NCBI GenBank assembly: GCA_963702895.1
Contig: OY969767.1
Location: 2,660,540-2,724,539, forward strand
Length of the DNA stretch: 64,000 nucleotides
Source: an uncultured Elusimicrobia bacterium
Lineage (GTDB): Bacteria > Elusimicrobiota > Elusimicrobia > 2-01-FULL-59-12
Reading direction: 5' to 3'
Part shown: positions 1 to 64,000 of the stretch, piece after piece
Position numbering within the stretch: position 1 is the first letter of the stretch
How the letters are laid out: each line of letters starts with the position of its first letter
Notes under the pieces: model-generated
The model's input: the letters and a program-made list of their open reading frames with translations, nothing else
Told to the model about the DNA's origin: nothing
Databases searched by the model: none
Program-made: the position numbers and the translations under genes

Positions 1-300
1 GGAGATGAGAATGCCGGCATCGCGGCGCCTGAAAGTGAAGCGAACGGCGAAAGCCGCCAGGAGATTGATGACCCATAGGAAGCCAATCGTGAGACCACCC
101 GGAAAGACGGGCAGTTTTATCCCGCCCCATGTCGCGTAAACCCACCATCCATTAAAGAAGGCTTTCTGTGCGGCGAAAGCGCCCATATTCACCTGCGCGA
201 GCGTCCCGAAGATCACGAGCAGCATCGCCAATCCCAGACACACGAGCGTGACCTGGACCGAGGCGAGCCTTTCGAGCCAGCGCAGATCTTTAGTTTTCAT
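1..300 (-). CDS. ResB/CcsB-like cytochrome c biogenesis membrane protein (5' part; runs off the window edge)
   Basis: Not in the ORF track. Hand translation from ATG at 300 gives MKTKDLRWLERLASVQVTLVCLGLAMLLVIFGTLAQVNMGAFAAQKAFF...PGGLTIGFLWVINLLAA...GILIS, with the LAS...GT(L)xQ and NL motifs typical of ResB N-termini. Adjacent to multiheme genes. Confidence 0.7.
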   Translation of the reverse strand, partial: MKTKDLRWLERLASVQVTLVCLGLAMLLVIFGTLAQVNMGAFAAQKAFFNGWWVYATWGGIKLPVFPGGLTIGFLWVINLLAAFAVRFTFRRRDAGILIS

Positions 301-880
301 GGAACGTTAAGCTCTCGAGGAACTGCAGGAAAGCGGGTTTGGCCGACCCCACCGCGGCCTCATCGCCTGTCATCTTGAAAAACCAGCTGCGGTTTTCCTG
401 GTGATAGATCGCTGCCACAAGGCGCTTGTTCTCATTTGCAAAGTCGGTCAGCAGCATCTTGCGCCCGGCCGGAGCGATGGATTCGCTTTCTTTCCCCAGA
501 TCGCTCTCCGGGATGGGCCCCAGGCCGATCTGTCCTCGCCAACGATTGATATTGGCAAGGTCTCCACCGGCGTCGCCTGAGAGCGGGACCACCGAGACGT
601 CTGCCTGCTGGCCGTTGGGCCCCTTGATCAGGAAACTCCCGACGCGCATGGAGGACGGCGTTTGTTCCTCCCAGCCAGACGGTACTTTCCATGCGATGTT
701 TTTCTCACCCCTCGGTGAAGCGTGAGGGGAGGCTTGTCCCATCGCCATCGAGGGCAGGGTGTCCGCCAGCGTTGCTTTAGGAATCCGATAGGTCTCGATT
801 TTTTGTCGCTGGCAGGCGCCGCTCACGAGGGACACCATCGCTAAAAGGCAAAGTGCAGATCGCTTCATAGGAGCTTGCAT
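290..880 (-). CDS. Conserved hypothetical lipoprotein upstream of the cytochrome c biogenesis gene
   Basis: Lipobox-like VSGAC; WxxPxGW...MR...GGDLANINRWRGQIGL motif; overlaps the start of the ResB-like gene. Confidence 0.7.
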   Translation of the reverse strand: MQAPMKRSALCLLAMVSLVSGACQRQKIETYRIPKATLADTLPSMAMGQASPHASPRGEKNIAWKVPSGWEEQTPSSMRVGSFLIKGPNGQQADVSVVPLSGDAGGDLANINRWRGQIGLGPIPESDLGKESESIAPAGRKMLLTDFANENKRLVAAIYHQENRSWFFKMTGDEAAVGSAKPAFLQFLESLTFHEN

Positions 881-1015
881 TGAAACAAGTTTGGACCACC
901 CCTCGCAAATTCGGAAATCAATTCTTGCTCAAGAATTTTGGACTATGACAACCGTCATACAGAAGGAGTTCAATGAGTTGAAAAATAGAAAAAATCACTT
1001 TATGGGGGAGCGCGC

Positions 1016-2053
1016 ATGAAGACCATTCCATTGCGAAAAAGCAGAGTCCGAACAGTATCAATTTTCTTGCCTGCGATCTTAGGGGCAGCCATCGCCATTT
1101 CCGGCAGACTCTATGCTGAAGATCCGGCCGCGCCGCCAGCCGTGCCAGAGGCACCAGCAGCTCCTGCAGAGCCAACAGCCGCGCCAGCCGCGACTCCCCC
1201 CGCCGCGAGCGCTTCTGCCGACAAAGTGGACTATGTTGGCGCAGAGACTTGCCTCAGTTGCCATTCGGGCCAAGGGGACTTTAAGGATTCTGTCCACGGA
1301 CGTTCGCTCGTGCAAGGCAAGGGCATTGCCTATGAGAAGACATGCGAAACCTGCCATGGCCCCGGTTCCCTCCATGCCGCGGCGGCAGGCGACAAAGCGA
1401 ATCCTGGCTACGGGACCGTCAGAACTTTCAAGAATATATCGGCGCGGGCGCTCAACGATACCTGCCTGGAATGCCATCAGGATCAGAAGCGAAATAATTG
1501 GGTAGGGAGTCCGCATGAAAAAAGAGATGTCTCTTGCTTGACCTGTCATAGTATCCATGAGCCCAAGAGTAAGAAGCTCCTTCTGGTGAAACCAAATATT
1601 GAACAAGTGTGTGCCGAGTGCCACCGGTCCCAAGTTTCGAAAGTTCGACGCTCCCAGCACATGCCTGTGATCGAAGGCAAGATGTCCTGCTCGAGCTGCC
1701 ATAACCCCCATGGCACCGCCACTCCCAAGATGCTGACCTCTCGTACAGGCAACGAGAACTGTTACGCCTGCCATGCGGATAAGCGCGGGCCTTTCTTATG
1801 GGAACACCTGCCTGTACGCGAGAATTGCTTGAACTGCCATGACGCTCATGGATCGCATCACCCCAACATGCTCCAGGCCAAGCAGCCGTTCCTCTGTCAA
1901 CGGTGTCATGTCCAGGCACAGCACCGGTCGACGGCATACGACCAATCCAGCATCAAAAATCTTGACAATAAGGTCATGCTCCATTCCTGTGCGAATTGTC
2001 ACACGAATATCCATGGGTCGAACCATCCATCCGGCAAGTTCTTCACCCGTTAA
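1016..2053 (+). CDS. mtrA: Decaheme c-type cytochrome, DmsE/MtrA/PioA/MtoA family
   Basis: Signal peptide and Pro/Ala linker. Ten CxxCH motifs (CLSCH, CETCH, CLECH, CLTCH, CAECH, CSSCH, CYACH, CLNCH, CQRCH, CANCH). KRGPFLWEH and IHGSNHPSG family signatures. Confidence 0.95.
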   Translation: MKTIPLRKSRVRTVSIFLPAILGAAIAISGRLYAEDPAAPPAVPEAPAAPAEPTAAPAATPPAASASADKVDYVGAETCLSCHSGQGDFKDSVHGRSLVQGKGIAYEKTCETCHGPGSLHAAAAGDKANPGYGTVRTFKNISARALNDTCLECHQDQKRNNWVGSPHEKRDVSCLTCHSIHEPKSKKLLLVKPNIEQVCAECHRSQVSKVRRSQHMPVIEGKMSCSSCHNPHGTATPKMLTSRTGNENCYACHADKRGPFLWEHLPVRENCLNCHDAHGSHHPNMLQAKQPFLCQRCHVQAQHRSTAYDQSSIKNLDNKVMLHSCANCHTNIHGSNHPSGKFFTR

Positions 2054-2126
2054 GCGAGGAGATCCGGAGAGGCGCTGTATCAAACTGACGATCTAGAGAA
2101 GAAAGAGAACTGAGGAGGAGGCACCT

Positions 2127-4346
2127 ATGAGCAGGGCAATGGTGATAAGGACTATTCTCTCGGCGGCCATGGCTTTTCTTGTGTCTGCCTGGAGCGTAGC
2201 AGAGACCAAGGTCTCGCAAGAACTCGATTTTGGCTATCAAAAGGTTTATCAGAGTACGAACGAGTCGTACTTTGAGAAATACGGGGAAGTTCCCGATGGC
2301 GCCGTCCTAAACGCCATGCGGTTTGACGTGACCACGGACAGCACCACCGTCAGCTTTGAAGGCCAAAACGTTCTTCAAAACAACCAGTCCTATGATTTGA
2401 ACTACAACTACAATTACAAATACAAGGTGGACGCTTCCTGGGATGAGATGCCCCATGTGTATTCCAACACAGGCAGAACGCTTTATACTGAGACCAGCCC
2501 GGGCGTCTACGAATTGCCAGACTCCATTCAGACCGCATTAACAGGCTTGGGCACCGGCACATCGGTTGCCAACGCCACAACTTTCAATAACGCATTGAGG
2601 GGCTATTATTCAGCGGCCCATCCGGTCGACCTTTCCGTTCAGCACCGAGAAGGGGCCGTCAATACGCAATACGCCCTTTCGGAACGGATGAAAGTGGATC
2701 TCGATTTTTCTGAAAAGCGAGCAGAAGGTTACAAGCCCCTTGGAACGCCCTTCGGTCGGAATTATGCGGTCGAATTGCCTCAGCCCGTGGATTACAAGAC
2801 CTATAACATGCGGGCCGGCACACAGTATAACAACAAGGATGTTCAGGTCGGCTTAAGCTATGCTCTCTCCAGCTTTGAGAACGAAGTGGATGCGCTGACC
2901 TGGGACAGCGCCAAACGTTTGACCGATGCTGTAGGAACAGACAGCGCTGGAGCCGGCGCCAGCCGCGGCCGGATGAGCTTGGCTCCGGACAACATGTCGC
3001 ATCAATTCGCGCTCACGTCGGGCTTTAATCTCCCCGCCCGCACCCGATTCACCGCCGAAGGCTCTATGAATTACATGCGGCAAAATCAGGATCTACTCCC
3101 CTTTACCATTAATTCCGCGCTTACGACCGCTGCTCTAGAAGAGTCAAAAGCCAACACGGAGATGGTGACCTACACGCAGGACTACAACCTGAGCAATGCG
3201 ATCTGGAAGCCCTTGACTTTAGCGTTACGCTATCACTCGGAACAGTTGGTCAACCATCAAAGCGAGGTCGAGTTCGATGGTGCTTCTTGGACCGACAATC
3301 TGTGGGATGCTACTCCGGAAGATACGACCCGTTTCCAATATAACAAGCAATCCTTGGAGGGAAGCGCCGACTGGACTGTGGCCAAGGCCCTGTCCGTTGG
3401 TTTGAAATATGGGACGGAATGGGACCATCGCACGCATCGCGAGGTTCGGGACACCTCCGAAAACAAACTCACGGCGTCCATGGACCTACGGCCGTCGAAC
3501 TGGATGCTCTTAAGAGGCATGTATATCCATGCGCTGCGCCATATGGATGATTTCGATTACAACAACCTCATACCGTTCGAACCGCCGGGCTTGCGCCGTT
3601 ACGATGTCTCGGACCGGAACAGGAACCAGGGCAATGTCCTCTTCCAAGTGACGCCCGGTCCGATCAGCTTGGCATTGAATGGTGCCTTGACCCACGATCA
3701 ATATCAACCAGGGAAGGGCGACTTGGCAGGCGGAGACACAACCAACAATCAAACCCAGTGGTACGGATTGGTGGAGGACAGGGTGGCCAGCGCCGGAGCG
3801 GACCTGGACTGGGATATCTCCTCCTGGTTGGGGGCCTCGCTTTATTATCAATACCATCAGGACCAGGGAGTCCAGCGGTCCAACCGGAGCACGAGCCCCA
3901 TCAATCAGGACGCGCCCAATGACTGGGAAATACGCCTGCTGGACCGGTACAATGTGGTCGGTGTGACAACAGACCTGCAGGTCATCCCCAACCGCCTGGA
4001 TGTTCGCCTGGGGTATGAGCTTCTGGATGAGCATGGGACCTACAACTACGTTTATCTCGGGTCAGCGAACTCGACCAAAGTTTCTCCCACCGAAAGCAAA
4101 ACCCAAAAGCAAGATGCTACGATACGCATGAACCTAAAGCTCACGAAGAGCACCACCTTGGCCTTAGGGTATCTCTACGAGCAGTATCAGACATCGGATT
4201 GGCAGTATCAGAATATTCCGCTTGTGAGCGGGGAGGAAGCTGGACAGACCAACATCTTCCTGGGGACCAATCGGCAGAACTATTACGCACATGTGGGGAG
4301 CATCCTCATAAAATACAAGTGGGGCGGCGCGCCTGGAGCATCTTAA
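2127..4346 (+). CDS. mtrB: MtrB/PioB family decaheme-associated outer-membrane beta-barrel porin
   Basis: 739 aa with signal peptide; LPQPVDY, LAPDN and LRRYDVSDR motifs; directly downstream of the decaheme gene; GAGGAGG RBS. Confidence 0.92.
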   Translation: MSRAMVIRTILSAAMAFLVSAWSVAETKVSQELDFGYQKVYQSTNESYFEKYGEVPDGAVLNAMRFDVTTDSTTVSFEGQNVLQNNQSYDLNYNYNYKYKVDASWDEMPHVYSNTGRTLYTETSPGVYELPDSIQTALTGLGTGTSVANATTFNNALRGYYSAAHPVDLSVQHREGAVNTQYALSERMKVDLDFSEKRAEGYKPLGTPFGRNYAVELPQPVDYKTYNMRAGTQYNNKDVQVGLSYALSSFENEVDALTWDSAKRLTDAVGTDSAGAGASRGRMSLAPDNMSHQFALTSGFNLPARTRFTAEGSMNYMRQNQDLLPFTINSALTTAALEESKANTEMVTYTQDYNLSNAIWKPLTLALRYHSEQLVNHQSEVEFDGASWTDNLWDATPEDTTRFQYNKQSLEGSADWTVAKALSVGLKYGTEWDHRTHREVRDTSENKLTASMDLRPSNWMLLRGMYIHALRHMDDFDYNNLIPFEPPGLRRYDVSDRNRNQGNVLFQVTPGPISLALNGALTHDQYQPGKGDLAGGDTTNNQTQWYGLVEDRVASAGADLDWDISSWLGASLYYQYHQDQGVQRSNRSTSPINQDAPNDWEIRLLDRYNVVGVTTDLQVIPNRLDVRLGYELLDEHGTYNYVYLGSANSTKVSPTESKTQKQDATIRMNLKLTKSTTLALGYLYEQYQTSDWQYQNIPLVSGEEAGQTNIFLGTNRQNYYAHVGSILIKYKWGGAPGAS

Positions 4347-4372
4347 GGCCCGTTTCACAGAAGGAACAAACG

Positions 4373-4717
4373 ATGAAAGCTCTTAAGAAATCAGTGATTC
4401 TGGCAGGTGTGGCACTGGGTGTGGCGAATTTTGGGCTCGCGGCGGAAGCGGATGTCGCCAAAACCTACGCGGCCAAATGCGCTTCTTGTCATGGCAAGGA
4501 CCTCAAGGGCAATCCCGCGATGGCCAAAGCGTTCAAATTGGAGCCCGCGCGCCTCAGCTTGGTGAGCAAACAGACCCTGAACAAGACAGACGAAGAACTG
4601 AACGCTATTACCGCGAAAGGCGAAGGGAAGATGCCGGCCTACGCAGGAAAGCTTAAGGCCGAGGACATCGCGGCTTTGACGGCCTACATCCGCAAGGTCG
4701 GCGCCGAGAAGAAGTAG
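4373..4717 (+). CDS. Periplasmic monoheme class I cytochrome c
   Basis: Start reassigned to ATG 4373 (AAGGA RBS). Signal peptide, single CASCH, distal GKMPAY suggesting a Met axial ligand. Confidence 0.9.
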   Translation: MKALKKSVILAGVALGVANFGLAAEADVAKTYAAKCASCHGKDLKGNPAMAKAFKLEPARLSLVSKQTLNKTDEELNAITAKGEGKMPAYAGKLKAEDIAALTAYIRKVGAEKK

Positions 4718-4758
4718 TTTTCTCTGAAAGATGTTGTTCGCCGCATGATCAGCGGCTT

Positions 4759-4799
4759 CTGCCCCTAACGTATTCTTATCGTTTGGGGCAGGTTTTTTT
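4759..4799 (+). terminator. Intrinsic terminator after the monoheme cytochrome gene
   Basis: CTGCCCCTAACG-loop-CGTTTGGGGCAG stem (one mismatch) followed by GTTTTTTT. Confidence 0.65.
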
Positions 4800-4844
4800 G
4801 GGGACGCTTGAGGACTATTCTGAGCAGGAGAAGCTCTTATTCTG

Positions 4845-6743
4845 ATGAGGTTGCTATCCCATTCCCAGCGTTCTCCGGTTCTCCCCACGATGATAAGACC
4901 GCTCCCGTTTCTCATATGGATCGGCCTTGCAGCGAGTGCGGCCTTTCCGGCCTGGGCTCTCGACAACAGCGATTGTTTCGCCTGTCATGGCCAGCAGGGG
5001 GCCACGCCGCATGACGTGGATGAAGCGGCCTTTAAGAAATCTATTCATGGGAAGAACCTCTGCGTTTCCTGCCACGCCGATGTCACGGAACTGCCGCATG
5101 CGGAGAAGTTGGCCTCCGTGGCCTGCAACCGCTGCCACCGGGTGGAAACGCAGATTTATGTAAATTCAGACCACGGGCGCGCTGTGGCGCGGGGCAGGAG
5201 CGAAGCGGCCACCTGCAAAGATTGCCACGGCCACAGCCATACGCTCCTGAACTCCCGGGACCCGAGCTCTCCCGTGAACCGCCGCAACATCCCGCAAACC
5301 TGCGCGCACTGCCATGACAACAAAGAGATTATGGGCAAGGCCAAGCTGACCGAGCGGGACCCCTTCCAATCCTACAGCCATACTGTCCACGGGGAGGCCT
5401 TCGCCAAAGGCCAATTGAATGCCGCCGTATGCAGCGATTGTCATGGGACCCATGATCTGCATGGGGGTTTCAACCCGGCGAGCCGCATCTCCAAGCAAAA
5501 CATCCCGGAGACCTGCGGGAAGTGTCATCAGAACGTGGCTGCGGTCTACCGCGTGAGCATTCACGGGCAAGCCAACAAGGCTGGCATTAAGGAAGCCCCG
5601 GTCTGCACCGATTGCCATGGAGAACACACCATCCAATCGCCTCGCGACCCCGCTTCAACCGTTTGGGCGGGGGCCGTCACCAAGACCTGTACCGGGTGCC
5701 ACGCTTCGGAGCGGATCGCGATGAAGTTTGGGATGCCCGTTGACCGAATAAAAACCTATATGGACACCTACCATGGGCTAGCGTCTCAGCGGGGCGATGT
5801 TCGCGTCGCCAATTGCGCCTCCTGTCATGGCTACCATGATGTCCTTCCTTCCAATGATGTCAGGTCGTCCATTTACCCCACAAACCTCGCCAACACCTGC
5901 GGACGCTGCCACCCTGGCGCCGCCGAAGTCCTGTCCCGGGGCTATATCCATAGTCCTCCGAGCGCGCGGCATTGGGTCATTGCCCTGGCTCGCCGGTTTT
6001 ATTTGATCCTCATACCGCTCGTTCTGGGATTCATGCTATTGCATAATCTCCTCGATTTCTTGCGCAAATTGATCACACCCGCCCCTCCCTTGGAGATCAG
6101 GGAAGATGAACCCATACGGCTAACCGTCAATGAGCGCTGGCAGCACGTGGTCTTAATACTGACGTTCACGGTGTTGGCTTATTCGGGGTTTGCGCTCAAA
6201 TTCCATGACGCGACGTGGGCCCAGGTCCTGGCGCCGTTCGGCGAGAACATCCGGCGGGCGCTGCACCGCTGGACAGCGCTCATTTTCTGCCTACTGGGTG
6301 TGTACCACATGATCTATATGGTGGGGACACGGCGGGGACGGATGCTGCTCCGGGCATTCTTGCCGAGCCTTGCGGACCTTCGGGCGATGCGCGAGCAAGG
6401 AGCGTACAGTCTTGGTCTCCGGAAGGACCCTCCCCCTGCTCATGGCTTCTACCACTATGGCGAGAAGATGGAATATTGGTCGCTCCTCTGGGGGTCTCTT
6501 GTGATGGTCGTGACGGGGTGTCTGCTCGTCTTCAACAATTTTGCCCTGAAACATTTCCCCCTGTGGATCTCGGAACTCGCGACGCTCGTCCACTATCTTG
6601 AAGCGATCCTGGCGTGTCTGGCGATCCTCATCTGGCACGGCTACGCGGTGGTCTTTGATCCGCGCGTCTACCCGATGAATTGGGCATGGCTCACGGGCTT
6701 TATTCGTCGGAAGAAGTCGGATCACACGACTGGAAAGAAATAA
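4845..6743 (+). CDS. Multiheme cytochrome c fused to a cytochrome b (FdnI-like) membrane domain, CbcL-like quinone-interacting protein
   Basis: Eleven CxxCH motifs, then TM helices with ERWQH, LHRWTA, YHMIY, GEKMEYW, LVHYLEAILA, IWH and YPMN motifs. Alternative start at 4890. Confidence 0.88.
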   Translation: MRLLSHSQRSPVLPTMIRPLPFLIWIGLAASAAFPAWALDNSDCFACHGQQGATPHDVDEAAFKKSIHGKNLCVSCHADVTELPHAEKLASVACNRCHRVETQIYVNSDHGRAVARGRSEAATCKDCHGHSHTLLNSRDPSSPVNRRNIPQTCAHCHDNKEIMGKAKLTERDPFQSYSHTVHGEAFAKGQLNAAVCSDCHGTHDLHGGFNPASRISKQNIPETCGKCHQNVAAVYRVSIHGQANKAGIKEAPVCTDCHGEHTIQSPRDPASTVWAGAVTKTCTGCHASERIAMKFGMPVDRIKTYMDTYHGLASQRGDVRVANCASCHGYHDVLPSNDVRSSIYPTNLANTCGRCHPGAAEVLSRGYIHSPPSARHWVIALARRFYLILIPLVLGFMLLHNLLDFLRKLITPAPPLEIREDEPIRLTVNERWQHVVLILTFTVLAYSGFALKFHDATWAQVLAPFGENIRRALHRWTALIFCLLGVYHMIYMVGTRRGRMLLRAFLPSLADLRAMREQGAYSLGLRKDPPPAHGFYHYGEKMEYWSLLWGSLVMVVTGCLLVFNNFALKHFPLWISELATLVHYLEAILACLAILIWHGYAVVFDPRVYPMNWAWLTGFIRRKKSDHTTGKK

Positions 6744-6885
6744 GAAACCCTCAACGTATCCCGCAATGCCTGATTTCATCTCATACGAAACAGCTTTGAA
6801 AATCAAAATTCCTCCGCTTTTTGTAAAAATAACCATGGACGTAAGCACTAAAATGAGGCAATCTAAAAGGTAAGGAGGTAGTCCA

Positions 6886-7299
6886 ATGGCGATCGATCCT
6901 AATGAAATCAACAGTATTGAAGATTCAATGGTGCATGATATTGATGAGGAACCGCATCCTGAAGGCTGGGGTATTTATGTGACACTGCGCTTTCTCTCCA
7001 AAGTGATTCTGGCGGTCTATGGATTGATGCTGCTGGGGATGCTTTCCCTGCATATCATTTTGCGGTATACCGCCATTTCACTGATTCCAACCGTCATGAG
7101 GCCGGAGTCGACGCTCATCGTCTTGCCCATCGCGCTGGTCGCTGCCTATCTTTACCTGACCTCCGTGCCTGAGCCGGAGATCTCCAAAAAGCGGACGCCC
7201 CTGGGGAAATGCGTGACCTTTATCATTGTTTTTCTGGGGATGCAGGCGGCCTCGATCCTCACCTGGATCGGCCTTGCCAAGGCTTTCAGTCTGCGCTAG
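6886..7299 (+). CDS. Hypothetical membrane protein (about 3 TM helices)
   Basis: Strong RBS TAAGGAGGT; hydrophobic segments. Confidence 0.7.
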   Translation: MAIDPNEINSIEDSMVHDIDEEPHPEGWGIYVTLRFLSKVILAVYGLMLLGMLSLHIILRYTAISLIPTVMRPESTLIVLPIALVAAYLYLTSVPEPEISKKRTPLGKCVTFIIVFLGMQAASILTWIGLAKAFSLR

Positions 7300-7741
7300 G
7301 CGTGCTTATGCCGTTGGGCTTTTCGCCACCGGTGTTTGGGTAGGACATCCGACAAAATACAGTAGATACAACTCCCACAGGCAAAATGGCAGGGTCCTGC
7401 GAAAGGATCTCTCAAAAATTCGCGGAGTGGCCGTAAAACATGCAAAGGGATAAAGGGAGAACCTGTTGCCCTCGCATTCACACGAGAAGGTGTTGCGTCG
7501 GTTGACTTCGAGATCACGTTGTTGCCAGCCATCATCATTTTCGTTCCTGCCATGATCTTACCAAAGCACAACCCCCGCTGTCATATTTTGAGCGAAGTCC
7601 TTCGCGCTCAGGCAGAGGCCACTCTGGTCCCTCTTAGCTTCGCCATTGCCAGTACATGGTTCGCCATCTCTTCTAACGACAGGCGACTTGTATTCCAGAC
7701 GGCATGGTAGAGGAGTGGATCGCGACGGGATGCCGGTGCAT

Positions 7742-8197
7742 TTAAACGTCAAGAACGACCGTAGCGCACCATAGAGGTTGCCGGCTGGCGCGCCGCCCGG
7801 AGGGGGGGCGCGCCACGCGAAAAAGGTGCCAGGTCACCGCTTTGATGTCAGCGCGCTGCTCATGTCGGGAGGGATCCAGCGGTTCACCTGCGAGCATGGT
7901 CCGAAGTTGGATGGCCCCCGTTTTCGCTTTAATCTCAAGGGTTTTCGGCAAGAGCAGGAGTTGTTGGGCGTCCTTCCAATAGACCAGTTCCTGAAGGAAC
8001 CTGTGCAGGAGGGTTTCGATGTCCTTTTCTTCCAGCTCCAAGAGGATCTTTTGGCGTGGGCGGACCTTCTCCATGTTCTCGATTTGAACGGCCATGAGCG
8101 CCCTTGCGGCCTCACGAAAAAGCTTCGGGAGGGTGGTTCCTTTCGCCTCAAAGGCGATATCGGCAATCGCGACATCAGGGAGAAATCGGTAGGTCAT
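7742..8197 (-). CDS. Archease
   Basis: YRFL..ADIAFEAKG, DIKAVTWH and C-terminal VLDV; downstream of rtcB. Confidence 0.92.
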   Translation of the reverse strand: MTYRFLPDVAIADIAFEAKGTTLPKLFREAARALMAVQIENMEKVRPRQKILLELEEKDIETLLHRFLQELVYWKDAQQLLLLPKTLEIKAKTGAIQLRTMLAGEPLDPSRHEQRADIKAVTWHLFRVARPPSGRRASRQPLWCATVVLDV

Positions 8198-8198
8198 G

Positions 8199-8263
8199 CT
8201 TTCGACTCCAGTCGCCTCTGGCGAGCTCCGCTCACCATGACCCTGAGCATCGTTGAACGGGTC
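8199..8263. repeat. REP-like palindromic element (TTCGAC..GCTCA / ACCCTGAGC..TTGAA type)
   Basis: Two inverted short hairpin units filling the rtcB-archease gap. Confidence 0.45.
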
Positions 8264-9716
8264 ATCCTTTGATGTTCCCTATCGGAACAAGCCTGGCGAC
8301 GCGGCGTGAGAGGCCGGCTTGTTCGGCCGAGAGCGCGACCTCGTCCACATTTTTATAGGCTTCCCCTGCCTCCTCCGCCAGGCCGGCGAAGGACGCGCTC
8401 CGTACATAAATGCCGCGCTCGCGCATCTTGTCTTGAAGTTGCCGGCCTTGGAACATTTTCTTCGCTTGCGTCCGGCTCATCGTACGGCCAGCCCCATGAG
8501 CGGTGCTGTAGAAAGCTTCTGAGGCGCTGGCCGACCCCACCAGAAGATACGAGCCTGTTTCCATACTGCCGCCGATGATCACCGGTTGTCCCAAAGGCTG
8601 ATAGTACGGAGGAAGCTCCGCAAAGCCGGGTCCGTACGACCGTGTCGCTCCCTTGCGGTGCACCAAGAGCTTCTTCCGTTTGCCGCCCACCACCTGCTCC
8701 TCAAATTTGGCCGTGTTGTGAGCGATGTCATAAACCTGATGGATGCCCAGCTCTTCTGCCGTTTTGCCGAAGACGGAGCGAAAGACCTCCCTGATGCGGT
8801 GCAGGATGAGCTGCCGGTTGGCAAAGGACATGTTGATCGCGCAACGCATCGCCGCATAATAAGCCCGGCCTTCGGGACTTGCGATCGGAGCGCAGGCGAG
8901 CTCCCGGTCCGGTGTCGTGATACCGTAGCGCGGCCCCATGACCTTCAGGAACTGGTCGAGAGAGTCGCTGGCCACCTGATGGCCGAATCCACGACTGCCG
9001 CAGTGGAACATGATGACCACCTGGTCGGGGAATAGGCCAAAAGCTTTCGCCAAGGCCCTGTCGTATATATTCTGTTCGCGCACCACCTGGATTTCCAGAT
9101 AGTGGTTCCCGGAGCCTAAAGTCCCCACCTGATGGATCCCGCGCTCGATGGCACGCTGGGAGACGGCAGAAGGATCAGCGCCATCGGCGCACCCCCCCTC
9201 TTCCGTGCGTTCCAGATCTTCCTGCCACCCGTACCCCTTTCGAACGCACCAGCGCGAGCCTTCGACTAAAATTTGTCGGAATTCCTTCTCATCGAGCCGC
9301 AGAAACCCCCGGGCGCCCACGCCGGTCGGTACGCGATGAAAAAGCGCGTTGGTCAGATCCTCGATGTACGGCTGGACCTGAGGATAGCTCATCTGGGTTC
9401 TCACCAGGCGCATGCCGCAGTTGATATCGAAGCCAATCCCGCCGGGTGAGATCACGCCATCCTCAACCCGCATGGCGGCCACTCCACCGATGGGGAAGCC
9501 ATAGCCCCAATGCCCGTCGGGCATGCAACAAGCGTAGCCTTCGATACCCGGAAGACAAGCGACGTTCGTGACCTGCTCAAAAACGCCCTGGTCCATCTCT
9601 TCCAGGATTTTGCGGGAAGCGAAGATCCGCGCGGGCACAAGCATTCCCGGTTTGTGGGTGACCGGGATCTCCCAGATGCCATCCTTGACCGGCACGATCG
9701 ATGAAAGTTGAGCCAT
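8262..9716 (-). CDS. rtcB: RNA ligase RtcB
   Basis: MPDGHWGYGFPIGG, GFDINCG, GTLGSGNHYLE, HCGSRG, HRKGAT, STAHGAGR, EEAGEAYK motifs. Confidence 0.96.
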   Translation of the reverse strand: MAQLSSIVPVKDGIWEIPVTHKPGMLVPARIFASRKILEEMDQGVFEQVTNVACLPGIEGYACCMPDGHWGYGFPIGGVAAMRVEDGVISPGGIGFDINCGMRLVRTQMSYPQVQPYIEDLTNALFHRVPTGVGARGFLRLDEKEFRQILVEGSRWCVRKGYGWQEDLERTEEGGCADGADPSAVSQRAIERGIHQVGTLGSGNHYLEIQVVREQNIYDRALAKAFGLFPDQVVIMFHCGSRGFGHQVASDSLDQFLKVMGPRYGITTPDRELACAPIASPEGRAYYAAMRCAINMSFANRQLILHRIREVFRSVFGKTAEELGIHQVYDIAHNTAKFEEQVVGGKRKKLLVHRKGATRSYGPGFAELPPYYQPLGQPVIIGGSMETGSYLLVGSASASEAFYSTAHGAGRTMSRTQAKKMFQGRQLQDKMRERGIYVRSASFAGLAEEAGEAYKNVDEVALSAEQAGLSRRVARLVPIGNIKG

Positions 9717-9755
9717 GGGTTAGAAAGTAACTTAAACGGCTAGAGAAAGGGTGGG

Positions 9756-10196
9756 CTACCGGCCGGCCTGCGACTTCTCCAGATCAAGAGAGGGAGCGAT
9801 TTCAAGGGTGCTGACCCAATGCACGTGTCCCCGAAAAGCTTTTTTGACACCCGCGGCCACGCGACCTGGCGCTTCGGGCTCCCCGCCACGGCCCATGACG
9901 ATCGCGCTGCAGCGATAGAGCTTGGCGACCTCGACTATTTTTTGAACGGGTTCGCCTTCCATGACTAAGATCATAACCCGCGCTTCAGGCACTCGTTTGA
10001 TGGCCTTGGCACAATCTTCCAGGGAATCCGGAAGGGCTTCCGGAGGGCGCTGGTGTTGGGGATCGCGGTCCCCGAACACGTGAAGGAGAAGGAGAGAACT
10101 TCCCGTAAGGGAAGCCTGCTCATCGGCAAACGCGAGAATTTCAGCATTTTCTGACAATAAATCGATTGGCACTAAAACCAGACTATGGCCTACCAT
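9756..10196 (-). CDS. Universal stress protein family
   Basis: VLVPIDL, LLLLHV, GEP..KI, AIVMGRGG; start taken at ATG 10196 (GGAGG RBS). Confidence 0.8.
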   Translation of the reverse strand: MVGHSLVLVPIDLLSENAEILAFADEQASLTGSSLLLLHVFGDRDPQHQRPPEALPDSLEDCAKAIKRVPEARVMILVMEGEPVQKIVEVAKLYRCSAIVMGRGGEPEAPGRVAAGVKKAFRGHVHWVSTLEIAPSLDLEKSQAGR

Positions 10197-10380
10197 CGGA
10201 AACCCCCCTTCCATTGATTTTACCTTATCTTGCCCTGATGGAGAGGTTGTATGACACGAGTCATAGATTGGCAAGCGACAAGGAATTAGGATGAGACTCG
10301 CGGGAGGCAAGTGATATGGGTCGTCTGAAACGCAGCCTTGGTCAATCCCTCACCCCACAGGAACAGGTGATTCTGTCCAC

Positions 10381-11157
10381 TTAGAATGGGTAGCTGACGC
10401 GCAGCGTCGGGATGATAAATTCCAGGCGGATGTCGGGGTTATAGATTCTCTGGTAGCGGCCCTCCAGGCTCACCTTGGCTTTCTGCGCCGTCCACGTCAG
10501 GCCGCCTCCTAAAGTGATCCCGCAATAAACCTGTTCGTTCGAGTAGAACGAAAGATGGTGCCCGTCCATCTCAATATCGGCTGTCTGATTCACGTAGAAG
10601 CCCCCGAGGCCGAGAAGCGCATAAGGCCTTAAGCCGCTGGTGCTGGTGAGCAGACCAGGCCCCAGGCGCAGGAGGGGCGTGAACTCTAAGATCTTGAAAG
10701 AAGAGGACACCCCGTATTCAAATGTTTCGTTTAGGGTAAAGCCATAGAGAAAGTTGGCGTTCTCCTCCAGCTCCTCCCGGCCCACTTCCAGGCCGTGGTG
10801 AAACGCGTAGCTGACTTGCAGGCCCAACGTCGACCAGGAATTGATTTTCCTCGAAACCGACGTGCTCAGGAGAAAAGAAGGATCCATTTTAGCGGTAAAC
10901 GAATCTGTTCCGATCAGGAGGATGGAACTCTCGGTTAGAAAAATGTGGTAGAGTGGCGGAAAATAGGCTTCCACCCCCAGGGGCAAGGAAGCGCCGGCTG
11001 CAATATCGGCGCTCCAGCGGTTGTTGGGCCCAAAGGAGGCTTCCCAGTACAAGCTCTCCTGGTCCCCCCAGCTGCTCAACAGATCATCGTTGACCGACGC
11101 ATCGCCTTTCGGGGGAAGGCCCAAGCACAGCGCAGCAAAAAGCAGCGCAATCCGCAT
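10381..11157 (-). CDS. Outer-membrane beta-barrel protein (OmpW/Opa-like)
   Basis: Signal peptide from ATG 11157; RPYALLGLG, LEGRY and C-terminal VSYPF. Confidence 0.7.
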   Translation of the reverse strand: MRIALLFAALCLGLPPKGDASVNDDLLSSWGDQESLYWEASFGPNNRWSADIAAGASLPLGVEAYFPPLYHIFLTESSILLIGTDSFTAKMDPSFLLSTSVSRKINSWSTLGLQVSYAFHHGLEVGREELEENANFLYGFTLNETFEYGVSSSFKILEFTPLLRLGPGLLTSTSGLRPYALLGLGGFYVNQTADIEMDGHHLSFYSNEQVYCGITLGGGLTWTAQKAKVSLEGRYQRIYNPDIRLEFIIPTLRVSYPF

Positions 11158-11273
11158 CCGTTCCGTCACCGACACTATATAACGGGAGACGTTTGATAAT
11201 GCAAGCGCCAAGAAAAGCCCCGATGGGAATGCCGAGGATCTGGCCCGAAGCATTTTTTTATAATCAAACGCTC

Positions 11274-12638
11274 ATGAAAAAATCGGCGCTCCTCATCCTC
11301 TGGCTTTTCGCAGGAGCCTCCTGGTGCCAAGCGGAGAACGCATCCCCCTCCGCGGCGTTGGCGGGCTATGTCGAAACGGTGTTGCGGCATCACGCGGGGC
11401 TTCGTGCGGCAGAATCGAGAGTTCAAGCGGCAGAAGCGGGGCTTAAGGAGACTCAATATCAGCGGCTTCCGAACCTCTCGGCCCGCAGCACCCTAACGCG
11501 CGGGGATAATCCTGTGTTTGTCTTCGGGTCGCTCCTCGAGCAGGGACGCTTTGGTCCTGAGAATTTCGCGATCGACTCTCTCAACAACCCCTCCGCCCTC
11601 ACCAATATTAAAAGCGCGCTCGATTTGGGTGTTCCCCTCTTTACGGGCCTTGACCTCACAAGCGCCTCCCGCCAAAGAGAGCTCGCGGCCCGGCAAGCGA
11701 CCGACGAACGCAACGCCCTGGCACAAGGAGTGCGCCTGAAGGCTGCATCGGCTTATCTGGAAGCACTTCTCAACCGCGAACTCTTACTCGAGCTTGACCA
11801 ACGCCTGGCGGCCTCTCGCGAAGAGGTTGGTAACGCGAAGCGCCTGAAAGACCGAGGCGTCGTTCTGGGTTCGGACTATTATGCCGCCCTGGCCTTGTTT
11901 CATGGTCTCAGCGCCTGGCGCGTGGAGCTCTCCAACCAACAGCAGCAGATCCGGTCCCAGCTGACGATTTTGGCGGGCGCGCCAAGCCCGGCGCTTACGG
12001 GACGCTTGAACGAGAAAAGCCCCGCCCTTCCTGAAGAACAAGAGCTGGTCGCCCAAGCGCTCAAGCAAAGGCCGGATCTGGCCGCATCGGCCCGAATGGT
12101 CGAGCAGGCCGAAGTCGGCGCTCAGCAGGCCGGGCGGACGATCTGGCCTCGGATCGACGGTTTTGCCTCCCTTGAAACGAATACCAACGATTTCGAATCG
12201 AACCCGACCAACCATCTTTTTGGGGTCGCCGCCAGGCTCCCGTTCGGCGATCCTTCTTTCTTCGCGCGGCGCTCCCGGGCCGCTTCCAGTCAGAGCGCCG
12301 CCCTGGAAGCCCGCAAAGCCAACGAAGAAGCCGCGTTGCTTGAGCTCTCGGGAGCCTATCATGCCTACCGGACCGCGACCGAAAGCCTTCCCATCATGAA
12401 AGAAATGGCAGCCAGTGCCGAAGAATCCCTCCGGCTCTTCCGTCCTCTCTACCGGTCCGGCCGCCAGAGCATTCTGGATGTTCTGCGGGCGGAGGAGGCC
12501 CTGGCCAAAGCGCGTGCGGCCTATTGGCAATCCTTGTTTCGGCTTCACGTTGGACACCTTCAGCTCATGGCGGCTTCTGGCGCGTTAAATAGCGACATCG
12601 TCCAGAATTTAAGTCAGCGCCTGGAGGCAAAACCTTGA
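11274..12638 (+). CDS. TolC family outer-membrane efflux protein
   Basis: Signal peptide MKKSALL...; RPDL, YRSG..SILDVL motifs; overlaps the RND start. Confidence 0.88.
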   Translation: MKKSALLILWLFAGASWCQAENASPSAALAGYVETVLRHHAGLRAAESRVQAAEAGLKETQYQRLPNLSARSTLTRGDNPVFVFGSLLEQGRFGPENFAIDSLNNPSALTNIKSALDLGVPLFTGLDLTSASRQRELAARQATDERNALAQGVRLKAASAYLEALLNRELLLELDQRLAASREEVGNAKRLKDRGVVLGSDYYAALALFHGLSAWRVELSNQQQQIRSQLTILAGAPSPALTGRLNEKSPALPEEQELVAQALKQRPDLAASARMVEQAEVGAQQAGRTIWPRIDGFASLETNTNDFESNPTNHLFGVAARLPFGDPSFFARRSRAASSQSAALEARKANEEAALLELSGAYHAYRTATESLPIMKEMAASAEESLRLFRPLYRSGRQSILDVLRAEEALAKARAAYWQSLFRLHVGHLQLMAASGALNSDIVQNLSQRLEAKP

Positions 12639-15600
12639 CCCAACACCTCGGCCTTGCCGGTAAACTCGCCCAGACCTTTATCCAATCGAAGCTCACGCTC
12701 CTGTTGGTGCTGGCCGCACTTGGCGCCGGGGCGCTCGCGACCCTCGTCCTTCCACGCGAAGAAGAGCCCCAGATTAAAGTCCCCATGTTCGATGTGTTCG
12801 TTTCCTATCCGGGCGCAAGCGCCCAAGAGGTGGAAGAGCGTATCGTCAACGTCGGCGAGCGAAAGCTTTGGGAAATCCCCGGAGTGGAATACATCTACAC
12901 CACCGCGCAGGCGCACGGGGCACTTTTTATCATCCGGTTTAAGGTGGGGACAAGCCCTGAAGAGGCGATGACCCTTGTGTATACCAAGACTTTCGCCAAC
13001 GTGGACCTCTTGCCGCCCGGGTCCGGACAGCCGCTCATTAAACCACGCACCATCGATGATGTTCCGATCCTGGCGCTTACGCTTTCCGGAAAAACCGCCA
13101 ACGCCTTGGCGCTTCGGCAGGCGGCCGCACTCTTGCGCCAGGAAGTAAGCGCTGTCCCCAACGTGTCTGAAACGAGCATCATCGGTGGACGTCGCAGGCA
13201 ATTCCTGGTCCATTTTGACCCTCGCAAGCTCGCCGAGATTCGCATGACGCCTTTGGAGGTGGCGGGGCTCATTCAGGCGTCCAATAAGCGGCTTCCTGCG
13301 GGGTATTTGACCCAGGAGAAAGACATTACGCTTGTCGAGACGGACGCCTTTATCCGGACGGCAGAGGATTTAAGCCAAGTCGTGGTGGGACTCTCCGGCG
13401 GACGACCTGTCCACCTGGCGGATGTCGCCGTGGTCCGTGATGGTCCTGACGAAGACGAGAAAGAGGTTTACACCCAAACCGAAGGAGCGCCCGAACCCGC
13501 CGTCACACTGTCCGTTTCCAAGCGCAAAGGCGCCAACGCCATCGTGGTGGCGCGTGAGGTCGTCCAGCGCGTCGAGGAGCTCAAGACCCTCCTCCCCGCG
13601 GATCTTTCCATCAGCGTGACCCGTAATTACGGGAAGACCGCCAAAGAAAAATCGGATGAGCTTCTCTTCCATGTGTTTCTCGCCACCTTATCCGTGACGA
13701 TCCTGATCGCGCTCACCCTTGGTATTCGCGAGGCGCTCGTGGTGCTCGTGGCAATTCCCGTGACGCTGGCGTTGACGCTCGTGATCTACACGCTCTTCGG
13801 CTATACGCTCAACCGCATCACGCTTTTTGCCCTGATCTTCTCCATCGGGATCCTGGTGGACGACGCGATTGTGGTGGTGGAGAACATTCACCGGCACTAT
13901 ACGATGCATGATGGGCGCTCCTTATGGGAACTCTCGGTGGATGCGGTCGCCGAAGTCGGCAACCCCACGGTGCTCGCCACTTGGACCGTGATTGCCGCCA
14001 TTCTCCCGATGGCCTTTGTGGGCGGGCTCATGGGTCCCTACATGCGGCCCATTCCGGTGGGGGCGTCCTTTGCCATGCTCTTTTCTCTGGCTATTGCCTT
14101 TATGGTTTCCCCATGGGCCTTCGCACATATTCTCGACTGGTGGAAGCCCAAAACCCAGCACAAGGCCTCCGAGGGCCGCTTGGACCAGCTCTATCGGAAA
14201 ATGATGGGCGGCCTCTTGGACAACGCGCGCGTGCGCGGGATCTATTTGGGCAGCATGGTCCTGCTGCTCCTTGGCGCTGTCTCGCTTGTTTTCTTCAAGC
14301 TTGTCACAGTGAAAATGCTGCCGTTTGATAACAAGGATGAGTTTGAGGTGGTCTTGAATATGTCGGAGTCCTCCTCCTTGGCGCTCACGCGCGAGGCGGC
14401 CCTTGAGATGGCAGGTTCGCTTAAAACCATCCCGGAAGTTCGCCAGGTGACCACCTACCTGGGGACAAGCGCCCCGTATAACTTTAATGGCTTGGTTCGG
14501 CATTACTTCCTGCGCGAGAGTCCTTCCCAGGCGGATATCATGGTGAACCTGGCGCCGCGCCATGAGCGCAAGCGCCAGAGCCATGCCATCGCAAGCGCGG
14601 CGCGCCCGGCCCTTCATGCGATCGCCAAAAAGTACAACGCAAGGATCCAAGTTGCGGAAGTTCCCCCCGGACCGCCGGTTCTGTCCACGCTCGTTTTTGA
14701 AGTCTATGGCCCGAACGCTGAAGAGAGGCTGACGTTCGCGCGCCGGCTCAAAGCGCTCCTGGAAGAGTCGGAGGGGATCGTGGATGTCGACACCTACGTT
14801 CCGGATCCCCAACCTTTGGCGCGCCTGCTCGTGGACCGGGAAGCGGCGACCTTAAACGCCATTGCCCCCGTCCAAGTGGCGCAAACCGTGAGTCTTGCCG
14901 TGGCCGGGCAAACCGTGGATCTGGCGCATACCACCTCCGACAAAGAGCCGGTCGAGATCCGCATGCGCCTGCCCGAAAAAGCGCGCCGCGATGTGGAGGC
15001 CGCGCGTTCGATCCGTCTTCTTTCGCGCAACGGCACCCCCATCCCGATCCGGGACCTCACGCATGTGGAGTCCGCCCAGGCGGACCAGCCCATCTACCAC
15101 AAAAACCTCTTGCCTGTGTCGTACGTGATTGCCGATGTGGCAGGCAAGCAGGAGAGCCCCGTCTACGCGATCCTGGCCGTGCGGTCCAAAATTGAGGACC
15201 TCGCCAAATCCCTGAAACTCGATATGAAATCCTATTTTTCGAAAATGCCGGAGAGCTCCCAGGAGACGGCGCTCAAGTGGGACGGCGAGTGGCAGATCAC
15301 CTATGAAGTGTTCCGGGACTTAGGCGTGGCCTTTGCGATCGTGCTGCTTTTGATTTATGTGCTCGTCGTGGCGTGGTTCCAGTCCTTTTCGGTGCCGCTC
15401 GTCATCATGGCGCCCATTCCGCTCACCCTCGTGGGCATCCTGCCTGGCCATTGGCTCATGGGCGCCTTCTTTACAGCGACTTCCATGATCGGTTTTATCG
15501 CCGGCGCGGGGATTGTCGTCCGTAACTCGATCATCCTGGTCGACTTTATCCAGCTGAGACAGAAAGAAGGCATACCGCTCAAGGAAGCGGTGATTGACGC

Positions 15601-15790
15601 GGGAGCCGTGCGCTTCCGTCCGATGCTCCTCACGGCGGCCGCGGTCGTGGCCGGCGCGGGCGTGATCCTCTTTGACCCCATCTTTCAGGGCCTGGCCGTC
15701 GCGCTCATGGCGGGCGAAGTCGCTTCCACACTCTTGTCGCGTGTCGCCGTTCCTGTTCTCTACTACATGCTCGCCCGAAGGTGGGAATAA
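12635..15790 (+). CDS. RND efflux permease (AcrB/AcrD/AcrF family)
   Basis: 1051 aa; PREEEPQI, GILVDDAIVVVEN, GIVVRNSIILVDF, RFRPMLLT. Confidence 0.95.
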   Translation: MTQHLGLAGKLAQTFIQSKLTLLLVLAALGAGALATLVLPREEEPQIKVPMFDVFVSYPGASAQEVEERIVNVGERKLWEIPGVEYIYTTAQAHGALFIIRFKVGTSPEEAMTLVYTKTFANVDLLPPGSGQPLIKPRTIDDVPILALTLSGKTANALALRQAAALLRQEVSAVPNVSETSIIGGRRRQFLVHFDPRKLAEIRMTPLEVAGLIQASNKRLPAGYLTQEKDITLVETDAFIRTAEDLSQVVVGLSGGRPVHLADVAVVRDGPDEDEKEVYTQTEGAPEPAVTLSVSKRKGANAIVVAREVVQRVEELKTLLPADLSISVTRNYGKTAKEKSDELLFHVFLATLSVTILIALTLGIREALVVLVAIPVTLALTLVIYTLFGYTLNRITLFALIFSIGILVDDAIVVVENIHRHYTMHDGRSLWELSVDAVAEVGNPTVLATWTVIAAILPMAFVGGLMGPYMRPIPVGASFAMLFSLAIAFMVSPWAFAHILDWWKPKTQHKASEGRLDQLYRKMMGGLLDNARVRGIYLGSMVLLLLGAVSLVFFKLVTVKMLPFDNKDEFEVVLNMSESSSLALTREAALEMAGSLKTIPEVRQVTTYLGTSAPYNFNGLVRHYFLRESPSQADIMVNLAPRHERKRQSHAIASAARPALHAIAKKYNARIQVAEVPPGPPVLSTLVFEVYGPNAEERLTFARRLKALLEESEGIVDVDTYVPDPQPLARLLVDREAATLNAIAPVQVAQTVSLAVAGQTVDLAHTTSDKEPVEIRMRLPEKARRDVEAARSIRLLSRNGTPIPIRDLTHVESAQADQPIYHKNLLPVSYVIADVAGKQESPVYAILAVRSKIEDLAKSLKLDMKSYFSKMPESSQETALKWDGEWQITYEVFRDLGVAFAIVLLLIYVLVVAWFQSFSVPLVIMAPIPLTLVGILPGHWLMGAFFTATSMIGFIAGAGIVVRNSIILVDFIQLRQKEGIPLKEAVIDAGAVRFRPMLLTAAAVVAGAGVILFDPIFQGLAVALMAGEVASTLLSRVAVPVLYYMLARRWE

Positions 15791-15792
15791 GA

Positions 15793-15879
15793 CCCGGGGA
15801 CGTTCCTCACGATCTCACGGTGTGACTCCGCTCGTCTTGATGCTTACCACACCGTGAGATCGTGAGGAACGTCCCCGGG
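15793..15879. repeat. Perfect 32-bp inverted repeat with 23-nt loop (REP doublet-like)
   Basis: CCCGGGGACGTTCCTCACGATCTCACGGTGTG at 15793-15824 and its exact reverse complement at 15848-15879. Confidence 0.9.
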
Positions 15880-15899
15880 ATGTTGAAAGGAGACACACC

Positions 15900-16121
15900 A
15901 TGACACTCGAACGAAGAATCCGTTTGATCGCCGGGTCGTTGATTCTCTTAAGTCTTGCCCTGGCTCACTGGGTGAGCCCCCTGTGGCTCTGGTTTACGGC
16001 TTTTGTGGGCGCCAACCTCATCCAATCCTCGATCACCCGCTGGTGCCTGATGGAAGATATCCTGCGCAAGCTCAACCTCGCCGGCCCGGGCTGCTGCGGC
16101 GACTCCATGAAAAAGCTATAA
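15900..16121 (+). CDS. DUF2892 (YgaP-like) membrane protein
   Basis: ERRIRLIAG, FVGANLIQS...WC; AAAGGAG RBS. Confidence 0.9.
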   Translation: MTLERRIRLIAGSLILLSLALAHWVSPLWLWFTAFVGANLIQSSITRWCLMEDILRKLNLAGPGCCGDSMKKL

Positions 16122-16338
16122 AAGGGCTTTCGCCCGAGCCTATTCGCCGACTCTCCGTTCAAAAAGTTCCTATCCCTGTGTTTAATTGCCGGTATCTTCC
16201 TCCTTCGTTTTTGGTCCAAGAATACCCTCGAAGTGAATCCCCCGCTGTGCATTCTCCTTTCATTCGTGAATATTCTCTGCTCTTTTGCATCTAAGGGATA
16301 GGGACGCAGGACGTTTTGTCCTGGGAAGAGAGGCTCCT

Positions 16339-16812
16339 ATGAAGCGAACGAGGCATCTGAGGCTGTATTTAGACACAACCATACCAAGCTACGTCTTTGC
16401 TGTGGATTCTCCCGAACGCATGAAGATCACGAAAGAATTTCTCAGGCTGACCCATTCCCCTGATTACGAAATGTTCATTTCTGACGTGGTGATTCGAGAA
16501 ATACAGAAAGCCTCGGAACCCAAGCAGTCGTTATTGCTGCAAGTCGTTCATTCCATGCCATTGCTTCTGTCTTCACCTGAATCTGATTCACTGGCCGAGG
16601 CCTATCTTCAGTCAGGCGCTCTTCCGTGGAGTTCTTTCGAAGATGCATGCCATGTCGCCATCGCAACGCTGTATAATATGGACGCTTTAATTAGCTGGAA
16701 CTTCGGGCATCTCGTGAATATTCGACGGGCAAAAGCCATCGGCGCGGTTAACAAGCAAAGAGGCCTCCCCCATATCGAGATTCTGAGCCCAGAAGAGGTT
16801 ATCCCATCATGA
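16339..16812 (+). CDS. PIN-domain protein (VapC-like ribonuclease)
   Basis: LYLDTT, ISDVVIREI, EDACHVAIA, ISWNFGHLVN, SPEE. Confidence 0.88.
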   Translation: MKRTRHLRLYLDTTIPSYVFAVDSPERMKITKEFLRLTHSPDYEMFISDVVIREIQKASEPKQSLLLQVVHSMPLLLSSPESDSLAEAYLQSGALPWSSFEDACHVAIATLYNMDALISWNFGHLVNIRRAKAIGAVNKQRGLPHIEILSPEEVIPS

Positions 16813-16955
16813 GGAAAATCGATAAAACATTAAAAGAAGTACGGTCTTGGAAGCGCAAAGTTGCCGCAAAAGTGAAGAAAATGAGCCGGTCGGAACGCGT
16901 GGCGTACTTTAATGCGGCCAAAAACCTTCTTTCCCCTAAACAGCGCGCTGCCTAA
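16809..16955 (+). CDS. Small basic protein, putative antitoxin partner of the PIN gene
   Basis: Below the ORF-track cutoff. MRKIDKTLKEVRSWKRKVAAKVKKMSRSERVAYFNAAKNLLSPKQRAA (48 aa); ATGA overlap with the PIN stop. Confidence 0.7.
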   Translation: MRKIDKTLKEVRSWKRKVAAKVKKMSRSERVAYFNAAKNLLSPKQRAA

Positions 16956-16968
16956 GAATAAGCACCTC

Positions 16969-17211
16969 TCAAGAGCAGCGAACGAGAACGATCTTCGCGG
17001 GCGAATGGGCCCCTTTGATGATCCAAAGCTTACCGGCAGGAACGGCCAGATGACGCGAAAGAATCTCTAAAACTGCCCGATTCGCACGCGCACCCTCCGC
17101 CGGTTCTTTCACCCAAATTTCAAACCGGTCAGGCCCCATCGGCTTGAGCCGATTTTCTTGGGCAGCTGCATGAACTTTCAATTTTAAATGAGTTCTTTGA
17201 GGATCTCCCAT
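16969..17211 (-). CDS. DUF167 (YggU-like) protein
   Basis: VKEPAEGARAN..., IIKGAHSPAK. Confidence 0.85.
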   Translation of the reverse strand: MGDPQRTHLKLKVHAAAQENRLKPMGPDRFEIWVKEPAEGARANRAVLEILSRHLAVPAGKLWIIKGAHSPAKIVLVRCS

Positions 17212-17282
17212 AGCCTCATCTTATCATCCACCAGAAGGTCCTATCTCAGAATATGGGTCCTTTAGACCGCAAGATCACCCGC

Positions 17283-17729
17283 TTAAGGCGTTCCTGGACA
17301 GCGGAGGCTGGCGGGATCGAGCTCTCCCTTAGGATCTCTCTGAAATTGCACGCCGTAACGCCAGGGAGAGTCGGTCCCGCCGCCTGTGGAAAACCAGACT
17401 TCGCAGGCTTGGCGGCCGCCCTTCAGGGCCTTGCACGACGATGTCACTTGGTTCTGGCCATTCTCCGGAATCAAGGCGGAGGTCAAGTGAGCCAAATAAT
17501 CGCCGAGCGTATGGATCTTGCCCTCGGGTGTCCGGATGTCGCAGCCCTTTTCAACGCTCGCCGTATCCAAAGCGAGAGCTTGCTTGCCCGTGAGCAGGCG
17601 CAGCAGCGCTTCGGTCGAGGGGGCGGCGGAGCCCTTTGCCGAAACAGCGGATGCCGCGAAAAGACAAAACGCCAGGACACACATCACCGTGCGAGAAATC
17701 ACTGTCCAGAAAAGTTCTTCCCGATTCAT
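17283..17729 (-). CDS. Hypothetical exported protein with four mature-region cysteines
   Basis: Signal-like N-terminus; ATGA overlap with the upstream gene. Confidence 0.65.
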   Translation of the reverse strand: MNREELFWTVISRTVMCVLAFCLFAASAVSAKGSAAPSTEALLRLLTGKQALALDTASVEKGCDIRTPEGKIHTLGDYLAHLTSALIPENGQNQVTSSCKALKGGRQACEVWFSTGGGTDSPWRYGVQFQRDPKGELDPASLRCPGTP

Positions 17730-18220
17730 TTGGAAACACCTTTCATCCCATGTTGTCGTCGGTATTCATCCAGAATAGCCTTCGGTGAGGTCAGCTGTGC
17801 CGCACCGTCCGAGGGGGCAAGCGATAGGGAGTCATCGACTCCCGGGACGAAAAGCTCGTAGCGAAGGTTCCCTTGCGCATCCTTGCGCTGGGTCAAGCTT
17901 GTCCACACGGCGCCGTTGTGGATCGTCACGTATTCCGTTGAGCCGTAGGCCCCCGGCCGAACGTCGTGGTTGATCACTTTTCCGTCCCAAGGGCTTTCAA
18001 TCCCCTTGAACCACACGAGAGCGCCGCTTGTGCCGGCCCCCTTATACGGAGCGACGTCGACTGTGACGTTGCCTTGACCGACGAACGATTTGGCATACGT
18101 CGCCAAGGTGATCTTCTTCATGTCCAGCGGCTTTCCTTCAGTTGATTTCGAAGCCGCGTGGCCGTCCCCGGCCATCAGCCCGATGAGTCCAACCATCAAA
18201 ACGGCGCAGTTGTATTTCAT
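17726..18220 (-). CDS. Hypothetical exported protein
   Basis: ATG 18220 with AAGGA RBS; signal peptide ending GHA-A. Confidence 0.7.
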   Translation of the reverse strand: MKYNCAVLMVGLIGLMAGDGHAASKSTEGKPLDMKKITLATYAKSFVGQGNVTVDVAPYKGAGTSGALVWFKGIESPWDGKVINHDVRPGAYGSTEYVTIHNGAVWTSLTQRKDAQGNLRYELFVPGVDDSLSLAPSDGAAQLTSPKAILDEYRRQHGMKGVSK

Positions 18221-18239
18221 GTTGATCCTTTCACGGTTC

Positions 18240-19742
18240 TCATTTCTTCTTCTTTGTGGTTCCCGCCTCGACCGTAAACTCGCCGAGGAAGTTCTTTTCA
18301 TTGTACTCTGGGTTGTCCTGACCCATCATCGTCGGCGCCGCGATGACCTCGTCTAAGTCGGATACGGCCTTATGAATCATCGGCAGCCCGCGGATTCCGC
18401 GGGCCGACGGCTCGTGCGGAACGCCTGCGAGTTCGAGTTCCCGCTCAAGCTGCGCTTCGTCGTCACCCGCCGCCTCCGCGAGCGGCACCCACGCATCCCA
18501 TCCCCAGGCCCTGCTCTGCGCCTGTTGTTGCAGGTAGCGCACCAGGGGTCTGCCCAGGGGACGACCGTTGATCACGATGCTGTGCAAAGCAGGGAGGCGG
18601 CCCAGGGGTTTCACATCGGCGGGTGTTAAGCGCCGGTCCGATGAAAAGGATAGAACCTGAAGTGCGGCAAAACCGCGTATTCCCTTAAAAGCCTCCGGTG
18701 TGATGCTCGTGCCGCTGATTTCCAGATAACGCAGACGCGGCAGGCCGCTGAGCGCCTTCAAGCCTTTTTCGCCCACCTTCGTGTTAGTCAGAGCAATTTC
18801 GCGGAGTTGATCCAGGTGAGCAAGAGTTTGGGCGCCGGCATCTGAGATTTGTGCCCCCGTAAGGTCAAGACGCTGGAGGTTTTTGAAAGCGGATAGCGCC
18901 GGAAGGTCATCCTCTCGGATTGAAGCACCCAAAAAGAGCGTGTGGATCCGGGGCAGGCCCCCTAAGGCGGCCAGTCCCGCTCGGCTGACGCGTGCCTGGT
19001 GAAGATCCAATTGCTCAAGCGATGCGAGCGACTGGAGATTCTTTAAGCCTTCATCTGTCACCGATGGCCCCAGGTCCAGCTGCCGCAGCGGCAGATGAAG
19101 AAGTCTTTTCAAGCCCTGATCGCTGACGCGGCTTCCGAGGAGGCTCAGCCGTTCTAATTGGGTGAGGCGGGCGATCGTTTTCAAAGCTTGGTCCGTAATG
19201 AGGGAGCCAGGGACGCTTAAAACGCGGAGTTGTCGCAGGGTGCCCAGAAAGGCAATACCTTGATCGGTAACGCCCTCGCTCAATGTCAGGACAAGCAGGT
19301 CATAGAGCCGCGCGATGGTCGGCAGCGCGCGGTCGTCGGTTCGCGTCCCTTCCAATTTCAAGAGGCGGAATTTGTAGGTGGGATCAGCTCTTCCAGATGC
19401 CCAGAGGCCCGACTGGAACAGTGTTTCGAGATCTCCGTTGGTCAAGGTCTTATGATGGGTGAAATCCAGTCCTGGAACACTTTGCCGCAGAACGAATTTC
19501 GCGAGCGCCTCCATTCCCTGCAGTGCCCGGACAGATTCGTCCATGCGCACATACCAAAGATAGGATTGGATGGCCGCTCGATCCGCGGGAAGGCCGGGTC
19601 CGAGAGAGCGATCGGCAAAGACCTCCGGACGATAGAGAAAAACGCGTAAATTGCGCGAGAGATCAGTCGCCTGAAGAGTCCGGCCCGCCACAGCGAGTAA
19701 GAATAAAAAGAGAGAAGCCGCGATCCATTTTCGCCCGGTCAT
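18240..19742 (-). CDS. Exported leucine-rich repeat protein
   Basis: About ten LxxLxLxxxxVTDxGL repeats; N-terminal signal peptide. Confidence 0.85.
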   Translation of the reverse strand: MTGRKWIAASLFLFLLAVAGRTLQATDLSRNLRVFLYRPEVFADRSLGPGLPADRAAIQSYLWYVRMDESVRALQGMEALAKFVLRQSVPGLDFTHHKTLTNGDLETLFQSGLWASGRADPTYKFRLLKLEGTRTDDRALPTIARLYDLLVLTLSEGVTDQGIAFLGTLRQLRVLSVPGSLITDQALKTIARLTQLERLSLLGSRVSDQGLKRLLHLPLRQLDLGPSVTDEGLKNLQSLASLEQLDLHQARVSRAGLAALGGLPRIHTLFLGASIREDDLPALSAFKNLQRLDLTGAQISDAGAQTLAHLDQLREIALTNTKVGEKGLKALSGLPRLRYLEISGTSITPEAFKGIRGFAALQVLSFSSDRRLTPADVKPLGRLPALHSIVINGRPLGRPLVRYLQQQAQSRAWGWDAWVPLAEAAGDDEAQLERELELAGVPHEPSARGIRGLPMIHKAVSDLDEVIAAPTMMGQDNPEYNEKNFLGEFTVEAGTTKKKK

Positions 19743-19831
19743 GGATGAATAGGAAAAATAAAGCATATGTCTTCGATAGACGCTAGGCCTATTTCCCTAT
19801 TTTCGATTCGCTCTTTGGTGTCTGCTCTTTT

Positions 19832-19913
19832 CTATGCGGAAACGGAGCCCTTGGCCCAGCGTCGCTTGAGCCAGACGGTGGCGTCGTCAAAGAGCGAGTA
19901 GGCGACCGGCGTG
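19832..19913 (-). pseudogene. Displaced duplicate of the RND permease 3' end
   Basis: 19850-19913 matches 23903-23966 at 63/64 nt; reads TPVAYSLFDDATVWLKRRWAKGSVSA*. Confidence 0.85.
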
Positions 19914-19918
19914 TCGTG

Positions 19919-20905
19919 TTACCATCGGAACCCCAGCGAAAACGAAGGCCCCCCCAGCCAGCGCCAACCCATCGAGGGAACCGATACAGGAGTCCCAAAC
20001 ACATCCCCGGAGTATCCGGGCTGCGTGAAGCCTAAGACGTTATACCCTACGGAAAGGGTAAATCCACGCGGCCAACCCAGCGTCAGCCCGGCTTCCCCCG
20101 TTAGACCCGGTTCCCATTTTGTCTCGGAACCAGGATCCCCCTCATAATGAAACCGGTAAGCGGCGGGGCCCACTTTCGCATAGGGGGTGATACCGTACCG
20201 GAAACGTTTTTCCAACCGAACCATGGGGGCGATATAGCCGAGGCTTCGGGTTAGGGTGTAGAAGGTCCAGTAAGAATATGAATCTTCTGCAACAAGATAG
20301 CCGGATGGTTCGACATCCACATCGTCACGGAAAAGCCGGCGTCCTTCCACCCCAACGGCCACATTCTGTGTCAGGTAGTAGACGAGAGAATGCGGCAACG
20401 TTATGCCCCCTCCTTCCACATAAGGGAAAAAGGATTCCTTGTTGTCCAGCGTTCGGTAAAGGGAAAGATTAAGCCACTCAAAAGCCCAGCGTGTCGGGGG
20501 CACCTGGTAAACAACACGCGGAGTGGACGTCTGCACTGCCGCCGTTTTGGCGCTTTCCGCCTCTAAGGTCTGCAGGTTTCCTTTGGCTTCGAGGTAGGCC
20601 GAACGCTGATCCGCGAAATCCTGCACCACACGCGTCCAGGCTGTTTTGGCTTGCTCGGTTTTCCCTAGCACTTCATAACAGATCCCAAGCCGGAGGTAGG
20701 TATTGCTCTGCACGCTTCGACTGGCGTCCGGCTGCTCCAACACTTGTTGGTAGAGCGCGATCGCCTTATCCAGATCGCGGGCGGTGGTTTCTTGCATAAC
20801 GGCTTCCTTGTAAAGCGTCTCAGCGCCGGGCGGCGTCTCGGCGGCGGCCGTCACGCCCGCTAGCGACAGAGCTAACAACATCGAAATGATGCCATGCCTG
20901 GTCAT
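19919..20905 (-). CDS. Exported TPR-domain protein with C-terminal beta-barrel-like domain
   Basis: Signal peptide; TPR (AIALYQQVL...YLRLGICYEVLG); PYAKVG; ends LGFRW; AGGAGG RBS. Confidence 0.75.
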   Translation of the reverse strand: MTRHGIISMLLALSLAGVTAAAETPPGAETLYKEAVMQETTARDLDKAIALYQQVLEQPDASRSVQSNTYLRLGICYEVLGKTEQAKTAWTRVVQDFADQRSAYLEAKGNLQTLEAESAKTAAVQTSTPRVVYQVPPTRWAFEWLNLSLYRTLDNKESFFPYVEGGGITLPHSLVYYLTQNVAVGVEGRRLFRDDVDVEPSGYLVAEDSYSYWTFYTLTRSLGYIAPMVRLEKRFRYGITPYAKVGPAAYRFHYEGDPGSETKWEPGLTGEAGLTLGWPRGFTLSVGYNVLGFTQPGYSGDVFGTPVSVPSMGWRWLGGPSFSLGFRW

Positions 20906-20973
20906 AAAGGGCCTCCTGGAACGAAGTGACGGCTGTCAGACACCAGGAGTTTAGCGGGATCCGCATGCGAGTG

Positions 20974-21021
20974 TGTCATCGGGATGAAAAAAGATGACAT
21001 CGACTTGTCAAAATTTGTGAA
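20974..21021 (-). promoter_or_regulatory. Five helically phased TnnCA boxes, putative OmpR-family binding array
   Basis: Minus strand TCACA, TGACA, TGTCA, TTTCA, TGACA spaced 10, 11, 10 and 11 nt. Confidence 0.5.
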
Positions 21022-21024
21022 CGA

Positions 21025-21705
21025 TTATTCCACGTACCGGTAGCCCCCGTTGTGAACCGTCATGATTTTCGGCCCTCGCCCGTCATCGGACCAACCCAAC
21101 TTGCGGCGCAAGGACCCGATTTGAGTGTCGACGGTTCGTGTGGTCGGAAGTTCCTCCACCTTCCAAACTTCCTTCAAAAAGCGCTCCCGGCTCACCACCT
21201 CGCCCTTATGTTCGATCAGGAACTGCAGGATTTGGAATTCCTTGGAGGTCAGATCGATCCGCGCTTTGCCGCGAAAGGCTTCTTGGCGATTGAAATCGAT
21301 CACCCACGGCGCGATCTCGTAACGGGACAACGTCTCGGAGTGACCTGTTCGCCTGAGCAGCGCTTTGATTCGCGCGAGTAATTCGAGGATGCTAAAGGGT
21401 TTGGTGAGGTAATCATCCGCGCCGACGTTCAGTCCCACCACTTTATCGGTATCCTGGGACTTGGCCGTGAGCATGAGGATCGGCGCCTTGTTCCCCTGAG
21501 CACGTAGCTCCCGGCACAGCTCATAACCATTCATTTTTGGAAGCATCACATCCAAGATCAAAAGGTCATAGAGACCTTGGGAGGCTTTCTCAAGGCCCAC
21601 CTCGCCATCGTGAGCAACGTCGATGTCATAACCCTCCAATTTCAGATTATTGACCAAGAGTGTGCACATCTTCAGGTCATCTTCGACCACCAGCAGGCGT
21701 TTCAT
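21025..21705 (-). CDS. OmpR/PhoB family response regulator
   Basis: LVVEDD, LDVMLP, GADDYLTKPF, LTSKEF, RTVDTQI. Confidence 0.96.
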   Translation of the reverse strand: MKRLLVVEDDLKMCTLLVNNLKLEGYDIDVAHDGEVGLEKASQGLYDLLILDVMLPKMNGYELCRELRAQGNKAPILMLTAKSQDTDKVVGLNVGADDYLTKPFSILELLARIKALLRRTGHSETLSRYEIAPWVIDFNRQEAFRGKARIDLTSKEFQILQFLIEHKGEVVSRERFLKEVWKVEELPTTRTVDTQIGSLRRKLGWSDDGRGPKIMTVHNGGYRYVE

Positions 21706-23807
21706 GGTATCTCCTTAAGTGGGAGCAGGACCGTAAAGACGCTCCCTTGAGCTTCGTGACGTCTGACCGACACCGTCCCCCCATGGGCTTCGACAATGTG
21801 GCGAACCATCGACAATCCCAAACCAACGCCTTGGGTATACTGATGGTCTGTCGCCGACTGGCCCCGAAAAAACCGCTCAAAAACAAGGCCCTTTTCCTCC
21901 TCGGGAATCCCGTATCCTTGGTCGGAAACCTCGAGCACACAGGCATCCTCGGTACGACGAAGGGAGATGTTGACGCGGGTGCGCTCGGGCGGCGAATACT
22001 TGATGGCATTGTCGACCAAATTCAGCACCACGCGCTCGAGCGCTTCGGGATCCACCCAGGCAGGAAAAGGCGCCTGGGCGCTTGAGAAGGTTGCTTCGAC
22101 CTTGCGTGGGGCACTGCTGCGGATACAGCGGTCCAACGCCGTGCGAACTACCGCGTCTAGATCGGTCGGCTTGGGATGGTAGGGTTTTCGGTTGTCCATG
22201 AGCCGCGAGAAATCCAGCACCTCGTCAATCAACCCTTTGAGCCGGGTCGTCTCCTCCGAGAGCATGCCATAGTAATTGTCCGCTTCCTCTGAGGATTGAT
22301 AGCGCTTGAGCTGCAAGGTTTGGCCCACGAGCGAAATAATCGAGAGCGGTGTTTTGAGCTCATGCGAGATGTTGGCCACAAAACCCGCCTTCAATTGGGC
22401 GACTTCCATTTCACGCCTCACGGCATACCAGACGGTGTAGAGCGCCACGACGATCACACTGGCTGCCAGCGCGACCATGGCCATGTAGATGCGCTGGCGT
22501 TGCGCTGCCGCGCGTTCCACCGGAAAATCGCGGACCTCCGAAAATTGAAGCATCAACCTCGGCAAGACGCCGTCCAGCGGTCGTTCCCAGACCCAACGCC
22601 CGGGAGCCTTTGGCGATGATTGGATCAGCGAGCGGCCCTTTTCGTTTTGAACTCGAAAATTGAGTTGTGAGGCGGACGCCAGCGGCTGCAGCGCGCGTTG
22701 CCACAAGGCCAGGAGTGAGTCCTGGGGGGCCAGCGCCACTAAGCTGAATCGCCTTTGCGCCGTCCCGGTGTCGATCAGCGGACTGTAAATCAAAAGCCGG
22801 TTGTTTTCGGTGGGGCAAAGAAGTGTCGGTTGATTGAGCCGATGCATCGATGCCAGCTGAGACCGCCAGCCGGTCCACAGCTGTCGCGTAAAATCCCGGA
22901 CTTTCTCAACCTCCGTTCGGCGCCGGCGCCAATCCTCGAGCACTTGTTCAGCCAGGCGCTTTGGATGGCCAGAGAGCACAGCCGCTCGGGTTTCGAGCCG
23001 TGCGGCAAGACGGTCTCCATAGAATTGCTCGGTTTGCCAGGGCAACACCCATCGTGGGGTGAGTAACGCTTGGAGGGTCTGTTGCTCAAGAGCCGCAGCC
23101 GCGGCCTCTCGGCGGGCGTTTTGGAGTGATTCGCTCAGCTGCCAGGCGATCGCCAGCCCGAAAGGATCGCCATTTTCGTTAAGTTCCTGGCCATAGTCAG
23201 CGATGATCTGACGGTAGATCGTCTGGGCGTGGTCTTCTTGATGCGCTTTGGATAAACAGCCTGCGATACGGGTGAGAAGCGTCGCTTTCCAGCGTGGGTC
23301 TTTGATCGATGCCGCCAGTGCTTGGTAACCCGCAAGCGCCTCTGGATAAGCCTTTCGTTGAAATTCCTCCGTCTGGGCCGCGCGCAGCTGCGCCAGGATG
23401 GGATCGGCGAGGTCCGGGAGCGCCGCATCCCTGACGGGCGGAAGATCGGTCATGGGGTAGCGAACCCGTTCCTGAGAATCAAGAAGGATGAGACGTTCGG
23501 CGTTTTGTTGGCGCTGCAAATCTCTCAAGAGAGAAAAATCGCTGGGCCCGAGCTCGCCGACGAACCGGGAGCGCTGTTGCATAAAATCGGCGTAAGGTTT
23601 TAAAACAGCCCGAATGGCCTCCTCCATATGCGATTGCATGGCACCAGATGCTTCCTGCATTCGTTCTTCCGCCTGCTTTCGCAGAAGAATGGTTTCCGCT
23701 CGAACGGAATGAATTCCCAAGTAGACGAGAAAGCCGGTCGGCACAATGATGCCGACCAGAAACAGAAGGACGACCTTGGCTAAAGGGGTTCGCCAAATTT
23801 TCATCAC
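21702..23807 (-). CDS. Sensor histidine kinase with large periplasmic TPR-like sensor
   Basis: Two TM helices; SHELKTPL, NLVDNAIKY, DQGYGI, FERFFR, GLGL. Confidence 0.95.
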   Translation of the reverse strand: MMKIWRTPLAKVVLLFLVGIIVPTGFLVYLGIHSVRAETILLRKQAEERMQEASGAMQSHMEEAIRAVLKPYADFMQQRSRFVGELGPSDFSLLRDLQRQQNAERLILLDSQERVRYPMTDLPPVRDAALPDLADPILAQLRAAQTEEFQRKAYPEALAGYQALAASIKDPRWKATLLTRIAGCLSKAHQEDHAQTIYRQIIADYGQELNENGDPFGLAIAWQLSESLQNARREAAAAALEQQTLQALLTPRWVLPWQTEQFYGDRLAARLETRAAVLSGHPKRLAEQVLEDWRRRRTEVEKVRDFTRQLWTGWRSQLASMHRLNQPTLLCPTENNRLLIYSPLIDTGTAQRRFSLVALAPQDSLLALWQRALQPLASASQLNFRVQNEKGRSLIQSSPKAPGRWVWERPLDGVLPRLMLQFSEVRDFPVERAAAQRQRIYMAMVALAASVIVVALYTVWYAVRREMEVAQLKAGFVANISHELKTPLSIISLVGQTLQLKRYQSSEEADNYYGMLSEETTRLKGLIDEVLDFSRLMDNRKPYHPKPTDLDAVVRTALDRCIRSSAPRKVEATFSSAQAPFPAWVDPEALERVVLNLVDNAIKYSPPERTRVNISLRRTEDACVLEVSDQGYGIPEEEKGLVFERFFRGQSATDHQYTQGVGLGLSMVRHIVEAHGGTVSVRRHEAQGSVFTVLLPLKEIP

Positions 23808-23899
23808 GAGCGTTTCTTCACTTTCCTGGACTTCCTGGAAACATTCTTAACAAACCGACAACGTTATCTCACACTGAATCCGAGCAAGCCAAAAAGGCG

Positions 23900-26800
23900 C
23901 TACTTGGCCCAGCGTCGCTTGAGCCAGACGGTGGCGTCGTCAAAGAGCGAGTAGGCCACCGGCGTGATGAGGAGCGTGATCAAGAGACAGAGCGTCTGCC
24001 CGCCGACGATCACGACCGCCATCGTCGCGCGGCTGGAGGCCCCGGGACCTTTGCCGAAGGCGACCGGGAGCATCGCGGCGACGAGGACCAAGGTCGTCAT
24101 CAGGATCGGGCGAAGCCGTGTTTCGTTCGCTTCAACAATCGCGGCATCCCGCGCCATGCCCTTGGCGCGCAGGGTGTTCGTGTAATCCACCTGCAGGATG
24201 GCGTTTTTCTTCACGATCCCGAAGAGCATGAAGAGCCCCATGATCGAATAGATCGTCAGGAACTGCCCCAGCACGAGGAGCGACAAGAGCGCAAACGGGA
24301 TCGACAGCGGCAAGGACAAAAGAATCGTGATGGGATGCAGCAAGCTCTCAAACTGCGAGGCCAGAATCATATACATAAAGATGAGCGACAGCACAAAAGC
24401 GATCAAAAATCCCGTAATCATCCGGCCGAATTCCTTTCCTTTGCCCACCAGGCTCGTTTGATAGTCCACCGGCATGCGCAAAGACTTGGCCGCCGCGTCG
24501 GCTTTGTCGATCGCGTCGCCCAGGCCAACGCCCTCCAGGCTCCCGGTGATCGTCACCTGCCGCTGGCGGTTCAAGCGATTGATCTGGGAGGGCCCTTTCG
24601 TTTCCACGAGGGTCGCCACATTGTCGAGGCGCACAAGCCCCGCCTTGGAAGAGGGCAGGTAGAGCGCGGCGATCGTCTCTGGCCGGTTGCGGTAGTTCGC
24701 GTCCACACGCAGGCGGACCTGGTAGAGATCGTCTCCTTCCTTATATTTGGTGATGTCCTCCTCGCCGCCCACCATGGTGCGAAGGGCCGTGCCGATATCC
24801 TCCACTTTCACGCCCAGATCCTGGGCCCGGTCGCGGTTGATATGGACCTGCAGCTCCGGTTTGGCGTAGGTGAGCGTCGTGTCCAAATCCACGATGCCGG
24901 GGGTTTTCTTCAGAGTTCCAATGATCGCGCTCGTATATTTCTGAAGCTGCTCAAGATCGGGACCTGACACCACGTAGACAAAATCGGACGCGCCGACAGC
25001 CGATCCGCCGCCGATGTCATTGACCTCGGTGACGCTTGTTCGCAGGCCGGAGTATTTGCCCAGGGCTTGGCGCGCCATGGCCATCACGTCAAACTGGTTC
25101 TCGGATCTCTCTTTCTGCGGAGTGAGCCGGACATAGATTTTGCCGTCATTAACATTCATGCCGTCGCCTTCACCGATCGTGGTCAAAAGACTTCGCACGT
25201 GTGGCAAGCGCCGGAGTTCCCGTTCGAGCTGTTTCATGATCTCATCGGTCGCCTGAAGAGAGGTGCCTTCGGGGGCCTTGATGTTCACATCGAACTCGCC
25301 CTGATCATCCGGCGGGAGAAAGTCCTTCCCAACGACCATGATCAAGGGGATGGTGGAGACCACGATGACGGCAGCGACGGCGACGACTGTTTTACGATGG
25401 GCGAGAGCCCAGACGACGAGCCGGCCGTAGCGCGTTCGCAGGAAGTCATTGAGCCGGTCCACCCAGACCGCCAGCTTCCCTTTCGGTCCGTGCGAGATGC
25501 GCAAGAAACGCGAACAGAGCATCGGCGTAAGCGAGAAGGCGATAAAGAGACTGACCATGATGGCAAAGGCCACGGTCAGGCCATAGCTCTTCATAAATCG
25601 GCCGACGATGCCGCCCATGTAGGCGAGCGGCAGGAAAATAATGACCAGCGACAAGGTCGTCGCCATGACCGCCAGCCCAATTTCCTGGGTCCCGGAGGAG
25701 GCCGCTTGCATGGCCGGGACCTTGTCTTCTTCCATGTGCCGGAAAATGTTTTCCAAAACAACAATGGCGTCATCAATGACGACGCCGACCGCCAGGGCGA
25801 GCGCAAGAAGCGTCATGATGTTGAGCGTAAAGTGGGCGATGTCCATCAGGATAAAGGTGGCGATGATGGACGTCGGGATCGAAATGGAGGCAATGAGCGT
25901 GCTCCGCAGATCCCCCATAAACATGAGGACGGCGAGGCTTGCGAGTATGGCTCCCAGAATCAGGTGCTCCTGGACCGTGCTCACCGAGGAGACGATAAAG
26001 TCGGACTGGTCGCGCACGACCTCGGCCTTGACGCCCGGCGGGAGCTGTGTTTGGAGTCCCACGAGTGCTTCTTTTACGGTGCGGATGACTTCGACCGTGT
26101 TCGTGCCGGACTGCTTCTGGACCGTCAAGCTCACGGTGGCATTGCCGTCCAGGCGCGCGAGCGTCCGGGGCTCCTGGAAGGTGTCTTCGACCCGCCCGAC
26201 ATCCCGCACGCGCACCGGGACCCCGCTCACATTGGTGATGATGACGCTCTCAAATTCTTTGGGATCCGTGAGCCGGCCGAGAGTGCGCAGCACGAGCTCC
26301 CGCCGCGCTTGGTCGACACGACCGCCCGGGATCTCGACGTTCTGCTGCTCGAGCGCCTCTTTGACCTGGTTGATCGTCAGGCGGTAGGCGGCCAGCTTCA
26401 GGGGATTGATGATGACGTGGATCTCACGTTCCCGGCCCCCGACAAGGCGGACCCTGCCGACCCCTTTGAGCGTTTCGAGCGGTTCCTTCACCTTCTTTTT
26501 GGCGATCTCGGTGATTTCGCGCAAGGGGAGCGTCCCGCGCACGGCGACGGAAACCACCGGGATCGATCCGGGGTCCAGCTTCTGGATGACCGGGGGATCG
26601 GTCCCCTGCGGGAGCTCGCGCAGGATCCGGCTGACATTGTCGCGGACTTCCTGGGCCGCCACGTCCGGATCCTTGTCGATATCAAAGCTGATCACCACCT
26701 GGCTTAAGCCCTCGAAGCTCGTGGAGTTCAAGTCCTCAATACCCGCGATCGTGTTGACGGCCTCTTCGATGGGTTTGGTGATCGAGGTCTCGATTTCCTC

Positions 26801-26968
26801 GACCCCGGCCCCTTTCAAGGTCGTGTTGATGACGACAAAGGGGAAGTCGACATTCGGGAAAAGGTCAACGCCCAAGCGGTGATAGGAAAAGAGGCCAAGA
26901 ACCACGAGCGCCATCACCATCATGAGGGCAAAGACCGGCCGCTTGATTGAGACGTCGGCGAGCTTCAT
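23900..26968 (-). CDS. RND efflux permease (AcrB/AcrD/AcrF family)
   Basis: SIKRPV, GVVIDDAIVVLEN, GIVKKNAILQVD, RLRPILMT. Confidence 0.96.
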   Translation of the reverse strand: MKLADVSIKRPVFALMMVMALVVLGLFSYHRLGVDLFPNVDFPFVVINTTLKGAGVEEIETSITKPIEEAVNTIAGIEDLNSTSFEGLSQVVISFDIDKDPDVAAQEVRDNVSRILRELPQGTDPPVIQKLDPGSIPVVSVAVRGTLPLREITEIAKKKVKEPLETLKGVGRVRLVGGREREIHVIINPLKLAAYRLTINQVKEALEQQNVEIPGGRVDQARRELVLRTLGRLTDPKEFESVIITNVSGVPVRVRDVGRVEDTFQEPRTLARLDGNATVSLTVQKQSGTNTVEVIRTVKEALVGLQTQLPPGVKAEVVRDQSDFIVSSVSTVQEHLILGAILASLAVLMFMGDLRSTLIASISIPTSIIATFILMDIAHFTLNIMTLLALALAVGVVIDDAIVVLENIFRHMEEDKVPAMQAASSGTQEIGLAVMATTLSLVIIFLPLAYMGGIVGRFMKSYGLTVAFAIMVSLFIAFSLTPMLCSRFLRISHGPKGKLAVWVDRLNDFLRTRYGRLVVWALAHRKTVVAVAAVIVVSTIPLIMVVGKDFLPPDDQGEFDVNIKAPEGTSLQATDEIMKQLERELRRLPHVRSLLTTIGEGDGMNVNDGKIYVRLTPQKERSENQFDVMAMARQALGKYSGLRTSVTEVNDIGGGSAVGASDFVYVVSGPDLEQLQKYTSAIIGTLKKTPGIVDLDTTLTYAKPELQVHINRDRAQDLGVKVEDIGTALRTMVGGEEDITKYKEGDDLYQVRLRVDANYRNRPETIAALYLPSSKAGLVRLDNVATLVETKGPSQINRLNRQRQVTITGSLEGVGLGDAIDKADAAAKSLRMPVDYQTSLVGKGKEFGRMITGFLIAFVLSLIFMYMILASQFESLLHPITILLSLPLSIPFALLSLLVLGQFLTIYSIMGLFMLFGIVKKNAILQVDYTNTLRAKGMARDAAIVEANETRLRPILMTTLVLVAAMLPVAFGKGPGASSRATMAVVIVGGQTLCLLITLLITPVAYSLFDDATVWLKRRWAK

Positions 26969-27990
26969 GGGGTGACTTCCACGGGGCTTTCGTCCTGGAT
27001 CCCGAAGAGGGTGGAGGTGATCACGGAAGCGCCTGCCGAGAGGCCGGAGGTGATTTCAGCCCACGATTCAGTCCGGAGCCCGACCGTGACGGCTTTCTTG
27101 AGGGCCTTATTGTTTTCGACGACAAAGACCGATGGCGGCGTCTCCTCGGTGAAGGCCGAAACCGGCACGATGAGAACTTGGCTTTTGCGGTCTTGGACAA
27201 GGATGAGTTTCGCAAACATCCCGGAACGCAGCTTCCCCGCATGTTCCGCGAGGCGCACTTCGATGGGCGCCGTGCGCGTCATGGGATCGACCGCCGGGCT
27301 CACCCGGGAGACTTTCCCGCGGAAACTTTCGTCAGGATAGGCGTCCACCTGAACCCGCACGTCCTGTCCGAGCGTGACGCGCCCGGCGTAGCGCTCCGGA
27401 ACATCCGCCTTGGCGATGAGCTCCCGGTCATCCATGACGAGCGCGATTGGGGTGTCCAAGGTGACGTTTGCCCCACGGTCGAGATAGATCCGCGCGACTA
27501 CCCCAGAGAGCGTCGAAGGAACCGGCGCCGGCTCATACTTCACGCCGACTTCGTCCTTCATCACAAGCGAGACCGCCTGGTCTTTGGCCACGCGCTGGCC
27601 TTCGCGCAGGAGGTTCTCTTGAAGTTTCCCGGGAATGCGGGAGTAGAGCATCGCTTCATCCCGCGCTTTGAGGGAGCCGACCAGCGTCAAGGTGTCTTCG
27701 ATCGTGCCGGTGGAGACCACCTGGACTCTGACCGGGAAGGCCTCCAGTCGCGGCGCCTCCTTGGGTTTGCTGCAGGCCGACAACAACACAGCAAATACAA
27801 TAACGACGAGCCGGAGATATTCTGTTGAAATTCGTTTGCTCACTAACGAGCCCGAGCTTCTTTGTGCCGTCATCCCGGCATGTCGTAAGCCGGGATCCAT
27901 CATGACTTTTACGTCAATGATAGACCCCGGCTGACGGCCGCCGGGGTGACGTCTTGACTGAAATGGTCTGGCTCGTCGGCGAGGGCTCAT
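26965..27990 (-). CDS. RND periplasmic adaptor (MFP) lipoprotein; start uncertain (ATG 27990 or GTG 27843)
   Basis: LSAC lipobox; VDAYPD, VSPAVDPMTRT, LRSGMFA, GLSAG. Short, apparently lacking the alpha-hairpin. Confidence 0.88.
   Translation of the reverse strand: MSPRRRARPFQSRRHPGGRQPGSIIDVKVMMDPGLRHAGMTAQRSSGSLVSKRISTEYLRLVVIVFAVLLSACSKPKEAPRLEAFPVRVQVVSTGTIEDTLTLVGSLKARDEAMLYSRIPGKLQENLLREGQRVAKDQAVSLVMKDEVGVKYEPAPVPSTLSGVVARIYLDRGANVTLDTPIALVMDDRELIAKADVPERYAGRVTLGQDVRVQVDAYPDESFRGKVSRVSPAVDPMTRTAPIEVRLAEHAGKLRSGMFAKLILVQDRKSQVLIVPVSAFTEETPPSVFVVENNKALKKAVTVGLRTESWAEITSGLSAGASVITSTLFGIQDESPVEVTP
27866..27951. repeat. GTCAYCCCGGC-type REP-like palindromic element, copy 1
   Basis: GCCGTCATCCCGGC..GCCGGGATCCA paired with TAGACCCCGGC..GCCGGGGTGAC. 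Confidence 0.8.
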
Positions 27991-29315
27991 GGTTTGTCTC
28001 CTGGGAGGGGCGAGCCGATCGCTCGTTCAAGAGCGGCCAGGCTCACCCAGTAATCATGCGCGGCCAGAATGTAGCGGGTCCGAATCTGGCTTAAGGATAT
28101 GGTGGCATCATTCAAATCAAGAAGGCTCGACTGTCCGGCTTTATACCGGATTTCGATGGATTTGAGAGCGCGCCGCGCCTCTTCAATGGCGGCTTCCTGG
28201 GAGCGGGACCGTTCCAGGGCTTCGGTGATCGCCAGCCACTGACGGCGAACGTCGATGCGGACGGCGCGTTCGATCTGGGCCTCTCTTTCCTGAGCGCGCC
28301 CCAAGTCCACCTGGGCCTGCCGAACACGTTCCAGCCGATCGCCTCCGGTGAAGATCGGGTAATGGAGCCGCAGCCCGGCGATAAGGTCCCAGGCCTTTTG
28401 CTCGGTCGTCGGCGCAAAGCTATTGGACTGGGCGAGCCAATCGTAGCGCCCAAAAAGCGACAAATGCGGGATCATGTCCGCTTGGTTGATATCGATCACA
28501 TGCGCGTAGACTTGTGTGGTTTCACGGGCGGCTTTGAGCCCGGGATGGTTGGCGAGCGCCATCTGCGCAACGGTCTCATAGGAAGGAGCGGCGTTTCGCG
28601 GGGGAGCGAGGGACCCGATCAAGAAGATCGGTCGGTCCACATCCAGCGTCAAGGCGTCCTGGAGACTCAAGAGATCCATTTCGTAGAGATTACGCACGCG
28701 AATCGAGGTGGCTTTGGCGCCAGCCACCTCCACTTGCTGGCGCTCCACCGTGAGATCGCTGTCGAGACCCTGGCGATAGCGCTGCTGGATGGTGGCCAAA
28801 TGCTCCTGTGTGGAGGCCAGATTATCCTGGGCAATACCGGCGGTGGCGCTCGAAAGAAGAGCGTTATAGAAGAGATTCTTAACCGTAAAGAGAACATCAT
28901 CTTCTGAGCTCTGGACGCGGCTCTTCTGGGCGGTGAGCGCATGCCGCGCGGCCCGGATGCTGGTCAAGACTTTGCCGCCTGTATAGAGAGGCTGTTCGCC
29001 GACGACCGAGACGTCAAAGGCGTTATCGATGCCGGTTTCAATTTTGCCGCCGGAGAAGAACGCTTTGGGGCGCTCGAAATTGTGGGCGTAGCCGGCGGAC
29101 GCCTGAATGTTCGGCATCGCTTCGCCAAGGGTCTGCCGGTAGCGACTCTGAAATTCCTGGAGATCGTAACGCGCCAGGGCGAGGTCCACGTTCTTTTCGC
29201 GGGCCAGGCGCAGGGCGTCCTCCAGCGTGAGCCGAAGCGGCTCCAGAGCCGGGGCGCCGGCCAGAGCCGGAGACAGGAGCGTCAAGGCCACAAGCAAGGG
29301 AGCGCTTCGACTCAT
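27987..29315 (-). CDS. TolC family outer-membrane efflux protein
   Basis: LTLEDAL, QPLYTGG, PIFTGG, RYKAG..SLLDL; ATGA-coupled to tetR. Confidence 0.92.
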   Translation of the reverse strand: MSRSAPLLVALTLLSPALAGAPALEPLRLTLEDALRLAREKNVDLALARYDLQEFQSRYRQTLGEAMPNIQASAGYAHNFERPKAFFSGGKIETGIDNAFDVSVVGEQPLYTGGKVLTSIRAARHALTAQKSRVQSSEDDVLFTVKNLFYNALLSSATAGIAQDNLASTQEHLATIQQRYRQGLDSDLTVERQQVEVAGAKATSIRVRNLYEMDLLSLQDALTLDVDRPIFLIGSLAPPRNAAPSYETVAQMALANHPGLKAARETTQVYAHVIDINQADMIPHLSLFGRYDWLAQSNSFAPTTEQKAWDLIAGLRLHYPIFTGGDRLERVRQAQVDLGRAQEREAQIERAVRIDVRRQWLAITEALERSRSQEAAIEEARRALKSIEIRYKAGQSSLLDLNDATISLSQIRTRYILAAHDYWVSLAALERAIGSPLPGDKP

Positions 29316-29911
29316 CGCGGCCGGCGCCCCCATCCGTTCACAAAGAGGTCGACGATTTCCGCGGAATAGCTCTCGATCGGCCGGGGAAGCTCGCCGTGGA
29401 TGTATTTCCGGGAGAAGTAGGATCGCAGAAGATCCATGTAGATGAACGCAACGGCCCGGGGGTCCCGCTTTTGCAGGTAGCCCTCCCGCATCGCGGACTT
29501 GAAAATGGCCGAGAGGGTGTGGAGTACCCGGCCATAGGATTCCATGATCGCTCGCGAGTGGGGGCTGGAGAGGAGCTGCTCCGGCACGAATTGATAGACG
29601 AATTCCCGGTGTTGCTCGCCGAACTCAAAGAGGGCCCGGGTCAGATGGATGAGCCTCATGCGCGGATCGGCGTGAGGGTGGGCGGCGGTGATCCGGGCGT
29701 GAAGGTCAGCGGTGGTGCCGAGGGTCACGGCCGCAAAAAGCTGGTCCTTGTCCTTGAAGTAGAGGTAGAGAAGCCCCTTGGAGATGCCGGCCACACGGGC
29801 GATGTCGTCCATGGAGAGGTCACGAAAATGTTTCTTCGTGAGCGCCTTCTGGGCGGCGGCCAGGATCTGCTCGCGTCGGACTTGAGGGTCATCAATTCGT
29901 TTTCGGGCCAT
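29312..29911 (-). CDS. TetR/AcrR family transcriptional regulator
   Basis: RREQILAAA...MDDIARVAGISKGLLYLYFKDK. Confidence 0.95.
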   Translation of the reverse strand: MARKRIDDPQVRREQILAAAQKALTKKHFRDLSMDDIARVAGISKGLLYLYFKDKDQLFAAVTLGTTADLHARITAAHPHADPRMRLIHLTRALFEFGEQHREFVYQFVPEQLLSSPHSRAIMESYGRVLHTLSAIFKSAMREGYLQKRDPRAVAFIYMDLLRSYFSRKYIHGELPRPIESYSAEIVDLFVNGWGRRPR

Positions 29912-29931
29912 GGGTTCCTTTTCGGGAATTC

Positions 29932-29984
29932 ACTACTGACTGACCGGTCAGTCAGTAGTATACCTGTCGCCAGGGCCCTGTCAA
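29932..29984 (-). promoter_or_regulatory. Sigma70 promoter overlapped by a perfect 28-bp palindromic TetR operator
   Basis: TTGACA (29984-29979), 16-nt spacer, TATACT (29962-29957); palindrome ACTACTGACTGACCGGTCAGTCAGTAGT at 29932-29959. Confidence 0.85.
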
Positions 29985-30151
29985 GGAGAGAATGGGCTTC
30001 AGAAAGGCCGCTTGGGCCTGTCTGGACGGTGCCGTCTTTGGCCTTGAGGCCTTCATTATGACCGGTGTCATAGTGTCGAGGTGCGGAGCGTGTTAAAAAG
30101 GGGCTGTCCCACGGACGGCCCAGCTCGTCGTCCCTCTGGCGAACGATCCCC

Positions 30152-31390
30152 ATGATTTTGCCCCCACGCCAGCGGTCGTTGTGGTTCACCCTTGCGCTTG
30201 CGGTGATTCCCCTGGCGCTGGCCATCGGATCGGCGGGAGTCCTGATGCGCTATCGTCCGCCCCGGTCTTTCTCCGAACTCCTTCCCAGCGACAACCCGCA
30301 GGTGGCGCCCGCGCGCTACTGGAGGACCGTTTGCGCGGGCGTGCAGTGCACGCTCTGCCCCTGGCGGTGTTTCCTTCCGGAAGGCGCGCGCGGCCGCTGC
30401 CGCGTGCGCCTCAACTCCGGCGGCAAGCTCGTGACGCTCGTCTACCGGAGTCCCGTCAGCGTCCATATTGACCCCATTGAAAAGAAGCCGGTGTTTCATC
30501 TCCTGCCGGGAACGGGCATCTATTCCTTGTCCACCGTCGGCTGCAACCTGAGCTGTACGTTCTGTCAGAACTGGGAAATCTCTCAGAGCTACCCGGAAGA
30601 GGTGCGCGATGAGACCGTCATCCCGCGCGGGGTCCGAATCGTGGGCGGAGCCGACGGCCGCCCGCAGATGGAAGTCCTGCAGGACCGCGCGCGGAGGCTC
30701 TCCCCGGAGGAGGTCGTCCGCGCCGCCAAGAAAACCGGCTGTCGCTCAATCGCCTACACCTACGCGGAGCCGGTGGTCTTCTTTGAGTATGTCCTGGAAA
30801 CCGCGCGCCTGGCGCACGAGGCGGGTCTTAAAAACGTCATGGTTTCCGCGGGTTATATTGAGCCGGAGCCGCTCGCGGAGCTCGCGCCCTATTTCGACGT
30901 CGTGAAAATTGACTTGAAAGGGTTTGATGAACAGTTCTATCGCGACACCGTCGGCGGAGAGCTGCGCTTCGTGCTGCGAACGCTGCTTGAGCTCAAGAAG
31001 CACCGGATCATGACCGAAGTGGTGAACCTCGTCGTTCCCACGCTCAACGACCGGGACGAGGACTTTGGGCGCCTGGCCCGCTGGATCAAGGACAACCTCG
31101 GGGCGGAAACGCCGCTTTTCTTCAGTCGGTTTACGCCGCAGTACCGCCTGCAGAACCTCCCGGCCACGCCGATCGAAACGCTCGAGCGGGCCCACAAGAT
31201 CGCGCGGGAAGCGGGACTACGGTTCGTTTATCTGGGCAATGTCCCGGGCCATCCCGCGGAATCGACCTACTGCCCGCGTTGCGAGCGCGCGCTCATCCGG
31301 CGCCATGGCTATGCGGTCCTGGAAAATCACATCGGACCGGACGGAAGATGTCCATCTTGCCGGAAGAAAATCCCGGGCGTCTGGAGCTGA
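30152..31390 (+). CDS. amrS: AmmeMemoRadiSam system radical SAM enzyme with N-terminal hydrophobic anchor
   Basis: CTLCPWRC, DPIEKKP, GCNLSCTFCQNWEISQ (CxxxCxxC), IAYTYAEP, DLKGF, VYLGNVPG, C-terminal CPRC/CPSC. Confidence 0.93.
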   Translation: MILPPRQRSLWFTLALAVIPLALAIGSAGVLMRYRPPRSFSELLPSDNPQVAPARYWRTVCAGVQCTLCPWRCFLPEGARGRCRVRLNSGGKLVTLVYRSPVSVHIDPIEKKPVFHLLPGTGIYSLSTVGCNLSCTFCQNWEISQSYPEEVRDETVIPRGVRIVGGADGRPQMEVLQDRARRLSPEEVVRAAKKTGCRSIAYTYAEPVVFFEYVLETARLAHEAGLKNVMVSAGYIEPEPLAELAPYFDVVKIDLKGFDEQFYRDTVGGELRFVLRTLLELKKHRIMTEVVNLVVPTLNDRDEDFGRLARWIKDNLGAETPLFFSRFTPQYRLQNLPATPIETLERAHKIAREAGLRFVYLGNVPGHPAESTYCPRCERALIRRHGYAVLENHIGPDGRCPSCRKKIPGVWS

Positions 31391-31407
31391 TGGGGAACTA
31401 CAATCAA

Positions 31408-31539
31408 GCCGTCACCCCGGCGAAAGCCGGGGTCTATCACAAATAAGAACAGCTTGATGGATCCCGGGTCTCCAAACAACAGGCGACCCGGCCCGCCGGA
31501 CGTGTGGAGGGCCGGCTTACGACATGCCGGGATGACGGC
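31408..31539. repeat. GTCAYCCCGGC-type element, copy 2, with nested 48-nt insert
   Basis: Ends GCCGTCACCCCGGCGAAAGCCGGGGTCTA and GCCGGGATGACGGC. Confidence 0.8.
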
Positions 31540-31589
31540 ATAGACGTGTACAACTAGCTTTGATGATAATCTCTCGATAGAGGAATGCT

Positions 31590-33098
31590 ATGAACCATCT
31601 TCTCGCTATAGGCGTTGTTGCTTTCTGTGGTTTGATCGCACCCGCCGCTGCCGCTGCGAAGCCCATCGAGCGGCCTCCGGCCGTGGCCGGGCAGTTCTAT
31701 CCCGAAGACCCCGAAACGCTGCGTTCCGTCGTCGACGCCTTGCTGGCCCGTGCCCCGCGCCATACGCTGGAAGGCGATGCGCCGGTCCTGGTGGTGCCGC
31801 ATGCCGGCTACCCCTATTCCGGCGCGGTCGCCGCCGAAGGCTTCCAAGCGATCACGCAAGACCCTGAGACGATTGTGCTCGTCGGCCCCTCCCATCACGT
31901 CCGCTTGGACGGCGCAGGGCTCTTTGCTTGGGGGTCTTTTCAAACGCCGCTCGGCGTTGTCCCGATTGATCAAGCCCTGGTGCGACGGCTCCGGGCCGCC
32001 TCGCCCGTCTTCAGCGAGAATGCCGCGGCACATGCCGATGAGCATTCCTTGGAGGTGCAGCTCCCCTTCTTGCAGCGTCGTTTTAAGAATTTCCGAATCG
32101 TCCCGATCGTGATCAACACAGATGACGTCGGCATTGCCCGGAAAGTCGGCCTGGCGATTGCCGAGGCCATTCGAGGACGCAAGGCGCTTCTCGTCATTTC
32201 CACGGACCTCTCGCATTATCCGCCGAGCCATACAGCGCGCGCGATCGATGAAACTTTTCTGCGGGCCCTGGAGCGTATGGATCCGGCGTATTTGAAGCTC
32301 ACCGGCGAGTGGCTCATGCGCCGCGGGGAACCCGGGGAAGCGACGGTTGCCTGCGGGGAAAGCGCCCTTTGGGTCGCGATGACCGCGGCGCGCGCGCTCG
32401 GCGCCAAGCGCGCGCAGTTGCTGCGCTACACCAACTCGGGGGACGTCATGCCGGAAAGTGCCAAGCGCGCGGTCGGCTACGCGGCACTGGTCTTTGTGCG
32501 TCCGGGACGCTCTCCTGGCGCAGGCCATCTCCCCCCGACCACCTTCAAGTTGGCGGAAGGGACAAAAAAACAGCTTCTGGCCGCCGCGCGCGCCTCCATC
32601 GCCGACGCCCTCGCTGGGAAAGAATTCGCCTTCGAACCGCTGCAGGCCGACCGCGCGCTCAATCTTCCGGCGGCGGTGTTTGTGACGCTCACCCAGGGCG
32701 GACGCCTGCGCGGCTGCATCGGGACCACCGTGCCAAACCTGGGGCTTTGGGAGTCAGCACGCTATTACGCGCGCTCGGCCGCCTTCGAGGACCACCGCTT
32801 CCAGCCGCTGGCCCCGGAGGAACTCGCCCGCACGCACATCGAAATTTCCATTCTTTCCTCTCCCCAGCAGGTCGCGAGCGCCGCCGCGATCACGCCAGGC
32901 CGTGATGGGGTCGTTGTGCGCAAAGGGGACCGGTCCGGCCTTTTTCTCCCCACGGTCTGGGAGCAGCTGCCGAACAAGACGAAGTTTCTCGAAGAAGTCT
33001 GCTCGCAAAAGGCCGGCCTTTCACGAAATTGCTGGAAGGATCCTACGGTCGAACTTCAGACCTTTACGAGCGAGGTGTTTGCCGAGTCCGGGACGTAA
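31590..33098 (+). CDS. amrB: AmmeMemoRadiSam protein B (MEMO1) fused to protein A (AMMECR1), with signal peptide
   Basis: RPPAVAGQFYP, PHAGYPYSG, GPSH, EHSLEVQLPF, STDLSHY, then FVTL...LRGCIG, AAFEDHRF, GLFLP. Confidence 0.92.
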   Translation: MNHLLAIGVVAFCGLIAPAAAAAKPIERPPAVAGQFYPEDPETLRSVVDALLARAPRHTLEGDAPVLVVPHAGYPYSGAVAAEGFQAITQDPETIVLVGPSHHVRLDGAGLFAWGSFQTPLGVVPIDQALVRRLRAASPVFSENAAAHADEHSLEVQLPFLQRRFKNFRIVPIVINTDDVGIARKVGLAIAEAIRGRKALLVISTDLSHYPPSHTARAIDETFLRALERMDPAYLKLTGEWLMRRGEPGEATVACGESALWVAMTAARALGAKRAQLLRYTNSGDVMPESAKRAVGYAALVFVRPGRSPGAGHLPPTTFKLAEGTKKQLLAAARASIADALAGKEFAFEPLQADRALNLPAAVFVTLTQGGRLRGCIGTTVPNLGLWESARYYARSAAFEDHRFQPLAPEELARTHIEISILSSPQQVASAAAITPGRDGVVVRKGDRSGLFLPTVWEQLPNKTKFLEEVCSQKAGLSRNCWKDPTVELQTFTSEVFAESGT

Positions 33099-35178
33099 GG
33101 AAATAGAAGGCTAGAGCGAGGCTCAGCGTGAAAGCGATCAACAGCAGCGTCCGCGGGTGACCGAGAAGCGGAATGAAGAAAAGGCCTGAAAGAAGGGCCC
33201 CGGAGGCGGATCCCCAAAGGTCGGCGGCATAGAGCGTTCCTGCCTGGTCCGGCTCAAGAGCAACGGCCAGCGCGAAGGAAGACCCGACCAGGAAGCCAGC
33301 CAGAGCAAGAAGGTTCCCGAAGACCGCCAGCGGCTGCGAAAGCGTCAGAAGCATCGGCGCTTTCCAGGCAAGGATCACGCCAAGAGGAATGAGCGCGGCG
33401 CTTGCGAGCACGAGAAGCCGTGCGGGACGAGCCGGCTTGCGGTAGGCAAAGGCAGCGCTTCCGGCGGCCAGGCCCCCCATGAAGGCGGCAAAGAGGACCC
33501 CGAGTTGCCAGTAGAGGCTCCCGGAGGCGGCCTGGAACATGAAAAGGAGAACCATTTCAAGCGACATTCCGGCAAACCCGACAGCCCCCAGCACCAAGCT
33601 CTCCGGGGGCAGGGGCCCGGAAGCGCGCCTGCGCCAAAGCCAGCGCACCAGCGCCAAAGAGCCAAGGAACGCCGCGGCCAGGCCAACCAGCGGCCCGGGC
33701 CCCGCCAGCTTGGCAAGCCACACGCGCCAAAGATGGAAGAGTGAAACGGGCCAGAGATCGCTGTTGATTTTTGCTGGCCCGGCGTCCTGAAGGCGCAAGC
33801 GCAAAGCGTTCTTGCGCTCCGGGTGCAGGACCCAGGCGAACATCTCCGGCACCAGAAGCCGGTTCCGGATCTGGCGAAGGTTGTACCGCTTGGCCAGCTG
33901 TTTTGGATCGAGCGGAATCGGCCGGTCGCTGGCAAGCACGATCAGCCGGGACCCGGGAATTTCCTCCACAAAGGGAAACACCTGGCCGGCCGTGCGCAAG
34001 ATGCAAGCGTCGATGTAGGCAAGCTCGGGCGGCAGATAGTTCTCGGATGAGGCAAGAGTGAATGCGAGGACCCCATGGGAGCGCAGCGCGCGGTGGGCCT
34101 CGGCGAAGAACTCCGTGGTGAAGAGCCGGTTGAACGCGGCATTCTGAGGCTCCGGCATCGCCTGCACGATGACGTCATAGGTGTCAGGGTGGCGCTTGAT
34201 CCAGAGACGGGGGTCGCGGCGATGCACGTGGAGGCGGGGGCTCTCCGGGATTGGGAGGAGCTCAAGCGTCGCCGGATCGGGCGTCACCAGATCAACGGAC
34301 TCCACCGGGTGCTTCAGGATTTCACCGGCGGCGACGGCGGCGGGGGTTCCCAGCGCAAGCACGCGTCGCGGCGCGGGATGCGCCAGAAGCGGCCAGTGCA
34401 CAAGGTCCTCCTGGGCCGCCGGATCAGGGTAGTGTGTTGAGATGGCGCCATTTTCAAAGAGGATGCGCAGTTCCCCGAGGCGGGCAAGGAGCACATGCTG
34501 ATAGGGCGTCTCCCGCTGGCGGACGATATCATAGTTCCGCCACTGGAGCCGGCGGCTCTGGAAGTCGAGTGTTCGGGAGAAGCCGCTCAGGAGTACGGCG
34601 CCGGCGAGGAACATGCCCATGCGGCGGCGCGATGCGCGTGGGGACAGAGTGAGCGCCAGAAGACACAGAAGCATGCCGCCCGCGGCCAGCACCGTGAAGC
34701 CGTGCCAGCCGCGAAAGAAAAAGAGCGCCGAAAGACAACCGCCGGCGAGTGCGCCCAGAGATTCCCAGAGGTAGATACGTGCGGGGCCGAGGGGGCCGTG
34801 GGAGGCCGCCGCAAGCGCAGCGCCCTCGACAAAGACCGCTCCCAGAAGCCAGCAGGGAAGAGCAAGTAGTACAAAGGGTAGAATTACCGTGGTGAAAAGG
34901 CCGGGGAGTTCACCGGCCGGAACAAGCTGTGAAGAACATCGGATGAGCAGCACGCCGAGCGGCGCGGCCAGGGCGAGCATACCCAGGCGCACAGGAAAGA
35001 CGCGCTTCGGGTCGGACGAGCCGCCGCGCAAGGCGCCGGCGCCCGTTCCGAGGAGCCAGGCCGACAGGGCGACGCCGAGCGCCATCTCCTGGCCCAGGAA
35101 GAGGACCGCAAGCTCCCGAAAAAGGACCGCCTGGGCCAGCATCGCGTAGCTGCCGGCACAGAAGAAAAGGAAAGTCAC
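33064..35178 (-). CDS. Membrane protein with central spermidine-synthase-like domain (fused MFS/spermidine synthase type); start uncertain
   Basis: Multi-TM N- and C-termini; ETPYQH, HPAPRRVL, YDVI, NRLFTTEFF, LYAADLWGS. ORF is open up to 35271. Confidence 0.8.
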   Translation of the reverse strand: MTFLFFCAGSYAMLAQAVLFRELAVLFLGQEMALGVALSAWLLGTGAGALRGGSSDPKRVFPVRLGMLALAAPLGVLLIRCSSQLVPAGELPGLFTTVILPFVLLALPCWLLGAVFVEGAALAAASHGPLGPARIYLWESLGALAGGCLSALFFFRGWHGFTVLAAGGMLLCLLALTLSPRASRRRMGMFLAGAVLLSGFSRTLDFQSRRLQWRNYDIVRQRETPYQHVLLARLGELRILFENGAISTHYPDPAAQEDLVHWPLLAHPAPRRVLALGTPAAVAAGEILKHPVESVDLVTPDPATLELLPIPESPRLHVHRRDPRLWIKRHPDTYDVIVQAMPEPQNAAFNRLFTTEFFAEAHRALRSHGVLAFTLASSENYLPPELAYIDACILRTAGQVFPFVEEIPGSRLIVLASDRPIPLDPKQLAKRYNLRQIRNRLLVPEMFAWVLHPERKNALRLRLQDAGPAKINSDLWPVSLFHLWRVWLAKLAGPGPLVGLAAAFLGSLALVRWLWRRRASGPLPPESLVLGAVGFAGMSLEMVLLFMFQAASGSLYWQLGVLFAAFMGGLAAGSAAFAYRKPARPARLLVLASAALIPLGVILAWKAPMLLTLSQPLAVFGNLLALAGFLVGSSFALAVALEPDQAGTLYAADLWGSASGALLSGLFFIPLLGHPRTLLLIAFTLSLALAFYFLTSRTRQTPRS

Positions 35179-35182
35179 AGCA

Positions 35183-36352
35183 ATGATTGTAGCGCGAAAA
35201 TCGTGGATCACCAGCCTTGCTTTTGCCGTCGTCCTTGCCGGGACACTCGCCGCACTCGCCCTGCCGCGCATCGCGGGCTGGCGCTTGGCGGTGGGTTACG
35301 CGCTCTGGTTTGGAGGGGTTGCCACCGCGGGCTTTTTGATGCTCTCGACCGGGCGGACGTCGCGCTGGCGGGCGATGGTCTTCATCGCGCTTGCCTGGGC
35401 TTTCGTTCTCCACTTTAAGGCGTTTCTCTTCGGCCTCGGTCAAAGCCGGTTATTTTCTCCGGAGATCCAGGAAGTCCCGTACTGCCATATCGCGATCGCT
35501 TCATCCTTTCTGAACACACTTCACCAGCAGTTCTTAGCTCTGCGGAGCGGCGCTTGGCCTGCTTGGGGTCCGCTGGGCTTCGGTGCGCTCTGTTGGCTTG
35601 CCTTAACCTTGGCCATCGGCCAGGCTTGGTGCTCGTGGGGTTGTTTCTACGGCGGGTTGGACGAGGGCTTTAGCCGCCTCTTGCGGCGTCCGTTATGGCG
35701 GCGCTTCCAGCTGCCGGCGCGCTGGCGCGATCTGCCGGCCGCGATCCTCTTGTTTTCGCTGCTTGCTTCCCTCACCGCTCTCCTGCCCATCTTTTGCCTC
35801 TGGATGTGCCCGCTCAAAGTGACGACCGCCTTCCTGGACACCTATGGTCCCACGCGCCTCCTTCAGATCATTTTCTTTTCAGCGATCGGCGTTGCCGCGC
35901 TCGTCGTGCTGCCGCTCGTATTAAAAAGGCGGGTGTTCTGCGGGCTCCTCTGTCCCTTCGGCGCCTGGCAGTCCTTTTTCGGGCGTGTGAATCCCTTCCG
36001 GGTGACGCTTTCCACAGAGATCTGCACGCAATGCCGGCAATGCCTGAGTGCCTGCCCCACCTTCGTATTAGACGATGATACCCTGCGAACGGGAACGATC
36101 AGCGCCTATTGCAACCGCTGCGGGGAATGCATCGACGAATGCAACACAGGCGCCATGGCTTATACGCTCTTGGGCAAGCCCCTTCGATCCCATGCGCCGT
36201 CTTCCAATCCGAAGGAGCACGGGGCCATCGCTCAGCACATCCTTGAGCTTTGGGACGCGCGGGTGATCTTTCTTTTCGCTGCGCTCGTCATGACGGGCGC
36301 CGTGGGAAGCTTGTTTGTGCCTTCGGTCATCGTGCGACTGCTAGTGTGGTGA
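35183..36352 (+). CDS. Membrane 4Fe-4S binding protein (NapH/FixG-like polyferredoxin)
   Basis: WCSWGC, FCLWMCP, FCGLLCPFG, CTQCRQCLSACP, CNRCGECIDEC. Confidence 0.88.
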   Translation: MIVARKSWITSLAFAVVLAGTLAALALPRIAGWRLAVGYALWFGGVATAGFLMLSTGRTSRWRAMVFIALAWAFVLHFKAFLFGLGQSRLFSPEIQEVPYCHIAIASSFLNTLHQQFLALRSGAWPAWGPLGFGALCWLALTLAIGQAWCSWGCFYGGLDEGFSRLLRRPLWRRFQLPARWRDLPAAILLFSLLASLTALLPIFCLWMCPLKVTTAFLDTYGPTRLLQIIFFSAIGVAALVVLPLVLKRRVFCGLLCPFGAWQSFFGRVNPFRVTLSTEICTQCRQCLSACPTFVLDDDTLRTGTISAYCNRCGECIDECNTGAMAYTLLGKPLRSHAPSSNPKEHGAIAQHILELWDARVIFLFAALVMTGAVGSLFVPSVIVRLLVW

Positions 36353-36613
36353 TTCCAACATATCTTGATTTATGCGGGAGCGATTTTGTCCCAGCGGCAA
36401 GGCGCGAGGAGCGAGCAATGCTGAAGCATTGTAAGCGACGAGCAACGCCGACGATGGGCAAAAGCGCCCCGCCCTCTGGGAAGGCCCATCTTTGGCCGGC
36501 TTCTGCGTCGCTCCTTCTCGAAATACCTGAAGGTATTCCATCGTCGTCGCTCCTTGAATCCGTCTCAAATCTGGGCCTTCATAAATCAAGATATGTTGGA
36601 ATCACCACACTAG
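36341..36613. mobile_element. MITE with perfect 34-bp inverted ends (including CTAG target duplication)
   Basis: CTAGTGTGGTGATTCCAACATATCTTGATTTATG at 36341-36374 and its exact reverse complement at 36580-36613; non-coding structured interior. Confidence 0.88.
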
Positions 36614-36626
36614 AGGCGGTGGGGCG

Positions 36627-37292
36627 ATGACCGGCGTGTGGCTGGAAGGCTTCGGCTTGGGAATCGCCACCGGCCCCTACTGCTTCACCGCCTGCGCGCC
36701 GCTTCTGGTGCCCTACCTCATGGCAGAAGGACGCCAGGTTTGGAAAGGCAACTTCCTGCTGCTCCTGGAGTTTATGGCAGGACGTCTGGCGGCCTATCTC
36801 TTGATCGGGGCCATGGCGGGCCTGGTGGGAACGCGATTCTCCGGGCAGCTCCCGCAGGGGCTCTTAAGCGCTGCCATCCTCGTCTCGGGCGTGTTGATGC
36901 TTCTAGTGGCCGCGATGAAGCTGATGCCGCGCCAAAACTCCGGAGAGAATCGCGCGGCTCGGTTTTGGAGCGCAGCGCCACTTGCCCTCTGTCATTGGGC
37001 AAGCGGCTCGCGGTGGGTCCGCCGAATTCCTTTTGTGCTGGGATTTGTCGTGGGGGTGAACCTTTGCCCGCCGTTTGTCGCCGGCCTTATGCGTGTGCTT
37101 CAGCAGGGACATCCCGGGTGGGGCGCGGCTTACTTCGCCGCTTTCTTCGTGGGGACAAGCCTCTATCTTTTGCCTGTCATGGCGCTGGTCCCCGTTGTAT
37201 TCCAGAAGCGCGCTTCGTTCGTCGGGTCCCTCGCCTGCGCGCTCACCGGCCTCTGGTTCACGGTGCTGGGAGCGGCTGGGTTGCTCCGGTAG
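36627..37292 (+). CDS. DsbD_2/TauE-like thiol-containing membrane protein
   Basis: GPYCFTAC, GRLAAY..IG, NLCPP, FFVGT. Confidence 0.8.
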   Translation: MTGVWLEGFGLGIATGPYCFTACAPLLVPYLMAEGRQVWKGNFLLLLEFMAGRLAAYLLIGAMAGLVGTRFSGQLPQGLLSAAILVSGVLMLLVAAMKLMPRQNSGENRAARFWSAAPLALCHWASGSRWVRRIPFVLGFVVGVNLCPPFVAGLMRVLQQGHPGWGAAYFAAFFVGTSLYLLPVMALVPVVFQKRASFVGSLACALTGLWFTVLGAAGLLR

Positions 37293-37351
37293 GACCGCAT
37301 CGGGGAACCGGCGAAACGGCGACCCGGCGAGACAATCAGACAGTCGCGCCA

Positions 37352-37520
37352 GAAAGAATGAGACGGTTGACGGAAAGAGTGAGACGGCTCCTCGAAGAAC
37401 GAGACGGTTCCCCCGGAAAGAATGAGACGGTTGACGGAAAGAGTGAGACGGCTCCTCGAAGAACGAGACGGTTCCCCCGGAAAGAATGAGACGGTTGACG
37501 GAAAGATTGAGACGGTTCCC
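37352..37520. repeat. Tandem repeat with 64-nt period (about 2.6 copies) built of ~21-nt GAGACGG subunits
   Basis: GAAAGAATGAGACGGTTGACG starts at 37352, 37416 and 37480. Confidence 0.9.
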
Positions 37521-37562
37521 CGTTCCGCCAGCACGCCGCTGCGCCGGTACTCCGTTACCCCG

Positions 37563-39005
37563 TTACTCCGATACCCCCACACGACACTTCTTGGAAATGC
37601 CGCGGAGCATCCCGATGAAAATCCACTTGTGGAAGGGATAAAGAAGAAACCAAGCCCAGATGCCCCAGACGCCGATGGGGTCGAAGAGGGCCGTTTGCCG
37701 GATCCGTGAGCCTTCGGGGACCGGGTCCACTTCAAACTGGAGCCACGCGCGACCCGGCAATTTTAGCTCCGCCGCCAAGAGCAGCAGCCGATCGGCCTCG
37801 TAGCCCTGAACGCGGTAAAAATCCACGGTATCACCCACGCGCAGCCATTCCGGATGGCGCCGGCCGCGGCGCATTCCGATGCCGCCCACGAGAAGATCAA
37901 GGTAGCCCCGCAACCGCCAAAGCCAAGTGGCGAAGTACCATCCGGTGGTGCCGCCGATCTGGCGGATCACCCGAAAGGCGACGGACGGAGGATAGGGCAC
38001 CGTCACCGTACGGCTGTCCACAAGGCGTGTGCCGAACCAGGGGCCTTCCCAATCTTTCACCGGTCCCGATGACGAGAGCGCGTCCGACCAATGGGTCTGC
38101 GCGAGTTCATGATCTTCGTGGATGAGCGCTCGCTCAATGGCCTCGCGAAGGCCGCGGGGTTGAACCGTGAAGACTTCCGCCGACTTGTCACGGACAATCG
38201 ACGCGTGCTGGATGCCCCGGATGAGTTGACGTCCAATCCGCGTGTAGAGCGGCGTCACGAGGCCCAACCAGAGACTGGACAAGTGCGGCGTCAAAAAGGG
38301 AACGGAGATCATCACGCGCTTGAGTCCCCGCTGGCGCGCGTATTCACGCATGATGCTTCCATACGAAACGATATCCGCGCCGCCGATTTCAAAAACTCGG
38401 TTGCCTGTGCCTGGGAAGTCCAGAGCCGCCACCAGATAATCCAAGACGTCTTCAATCGCGATGGGTTGCGCCGGCATCTCGACCCAGCGGGGCGTGACCA
38501 TGATGGGGAGGCGCTCCACGAGCGCCCGGATCATCTCGAAGGAGAGACTTCCTGATCCGATGATAATGGAGGCGCGAAATTCCAGCGTCTGCACGCCTGA
38601 ACGGCGCAGGAATTCCCCGACCTCATGGCGCGTTTGCAGGTGGGGTGACAAGGTCTTTCCGTGATCGGCCAGTCCCCCCAGGTAGATGATCCGGCGGACC
38701 CCGGACTGCTGGGCGGCTTGAGCGAAATTGAAAGCGGTTTGCCGCTCCATGCGTTCAAAGGACCCGCCGGCCGCGAGCGAATGCACGAGATAATAGGCCG
38801 TATGCACACCCTCCATCGCCGGCTCAAGAGTCGAGGGTTTGAGCAGGTCGCCCTGAACGATCTCGGTCGTGGGAAGCGCGTGCGACCGAAGCATCTCCGG
38901 CCGCCGCACGAGGCACCGCAGGCGCGCGCCGGAGCGCTCCAGCCGCTGGAGGAGCCGCCCTCCGACATAACCGGTCGCCCCGGTCAAAAGGATCGTTTTA
39001 TTCAT
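37563..39005 (-). CDS. NAD(P)-binding SDR-like oxidoreductase with DUF2867 domain (YbjT-like)
   Basis: TGATGYVG, YYLVHS, RASIIIGSGS, IGG..GW, LPGRAWL. Confidence 0.9.
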   Translation of the reverse strand: MNKTILLTGATGYVGGRLLQRLERSGARLRCLVRRPEMLRSHALPTTEIVQGDLLKPSTLEPAMEGVHTAYYLVHSLAAGGSFERMERQTAFNFAQAAQQSGVRRIIYLGGLADHGKTLSPHLQTRHEVGEFLRRSGVQTLEFRASIIIGSGSLSFEMIRALVERLPIMVTPRWVEMPAQPIAIEDVLDYLVAALDFPGTGNRVFEIGGADIVSYGSIMREYARQRGLKRVMISVPFLTPHLSSLWLGLVTPLYTRIGRQLIRGIQHASIVRDKSAEVFTVQPRGLREAIERALIHEDHELAQTHWSDALSSSGPVKDWEGPWFGTRLVDSRTVTVPYPPSVAFRVIRQIGGTTGWYFATWLWRLRGYLDLLVGGIGMRRGRRHPEWLRVGDTVDFYRVQGYEADRLLLLAAELKLPGRAWLQFEVDPVPEGSRIRQTALFDPIGVWGIWAWFLLYPFHKWIFIGMLRGISKKCRVGVSE

Positions 39006-39093
39006 ACGATTTCGAGCTATGGCTATAAGCGACTCGTGGTCTCGAAGCGCGGGTCAGGCACACGTCAGAGGAACGCGAAGAGATGGGACGTGC

Positions 39094-39303
39094 CTACGCT
39101 TTGGGTTTGGCGGTGCTGATGTTCAGGAGCTTATAGAGAAAGCAGAACCCTAACCAGCCGCTGGCGAGGATCGAGATGGCTACCATCAGCAGAAGCAATT
39201 TGGGGACCATGGTTGGAACAAAGTATAAGACAACTCCGATCAGAACAATCCCTACGAGGATCCGGACGATTCGGTCTAATTTTCCCACATTGCATACTCT
39301 CAT
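39094..39303 (-). CDS. DUF2892 membrane protein
   Basis: CNVGKLDRIVRILVG...GFC.LY.LLNIST. Confidence 0.88.
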   Translation of the reverse strand: MRVCNVGKLDRIVRILVGIVLIGVVLYFVPTMVPKLLLLMVAISILASGWLGFCFLYKLLNISTAKPKA

Positions 39304-39315
39304 GAGAGGCTCCTT

Positions 39316-40332
39316 TTAATAGCTCAGTTTGTTCAGCTGGACTTTGCCGCGGAAGACCCAGTAGACGATGGCGGTATAAGCGAGGACAAACGGCATCCCG
39401 AGCACCGCGATCAAGGCCATGATGCGCAGCGTCTTGGCCGAAGAGGCCGCGTTGTAGAGGGTCAAGTTCCAGTCCGGGTTAAGGCTGGAAATCATCATAT
39501 TGGGGAAGAGCGCTGCCCCAAAGAGGAAGGTGAGCGCCGCAATCGTGCAGGCGGACGACACAAAGGCATAAAGCGGACGCCCTTGATAAATCGCCCGCGG
39601 GATGTTGGCGATCGCGAGCACATTGAGCACCACGACCACCCAGGCCCAAGGGTAAACACGGAAATTGGCGATAGCAGAGGGAATCATGGCGAGCGTGTAG
39701 AGGGTTGTGAGCATATAGGCGATGAGGAAAAGTCCAAAGGTCCGCCAGACCCAATCGTGCAGGCGCCGCTGGAGGTCTCCTTCCGTCTTCAAGGAAAGGT
39801 AGATCGCGCCATGCATGGCAAAAGTCGCCACGGCCAGGAGCCCCACCAGGAGCGGATAAGGCCGCAGGAAGTCAACGAAGCGCCCGATAAATTCCTGGTC
39901 CTGGCCAATGGGGATCCCCAGGATGGAATTTCCGACCGCCACGCCAAAGAGGAGCGTCGCCAGGAGGCTGGCCGCAAAGAATGACACATCCCAGAATTTT
40001 CGCCAGAGCGGGTGTTCCCGTTTGCTGCGGAACTCCATCGACACCGCACGGAAAATAAGCGCAAAGAGCAGCATCATGAAGGGAGTGTAATAGGCGGAGA
40101 AGGCCGTGGCGTAGGCGTTCGGAAAGGCGGCAAAGAGCGCCCCTCCAAAGGTGACGAGCCACACTTCGTTTCCATCCCAGAGCGGCCCGATCGAATTCAT
40201 AAAAATACGGCGCTCATCATCTGTCTTGGCGAGAGGATGCAGGATCCCGACGCCCAGGTCAAAGCCGTCCAGTACCGCATAGCCGGTCAGAAGGACCCCT
40301 AAGAGCACAAACCATAAGATCTGGAGATCCAT
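39316..40332 (-). CDS. cydB: Cytochrome bd quinol oxidase subunit II
   Basis: LDGFDLGVG, GPLWDGNEVWL, FAAFP; ATG 40332 with AGGAG RBS. Confidence 0.96.
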   Translation of the reverse strand: MDLQILWFVLLGVLLTGYAVLDGFDLGVGILHPLAKTDDERRIFMNSIGPLWDGNEVWLVTFGGALFAAFPNAYATAFSAYYTPFMMLLFALIFRAVSMEFRSKREHPLWRKFWDVSFFAASLLATLLFGVAVGNSILGIPIGQDQEFIGRFVDFLRPYPLLVGLLAVATFAMHGAIYLSLKTEGDLQRRLHDWVWRTFGLFLIAYMLTTLYTLAMIPSAIANFRVYPWAWVVVVLNVLAIANIPRAIYQGRPLYAFVSSACTIAALTFLFGAALFPNMMISSLNPDWNLTLYNAASSAKTLRIMALIAVLGMPFVLAYTAIVYWVFRGKVQLNKLSY

Positions 40333-40333
40333 C

Positions 40334-41764
40334 TCATTTCTCCTTTCTGCGCCGCGCTCCGGTTGTGGACGGTCCGGCCGGATCGGCGAGGGCACTCGCG
40401 GCCCGGAGCAGGCCTTCGGAGGTGGTACGCTCTGGGGTGTGACCCTCCTCCGGACCATGCTGAATCTTATCGTTGGTCACCATCAGCCAGACCATGAAAA
40501 GCAGCGTGTAAATGAAGAGAAACATCAGAATGGAGCCGCGGATTTGATTGGCCTGAACGGATTTGGACAGCGCGTCGCTTGTCCGAAGCAAGTTTTGCAC
40601 AATCCAGGGCTGGCGGCCGATTTCGGTCGCAATCCAGCCCAGTTGATTGGCGGCATAAGGGGCCGGGACGGAAAACACAAACACCCACAATAGCCACCGG
40701 CTCTCGAAGAGAGTCCCCCGCCACCATCGCCACAAGCCGTAAAACGAGAGGGCGATAAAGTAGAAGCCCAGCGCGACCATCAGGTGGAAACTGAAAAACG
40801 GAAGCGACACCGGCGGACGGTCTTCCGGCCGGAACTGGTCGAGACCGGGGACCGGGCGGGTGGGGTCCCGGTGCACGAGGAAGCTCAAGAGGCCGGGGAC
40901 CTTGACGGCATAGCGCACGCGTTCCTGCGCGGGGTCCGGAATCCCGAAGAGATGCAGCGGCGCTCCTCCCGGGAGTGTCGTAAAGAGACCTTCATACGCG
41001 GCGAGCTTAGCGGGCTGATACTTGGCCACGATCCGGGCCTGGACGTCTCCCGAGGCCCCCTGAAAGAGAGATCCCGCAGCGGCCAGAAACAAGGCGGCGA
41101 CGAGGCTGCGCCGGGCCACTTCCGTGTGGCGATTTCGAAGAAGATAGAAGGCCGAGATGCTCATGACAAAAAAAGCGCCCAAAACCCAGGCGCCGGAAAC
41201 GGTGTGCGCCAGGCGCCAGACGCTGGAGGGGTTGAACACCATGGCCCAGAAATTGGTGATTTCGGCCCGCGCGGCGAGCCCCTCACCGACGATGTGGAAC
41301 CCGGCAGGCGTCTGCATCCAGGAGTTGGCGACCACGATCCAGACGGCAGAAAACATCGACCCCAAGGACACCATCACGGTGGCGAAAAAATGCATCTTCG
41401 GAGACACTCTGTCCCATCCAAAGATGAGCACGGCGAGGAACCCGGACTCCAGGAAAAAGGCGAAGATCCCTTCCGCCGCGAGCGCCGAACCAAAGACATC
41501 GCCCACGTAGCGCGAATAGGTGGCCCAATTGGTGCCAAATTGGAACTCCATCACAATGCCCGTGGCCACGCCCATCGCAAAATTGACGCCGAAGAGCCGG
41601 GTCCAGAACCGGGCGGCCGTCTCGTAGGCTTTCTGGCCTGTTTTCAAATACATGCCTTCCAGGTAAACCATGAGCACTCCCAGACCGATGGTTAAGGGTG
41701 GAAAGAGGTAGTGGAACATGATCGTCAAAGAAAACTGCAAGCGGGCCAGAATCTCGGTAGTCAA
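40334..41764 (-). CDS. cydA: Cytochrome bd quinol oxidase subunit I
   Basis: [45 protein letters not shown]. Confidence 0.97.
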
Positions 41765-41906
41765 CAGGGCAGCACCTCCTTGCGCTGATTATAGGAAGAA
41801 TGCAGTCACCCGAACATCCTACGCATCAGCAGTCAAATATCGAAGTGACGAGAAATATGTTGAGCAGGGAGTGACTCTCCTGTGTGATTTTGGCGTTGCG
41901 AGTCGG

Positions 41907-42001
41907 CCTCCTTCTCCCGGCGCTTGCGACGGGAGAAGGCTGGGATGAGGGCACGGCTTGGCCCTCACCCCTTCCCTCTCCCATCTTCGACGGGAGAGGG
42001 A
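41907..42001. repeat. CCCTCACCCC..CCCTCTCCC..GGGAGAGGG-type REP-like doublet
   Basis: Two inverted hairpin units in the cysE-cydA gap. Confidence 0.65.
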
Positions 42002-42068
42002 GATGCTTTGCACAGTAGAGGTAATCAAAGTCCATCTTTCGCGAACGCAGGGGGGCTGATGCCAACCT

Positions 42069-42641
42069 TTACGGCTTGGGAAGGGGTTCCGGGGTGTGCG
42101 GCAAAGGAAGGTTGACCCGTTTCCCATTCTGTTTGACAATCCGTGCGGGCGTATCGACCACCGTGCAGTCCGGCGGGACGTCGTGCATAATGATGAACGA
42201 GTTGGCACCGATCCGGGTGTTGGAGCCGACCGTAATGGGGCCGAGCAAGACGCTGTTGGTGCCGATCAGGACGTTGTCTCCAACCGTGGGATGGCGTTTG
42301 CCTTCGTGTTTTCCGGTCCCCCCCAAGGTCACGTTGTGAAACATCACGCAGTTTTTTCCAACCTCCGCCGTTTCGCCGATCACGACGCCGACGCCATGGT
42401 CAATAAAAAACCCCTCTCCAATCCTGGCCGCCGGATGAATCTCAACCCCGGTGGCGACCTTCGCGAAAGTGGACAGCAGGCGCGGAAAGAGAGGGATCCT
42501 CAGCCGGTGCAGCAGGTGGGCGAGGCGGTAGACCACAATCGCGTGCAGCGGCGTATGGCACAGAAGCGTTTCAAGAAGGTGGTGAGCCGCGGGGTCATTC
42601 TCTTTGACGGCGCGAATGTCCTTCAAGATGGTTCTCAGCAT
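42069..42641 (-). CDS. cysE: Serine O-acetyltransferase
   Basis: DPAA, TGVEIHPAA, FIDHG.GVVIGET, GKRHPT. Confidence 0.95.
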   Translation of the reverse strand: MLRTILKDIRAVKENDPAAHHLLETLLCHTPLHAIVVYRLAHLLHRLRIPLFPRLLSTFAKVATGVEIHPAARIGEGFFIDHGVGVVIGETAEVGKNCVMFHNVTLGGTGKHEGKRHPTVGDNVLIGTNSVLLGPITVGSNTRIGANSFIIMHDVPPDCTVVDTPARIVKQNGKRVNLPLPHTPEPLPKP

Positions 42642-43176
42642 GTTCAACCCCCTCTTCCATTAACCGCTGCAGCAGTTGGAATCCTGTCGGCCAGTCTCGA
42701 AGAGCGCTCTCTGAATTCAAATGTCCCTTCGGGCCCAATGAAACAAACCGGCTTCCCCAGGCCCGGGCACAGCTTTGACTAAACGCCAGGTCTGCGTAGG
42801 GATCGTTCGAGCTGGCCGCAAGGATACTGGGAAATCCTAGCTTCTTCATCGGCACAGGCGCAAACCCCAGCGCTGTTTTCGGAAAAACCTGACTTGCCGG
42901 ATCGGGTGGCGCTACCAAAAGGGCGCTCCGCACCTTGAGACGGGTCTTCACCGCCCAATGAGCGACCTGCAAACAAGCCAGACTGTGCGCCACGAGAATC
43001 GCCCGAGGGCCCGCCTCGCGCACGGCGGCTTCGAGCGCTTCCACCCATTCCCGCCGTACGGGATGCTCCCAGTCCAGGTGTGAGATCCGGCGAAATTCCG
43101 GATGCGCCTTCTCCCAAAACGTCTGCCAGTGCTGCGGCCCCGAGTTGTTGATCCCGGGGAGTATCAGGACCGTCAC
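42595..43176 (-). CDS. RBBP9/YdeN family alpha/beta hydrolase
   Basis: PGINNSGPQHWQ, AHSLAC, SSNDPY, GHLN. Confidence 0.92.
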   Translation of the reverse strand: MTVLILPGINNSGPQHWQTFWEKAHPEFRRISHLDWEHPVRREWVEALEAAVREAGPRAILVAHSLACLQVAHWAVKTRLKVRSALLVAPPDPASQVFPKTALGFAPVPMKKLGFPSILAASSNDPYADLAFSQSCARAWGSRFVSLGPKGHLNSESALRDWPTGFQLLQRLMEEGVEHAENHLEGHSRRQRE

Positions 43177-43180
43177 CTTT

Positions 43181-44149
43181 TCAGATCGTGACAGGCGCGG
43201 GGGGTGCGGCCGTCACGGGCGGCGCGTCCTGGAACAGCCAGGTCGACAGGTAGCGCTCCCCTGTGTCGCAAAGAACGGTCACGATCGTCTTGCCGGCGGA
43301 TTCCGGACGTTTGGCAACTTCCAGCGCCACCCAGAGATTCGCCCCTCCCGAAATGCCGGTGAGGATCCCTTCCTCTTTGGCGAGGCGCCTGGCGATCGCG
43401 CCGGCGTCCTCATGCCTCACCTTGATGATCTCCTCATAGATCTTGGTGTTCAAGACCCCCGGCACAAACCCGGGGCCGATTCCCTGAATCTTGTGCGGAC
43501 CGGGTTGACCGCCGGAAAGGACGGGGGACTCGACGGGTTCCGCGGTGATGATCTTCACGGAGGGCTTGCGCTTCTTGAGCACTTCGCCGACCCCCGTGAT
43601 CGTGCCGCCCGTTCCGACCGCCGCGATGAAGATATCCACCTGGCCCTCCGTATCCTTCCAGATTTCCTCGGCTGTCGTCTTGCGATGGATTTCCGCGTTG
43701 GCGGGGTTGTTGAACTGCTGAAGGATCACGCTGCCGGGGATCCCTTTGGCAAGCTCCTCCGCCTTGGCCACGGCGCCTTTCATCCCTTTCGGTCCTTCGG
43801 TGAGCACGAGTTCGGCGCCCAGCACTTTGAGGATTTGCCGCCGTTCCAGGCTCATCGTTTCCGGCATGGTCAGAATCAGGCGATACCCCTTGGCCGCGGC
43901 GACAAAGGCGAGCGCGATCCCCGTGTTGCCGCTCGTAGGCTCCACGATCACCGATCCTTTTTTGAGCTGGCCGCTTTTCTCCGCAGCCTCGATCATGGAC
44001 GCCCCGATGCGGTCCTTCACGCTCGACAGGGGATTAAAAAACTCACACTTCGCGAGGACCGTGGCCTTCAAGCCTTCGGTCAACCGGTTGATGCGGACCA
44101 GAGGCGTATTTCCGATCGTTTGGGTGATATCGCTGTAGATTCTGCTCAT
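43181..44149 (-). CDS. cysK: Cysteine synthase A
   Basis: [40 protein letters not shown]. Confidence 0.96.
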
Positions 44150-44150
44150 C

Positions 44151-44753
44151 TTAGTCTCCTTTGGGTGAAACGACAAAGATCGCCGTTGAGGCAAAGAGAT
44201 TGGGCCAGAAGCGGACTTCGCTTCCAATCGAGAGATAGTGGCTCTCGTGGATCTCCAGGCCTTTCTCGGCGGCGTACTGTATAAAATCCTTGATGGTCAG
44301 AAACCGCAAATTGGGGGTGTCATACCAATGATAGGGAAGCGAGGGCGTCACCGGCGCTTTCCCGCCAAAAAAGAGCATCGCCCGGGCGCTCCAGGTCCCA
44401 AAATTCGGGACCCCGATGACAGCGCGCCGCCCCACGCGGAAAGCCTCACGCAAAATCAGATCGATATTTCGTGCTTCCTGCAGGCTCTGATTCAGCACCA
44501 CATAATCAAAAGAGTGATCGGGATAACCTTTGAGTCCTTCCTCGAGATTACTGTGCACAACGCTCAGGCCCTTGGCCACGCATTGATAAATGGACTGTTC
44601 GTTCAGTTCCACGCCCTGCACTTTGGCTTTTTTCTTGCGCTCCAGGAGCGCGAGGAGTTCCCCGTCCCCGCAGCCGAGGTCCAAGACCCGGGACTCCGCG
44701 GGAATCAAGCCGGCGATGACCTGATGATCAAGGCGAATGGCCTGGGGGTTCAT
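44151..44753 (-). CDS. metW: Methionine biosynthesis protein MetW
   Basis: [25 protein letters not shown]; downstream of metX. Confidence 0.93.
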
Positions 44754-45883
44754 CCGGCACCTCCCGTAGAGATTTCTTCAAAGGTCTTCCGCAAAAAGTG
44801 GCTGACCAGATGCGTCTGCTCATCGATCTCCAGCAGGAACGCGTCATGCCCGTAGGTCGAAGCGACCTCGCAATAGGTCGCGTCCACGTGCCGCGCGCGC
44901 AGGAGCTGCACGATGTCCTGAGATTGGTAGGAAGGATAGAGCCAGTCCGAGCCAAAAGCGATGACCAGAAAACGCGTGTCGACCCTTCTGCCGGGTGGAA
45001 TCAACTTGTCGCCCGATTGGTCGAAATAATCCATGGCTTTGGTGAGATACAGGTAGGAATTGGCGTCAAAGCGTTTGACGAAGTTGTCCCCCCGGTAGCG
45101 CAGATAGCCTTCCACCTCAAAATCCGCCGTGAAGCTGAACGTGAAGTCCTCATTCTTGAGTTTTCGTGAGAACTTCTCCTGCATGGATTGGTCGCTCATG
45201 TAGGTGATGTGACCGATCATGCGCGCCACCGCAAGGCCCTTCTCCGGCTGGCCGGTCGCGTAATACTGCCCGTTGTTCCAAGCCGGGTCGGCCATGATCG
45301 CCTGGCGTCCGACTTCGTCGAAGGCGATCTGTTGGGGCGTATGCTTGAGCGTGGTGGCGATGGGGATGGCGCTGGCGAGGCGCTCCGGATAGGAAGCGAC
45401 CCACTGCAAAGCCTGCATCCCTCCCATCGACCCTCCGGCTACGCAGAGGAGACGGTCGATGCCCAGATGATCGATCAGATGTCTTTGCGCTTCCACCATG
45501 TCCCGGATCGTGATGAAGGGGAAATCGAGCGCGTACGGCTTGCCCGTCGCCGGGTTCACCGAGGAGGGTCCCGTACTCCCTTTGCAGCCGCCCAGCGCAT
45601 TGGAGGCGATCACAAAATAGCGATGGGTGTCGAAGGCTTTGCCGGGGCCAATCATCTCATCCCACCAGCCCAGCGCGCCGCTGTCGGCATGGACGCCGGC
45701 GGCATGGGCGTCGCCGGAGAGCGCATGCAGGACCAGGATCGCGTTTGTGCGCCCGGCGTTGAGCTTCCCGTACGTTTCATAAGCCAGCGTCACCGGCCCC
45801 AGGGCCTGTCCTGATTCCAGGCGCAGGACGCTGGGGGGTGTGGCGAACGTGTAATGAAGCGTTTTAACGGAGCCCAAGCTCAT
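44750..45883 (-). CDS. metX: Homoserine O-acyltransferase
   Basis: [44 protein letters not shown]. Confidence 0.96.
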
Positions 45884-45885
45884 GT

Positions 45886-47211
<1,326 letters not shown>

Positions 47212-47251
47212 TCAATATACCACTCCGGGGCCGGGGTGGGTTTAGAGGCAA

Positions 47252-47279
47252 TAAAAAACCCATCCCGCGCGGGATGGGT
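47252..47279 (-). terminator. Attenuator terminator in the metY leader
   Basis: Minus strand ACCCATCCC-GCGC-GGGATGGGT followed by TTTTTAT, about 70 nt before the metY start. Confidence 0.88.
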
Positions 47280-47305
47280 GCTTTCGTTCGGTCGAAGTCT
47301 TTCGT

Positions 47306-47401
47306 TTACGCTGAAAGCCGACGCAGGGCACCCGTCCCGACCGCCATCATCGGGCACATGCACATACACATCGGGGCGCTGCTGAAGTTCGGCTGATTCA
47401 T
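47306..47401 (-). CDS. Met/Cys-rich leader peptide (31 aa)
   Basis: Hand translation MNQPNFSSAPMCMCMCPMMAVGTGALRRLSA*; lies between the promoter and the terminator. Confidence 0.8.
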   Translation of the reverse strand: MNQPNFSSAPMCMCMCPMMAVGTGALRRLSA

Positions 47402-47412
47402 AACGAGCGCAT

Positions 47413-47440
47413 ATCGTACGAATTTCAAAAAAGATGTCAA
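47413..47440 (-). promoter_or_regulatory. Sigma70 promoter of the leader-met/cys operon
   Basis: TTGACA (47440-47435), 16-nt spacer, TACGAT (47418-47413). Confidence 0.7.
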
Positions 47441-47692
47441 GAGGTTTTTTTAGAGCATCCATTTTAGTGGGAACGCCGGGAGTCCTCTCTTTTTGCGCTT
47501 GGCAGGGGATGGCGCTGACCAACCCCGAGCGCCAACACCGCTCTGGGTTTCTGATTTCGGGGCCCATTCGATGGCCTTCCCATAGGGGAGTCCGCTGGCA
47601 TGACGGCAAAGATATGTGTATTTTTCTTGTGCACTCCTTTATAATACCTCCGTTCCCCTGCAAGAAGAGCACCCATGGAAAAGGAATCCCCC

Positions 47693-48415
47693 ATGACAGA
47701 AAACGATCGCCTCTACGCGGAAGCGCGGCCAAGATCAGACGACTTCAATTTTGGCGCTTCAACCGCAGCCGTTTTCGATGATATGCTGACGCGTTCCGTG
47801 CCTTTTTACGACGAGATTCAGCGCATGATGGTGGAGATGGCGACCTCCTTCGCGGTCGAAAACACCCGCGTTTATGACCTCGGATGTTCCACGGGAACCA
47901 CCCTGGAAGCCCTGGCCCATGTGCTGCCCGGCAATGTTCATTTGGTGGGAATCGATTATTCCGCCGATATGCTCGAACGCGCGGCGCGTAAACTCAAGCC
48001 CTACCAGGATCGCGTGCAGCTCGTGCGCGGCGACTTGAATGAGGGGGTCGTCGTGGAAAACGCGTCGGTCGTATTGATGAATCTGACCCTGCAGTTTGTC
48101 CGGCCGCTCTACCGGGACAAGCTGATCGGCCAAATCTCCCGTGGGATGGTCAAGAACGGCTGCTTGCTTGTGGTGGAAAAAGTGTTGAGCAAGGACTCGA
48201 CCCTCAACCGTCTTTTTATCGAGTACTACTATGATTTTAAGAAGAAGAACGGCTACAGCCAAATGGAGATCAGCCAGAAGCGTGAAGCGCTCGAAAATGT
48301 ATTGATTCCCTATCGCGTTCAAGAAAACATGGAGTTGTTCCAGAACAATGGGTTTACCAGTTGCGAGATTTTCTTCAAGTGGTATAACTTCTGCGGCTTC
48401 CTTGCTCATGTCTGA
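47693..48415 (+). CDS. cmoA: Carboxy-S-adenosyl-L-methionine synthase
   Basis: VFDDMLTRSVPFY, YDLGCSTG, TLQFV, EISQKREALENV, WYNF. Confidence 0.9.
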   Translation: MTENDRLYAEARPRSDDFNFGASTAAVFDDMLTRSVPFYDEIQRMMVEMATSFAVENTRVYDLGCSTGTTLEALAHVLPGNVHLVGIDYSADMLERAARKLKPYQDRVQLVRGDLNEGVVVENASVVLMNLTLQFVRPLYRDKLIGQISRGMVKNGCLLVVEKVLSKDSTLNRLFIEYYYDFKKKNGYSQMEISQKREALENVLIPYRVQENMELFQNNGFTSCEIFFKWYNFCGFLAHV

Positions 48416-49163
48416 CCCTCACGGGCCCCCCCTCCACTTGCCGGCGCTGGTCGCTCTTGGCAACTTCTTTTTCCGCTACCGGAACGCGATCTTTCCGGTG
48501 GTGCTATTCTTGCTGGTTGTGGTAGCCCGTCCCCGGGCGATGTTCGACGATCCTGCCCTGAGCCGCTCATGGATCCTTCTAGGCGGAGTCCTCGCGTTGC
48601 TGGGCGAAGGCTTTCGGCTCTTCACGATCGGCTACGACTATATCGATCGTGGCGGACGGGGCGGAATGGTTTCAGCGAGCCGGCTGGTCCAAGGCGGGCT
48701 ATACGCGCATGTGCGTAACCCCATGTACGTGGGCAATCTCCTCATCGCCGCGGGCCTCCTCCTTTACAGCTCCTCATGGTCAGCGCTTGTGACCGCGTTG
48801 CCATTTTTTGTGCTTGTTTACGCGGCGATCATTGCAGCGGAAGAAACCTATCTCTTAAAGACCTTTGGGGCCGAGTTTGAGGCCTACGTTTCCCGTGTCC
48901 CCGCCTTCCTTCCCTCCTGGAAGGGTCTTGGCGCCAAGCTCGCCGGCGCACGCTACGACTGGAAGCGGGCGCTCCGAAAGGACTACGGAAACATTTTCTT
49001 TGTAGCGATGAGTTTTCTGATCTTGTCCTGGTGGCGCGTCTATTTCTTGAAGGGCCCTACCGCCGCTGCCGGGTTGACTCGCACCAACCTCCTTCTCACC
49101 CTGGTGTTCACGAGCGCGTATTTCGTGGTCATGCGCCTCAAAAAAATGAAGCTCCTGGATTAA
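48408..49163 (+). CDS. Isoprenylcysteine carboxyl methyltransferase family membrane protein
   Basis: LVQGGLYAHVRNPMYVGN, EETYL..FG..F..Y...VP. Confidence 0.88.
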   Translation: MSDPHGPPLHLPALVALGNFFFRYRNAIFPVVLFLLVVVARPRAMFDDPALSRSWILLGGVLALLGEGFRLFTIGYDYIDRGGRGGMVSASRLVQGGLYAHVRNPMYVGNLLIAAGLLLYSSSWSALVTALPFFVLVYAAIIAAEETYLLKTFGAEFEAYVSRVPAFLPSWKGLGAKLAGARYDWKRALRKDYGNIFFVAMSFLILSWWRVYFLKGPTAAAGLTRTNLLLTLVFTSAYFVVMRLKKMKLLD

Positions 49164-49222
49164 ATTGGACTTGCCATGAACTTCGTCCCTCGCATGGAAA
49201 GGGAATGATTGGAGATGAAACC

Positions 49223-50617
49223 ATGAAAGTCGCCATCCTCGCCGCGGGATCGGGCGAACGTTTGACCCGCGAAGGCGTGAGGACTCCCAAGCCTCTTGTC
49301 CAGCTCGGGGGCATGTCGCTCTTGGAGCGCGCGGCCCGCGCGTCCCTGAAGGCTGGCGCGGCCGAAGTCCTCGTGGTCCTTGGATCACAAGCCGAAACGA
49401 TCCGTCGTCAGCTCGAGACGAAGCTGCGTTTACTCCCACTGCGGTGGATCGTTAATGAGAATTGGGAAAAAGGAAACGGGACCTCCGTGCTGGCTGCCCG
49501 GCCATGGATCGCAGACGAGGAGCGTTTTCTTGTGATGATGGCAGACCATTTGCTGCTTCCCCCTACGCTCCGGCGCCTGATCATGGCGGGATCGTCGGGC
49601 CCTGACTCCTTGATGGCCATCGACCGCAAGCGGGGGCTTCTCGTGGACCCGGACGACGCGACCAAGCTGCGCCTGCAGGCAGACCGGATTGTGGAAATCG
49701 GCAAGGACCTTTCTGTCTATGACGGCATCGATGTCGGTGCCGCCGTGGTCACCCCTCTCCTTTTTGAGATGCTCGCCCAATCGACCTCGCCCGAGACGGG
49801 CGCCTGCAGCCATACGGGCGGCATGAAGGGGCTTGCCCGGGCCGGCCGACTTCGGGCCCTCGATATCGGTGCTGAGCGCTGGGAAGATGTCGATTCGCTC
49901 GCGGCAGGCAAGGCAGCTGAAAACATTCTTCTGGATTCGTTGCGCAAGCCTACGGATGGCTTTATGTCGCGCCATCTGGAGCGGCATCTCTCTTTGGGCA
50001 TTTCCAAGCACCTGGCCAAAACGTCCATCACGCCCAACCAAGTCACGATCGGCGTGATTTTGATTGGCGGTTTGGCCGCCTGGTTCTTTGCCCAGGCAGG
50101 CGATGTGACCAAGATTTTGGGTGCCTTTCTATTTTGGTGTTCGTCCTTCCTCGATGGTTGCGATGGTGAACTCGCGCGAATGAAGTACTTGGAATCTCGC
50201 CTGGGGGGGTGGCTTGACCTCTGGTCGGACAATCTTGTGCACATGATGGTGTTTTCAGCCATGGGCGTGGGGCTCTGGCGCGACAGCGGTCAAACCCACT
50301 GGATCTTTCTCGGCCTGGCGGCTGCCGTCGGCGTCCTGATCTGTGTCTCCTTGGCGAGCTGGAACACAAGGAGGAAAAAGGCCACGGAGGGGCCCTTGTT
50401 TACTTCGGCTTCCCCCGAGAAAGCCTCCGAGGCCGCTTCCCGGCCCAAAGCGCATCTCATCCGGATCGCCGACGCACTCAGCCGCCGCGATTTTATTTTT
50501 GGCGTGATCTTTCTGGCGGCGCTGGGCTGGTTGCCGGGCTTCCTCTGGGCAGCTGCTGTCGGCACTCAGGTGTACTGGATGGTTCTTGTCGTCATCGCGC
50601 TTTCGCGCAAACCCTAG
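49223..50617 (+). CDS. Nucleotidyltransferase fused to CDP-alcohol phosphotransferase (IPCT/DIPPS-like)
   Basis: ILAAGSGERL...PKPL, GNGTS, MADH; ITPNQVT, DGCDGELAR...SRLGGWLDLWSD. Confidence 0.88.
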   Translation: MKVAILAAGSGERLTREGVRTPKPLVQLGGMSLLERAARASLKAGAAEVLVVLGSQAETIRRQLETKLRLLPLRWIVNENWEKGNGTSVLAARPWIADEERFLVMMADHLLLPPTLRRLIMAGSSGPDSLMAIDRKRGLLVDPDDATKLRLQADRIVEIGKDLSVYDGIDVGAAVVTPLLFEMLAQSTSPETGACSHTGGMKGLARAGRLRALDIGAERWEDVDSLAAGKAAENILLDSLRKPTDGFMSRHLERHLSLGISKHLAKTSITPNQVTIGVILIGGLAAWFFAQAGDVTKILGAFLFWCSSFLDGCDGELARMKYLESRLGGWLDLWSDNLVHMMVFSAMGVGLWRDSGQTHWIFLGLAAAVGVLICVSLASWNTRRKKATEGPLFTSASPEKASEAASRPKAHLIRIADALSRRDFIFGVIFLAALGWLPGFLWAAAVGTQVYWMVLVVIALSRKP

Positions 50618-50679
50618 GCAACCCTCCGCGCGGTCCAAAGTATTCTTGAGGCTAAAAAGTTAGAATTGGACCTGGCTCT

Positions 50680-51027
50680 ATGAAACCGATCTTGACACGT
50701 CGTCGGGGCGCCTCCACGCCGGAGTATGTCCTTCTCCTTGCCCTCTTCCTGGGTCTCATCCTGTTTGTTTTTTGGGACATCCTGGGGAAAGGCCTGAGTT
50801 CCGCCATCGAGCGAGTTGGCAACATCATCCAGCCCTCGGGCGAGAGTCTTACCACAGAGGAAAAGAAAAAAGCAGTGGAAAAAAAGGAAGAAGAGTTGCC
50901 CGCGCCCAAAAGCGGAAGCTCCCCCGGTCTCTTTTCGGGGTGGCCCGCGGGACCCTCCAGCCGCCGGGGGTCATCTTTTTCGCGTTCCGAGACAGAGATA
51001 TCGACAGAACCGTTTACCCTCCCCTAG
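50680..51027 (+). CDS. Flp/Tad pilin-like protein
   Basis: RRG|ASTPEYVLLLAL prepilin-type motif followed by a hydrophobic helix. Confidence 0.55.
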   Translation: MKPILTRRRGASTPEYVLLLALFLGLILFVFWDILGKGLSSAIERVGNIIQPSGESLTTEEKKKAVEKKEEELPAPKSGSSPGLFSGWPAGPSSRRGSSFSRSETEISTEPFTLP

Positions 51028-51185
51028 AATGAAGTTTGTCCCGGCGTAACGGAGTATCGGTGTGCCGGGGTCAAGGCAAGGAACAGAATAGCGCGCAGAG
51101 TGTAAAGCAGACAGCTTCTCGTTCTTTTTTGTTTTCCCCTGCGGTTACTCTGTTACTCCGGCACCCCGTTACTCCGACACTTGAG

Positions 51186-51566
51186 TTAATAGCGCCAGAG
51201 GTGAAAGCCAATGCGGAATTGGCGGCGCTCATGGAGCAACCAGCTCACGAGCGTGCTGATGGTGGAAAAAACGAGCGATCCGGCGATCGCCCAGGTATAG
51301 TTCTTGATCATGAGGCTATGAATGATGTAGCCCGCGGAAAAGAAGATCGCGGCATTGAGAAAGATGGTGAAGAGGCCGAGCGTCACAATATTGAGGGGCA
51401 GGGTGAGGAAAAGAAGCACGGGGCGCACAAAGGCATTTAACAGACCTAAAACCAAGGCCCCCAGGAGCCATGCCGTCCAATCCTTAAACCAAACCCCAGG
51501 CAAAAGCCAGCCGGTCACCAGGAGTGCCAGGGTATTCGAGACCCAACGAACGAGGAAGGATTTCAT
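51186..51566 (-). CDS. YvlD-like 4-TM membrane protein ('phage holin family')
   Basis: LLNAFVRPVL..LTLPLNIVTLGLF...NA. Confidence 0.9.
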   Translation of the reverse strand: MKSFLVRWVSNTLALLVTGWLLPGVWFKDWTAWLLGALVLGLLNAFVRPVLLFLTLPLNIVTLGLFTIFLNAAIFFSAGYIIHSLMIKNYTWAIAGSLVFSTISTLVSWLLHERRQFRIGFHLWRY

Positions 51567-52027
51567 CAAAAGAGCTCTCCTTGCATGGGCGGCTGCGGAC
51601 TCGCCCGGACTCGCGCCGCGGCCTTGGCGCGGTTAAGTGCCTGATTGAGCAACTTGTCGGCTCGTGCGATCATCGGATGTTCTCGCGGCACCTGTTTCCA
51701 GGAGACCGCTTCCAAGCCCTTCGCGGCAGATTTTACTTTTTCCGCGAGCACTTGAAGCCAAGCATCTTTGATGCGGTAGCGGCCCTGAAGCTGGAACACG
51801 AGAAGCTCACTGTCAGCGTGACAGAGCAGCTTCTTGGGCTTGAGCGACCTCGCTGTTTGCAGGGCTTTGAGCATCGCCCGGTATTCAGCCCTGTTGTTGG
51901 TCATCTCGCCAATACATTCGGCGCCTTCCTTGAGGATTTCCCCATCGGGCCGGCAGATGACATAACCAATGGCGGCGGGGCCCGGGTTGCCGCGGGCGCC
52001 GCCATCCGAGAAGGTGTGGAGAATCAC
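51566..52027 (-). CDS. Ribonuclease HI family protein
   Basis: SDGGARGNPGPA, TNNRAEY, DSEL, VPRE...AD. Confidence 0.92.
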   Translation of the reverse strand: MILHTFSDGGARGNPGPAAIGYVICRPDGEILKEGAECIGEMTNNRAEYRAMLKALQTARSLKPKKLLCHADSELLVFQLQGRYRIKDAWLQVLAEKVKSAAKGLEAVSWKQVPREHPMIARADKLLNQALNRAKAAARVRASPQPPMQGELF

Positions 52028-52044
52028 GGCAGCGCTGGGCGCAA

Positions 52045-52118
52045 AGCGAGCAGCGAGCAGCGAGCAACCGAAGAATAGAAGCTCTTCGTTGTTCGCTCTG
52101 CTCTGTTCTCTGTTCGCT
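52045..52118. repeat. Inverted heptamer microsatellite ((AGCGAGC)3 facing degenerate GTTCGCT/GTTCTCT units)
   Basis: Fills the yajQ-RNase HI gap. Confidence 0.6.
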
Positions 52119-52127
52119 GCCGCATGT

Positions 52128-52622
52128 TCATCGGTAGTTGGTGAACTGCAGGGGCAAGCCGTAATCTTTGCCGCGAAGGAATTGCATGGTGCTCTGCAGT
52201 TCGTCCTTCGACTTGCTCGTGACGCGGAGCTGGTCCCCCTGGATGGAAGCCTGGACCTTGAGCTTGGCGTCTTTGATGTCCCGAACGATCGCCTTCGCTT
52301 TTTCCGATTCGATGCCCTGCTTCATCTTGATGGGCTGGCGGACGGTGCTGCGCTCGGCGGGTTCGATCTTTTGATAGTCGAGCGCCTGCAGCGAGACGCC
52401 GCGCTTCACGAGTTTGGACTGGAGGATATCGATGACGCTTTTCAGCTTCTGCTCATCGTCCGAGAAGAGCGTCAGCATCTCCTTCTTGTCCCACTCGATG
52501 CGGGACACGCTCCCTTTAAAGTCAAAGCGCGTCTGCATCTCCTTGTTCGCCTGGTGGACCGCATTTTCCACTTCCTGCAGATTCAGTTTGGACACGACGT
52601 CGAATGAGAATTCATCAGCCAT
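52128..52622 (-). CDS. yajQ: YajQ family cyclic-di-GMP-binding protein
   Basis: SFDVVSK, RFDFKG, VQASIQGDQLRV, LQFTNYR. Confidence 0.96.
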   Translation of the reverse strand: MADEFSFDVVSKLNLQEVENAVHQANKEMQTRFDFKGSVSRIEWDKKEMLTLFSDDEQKLKSVIDILQSKLVKRGVSLQALDYQKIEPAERSTVRQPIKMKQGIESEKAKAIVRDIKDAKLKVQASIQGDQLRVTSKSKDELQSTMQFLRGKDYGLPLQFTNYR

Positions 52623-52631
52623 AGGGTTTCC

Positions 52632-53063
52632 TTATCTGAGCAGATACACGCCCGAGATGACCAGTACGATGCCACACATCTTCGACCACGTAAACGACTC
52701 TCCGAAAAAAAGGACCCCTAAGAGGAAGGCCAGCACCGGATAGGACGCCCCGATCGGAACGACTCTGGAAACCTCGCCGATCTTGAGCGCGCGGTAGAAG
52801 CAGAGTTGCCCGATGATGCTGGCGATAAGCCCGCCCAGACACAAGTAAATCCAATTGCGAAGGGTGAGATCGCTGAAGCGCCCCGCGAGTTTGGGCAAGA
52901 ACGGGACAAAGAGGAGGGCCCCGATCAAGACACCCAGCGTTCTCACGATCACGCCAATCGCGGGATCCGCCGTCCCGCGAAGGCCGGCTTTCTCAAGCAC
53001 GGGAGCAAATCCCCAGCAAAACGCAGCCAGGAGCGCCCAGCTGAAGGCGGACCAGTGGCTCAT
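52632..53063 (-). CDS. EamA family transporter (single domain)
   Basis: AFCWG...K.GL, FYRALKIGEVSRVVP, GE. Confidence 0.88.
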   Translation of the reverse strand: MSHWSAFSWALLAAFCWGFAPVLEKAGLRGTADPAIGVIVRTLGVLIGALLFVPFLPKLAGRFSDLTLRNWIYLCLGGLIASIIGQLCFYRALKIGEVSRVVPIGASYPVLAFLLGVLFFGESFTWSKMCGIVLVISGVYLLR

Positions 53064-54313
53064 AGGAGTTCCGGATGTCGCGGGCGCGGCCATAGAGATG
53101 GCGGCGCGGCGGCAAGATCCCCCACAAATTCTGCGGGGCGCTCGTCCAGGACCTTGAAGTGAAAGCGAAGGGCGTCCAGAATTCGGTGGGTTGCCTTGCC
53201 GTCTCCGTAGGGATTGACGGCATGGGCCATGCGCTCGTAGGCGCGAGGATCGGTGAGCAGTTTCTGGATGTCGCGATACACTTCTTCTTCCTCCACGCCA
53301 ATCACCTTCGCGGTGCCCGCGGCGACCGCCTCGGGGCGCTCGGTGACTTTGCGGAGCACGAGCACCGGTTTTCCCAGCGCGGGCGCTTCTTCCTGGATGC
53401 CGCCGGAATCCGTCACGACGAGATAGGCCTTCTCCAGGAGATTCACGAGATCCAGGTAATCGATCGGCGGAAGGAGGTGGATCCTGGGATGGCCGCCGAG
53501 CACCGCCTGGGCTGATTGTTGGACACGGGGATTTAAATGGACGGGATAGAGGATCGAAACCCCGGGATGGTCATCCGCAATCCGGCGAAGCGCGTGAAAG
53601 ACGTTCTCGAGCGGCGCGCCGTGGTTCTCGCGCCGGTGCGCGGTGACGAGGATCATGCGCGCGGCCGGCGGCGTCGCGCCCGTCTGCTCCTGAGGGGCGA
53701 AGAGTTTCTTGAGGGAAGGATCGGTCCAGGCATGCTCTTCTTGGATGGCGAGGGAGAGCGCATCGATCACGGTATTTCCCGTCACAAAGATCGTCTTTTT
53801 TTCGATGTTCTCCCGGAGCAGGTTCTCCTTCGCCTGGTGCGTAGGCGCAAAATGAAGGCTGCAAAGATGGTCCGTCAGGACGCGGCTGGCTTCTTCCGGG
53901 AAAGGGTTGTGCATGTCGTAAGAGCGCAGGCCCGCTTCCACATGTCCTACCGGGATGTTCTGGTAGAAAGCGGCCAGCGCCGCGGCAAACGTCGTGACGG
54001 TGTCTCCGTGCACAAGAACGATGTCCGGCTTTTCCTGCTTGAGGATCGGGGTGAGCTTGGAGATCCCCTCGGTGACCACATAGTCGAGCGTTTGGTCCTG
54101 CTGCATGATATTGAGGTCATGGTCCGACTGGATATGGAAGAGCTCCATGACTTGATCGAGCATCCTGCGGTGCTGAGCGGTGAGCACCACCACGGTTTTG
54201 AAATCCTCCGGGCGCTGTACAAGAGAGCGGCAAACAGGGGCCATTTTGATGGCTTCGGGTCTTGTGCCAAAGACCGTCATCACTTTCAGAGGCGACGCCC
54301 TCTTGACGGCCAT
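53060..54313 (-). CDS. wecB: UDP-N-acetylglucosamine 2-epimerase (non-hydrolysing)
   Basis: FGTRPEAIKMAP, VHGDT, HVEAGLRS, HRREN, DSGGIQEEA, NPYGDG. Confidence 0.96.
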   Translation of the reverse strand: MAVKRASPLKVMTVFGTRPEAIKMAPVCRSLVQRPEDFKTVVVLTAQHRRMLDQVMELFHIQSDHDLNIMQQDQTLDYVVTEGISKLTPILKQEKPDIVLVHGDTVTTFAAALAAFYQNIPVGHVEAGLRSYDMHNPFPEEASRVLTDHLCSLHFAPTHQAKENLLRENIEKKTIFVTGNTVIDALSLAIQEEHAWTDPSLKKLFAPQEQTGATPPAARMILVTAHRRENHGAPLENVFHALRRIADDHPGVSILYPVHLNPRVQQSAQAVLGGHPRIHLLPPIDYLDLVNLLEKAYLVVTDSGGIQEEAPALGKPVLVLRKVTERPEAVAAGTAKVIGVEEEEVYRDIQKLLTDPRAYERMAHAVNPYGDGKATHRILDALRFHFKVLDERPAEFVGDLAAAPPSLWPRPRHPELL

Positions 54314-54316
54314 CCC

Positions 54317-55363
54317 TCAGGCTCCCTTCACAATGGCGAGGAAAATCGCGCCCACCGAAAGGATCAGCGTCAGCACATAGACCAGCAAAACGACCTCGCG
54401 GGCCGTCCAACCCCGGGCGATGAGGCGGTGATGGAGGTGCTCCTTGTCGGGCTCCATCAGTCGGTGCCCTTTCTTATAGCGGCGGATCATCGCCAGGCTG
54501 ACATCGATGACCGGCAGGGCCACCACAATGACGGGGATCATGACGGAGAGCACCGCCGTGGTCTTGAGCGTTCCAATGACCGTGATCGCGCCGAGTAAAA
54601 AACCGATTCCGAGCGCGCCGCCGTCACCCATAAATACTTTAGCGGGCGAAAAATTATAGGGCAAAAACCCGAGGCAACTGCCGGCGAGGATGGCCGAGAG
54701 GACCCCGGCCAACTTCAGTTGTTTAGCGATATACGGGGTGATGGTCTCTCCCTGAATGATCGCCACAGCCAGAAACGTCGCCGAAGCGATGCAAGCAAGG
54801 CCCGCCGCCAGTCCGTCGAGACCATCCGCCAGGTTAATGGCGTTCATAAAGCCAATCACCCAAAAGACGGTGATGATCTGTGAGACAAGGATAGGGAACT
54901 GGGCGTAATCCAAAAACGGGAGCTGCAGTCCCATAATCTGGACGCCGTAGTTCAGCGCGACGAGCGATGCGATGATTTGGGTCAACAGTTTGGGCAAAGC
55001 CGCCACGCCCTTGCGGTCATCCTGCATCCCCAAAAACGTCACAAAGGTGAGTCCGACGAGAATGCCAGCCAGCTGCTTATTGAGGCTGACCACATTGAGC
55101 AGTTCACCTTCTCGATAGATGGAGTATCGGTAATCTAAGAGTTGTCGGAATCGAGGGAAGCCGATATAGGTCCCGAGAAGCCCGACGAGGATGCCGATGT
55201 AGATACCCAGGCCGCCCCAGCGGGGAATGGGGGTTTGGTGAACCTTACGGGCATCCGGGTAATCCAGAACACCCAAGCGCCGAGAAAGCCAGATGGCAAA
55301 AGGCGTGGCCGTGAAACTGGAAGCGCAAGCGACAATAAAAGCGGCGAGATAGATGGTTCCCAT
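54317..55363 (-). CDS. Undecaprenyl-phosphate GlcNAc-1-phosphate transferase (WecA/TagO, MraY family)
   Basis: RKVH..PIPRWGG, DD, NAINLADGLDGL, FMGDGG, HLHH. Confidence 0.92.
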   Translation of the reverse strand: MGTIYLAAFIVACASSFTATPFAIWLSRRLGVLDYPDARKVHQTPIPRWGGLGIYIGILVGLLGTYIGFPRFRQLLDYRYSIYREGELLNVVSLNKQLAGILVGLTFVTFLGMQDDRKGVAALPKLLTQIIASLVALNYGVQIMGLQLPFLDYAQFPILVSQIITVFWVIGFMNAINLADGLDGLAAGLACIASATFLAVAIIQGETITPYIAKQLKLAGVLSAILAGSCLGFLPYNFSPAKVFMGDGGALGIGFLLGAITVIGTLKTTAVLSVMIPVIVVALPVIDVSLAMIRRYKKGHRLMEPDKEHLHHRLIARGWTAREVVLLVYVLTLILSVGAIFLAIVKGA

Positions 55364-55455
55364 GCTAGCGGTTGTCCGAGCTCCGACGTCCGAGGTCCAA
55401 CCGGGAAAATCCTGTTGAACGCAGTATCTGGACAGAAACGTCGGGATTTCTTTGC

Positions 55456-55576
55456 GCCGTCATCCCGGCGAAAGCCGGCCCTCCACACATCCGGCGGGCC
55501 GGGTCGCCGGTCTTGTGGAGACCCGGGATCCATGGTTCCCCGATTGCTGGACCCCGGTTTTCACCGGGGTGACGGC
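55456..55576. repeat. GTCAYCCCGGC-type element, copy 3, with nested 48-nt insert
   Basis: GCCGTCATCCCGGCGAAAGCCGG...CCGGGGTGACGGC. Confidence 0.8.
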
Positions 55577-55606
55577 TTAATGGCATGCTGAATGTTAGAC
55601 GGGGAT

Positions 55607-56860
55607 TCACGCTCGCAAGCGCTCCCGATACATGGGGAACTTCAAGCAAAGCGCTTTCACCTCCGCCTTGATCTTCACGAGTTCTTTCGGATTCTGATGG
55701 TGGGTGATCGCGCGGTTGATCCAGGCGGCGATCTTCACCATGTCCTTCTCTTTCAGTCCGCGCGTTGTGACAGCGGGTGTGCCGATGCGTATGCCCGAGG
55801 CGATAAACGGCTTCTCCGGGTCAAAGGGGATCGCGTTCTTGTTGACGGTGATGCCGGCATGATCCAGGGCCTCTTCGGCGGCCTTGCCTGTGATCGCTTT
55901 CGGGCGCAGGTCCACGAGGAACATATGGCAGTCTGTCCCGCCCGTCACAATCCGGAAACCCAGGGCGGCCAGTTCCTTGGCCAACGCTTCCGCGTTGTTC
56001 TTCACTTGCTGTTGATAAACCTTAAAAGAGGGCTTCAGGGCCTCCCCGAAAGCGACCGCCTTGGCCGCGATCACATGCATCAGCGGCCCCCCCTGGGAGC
56101 CCGGGAACACGAACTTGTCGATCGCTTGGGCATATTGGGCTTTGCACAGGATGATGCCGGAGCGCGGACCGCGCAGCGTTTTGTGGGTGGTCGTCGTGAC
56201 AAAATCCGCGTACGGCACCGGGGAAGGGTAGAGCCCCGCGGCAATGAGGCCGGCGTAATGGGCGATGTCGGCCATGTAGAGCGCGCCCGCTTTGTCACAG
56301 ATGGCGCGGAAACGCGCCCAATCGAAAGTGCGGGCGTAAGCGGAAGCCCCCACACAGATCAGTTTGGGATGGTGTTCGAGGGCGAGGCGCTCCGCCTCTT
56401 CATAGTCGACGAGCTCAGACTCCTGGTCGACATTGAATCCCACCACCTTGAAATATTTTCCGGAAAAGTTCATCGGGTGGCCGTGTGTGAGATGCCCGCC
56501 ATGGGCAAGGTTGAGCCCCATGAGGGTATCGCCGATCGTCATCATCGACAAGAAGACCGCCATGTTGGCGGAGCTGCCGGAATGGGGCTGGACGTTCGCA
56601 TGTTCGGCCCCAAAGAGTTTCTTGGCCCGTTCAATGGCAAGGGATTCCGCCTTATCGACCTGCTCGCAGCCGCCGTAGTAGCGTTTGCCGGGGTAGCCTT
56701 CCGCGTATTTGTTGGTGAGGACGCTGCCCTGGGCTTCCAGGACGGCTTCGGACGCCATATTTTCGGAGGCAATGAGCTCGAGGGTCCAGGCTTGGCGACG
56801 GGTTTCTCCCAGTATGACTTTGTAGACAGCGGGATCTTGTATTTTCAGGATACTTTTCAC
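55607..56860 (-). CDS. glyA: Serine hydroxymethyltransferase
   Basis: [38 protein letters not shown]. Confidence 0.98.
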
Positions 56861-57315
56861 AGCTTGGAACTCCCTTCAGATTTCAACTCAGCGATCAAAT
56901 CCAGCAAAGCATTTTGGATGTCTATTCTACACTTCTCATAGTCGCTTGGCGAACCGCCGATCGGGTCGGCAATGGGGGCCTCGCCAAGCAGCCGGGCTTT
57001 GTGCTGGGCGTCAGGGAAACGCTGGACGATCGTCTTCAGATGTTCGGGTGTCATTGTCAAAATGAGCGTCGCTCTTTCGATGTCCTGGCGCGTGAGCTCG
57101 CGGGACTTGTGAGGACCGGCCTGGATGCCGATCTGGAGTAGCGCTTCCCGCGCGAGTTCCGACATCGGCATTCCATCGCGAGCGCTCACGCCGCGGGAAA
57201 CGATCTCAGACCCTTCCAAGCCTTGCGCTTGAAGCATCTGTCTGAGCAAGGCCTCCGCCATGGGGCTGCGGCATGTGTTGCCTGTGCACACAAAAAGGAT
57301 GGAGGGTTTCTTCAT
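56857..57315 (-). CDS. Low-molecular-weight protein phosphatase (YwlE-like)
   Basis: [19 protein letters not shown]. Confidence 0.92.
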
Positions 57316-57389
57316 GAACAGATTATGCCAAATAGGGATGTCTGTCTCTTTTGAGATCCGAGCGTCGATTAGGTATAACGTGAATCACC

Positions 57390-57770
57390 GTGGTGAAGGG
57401 ATCCAAGATCATTTTGGCCGTGGATGACGATCCGTTTATTCTGGACTACGTGTCCCGGTTCCTGAAGTCCAAGGGATGCCAGGTCATAGCGACCACAGAC
57501 CCGGAAAATGTCATGAAACTGGCTGTGGAGCAAAAGCCCGACCTGATCATTTCAGACCTGGCGATGCCCGGCATGGACGGCATGACCCTCCTGAAGACGC
57601 TCAAGGATAATCCCGCGACGGGGGCCATTCCGCTGGTTCTTCTCACGAGCTCCAGCCGCATCGATGATGTGACGGAAGGCCTTGGTTCCGGGGCCGAGGC
57701 CTATCTGCATAAGCCCCTCGATTGGGAACGCGACTGGCCCAAACTGCAGGAAATCCTTTTGGGGTTGTGA
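57390..57770 (+). CDS. Single-domain response regulator
   Basis: AVDDD, SDLAMPGMDG, LLTS, HKP. Confidence 0.9.
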   Translation: MVKGSKIILAVDDDPFILDYVSRFLKSKGCQVIATTDPENVMKLAVEQKPDLIISDLAMPGMDGMTLLKTLKDNPATGAIPLVLLTSSSRIDDVTEGLGSGAEAYLHKPLDWERDWPKLQEILLGL

Positions 57771-58717
57771 TGCCACTGTTTACGCTGCGCATAGTGCGGA
57801 TGGCGCTCCTTGTTCTTCTGGCTGTTCCCTCGGGTGCCTTGGCCAAAATCCAGTTTGTGAAGCGCGAACTCTTTCGCATTCCTTTTGGGGACCCCAAAGA
57901 GTCGCTGGGGTCCAAAGTCGTGGATGGCCAACTCCTCATCCCTCGAAACTTTTCCCTGGATGGTTCTGGAAATTTCTATATCAACGATGCCAACCGGCAC
58001 CGGATCGTGCGGTATTCCTGGAGGGGAGCTTACCAGATGAGCCTCCAGTATCCGGCCACCGCCCGGCAAGTCTTTGCCCAGCCTGATGGACAGAACAATC
58101 TGTGGCTTTTGATCAGCGACCCCGTAAGGGGCTTCTACTACGGTGTTTATGACTCTGGAGGCAAGCGTCTTCGCGAAGGAGTTTTTGCTCAGTACAACCA
58201 TTTTCGTCTCCATGTGGACGACGCGCGCGTGCTTCATCTCTTGTTGTCCAACGAAAAGCGTCCACAGGAGGTCCATCTCTTCGTGCTTGACCAGAAGAGT
58301 TTTCTCTTAAAGAAAATCAAAGCGGCCAAGCCTCCGGAGGAACACCATCACCTCACGACCCTGGAGCGTTCTTATTTCATTGATCCTGTCCCGACCCATG
58401 CCAAGCAGGATTCCGATCGGCGGGCAAAAATTACAGACGCCTCGCACCAAACGGTGGGCACCTTGAAAGGGCGGGTGGTCTACGTGACGGATCCAGGCGA
58501 AATCTATACGCGCGTCGGAGAGTGTCGCTTCGAGATCTATAGTTTAAAAGGAGCTTTAACGGGAGAGGTTCAACTCGAGGCCCTCTCGCCCACCTGTGCC
58601 GGCGCCCGCTTTGATCCGCAAGGCCATATTTATCTTCTGGATGGCATCCCTGATGCATCGGGCCAATACAGCGACCAGATGCCCGGCATGCGTCTCATGA
58701 TTTGGGAGCGCCGCTAA
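57770..58717 (+). CDS. Hypothetical exported protein (beta-propeller-like)
   Basis: TGATG overlap with the regulator; signal peptide; NHL-like DGSGNFYINDANRHRI. Confidence 0.65.
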   Translation: MPLFTLRIVRMALLVLLAVPSGALAKIQFVKRELFRIPFGDPKESLGSKVVDGQLLIPRNFSLDGSGNFYINDANRHRIVRYSWRGAYQMSLQYPATARQVFAQPDGQNNLWLLISDPVRGFYYGVYDSGGKRLREGVFAQYNHFRLHVDDARVLHLLLSNEKRPQEVHLFVLDQKSFLLKKIKAAKPPEEHHHLTTLERSYFIDPVPTHAKQDSDRRAKITDASHQTVGTLKGRVVYVTDPGEIYTRVGECRFEIYSLKGALTGEVQLEALSPTCAGARFDPQGHIYLLDGIPDASGQYSDQMPGMRLMIWERR

Positions 58718-58734
58718 CCGGGAGGTCTGGCAAG

Positions 58735-58797
58735 GCCGTCACCCCGGCGAAAGCCGGGGTCTATCATGATGGATCCCGGCGTTCGCCGGGATGACGG
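58735..58797. repeat. GTCAYCCCGGC-type element, copy 4 (minimal form)
   Basis: GCCGTCACCCCGGCGAAAGCCGGGGTCTA-TCATGA-TGGATCCCGGCGTTCGCCGGGATGACGG between convergent genes. Confidence 0.85.
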
Positions 58798-58805
58798 TGA
58801 AGCCG

Positions 58806-59393
58806 TCAGTTGAGCCAGCGAAGGCCACGCTTGATTTCAACCCATTCTTTCTCAGCGTCTGCCCACGATTCGACCGGGGCTGAGAAGCTCACGCGGTAAA
58901 GGGACTTGCCATGGGTGGAGAAGTGGCTCTCATCGATGCGTCCGTCTTCCGCAATCCCTTTAATCAAAACCCCTTTTCGGCTGGCCAAGGTCACAGAAGC
59001 TTTCTTCTGGATCGTGGGATAAAGAGGCGTCAGGGTCTCCGCGCTCACATAGCTCTCAAAGGGCCCTTCGAGAGGGGCCCGGATCACGGCGAAGGTGACG
59101 AGCGGCAACCGGGATAGCGTGAAGCTGATCGTACCGACATCCTCCGCCTCTTTGAATTCCATCACCGTCCATTCTGGCTTCACGCGCAGGCGGACTTCGA
59201 CAATCCGGTTCTCATAGAAGCGCCATGCCTTGTCTTGGGGGTCCTGTTCCGTGAACGAGAGCGGGCGCGTGGAAGTCATTCCTGGGTTCGGAGGGGCCTC
59301 TTCAGGCGGCGGAGGCTCCGGGATCTCTATTTTCGCGGACTCTGCCAGAACCAAAGAGGGCAGAAGAAGCAGTATGAAGAAGCGGATTCTCAT
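58806..59393 (-). CDS. Hypothetical exported protein (PsbP-like fold possible)
   Basis: Signal peptide VLA|E; ATGA-coupled to tsaC. Confidence 0.7.
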   Translation of the reverse strand: MRIRFFILLLLPSLVLAESAKIEIPEPPPPEEAPPNPGMTSTRPLSFTEQDPQDKAWRFYENRIVEVRLRVKPEWTVMEFKEAEDVGTISFTLSRLPLVTFAVIRAPLEGPFESYVSAETLTPLYPTIQKKASVTLASRKGVLIKGIAEDGRIDESHFSTHGKSLYRVSFSAPVESWADAEKEWVEIKRGLRWLN

Positions 59394-60067
59394 GAGAACA
59401 CCACCTTTTCCAGGACGGACTTCGGCAGAGCCCCTTCCCGAATGATGGTGAAGGGATAGTGAGAAAGGTCCACAACGGAAGAGGCGGTTTTCACCCTGCA
59501 GGTGCCCTCCTCCACAACGGCATCCACTTGTTTCCCGAAGAGCTTGACCGCGGCAGCGCCCGTGATGGCGGGTTTCTCGCCAGAACGATTGACGCTGGTC
59601 GTGGCCAGAGGCAGCCCCACTTTCTTCAGGATTGCAAGCGCCACAGGGTGGTTGGGGACCCTCAAGCCGATCGTGCGCAAACCTCCCGTCACAAGCCGCC
59701 CCAGCGTGGAAGCTTCCAGCACCAAGGTCAAAGGGCCCGGCCAGAACCGGTCCGCCAGACGTCGCGCTTCGACGGGGATGTTCTCGACGAACGGCCTCGC
59801 CGCTTCGAGCGACGGCAAAAGAAGCGCGAGCGGCTTCCGGTCACGGCGGCCTTTCAAAGCGTAGATCCGGCGGATCCCTCCGAGCGAAAAAACACTCGTC
59901 CCCATGCCGTAAACGGTTTCCGTCGGGAAAATCACCACGCCGCCTGCGCGAAGCGCTGCGACGGCCCGTCCGACGTCCGAGGTCCGACGTCGAGAATCTG
60001 TTGCCGGACGTCGAACGTCGCACGTCGGACGTCTGTTAGGTCCGGTAGCGCGCGTTGATATCGACAT
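59390..60067 (-). CDS. tsaC: L-threonylcarbamoyladenylate synthase (YrdC domain); start uncertain
   Basis: FPTETVYG, KGR...KPL, FWPGPLT, LRVP, TSVNRSG, SSVVD. Confidence 0.9.
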   Translation of the reverse strand: MSISTRATGPNRRPTCDVRRPATDSRRRTSDVGRAVAALRAGGVVIFPTETVYGMGTSVFSLGGIRRIYALKGRRDRKPLALLLPSLEAARPFVENIPVEARRLADRFWPGPLTLVLEASTLGRLVTGGLRTIGLRVPNHPVALAILKKVGLPLATTSVNRSGEKPAITGAAAVKLFGKQVDAVVEEGTCRVKTASSVVDLSHYPFTIIREGALPKSVLEKVVFS

Positions 60068-61256
60068 ATTGGCCGGTGAAGTCACAGGTCCAGTAAAAGC
60101 CTTCCGCTTGGCCGGCATGGAGCTTGATGCGGAGGGTGACCTTCTTGGCCTTGAGAGGCTCCCGGGCCTTTTCCGCGGAGACCGGCGTCGGAGCGCCTTG
60201 ACGGAAGACGCACAAGTCTCCGAAGGAAATGTCCGCTTTGGAGGGATCAAAGCGGACGCCGGAGCGACCCATGGCGGCGAGTATTCTTCCCCAGTTGGAA
60301 TCTTCTCCGTAAGCGGCCGTTTTGACGAGCGGCGAGGTGGCGACGGTCATCGCCATCTTTTGGGCTTGGGCGAGCGTGCGGGCGCCTTCGACACGGATTT
60401 CGAGGAATTTGCTCGCTCCTTCTCCATCTTGGGCGATCTTTTTGGAGAGTTCGATGCAGATCTTTCGGAGAGCTTTGAAAAAAGCTTTCTGATCCGCTGC
60501 CGTGCGCAAGCTTGCGCCCGAGGCGCCATTGGCGAGCAGGAAAACACTGTCATTGGTGGACATATCGCCGTCGACCGTAACGCGGTTAAAGCTTTCATCG
60601 GAGGCTTTGGCCAAAAGGGGCCGCAGCTCCTCGGCCGACGCCTCAAGATCCGTGAGAAGAAAGGCAAGCATGGTGGCGTGAGGCTTGCCCGTGAGCGTCA
60701 CTTGGGGATGAATCATGCCGGCGCCTTTGCAGCAGCCCCAAAGGCGAACGGTCGTTCCGCCGATCCTCATTTCCGCATGCGCCATCTTGACCGTGGTGTC
60801 GGTCGTCAGGATGGCTTCAGCCGCTTTATGAAAGGAGTGGTAAAGGGTTCCCTGCTCGCCGAGGAGCTTTCGAGAAAGCATCGGGATCTCTTCCGATAAA
60901 AGATCCATGGGCATGAAATCGCCGATGACGCCCGTGGAGGCGATCAGGATCTCCCCCTCCGGCACGCCGAGCGCTTGGGAGGCCCACGTGATCGTCTGCC
61001 GGGCTTCCCGCACGCCGCGCGCGCCCGTGCAGCAGTTGGCGCAGCCCGAGTTCACCATGAGGACGCGCGCGCGGCCCTTCTTCAGGCGCTCCTGATCGAG
61101 CGGGATATGCACGCACTTCACGATGTTCGTCGTAAAGCAGGCAGCCGCCTGCGCGGGTGTCTCAGAATAGAAAAGGGCCAGACCGTGCCGGCTCGGGCGC
61201 GGCCGGTCATGCCGCGGCAGTCCCGCGGCGCGGTACCCGAGAGGAAGTTGGCTCAT
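60036..61256 (-). CDS. argJ: Bifunctional ornithine acetyltransferase/N-acetylglutamate synthase
   Basis: NSGCAN, STGVIG, TTDT, KGAGMIHP, ATML, DGDMSTND, DGEGA, NWGRI, YVDINA.Y. Confidence 0.95.
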   Translation of the reverse strand: MSQLPLGYRAAGLPRHDRPRPSRHGLALFYSETPAQAAACFTTNIVKCVHIPLDQERLKKGRARVLMVNSGCANCCTGARGVREARQTITWASQALGVPEGEILIASTGVIGDFMPMDLLSEEIPMLSRKLLGEQGTLYHSFHKAAEAILTTDTTVKMAHAEMRIGGTTVRLWGCCKGAGMIHPQVTLTGKPHATMLAFLLTDLEASAEELRPLLAKASDESFNRVTVDGDMSTNDSVFLLANGASGASLRTAADQKAFFKALRKICIELSKKIAQDGEGASKFLEIRVEGARTLAQAQKMAMTVATSPLVKTAAYGEDSNWGRILAAMGRSGVRFDPSKADISFGDLCVFRQGAPTPVSAEKAREPLKAKKVTLRIKLHAGQAEGFYWTCDFTGQYVDINARYRT

Positions 61257-61483
61257 AGAGGGGCATTTTAACGCATTTCGTCGGGGATAGCCATTCATGT
61301 GACTCGGCCTTCACACGCACGTACCCGCTTCCACAATTACAAATCATAATCAGGGGCGGTCCTAACTGATTACCCTTTTTTGCTGCGATGGCTCATGTCT
61401 CGCCCCGCCCGTCTGGATGCCGCTGACAAGAAATCGGAAGTACAACGACAGTTTAAGACGGCGGGCATGGCTTGCGGGAGCTG

Positions 61484-61580
61484 TGAGTCATTGGGGTCTG
61501 TGTTCACATTTCACATTTAAAGGGGTTTTGAGGCTGTCCGATGGTTGAAATGTGCAATGTGAACACGGACCCCGTTACTT
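61484..61580. repeat. ~95-bp palindromic repeat, copy A
   Basis: GAGTCATTGGGGTCTGTGTTCACATTTCACATTT...AAATGTGCAATGTGAACACGGACCCCGTTACT. Confidence 0.92.
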
Positions 61581-61639
61581 GTTACTGATTGATTTGGCAT
61601 CACCCTTCCTCATATAAGGAGTCGCCTTTTCAGGAGAGC

Positions 61640-62236
61640 TCAAGACTTGGCTTTCGTGAGCGTGTATTGCCGGCGGGCGGCACGGCATTTCTTGCAGACA
61701 TAAACCAACGCTTGTTTTTCCTTCCAAACGAGGCAGCCGCCGCCATAGGAGGAACGTGCGTGCGGGAATTCTTTAGCAGCATGTTGTGATTCCTTCCAGT
61801 AGGCAGGATCACCGACAGGAAGACCGTAAAAAATTGGGACGAGCTCCACTTCCATCTTCACGTTGTGTCGTTCACAAATATTGGAGCGTTTCTGGGTGGC
61901 ATCCAGGATGCCCGGGCCAGGCACCGCTTTGGGCAAGGGCTGCAAAGAAATTCGTTGAATCCCACAATCCTGGCTTATGGTCTGGGCTTTCTGAACCAAT
62001 CCAAAAGGAGTGTCTGGCTCGGCGCTAATGACGAGCGTTTTATCCATGCTAAGAGTTTGTCGTAAATGGTCGCAGAGGGAGTCCCAGGTGACATCCTCCC
62101 CATGCAAATCCAATCGATCACGGCCCACTACAAGGCCAAGTTCGTGGCGCGAATGTCTGCCGGACAATAACGCCACGGCAAGAAGGCCAACGATGGCCAG
62201 AAGCGTGGAAAGCACCACGGGCGTTACCCACGCCAT
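61640..62236 (-). CDS. Hypothetical membrane-anchored protein: ExbD/TolR-like domain plus Cys/His-rich C-terminus
   Basis: TM helix; LVISAEPDTPFGLV...GIQRISL; CERH...IFYGLP...GGGC...CKKC. Start uncertain. Confidence 0.6.
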   Translation of the reverse strand: MAWVTPVVLSTLLAIVGLLAVALLSGRHSRHELGLVVGRDRLDLHGEDVTWDSLCDHLRQTLSMDKTLVISAEPDTPFGLVQKAQTISQDCGIQRISLQPLPKAVPGPGILDATQKRSNICERHNVKMEVELVPIFYGLPVGDPAYWKESQHAAKEFPHARSSYGGGCLVWKEKQALVYVCKKCRAARRQYTLTKAKS

Positions 62237-62334
62237 GTTCGTGAGGTTACGGTCCGGTTCCGAAGTGTCGGTTATAGCCACCGGCATAAGTATGGCGTAT
62301 GAAGGCGTTGGGATCAATGGTCATTGGGGCCTGG

Positions 62335-62428
62335 GTCATTGGGGCCTGTGTTCACATTTCACATTTAAAGGGGTTTTTGAGGCTGTCCGATGGTTGAAAT
62401 GTGCAATGTGAACACGGACCCCGTTACT
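62335..62428. repeat. ~95-bp palindromic repeat, copy B (left 15 nt tandemly duplicated from 62319)
   Basis: Near-identical to copy A; GGTCATTGGGGCCTG occurs twice. Confidence 0.92.
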
Positions 62429-62448
62429 CCTTCGATACCCAGCATATT

Positions 62449-63438
62449 TCAGCGAGAACGGAAAAAATTAAAGATTGACTTACGCTTTTCGTTTCCTTTT
62501 AAGTGTTCTTTCAAATCTTCAGGCCCACACTTTTTCCCAACTTCAGCCAAAGCTCCGTTGTAAAAGTCCATCGGAAGGTACTCTCGTTTTGTTTCACCAT
62601 AGGATTGCGCGGAGATATAAAAACCGAATTTTGTTGGCTTCTGCTTGGACATAGTAGCTAAACGTTCGCTGAACGGTATCGTGATAGTCTGGCTAGATTG
62701 TTTGGATGTATATGTGTATGGACTTTCATCCAGACAATGTGTCCCCTTTTCAGTGGATTCAACGAAATAATGTGGAACCATATCGGCTGTGACACGATAA
62801 TCAACTTCCGGTTTAACGATAAGCATGGATTGCTGGGAATGCTTAAAAATCGTAAGTTTACCTTGAGATAGAGGTGGCTCTACAGTTTTATGCAGCACAT
62901 ACAGCTTGCCTAGATCAAACCATGGCTTTGGCCACAAAAGGATTTCGTCTCGACTCAGGGCAGGTGCTGCCTCTGGAAATCGCACCCTGAAACTAATTCG
63001 GACACCAATTAAATGATTATTTGCTGTTATAAGTGGTTCATCTCTAAAATCTGTGACGTCTAATTTCATATCCATCCAATGCCTTGCAAACTTATCTATT
63101 GCCCGATCAGCATTTATGGACACCCACAGTCTAAATCCTTGAACGATTAAAAGCAGCGGAATCAAGAAAAACAAAGACTTGCGTCCGGCAGCTTTGTTTC
63201 TAACGGGCAGACCAAGAGCTTTGTACAGCAGAAGGAATAAGGGAAATGCAACGATGATAGCCAGTATGGTAAGAATTTCTCGGTCGGCCAAGGATACAGA
63301 GTAATTATTGACAAACCAAGAAGCTAAGTATCCGCCACCTATAGCGACGAATAAGACCGACAATATAAAAATAAAGAAACGCCACTTAGGTAGTTTCTGA
63401 TTTTCCGATTGTGAAGTAGAGGGAATTGCAGGATTCAT
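62449..63438 (-). CDS. Hypothetical AT-rich protein with three N-terminal TM helices
   Basis: Long ORF in a visibly AT-rich segment; no recognised family. Confidence 0.7.
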   Translation of the reverse strand: MNPAIPSTSQSENQKLPKWRFFIFILSVLFVAIGGGYLASWFVNNYSVSLADREILTILAIIVAFPLFLLLYKALGLPVRNKAAGRKSLFFLIPLLLIVQGFRLWVSINADRAIDKFARHWMDMKLDVTDFRDEPLITANNHLIGVRISFRVRFPEAAPALSRDEILLWPKPWFDLGKLYVLHKTVEPPLSQGKLTIFKHSQQSMLIVKPEVDYRVTADMVPHYFVESTEKGTHCLDESPYTYTSKQSSQTITIPFSERLATMSKQKPTKFGFYISAQSYGETKREYLPMDFYNGALAEVGKKCGPEDLKEHLKGNEKRKSIFNFFRSR

Positions 63439-63572
63439 GAATCTAGCCAAGGATAATACATTTGAGCAATCATGCAAAAGGAAAACGGCTCGAATCTTAC
63501 GTCACCAAATTACGTCACTAGAATGGCGACTTGAGGATACGACTAGATGCTCGGATTTTTAGTTCCTCGACT

Positions 63573-63669
63573 TGAGTCATTGGGGTCTGTGTTCACATTT
63601 CACATTTAAAGGGGTTTTGAGGCTGTCCGATGGTTGAAATGCGCAATGTGAACACTGCCCCCGTTACTT
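63573..63669. repeat. ~95-bp palindromic repeat, copy C
   Basis: Near-identical to copy A with a few substitutions in the right arm. Confidence 0.92.
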
Positions 63670-64000
63670 TTACAATCTTCCTTTTAAGCGGGGTTTCCAG
63701 GCCTGAAGACCCAGTTTTTTATCGAAAGGCTTTTGATTAACCTGATTGTAACATTCATCGTGTTTACTGAAGATGTAGAAACTCATTAGCCTAAAGGAGA
63801 TGTGCCATGTGGAAAAAGATCATTTTTCTCTCCGTTGCGGTTCCGGCACTCGGATTTGAAATTCGATCTCTTTGCTTCAAGCATTTATGGCCAACAGAAT
63901 TGATTGTCGCTGCGAAAGATTTACCCACCGGCGCCACACTAACGCCAGGAACGTACGAGGTTAAACATGTGCGCCCTGATGAATGTCCGTCTCCTTTCAT

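Follow-up and report, generated by a model that had tools for sequence, protein, structure and literature searches.

A putative leader-peptide attenuator with interleaved methionine and cysteine codons upstream of a metY-metX-metW-cysK-cysE operon in Elusimicrobiota

The classical leader-peptide attenuators are the trpL, hisL, leuL, thrL, pheL and ilv leaders of the Proteobacteria. To our knowledge, leader-peptide transcription attenuation for methionine or cysteine is missing from the textbook list; the known control of the genes for these amino acids is by SAM riboswitches, T-boxes and proteins. The ilvB1 leader of Mycobacterium tuberculosis is also a leader-peptide attenuator, according to the available part of its description (PMC13236596). 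For the sulfur amino acids, two described systems come close. In mycobacteria, leaderless sORFs carry a polycysteine tract that pairs with a downstream Shine-Dalgarno sequence, a translational mechanism for which the accessible text of the report gives no intrinsic terminator (Canestrari et al., bioRxiv 10.1101/834739). In the Actinobacteria, Cys-codon leaders were predicted before cys/cbs operons by comparative genomics; as far as the available part of that study goes, terminator hairpins are absent there, Rho was proposed instead, and no RNA regulation of methionine operons was found (Seliverstov et al. 2005, PMC1262725). Our full-text literature searches brought up no account of leader peptides built on Met codons or on Met and Cys codons together, in line with the initial annotation of the present locus, which knew of no described alternating Met-Cys attenuator.

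The locus lies on the minus strand of a 64,000-nt stretch of DNA from an Elusimicrobia bacterium (the window), where we mapped the following features of the leader and of the operon behind it.

47435..47440, minus strand: -35 box TTGACA, from a promoter scan and the sequence
47413..47418, minus strand: -10 box TACGAT, with a 16-nt spacer to the -35 box and 11 nt between its end and the leader ATG
47306..47401, minus strand: leader ORF of 31 codons plus TAA (47308-47306), ATG at 47401, reading MNQPNFSSAPMCMCMCPMMAVGTGALRRLSA
47372..47382, minus strand: segment 1 (GCAGCGCCCCG), the anti-antiterminator, predicted by minimum-energy folds to pair with segment 2 in ribosome-free RNA
47345..47371, minus strand: control codons 11-19, MCMCMCPMM, with five Met (ATG), three Cys (TGT, TGC, TGC) and one Pro
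47336..47354, minus strand: small hairpin CCCGAU...GUCGGG within the 1:2 structure, from the minimum-energy fold
47323..47339, minus strand: segment 2, holding the predicted antiterminator strand CGGGACGGGUGC (47339-47328)
47270..47281, minus strand: segment 3, GCACCCAUCCCG, the terminator 5' arm and predicted partner of segment 2, from the sequence, constrained folds and a duplex test
47253..47279, minus strand: intrinsic terminator with a 9-bp stem (six G-C pairs), GCGC loop and six-U tract, -14.7 kcal/mol
45886..47181, minus strand: metY, O-acetylhomoserine sulfhydrylase / homocysteine synthase (TIGR01326, 678.7 bits; NF006096, 719.3 bits)
44750..45889, minus strand: metX, homoserine O-acetyltransferase (NF001209, 510 bits)
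44151..44753, minus strand: metW (TIGR02081, 235.2 bits)
43181..44227 (longest ORF), minus strand: cysK, cysteine synthase A (TIGR01139, 467 bits)
42595..43176, minus strand: serine hydrolase family protein (PF06821)
42069..42647, minus strand: cysE, serine O-acetyltransferase (TIGR01172, 211 bits)

The layout resembles that of the classical attenuators: the 5' leader contains a short ORF rich in codons for the end products, an intrinsic terminator and, by prediction, an alternative pairing that captures the terminator 5' arm through a strand with an upstream partner of its own. There are also differences. The control codons are interleaved Met and Cys, which together make up eight of the nine codons 11-19. 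No Shine-Dalgarno sequence precedes the ORF, whose ATG lies 11 nt past the -10 box. The ORF continues for 12 codons after the control run, so that segment 2 lies inside it. Finally, the host phylum is Elusimicrobiota, and no Rfam leader family matches the locus.

The promoter (47440-47413) is sigma-70-like, agreeing with the consensus at 10 of 12 positions, and was the single promoter-like site that the scan returned within 46800-47900, with 0.5 expected. The transcript of the ORF is predicted to be leaderless or nearly so; the ATG probably lies 2-6 nt from the RNA 5' end rather than exactly at it, which, like the missing Shine-Dalgarno sequence, weighs against the attenuator reading. The -10 box ended 7-11 nt upstream of the leader ATG in four of the eight loci scanned (11 nt in the window, 7-9 nt in three relatives). 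The terminator stem spans 47279-47258 with a 4-nt loop, followed by six T at 47258-47253, and metY, which has its own Shine-Dalgarno sequence (AAAGGAG), begins 125 nt from the leader ORF. Behind it the order is metY-metX-metW-cysK-serine hydrolase-cysE; the true start of cysK is probably an ATG near 44149, since the family match begins at residue 34. Within the leader, CGGGACGGGTGC (47339-47328) and GCACCCATCCCG (47281-47270) are complementary in 11 of their 12 positions. The initial annotation had picked out the same promoter, the 31-codon ORF with its eight Met or Cys codons, the GC hairpin with U-tract, the gene order, the 11/12 complementarity, the competing CCCGAT/GTCGGG hairpin and the ATG 11 nt past the -10 box with no Shine-Dalgarno sequence; all were recovered at the positions above, the gene order by family profile matches and the upstream hairpin in the minimum-energy fold.

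Across the six-frame translation of the genome, the leader holds the one stretch of nine stop-free codons with at least eight Met or Cys, against 0.0003 expected (5,449,074 six-frame codons in 2.72 Mb, Met plus Cys frequency 3.97%). Likewise, a genome-wide scan for short ORFs with at least four Met or Cys among six codons, then a hairpin and T-run, yielded one case, the window leader. When the scan was repeated with other residues, runs of H, T, L, I/V, K, Y, N, Q, G, A, E or D before a terminator each gave zero, so that no His, Thr, Leu or Ile/Val leader peptides were found in this genome. Few matches were returned for runs of W, F, R, P or S before terminators.

We propose that the ORF (47401-47306) and the terminator (47279-47253) constitute a ribosome-mediated transcription attenuator of metY-metX-metW-cysK-cysE that would respond to Met-tRNA and Cys-tRNA, with a probability of about 0.75 as judged from the sequence and predicted folds. 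We infer that the leader is translated, that transcription starts where placed here, and that both amino acids rather than one are sensed. Starting a few bases upstream of the ATG, transcription would yield a nearly leaderless RNA onto which a ribosome would load. With Met and Cys plentiful, this ribosome would translate through segment 2 (47339-47328) whilst segments 3 and 4 are being made; after ribosome release, segment 2 would pair again with segment 1 (47382-47372), the terminator would form and transcription would stop at the U-tract. With Met-tRNA or Cys-tRNA short, the ribosome would stall on codons 11-18 and cover segment 1, leaving segment 2 free to capture the emerging terminator 5' arm (47281-47270); with segments 2 and 3 paired, the terminator could not form and the polymerase would continue into the operon. 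Since the enzymes encoded there make homocysteine/methionine (MetX, MetY, MetW) as well as cysteine (CysE, CysK), the interleaved codons would report a shortage of sulfur amino acids with OR-type logic. Methionine shortage also restricts the charging of initiator tRNA. It would presumably curb translation of the leader itself in this way, a point that counts against the attenuator.

To follow the predicted switch, we used folds in the style of co-transcription, with the RNA cut at the 5' arm of the terminator and the ribosome footprint imposed as a constraint; truncated RNAs were adopted because equilibrium folding with the full terminator gave no switch. In these folds of the window leader, the terminator 5' arm was sequestered with a probability of 0.02 in the free RNA and of 0.81-0.87 with a ribosome on codons 11-18 (seven of the eight control codons). 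The stall positions that free the antiterminator comprise Met as well as Cys codons. With the ribosome on codon 19 the value was 0.01, and at the stop codon, where by the geometry of the sequence a held ribosome would leave segment 2 uncovered, it was 0.48. In equilibrium folds with the complete terminator, the terminator was favoured in all ribosome states (probability at least 0.75), and the switch therefore depends on a kinetic argument. The 2:3 duplex of the window (-19.3 kcal/mol) was equalled by 0 of 1000 dinucleotide shuffles, and the 1:2 duplex (-29.6 kcal/mol) by 63 of 1000, making the latter only moderately unusual. The window leader as a whole was no more stable than shuffles (z = -0.94). 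A fold of the leader had been suggested as a check in the initial annotation, and the truncated folds and the 2:3 duplex test of the window leader agree with its terminator/antiterminator switch.

Over the window leader and the nine further loci described below, the pairing evidence was mixed. In six of these ten loci, no more than 33 of 1000 shuffles equalled the 2:3 complementarity; in the other four it was not above shuffles (per 1000: L004 407, L031 568, L101 500, L120 101), nor was the 1:2 pairing in five of the ten. In several relatives the 5' arm was already paired with segment 2 in truncated RNA without a ribosome.

How does this arrangement compare with the two cysteine systems? Going by the accessible text on the mycobacterial sORFs, the two have in common a short ORF as first cistron, leaderless there and predicted to be so or nearly so in the window, as well as Cys codons with a regulatory role, sulfur or cysteine genes as targets and relief of repression by ribosome stalling, the regulatory features being our proposal for the window. 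The window differs in having a strong terminator and U-tract about 70 nt upstream of the metY Shine-Dalgarno sequence, and when the RNA was folded from the leader as far as the start of metY, that Shine-Dalgarno region did not pair with the control tract. In addition, the mycobacterial tracts, as described there, are consecutive Cys at the 3' end of the ORF, whereas Met and Cys alternate in mid-ORF in the window. The Actinobacteria leaders, in the available part of their description, likewise have a short ORF with Cys codons before cysteine genes; the window has in addition a terminator and a predicted antiterminator, and Met codons dominate. SAM riboswitches, of the S-box and other types, and T-boxes for Met or Cys regulate the same genes as these leaders (metY, metX, cysK, sulfur uptake) through premature termination, the output also predicted here; by the Rfam searches described below, the window leader has no aptamer or tRNA-binding fold.

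A short ORF with a Met/Cys run followed by a terminator was found at nine further loci, seven in six other genomes of the class, probably Elusimicrobiota, and two on contigs located via metY (L120, L101). Behind these leaders stand metY, an SsuA-like gene, and operons that combine a porin with a sulfate ABC transporter. Besides that of the window, two genomes of the family carry metY, and in both a leader and terminator stand upstream of it (three loci): MSTTIFSAKPSRMPMCMCCEGGTLCVCDRRML in G007, and MISQTISVSQMCCGMCMMCMCRETLRGL and MIGIRSAKQFFMPMCMCCCGAGTLCAYDR in G006, one for each of two metY copies. The conservation check on metY orthologs proposed in the initial annotation thus supports its reading. 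Leaders ahead of sulfate-uptake or sulfonate-type genes were found in four more genomes of the class. That of G003, from the same genus, is MTHQNSAKSSMMAMCMCMQQGHGLLCGRRGDQVLAK, upstream of an SsuA-like gene fragment; that of G010 is MNLALASTTPQSMCMCPRIVRDVVFCALA, upstream of an operon of porin, sbp, cysT, cysW and cysA; and those of G081 and G038, from another family, lie upstream of sulfate-type binding protein and porin genes. A hairpin and T-run lie 3' of the ORF at all of the relatives' leader loci. The control codons are kept at the nine further loci whilst the flanking peptide and nucleotide sequences diverge: the leaders retain their frame, their start and stop codons and the Met/Cys codons, with synonymous TGT/TGC changes and in-frame insertions of P or G within the run. 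Several relatives were retrieved with patterns that require MCMC, so that conservation of the run is partly built in there; the metY-based finds and the tallies of downstream genes are free of this bias.

The pattern ATGTGYATGTGY gave 20 matches in 11 genomes of the family against 1 for its reversed control, and a composite pattern with GGGTTTTT, run on 301 genomes of the class, gave 7 matches where its control gave 0. We dropped 13 of the 18 non-window ATGTGYATGTGY matches, which we read as lying in longer frames, such as a conserved coding frame with ..VDVYVPGCP.., or as lacking a terminator. A first ORF filter accepted at least four Met or Cys at any position of an ORF no longer than 80 aa; L005, L032, L033, L039, L040 and L042 passed it and were set aside as ORFs without a run. 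In 60 further upstream regions of metY or its paralogs in the phylum, the layout of the window was found in none, and a 5-of-9 filter was passed by only three of them (L141, weak; L177; L180). Upstream of a metY paralog from another family of the phylum lies a conserved small ORF with ..WRMCLFC...

A pattern scan of metagenomes returned at least 50 further leader-plus-terminator loci, at least 46 of them with a downstream ORF, in a count that includes duplicates (several identical leaders on different contigs). Among the matches listed, the first downstream ORF was a PF01053 Cys/Met PLP enzyme in 15, a sulfite/nitrite reductase in 10 and MetX-like in 2 (27 of 46). As the pattern did not impose the downstream genes, this association supports the attenuator reading. 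Fourteen of the 46 downstream ORFs, again among the matches listed, had no Pfam match, and some resemble wrong-frame picks over a sulfite reductase gene. Many of the leaders listed are Cys-dominant, such as ..AMCMCTCCCCACVC... One Porphyromonas-labelled contig has a Met-only leader.

This variation in composition bears on the strongest alternative, an attenuator that reads one amino acid only, most likely cysteine, with the other codons as passengers or in another role. The Met:Cys ratio differs widely, from 5:3 in the window to the Cys-dominant and Met-only cases above, and leaders of the same kind stand on sulfate-uptake operons, which mainly serve cysteine synthesis. Furthermore, the sulfur-amino-acid leaders that we found in print are of the cysteine-codon type alone, as far as the available parts of those papers go (PMC1262725; bioRxiv 10.1101/834739). 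Nevertheless, five of the eight control codons in the window are Met, three of the first four genes behind the leader are methionine genes, and stalls at either kind of codon free the antiterminator in the constrained folds. Met is also kept within the run at all ten genome loci, although the pattern-based searches demanded MCMC. We therefore regard sensing of a single amino acid as unlikely.

Less probable still is control of the terminator by a small RNA, an RNA-binding protein or an unrecognised fold that binds a metabolite, with the ORF incidental. Such a regulator would be in keeping with the usual control of Met/Cys genes by riboswitches, T-boxes or proteins, as stated in the accessible text of PMC1262725, and the repeated AUGUGY forms a U/G-rich tract that may be a protein target. 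Moreover, in sister families the metY, porin and sulfate-binding-protein genes are preceded by an unrelated conserved structured RNA motif instead of the leader, although we also count this replacement of one regulator by another in favour of the attenuator. In the window, however, an Rfam search of 46800-47800 with E up to 10 gave chance-level matches only (Ms_AS-1, mir-181, sraL; the best at E 0.66 and 18.3 bits against a 37-bit cut-off), and at the gathering score there were no matches in the whole window or in 25 relatives' loci. SAM-I (RF00162) and T-box (RF00230) were absent from a search of the genome in which control genomes were positive; the corresponding SAM-II (RF00521) search carries no weight, since the control genomes were silent as well. 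Hence nothing in Rfam, SAM and T-box families included, accounts for the region, which was one of the checks proposed in the initial annotation. Nucleotides and predicted folds vary among the loci whilst frame, start, stop and Met/Cys codons stay, and the stability of the whole-leader fold does not exceed that of shuffles.

TnaC is an arrest peptide that responds to tryptophan. By analogy, the nascent chain here might stall the ribosome on a free small molecule, such as Met or SAM, rather than through tRNA charging; this is compatible with a short ORF plus terminator, and the ..WRMCLFC.. ORF of the other family could be read in the same way. We consider it highly improbable, as outside the Met/Cys run the peptides of the ten genome loci have no common sequence, and ligand-induced stalling would have the wrong logic, activating a biosynthetic operon when its product is abundant. 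A functional Met/Cys-rich peptide, metal- or redox-active and sharing the operon transcript, with the hairpin as an ordinary partial terminator, is just as improbable: Met/Cys-rich motifs do bind soft metals and annotation often misses small proteins, but neither length nor sequence is conserved, the ORF always lies between promoter and terminator immediately upstream of sulfur-assimilation genes, and the ORF contains segment 2, the complement of the terminator arm.

Attenuation responding to Met-tRNA and Cys-tRNA thus remains our preferred reading, and the interpretation given in the initial annotation is supported. The locus combines a 5'-leader ORF, a cluster of cognate codons, an intrinsic terminator and a predicted, mutually exclusive antiterminator strand with control codons that are kept in divergent relatives. 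It is apparently a variant of classical attenuation that has not been described before. Beyond the window, we lean towards the view that mixed Met/Cys leaders with terminators are a widespread, undescribed class of attenuator in several bacterial phyla, serving a sulfur-assimilation regulon (metY/metX, cysK/cysE, sulfite reductase, sulfate/sulfonate uptake); they would be the first readers of methionyl-tRNA, often leaderless, and interchanged in evolution with riboswitch-like RNA. If true, a terminator-based attenuator with Met/Cys codons would fill the textbook gap, and attenuation would work even with a codon that is also used for initiation. The swap between leader and conserved RNA, which affects one set of genes across sister families, would then be a natural experiment on the replacement of a cis-regulator, and the sequence signature of the Met/Cys leader may help to annotate the sulfur-assimilation operons of uncultured phyla.

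The leader that precedes metY in the window has the layout of the trp, his, leu, thr, phe and ilv leaders. We consider it probable (about 0.75) that it is a classical ribosome-mediated attenuator, in which a transcript from the predicted promoter would be translated and would respond to the supply of Met-tRNA and Cys-tRNA; we are less confident that both amino acids are sensed. The attenuator reading of the initial annotation is supported to the extent that sequence analysis allows. In window coordinates, the parts are:

47440-47435 (-): -35 box TTGACA of a sigma-70-like promoter (promoter scan)
47418-47413 (-): -10 box TACGAT, after a 16-nt spacer (promoter scan)
47401 (ATG) to 47308-47306 (TAA) (-): leader ORF MNQPNFSSAPMCMCMCPMMAVGTGALRRLSA, 31 codons, its ATG 11 bases past the -10 box
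47382-47372 (-): segment 1, GCAGCGCCCCG, predicted to hold segment 2 in free RNA
47371-47345 (-): control codons MCMCMCPMM, leader codons 11-19
47339-47328 (-): segment 2, the predicted antiterminator strand CGGGACGGGUGC, complementary to the terminator 5' arm at 11/12 positions
47281-47270 (-): segment 3, the terminator 5' arm GCACCCAUCCCG, partner of CGGGACGGGUGC
47279-47253 (-): terminator, a 9-bp G+C-rich hairpin followed by six U
47181 (-): start of metY, with its own AAAGGAG in front

This promoter was the only promoter-like site that the scan called across 46800-47900. NCBIfam and Pfam give the operon as metY, metX, metW, cysK, a PF06821 serine hydrolase and cysE, all six genes co-oriented and with ends that overlap or abut. 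Promoter, 31-codon ORF with 8/9 Met or Cys codons, hairpin and U-tract, gene order and the 11/12 pairing between the strand after the control codons and the terminator 5' arm were all found as the initial annotation had described them, and its sequence statements are therefore correct; the feature lies on the (-) strand. Separately, an extended -10-like sequence, TGGTATATT, lies at 47214-47222 (-), between the terminator and metY and 32 nt 5' of the metY ATG, and may act as an additional promoter independent of the attenuator; the promoter scan did not call it because a -35 box is absent.

Folding bore out the proposed switch in part. At equilibrium, with the full terminator present, the terminator wins at every ribosome position, so any switch must be kinetic, as it is in classical attenuators. 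We also folded the RNA as if during transcription, ending it at the terminator 5' arm before the 3' arm is made, and modelled the ribosome as a 27-nt footprint positioned by its A-site codon. In these truncated folds the switch is seen: the 5' arm pairs with upstream sequence at a predicted probability of 0.02 in free RNA, where segment 1 holds segment 2, and of 0.81-0.87 whichever of codons 11-18 occupies the A site, falling to 0.01 with the footprint on codon 19 and standing at 0.48 at the stop codon.

The window's duplex of segments 2 and 3 (-19.3 kcal/mol) was equalled in 0/1000 dinucleotide shuffles, and the energy of the competing duplex of segments 1 and 2 in 63/1000. At 10 genome loci, the number of shuffles per 1000 that reached the energy of the 2:3 duplex shows an antiterminator that is well supported in six (L001, 0; L186, 2; L208, 3; L002, 9; L196, 24; L209, 33) and indistinguishable from composition in four (L120, 101; L004, 407; L101, 500; L031, 568). 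A rule-based scan placed the end of a -10 box 7-11 nt 5' of the leader ATG in 4/8 loci, and by eye the distance is 9-12 nt at two loci of another family; these short distances support the earlier suggestion that the leader is nearly leaderless.

The window's run is the sole stop-free 9-codon stretch with at least 8 Met or Cys codons in the six-frame translation of its genome, where 0.0003 would be expected by chance (complete genome of 2,724,539 bases; 5,449,074 six-frame codons; Met plus Cys 3.97%). A genome scan for a short ORF with at least 4/6 Met or Cys codons and a hairpin and T-run within 140 nt returned this locus alone, and the same scan for His, Thr, Leu, Ile/Val and eight other residues gave no match. 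A known SAM riboswitch or T-box, named at the outset as an alternative explanation of the region, was not found: Rfam 15 gave only chance-level matches over 46800-47800 (best E 0.66, 18.3 bits against a 37-bit cut-off) and, at gathering score, none anywhere in the window, and the SAM-I and T-box models matched control genomes but nothing in this genome. The SAM-II model was silent in its controls, so its genome result carries no information.

Conservation, another point on which the initial annotation was to be judged, was seen both at metY and at sulfur-uptake loci elsewhere in the class. Among the 11 genomes of the window's family in the collection, two others (G006 and G007) have a close metY, at three loci in all. 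At each locus a short ORF containing a Met/Cys run (MSTTIFSAKPSRMPMCMCCEGGTLCVCDRRML; MISQTISVSQMCCGMCMMCMCRETLRGL; MIGIRSAKQFFMPMCMCCCGAGTLCAYDR) is followed by a hairpin and T-run. The window query found no close metY in G001, G002, G003 (same genus), G004, G005, G008, G009 or G010, whose completeness is 73-98%. Although this query did not detect a close metY in these 8/10 other family genomes, the gene is 80-88% identical across several families and in contigs labelled as other phyla, which suggests that the metY operon is patchily inherited or transferred.

A 12-base pattern, ATGTGYATGTGY, matched 20 times in the 11 family genomes, versus once for the reversed control. We dropped 13 of the 18 matches outside the window, as they lie in coding frames; the remainder yielded two new leaders, each with a terminator. 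In G003 the leader MTHQNSAKSSMMAMCMCMQQGHGLLCGRRGDQVLAK precedes an SsuA-like binding-protein fragment, whose family match is weak because the contig holds only 71 residues; in G010 the genes behind the leader MNLALASTTPQSMCMCPRIVRDVVFCALA are Porin_O_P and sbp-cysT-cysW-cysA. A composite pattern, in which 80-110 nt separate MCMC codons from GGGTTTTT, matched seven times, in 6/301 genomes of the class (reversed control, 0). It added two loci from a different family, where the downstream genes are those of a sulfate-type binding protein and Porin_O_P. In the species-level genome collection, four of the 80 best metY loci have an ORF with at least 5/9 Met or Cys codons, one being the G006 locus already counted. 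Met/Cys leaders precede metY in L120, a contig labelled Elusimicrobiota, and DUF2292-metY in L101, labelled Omnitrophota, while L106, labelled uncultured Porphyromonas sp., has a Met-only leader ORF, MKATMYMMMMQMMSASAVVYPERS, then a long hairpin. The DUF2292 protein of L101 (2755-2943, +) has 63 residues and is encoded between the leader terminator and metY; the L106 leader lies ~170 nt 5' of a metY homologue (50% identical).

No leader with the window's layout appeared at 60 additional loci of metY or its paralogs drawn from across the phylum. At five loci from another family of the phylum (L177, L180, L170, L178, L179), a conserved small ORF ending ..(S/C)WRMCLFC.. lies ~50 nt 5' of a metY paralog (~57% identical), with a conserved box, CATAGTATTTTGATAGGAA, in front of the ORF; no terminator was seen there. 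This element may be an upstream ORF of another type, also related to Cys/Met, or else a site bound by a protein.

The composite pattern matched at least 120 stretches of a metagenome collection, of which 80 were analysed. A match was kept if its frame ran to no more than 90 codons and stopped ahead of the hairpin, and if that hairpin lay beside a T-run and reached at least -9 kcal/mol in stability; among the matches listed, 52/83 pass, in 50 loci that were not de-replicated. Several types of leader peptide, unrelated to one another, are represented, among them ..AMCMCTCCCCACVCAGAGRLPT, ..MMCMCYYTGRGGLFM and ..TPAMCMCSCHGC... The first downstream ORF was Pfam-typed at 46 loci among the matches listed: PF01053 Cys/Met-metabolism PLP enzymes at 15, sulfite/nitrite reductase at 10, MetX-like alpha/beta hydrolases, PF03601 and DUF3034 at two each, an aminotransferase at one, and no Pfam match at 14. 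As the pattern fixes the MCMC codons and the T-run and not the downstream gene, this enrichment independently supports a link to sulfur assimilation. The metagenome loci also indicate that such leaders are widespread beyond the phylum. One type, ..AMCMC(T/S/A)CCCCACVC(A/S)GAGRL(P/L)T with a strong terminator, stands directly 5' of sulfite/nitrite reductase genes (metagenome contigs L216, L220, L233, L236, L238, L266, L271, L277, L285, L287); the ..MMCMCYYTGRGGLFM and ..TPAMCMCSCHGC.. types precede metY, metX-like and PF03601 genes.

The nearest published sulfur-amino-acid cases that we could find are in Actinobacteria and mycobacteria. The study of Cys-codon leader peptides of Actinobacteria reports that a terminator was not found, suggests Rho, and saw no RNA control of Met genes (PMC1262725). 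Mycobacterial polycysteine leaderless short ORFs are described as controlling translation by unmasking a Shine-Dalgarno sequence, and the authors call cysteine uORF-mediated attenuation previously undescribed (bioRxiv 10.1101/834739; cited in PMC13236596). A term search of the main text of a broad survey of premature terminators gave no Met or Cys leader peptide (PMC2965389), and a full-text literature search, with subscription journals mostly outside its reach, returned nothing relevant on Met or Met/Cys leader peptides. The putative class of Met/Cys terminator attenuators is apparently undescribed in print, though the search does not prove it absent there.

The element found before metY in sister families of the class is instead a structured RNA that is strongly conserved. 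CGGCGAGGCUUUAAU..CCAACUUGCCCCGGCCG, a variable hairpin and AACAGGGnGCUAAAGCGGU make up its core, and a terminator follows; 12 aligned copies have 34 invariant columns and compensatory changes in the variable hairpin, and Rfam gave no match to it. Examples are L006:1308-1380 (+), L005:1276-1349, L033:1277-1359, L034:1338-1414 and L037:2878-2950 (-). Copies often have a terminator and are sometimes in tandem, and in L005, L034, L036 and L040 a further conserved element, GGCGAGG..GGGGCCACGCC, lies just 5' of the RNA. A covariance model built from it matched 31/150 class genomes, with up to six copies per genome, and found no copy in the window's genome. Of 24 matches inspected, nine lie before metY, six before Porin_O_P, one or two before sulfate-type binding proteins and one before a DsrE-like gene. 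This RNA looks like an undescribed riboswitch candidate with a sulfur-related ligand. The same set of genes thus has either it or a Met/Cys leader, according to lineage, as would be expected if the two were sensors of sulfur status that can replace each other.
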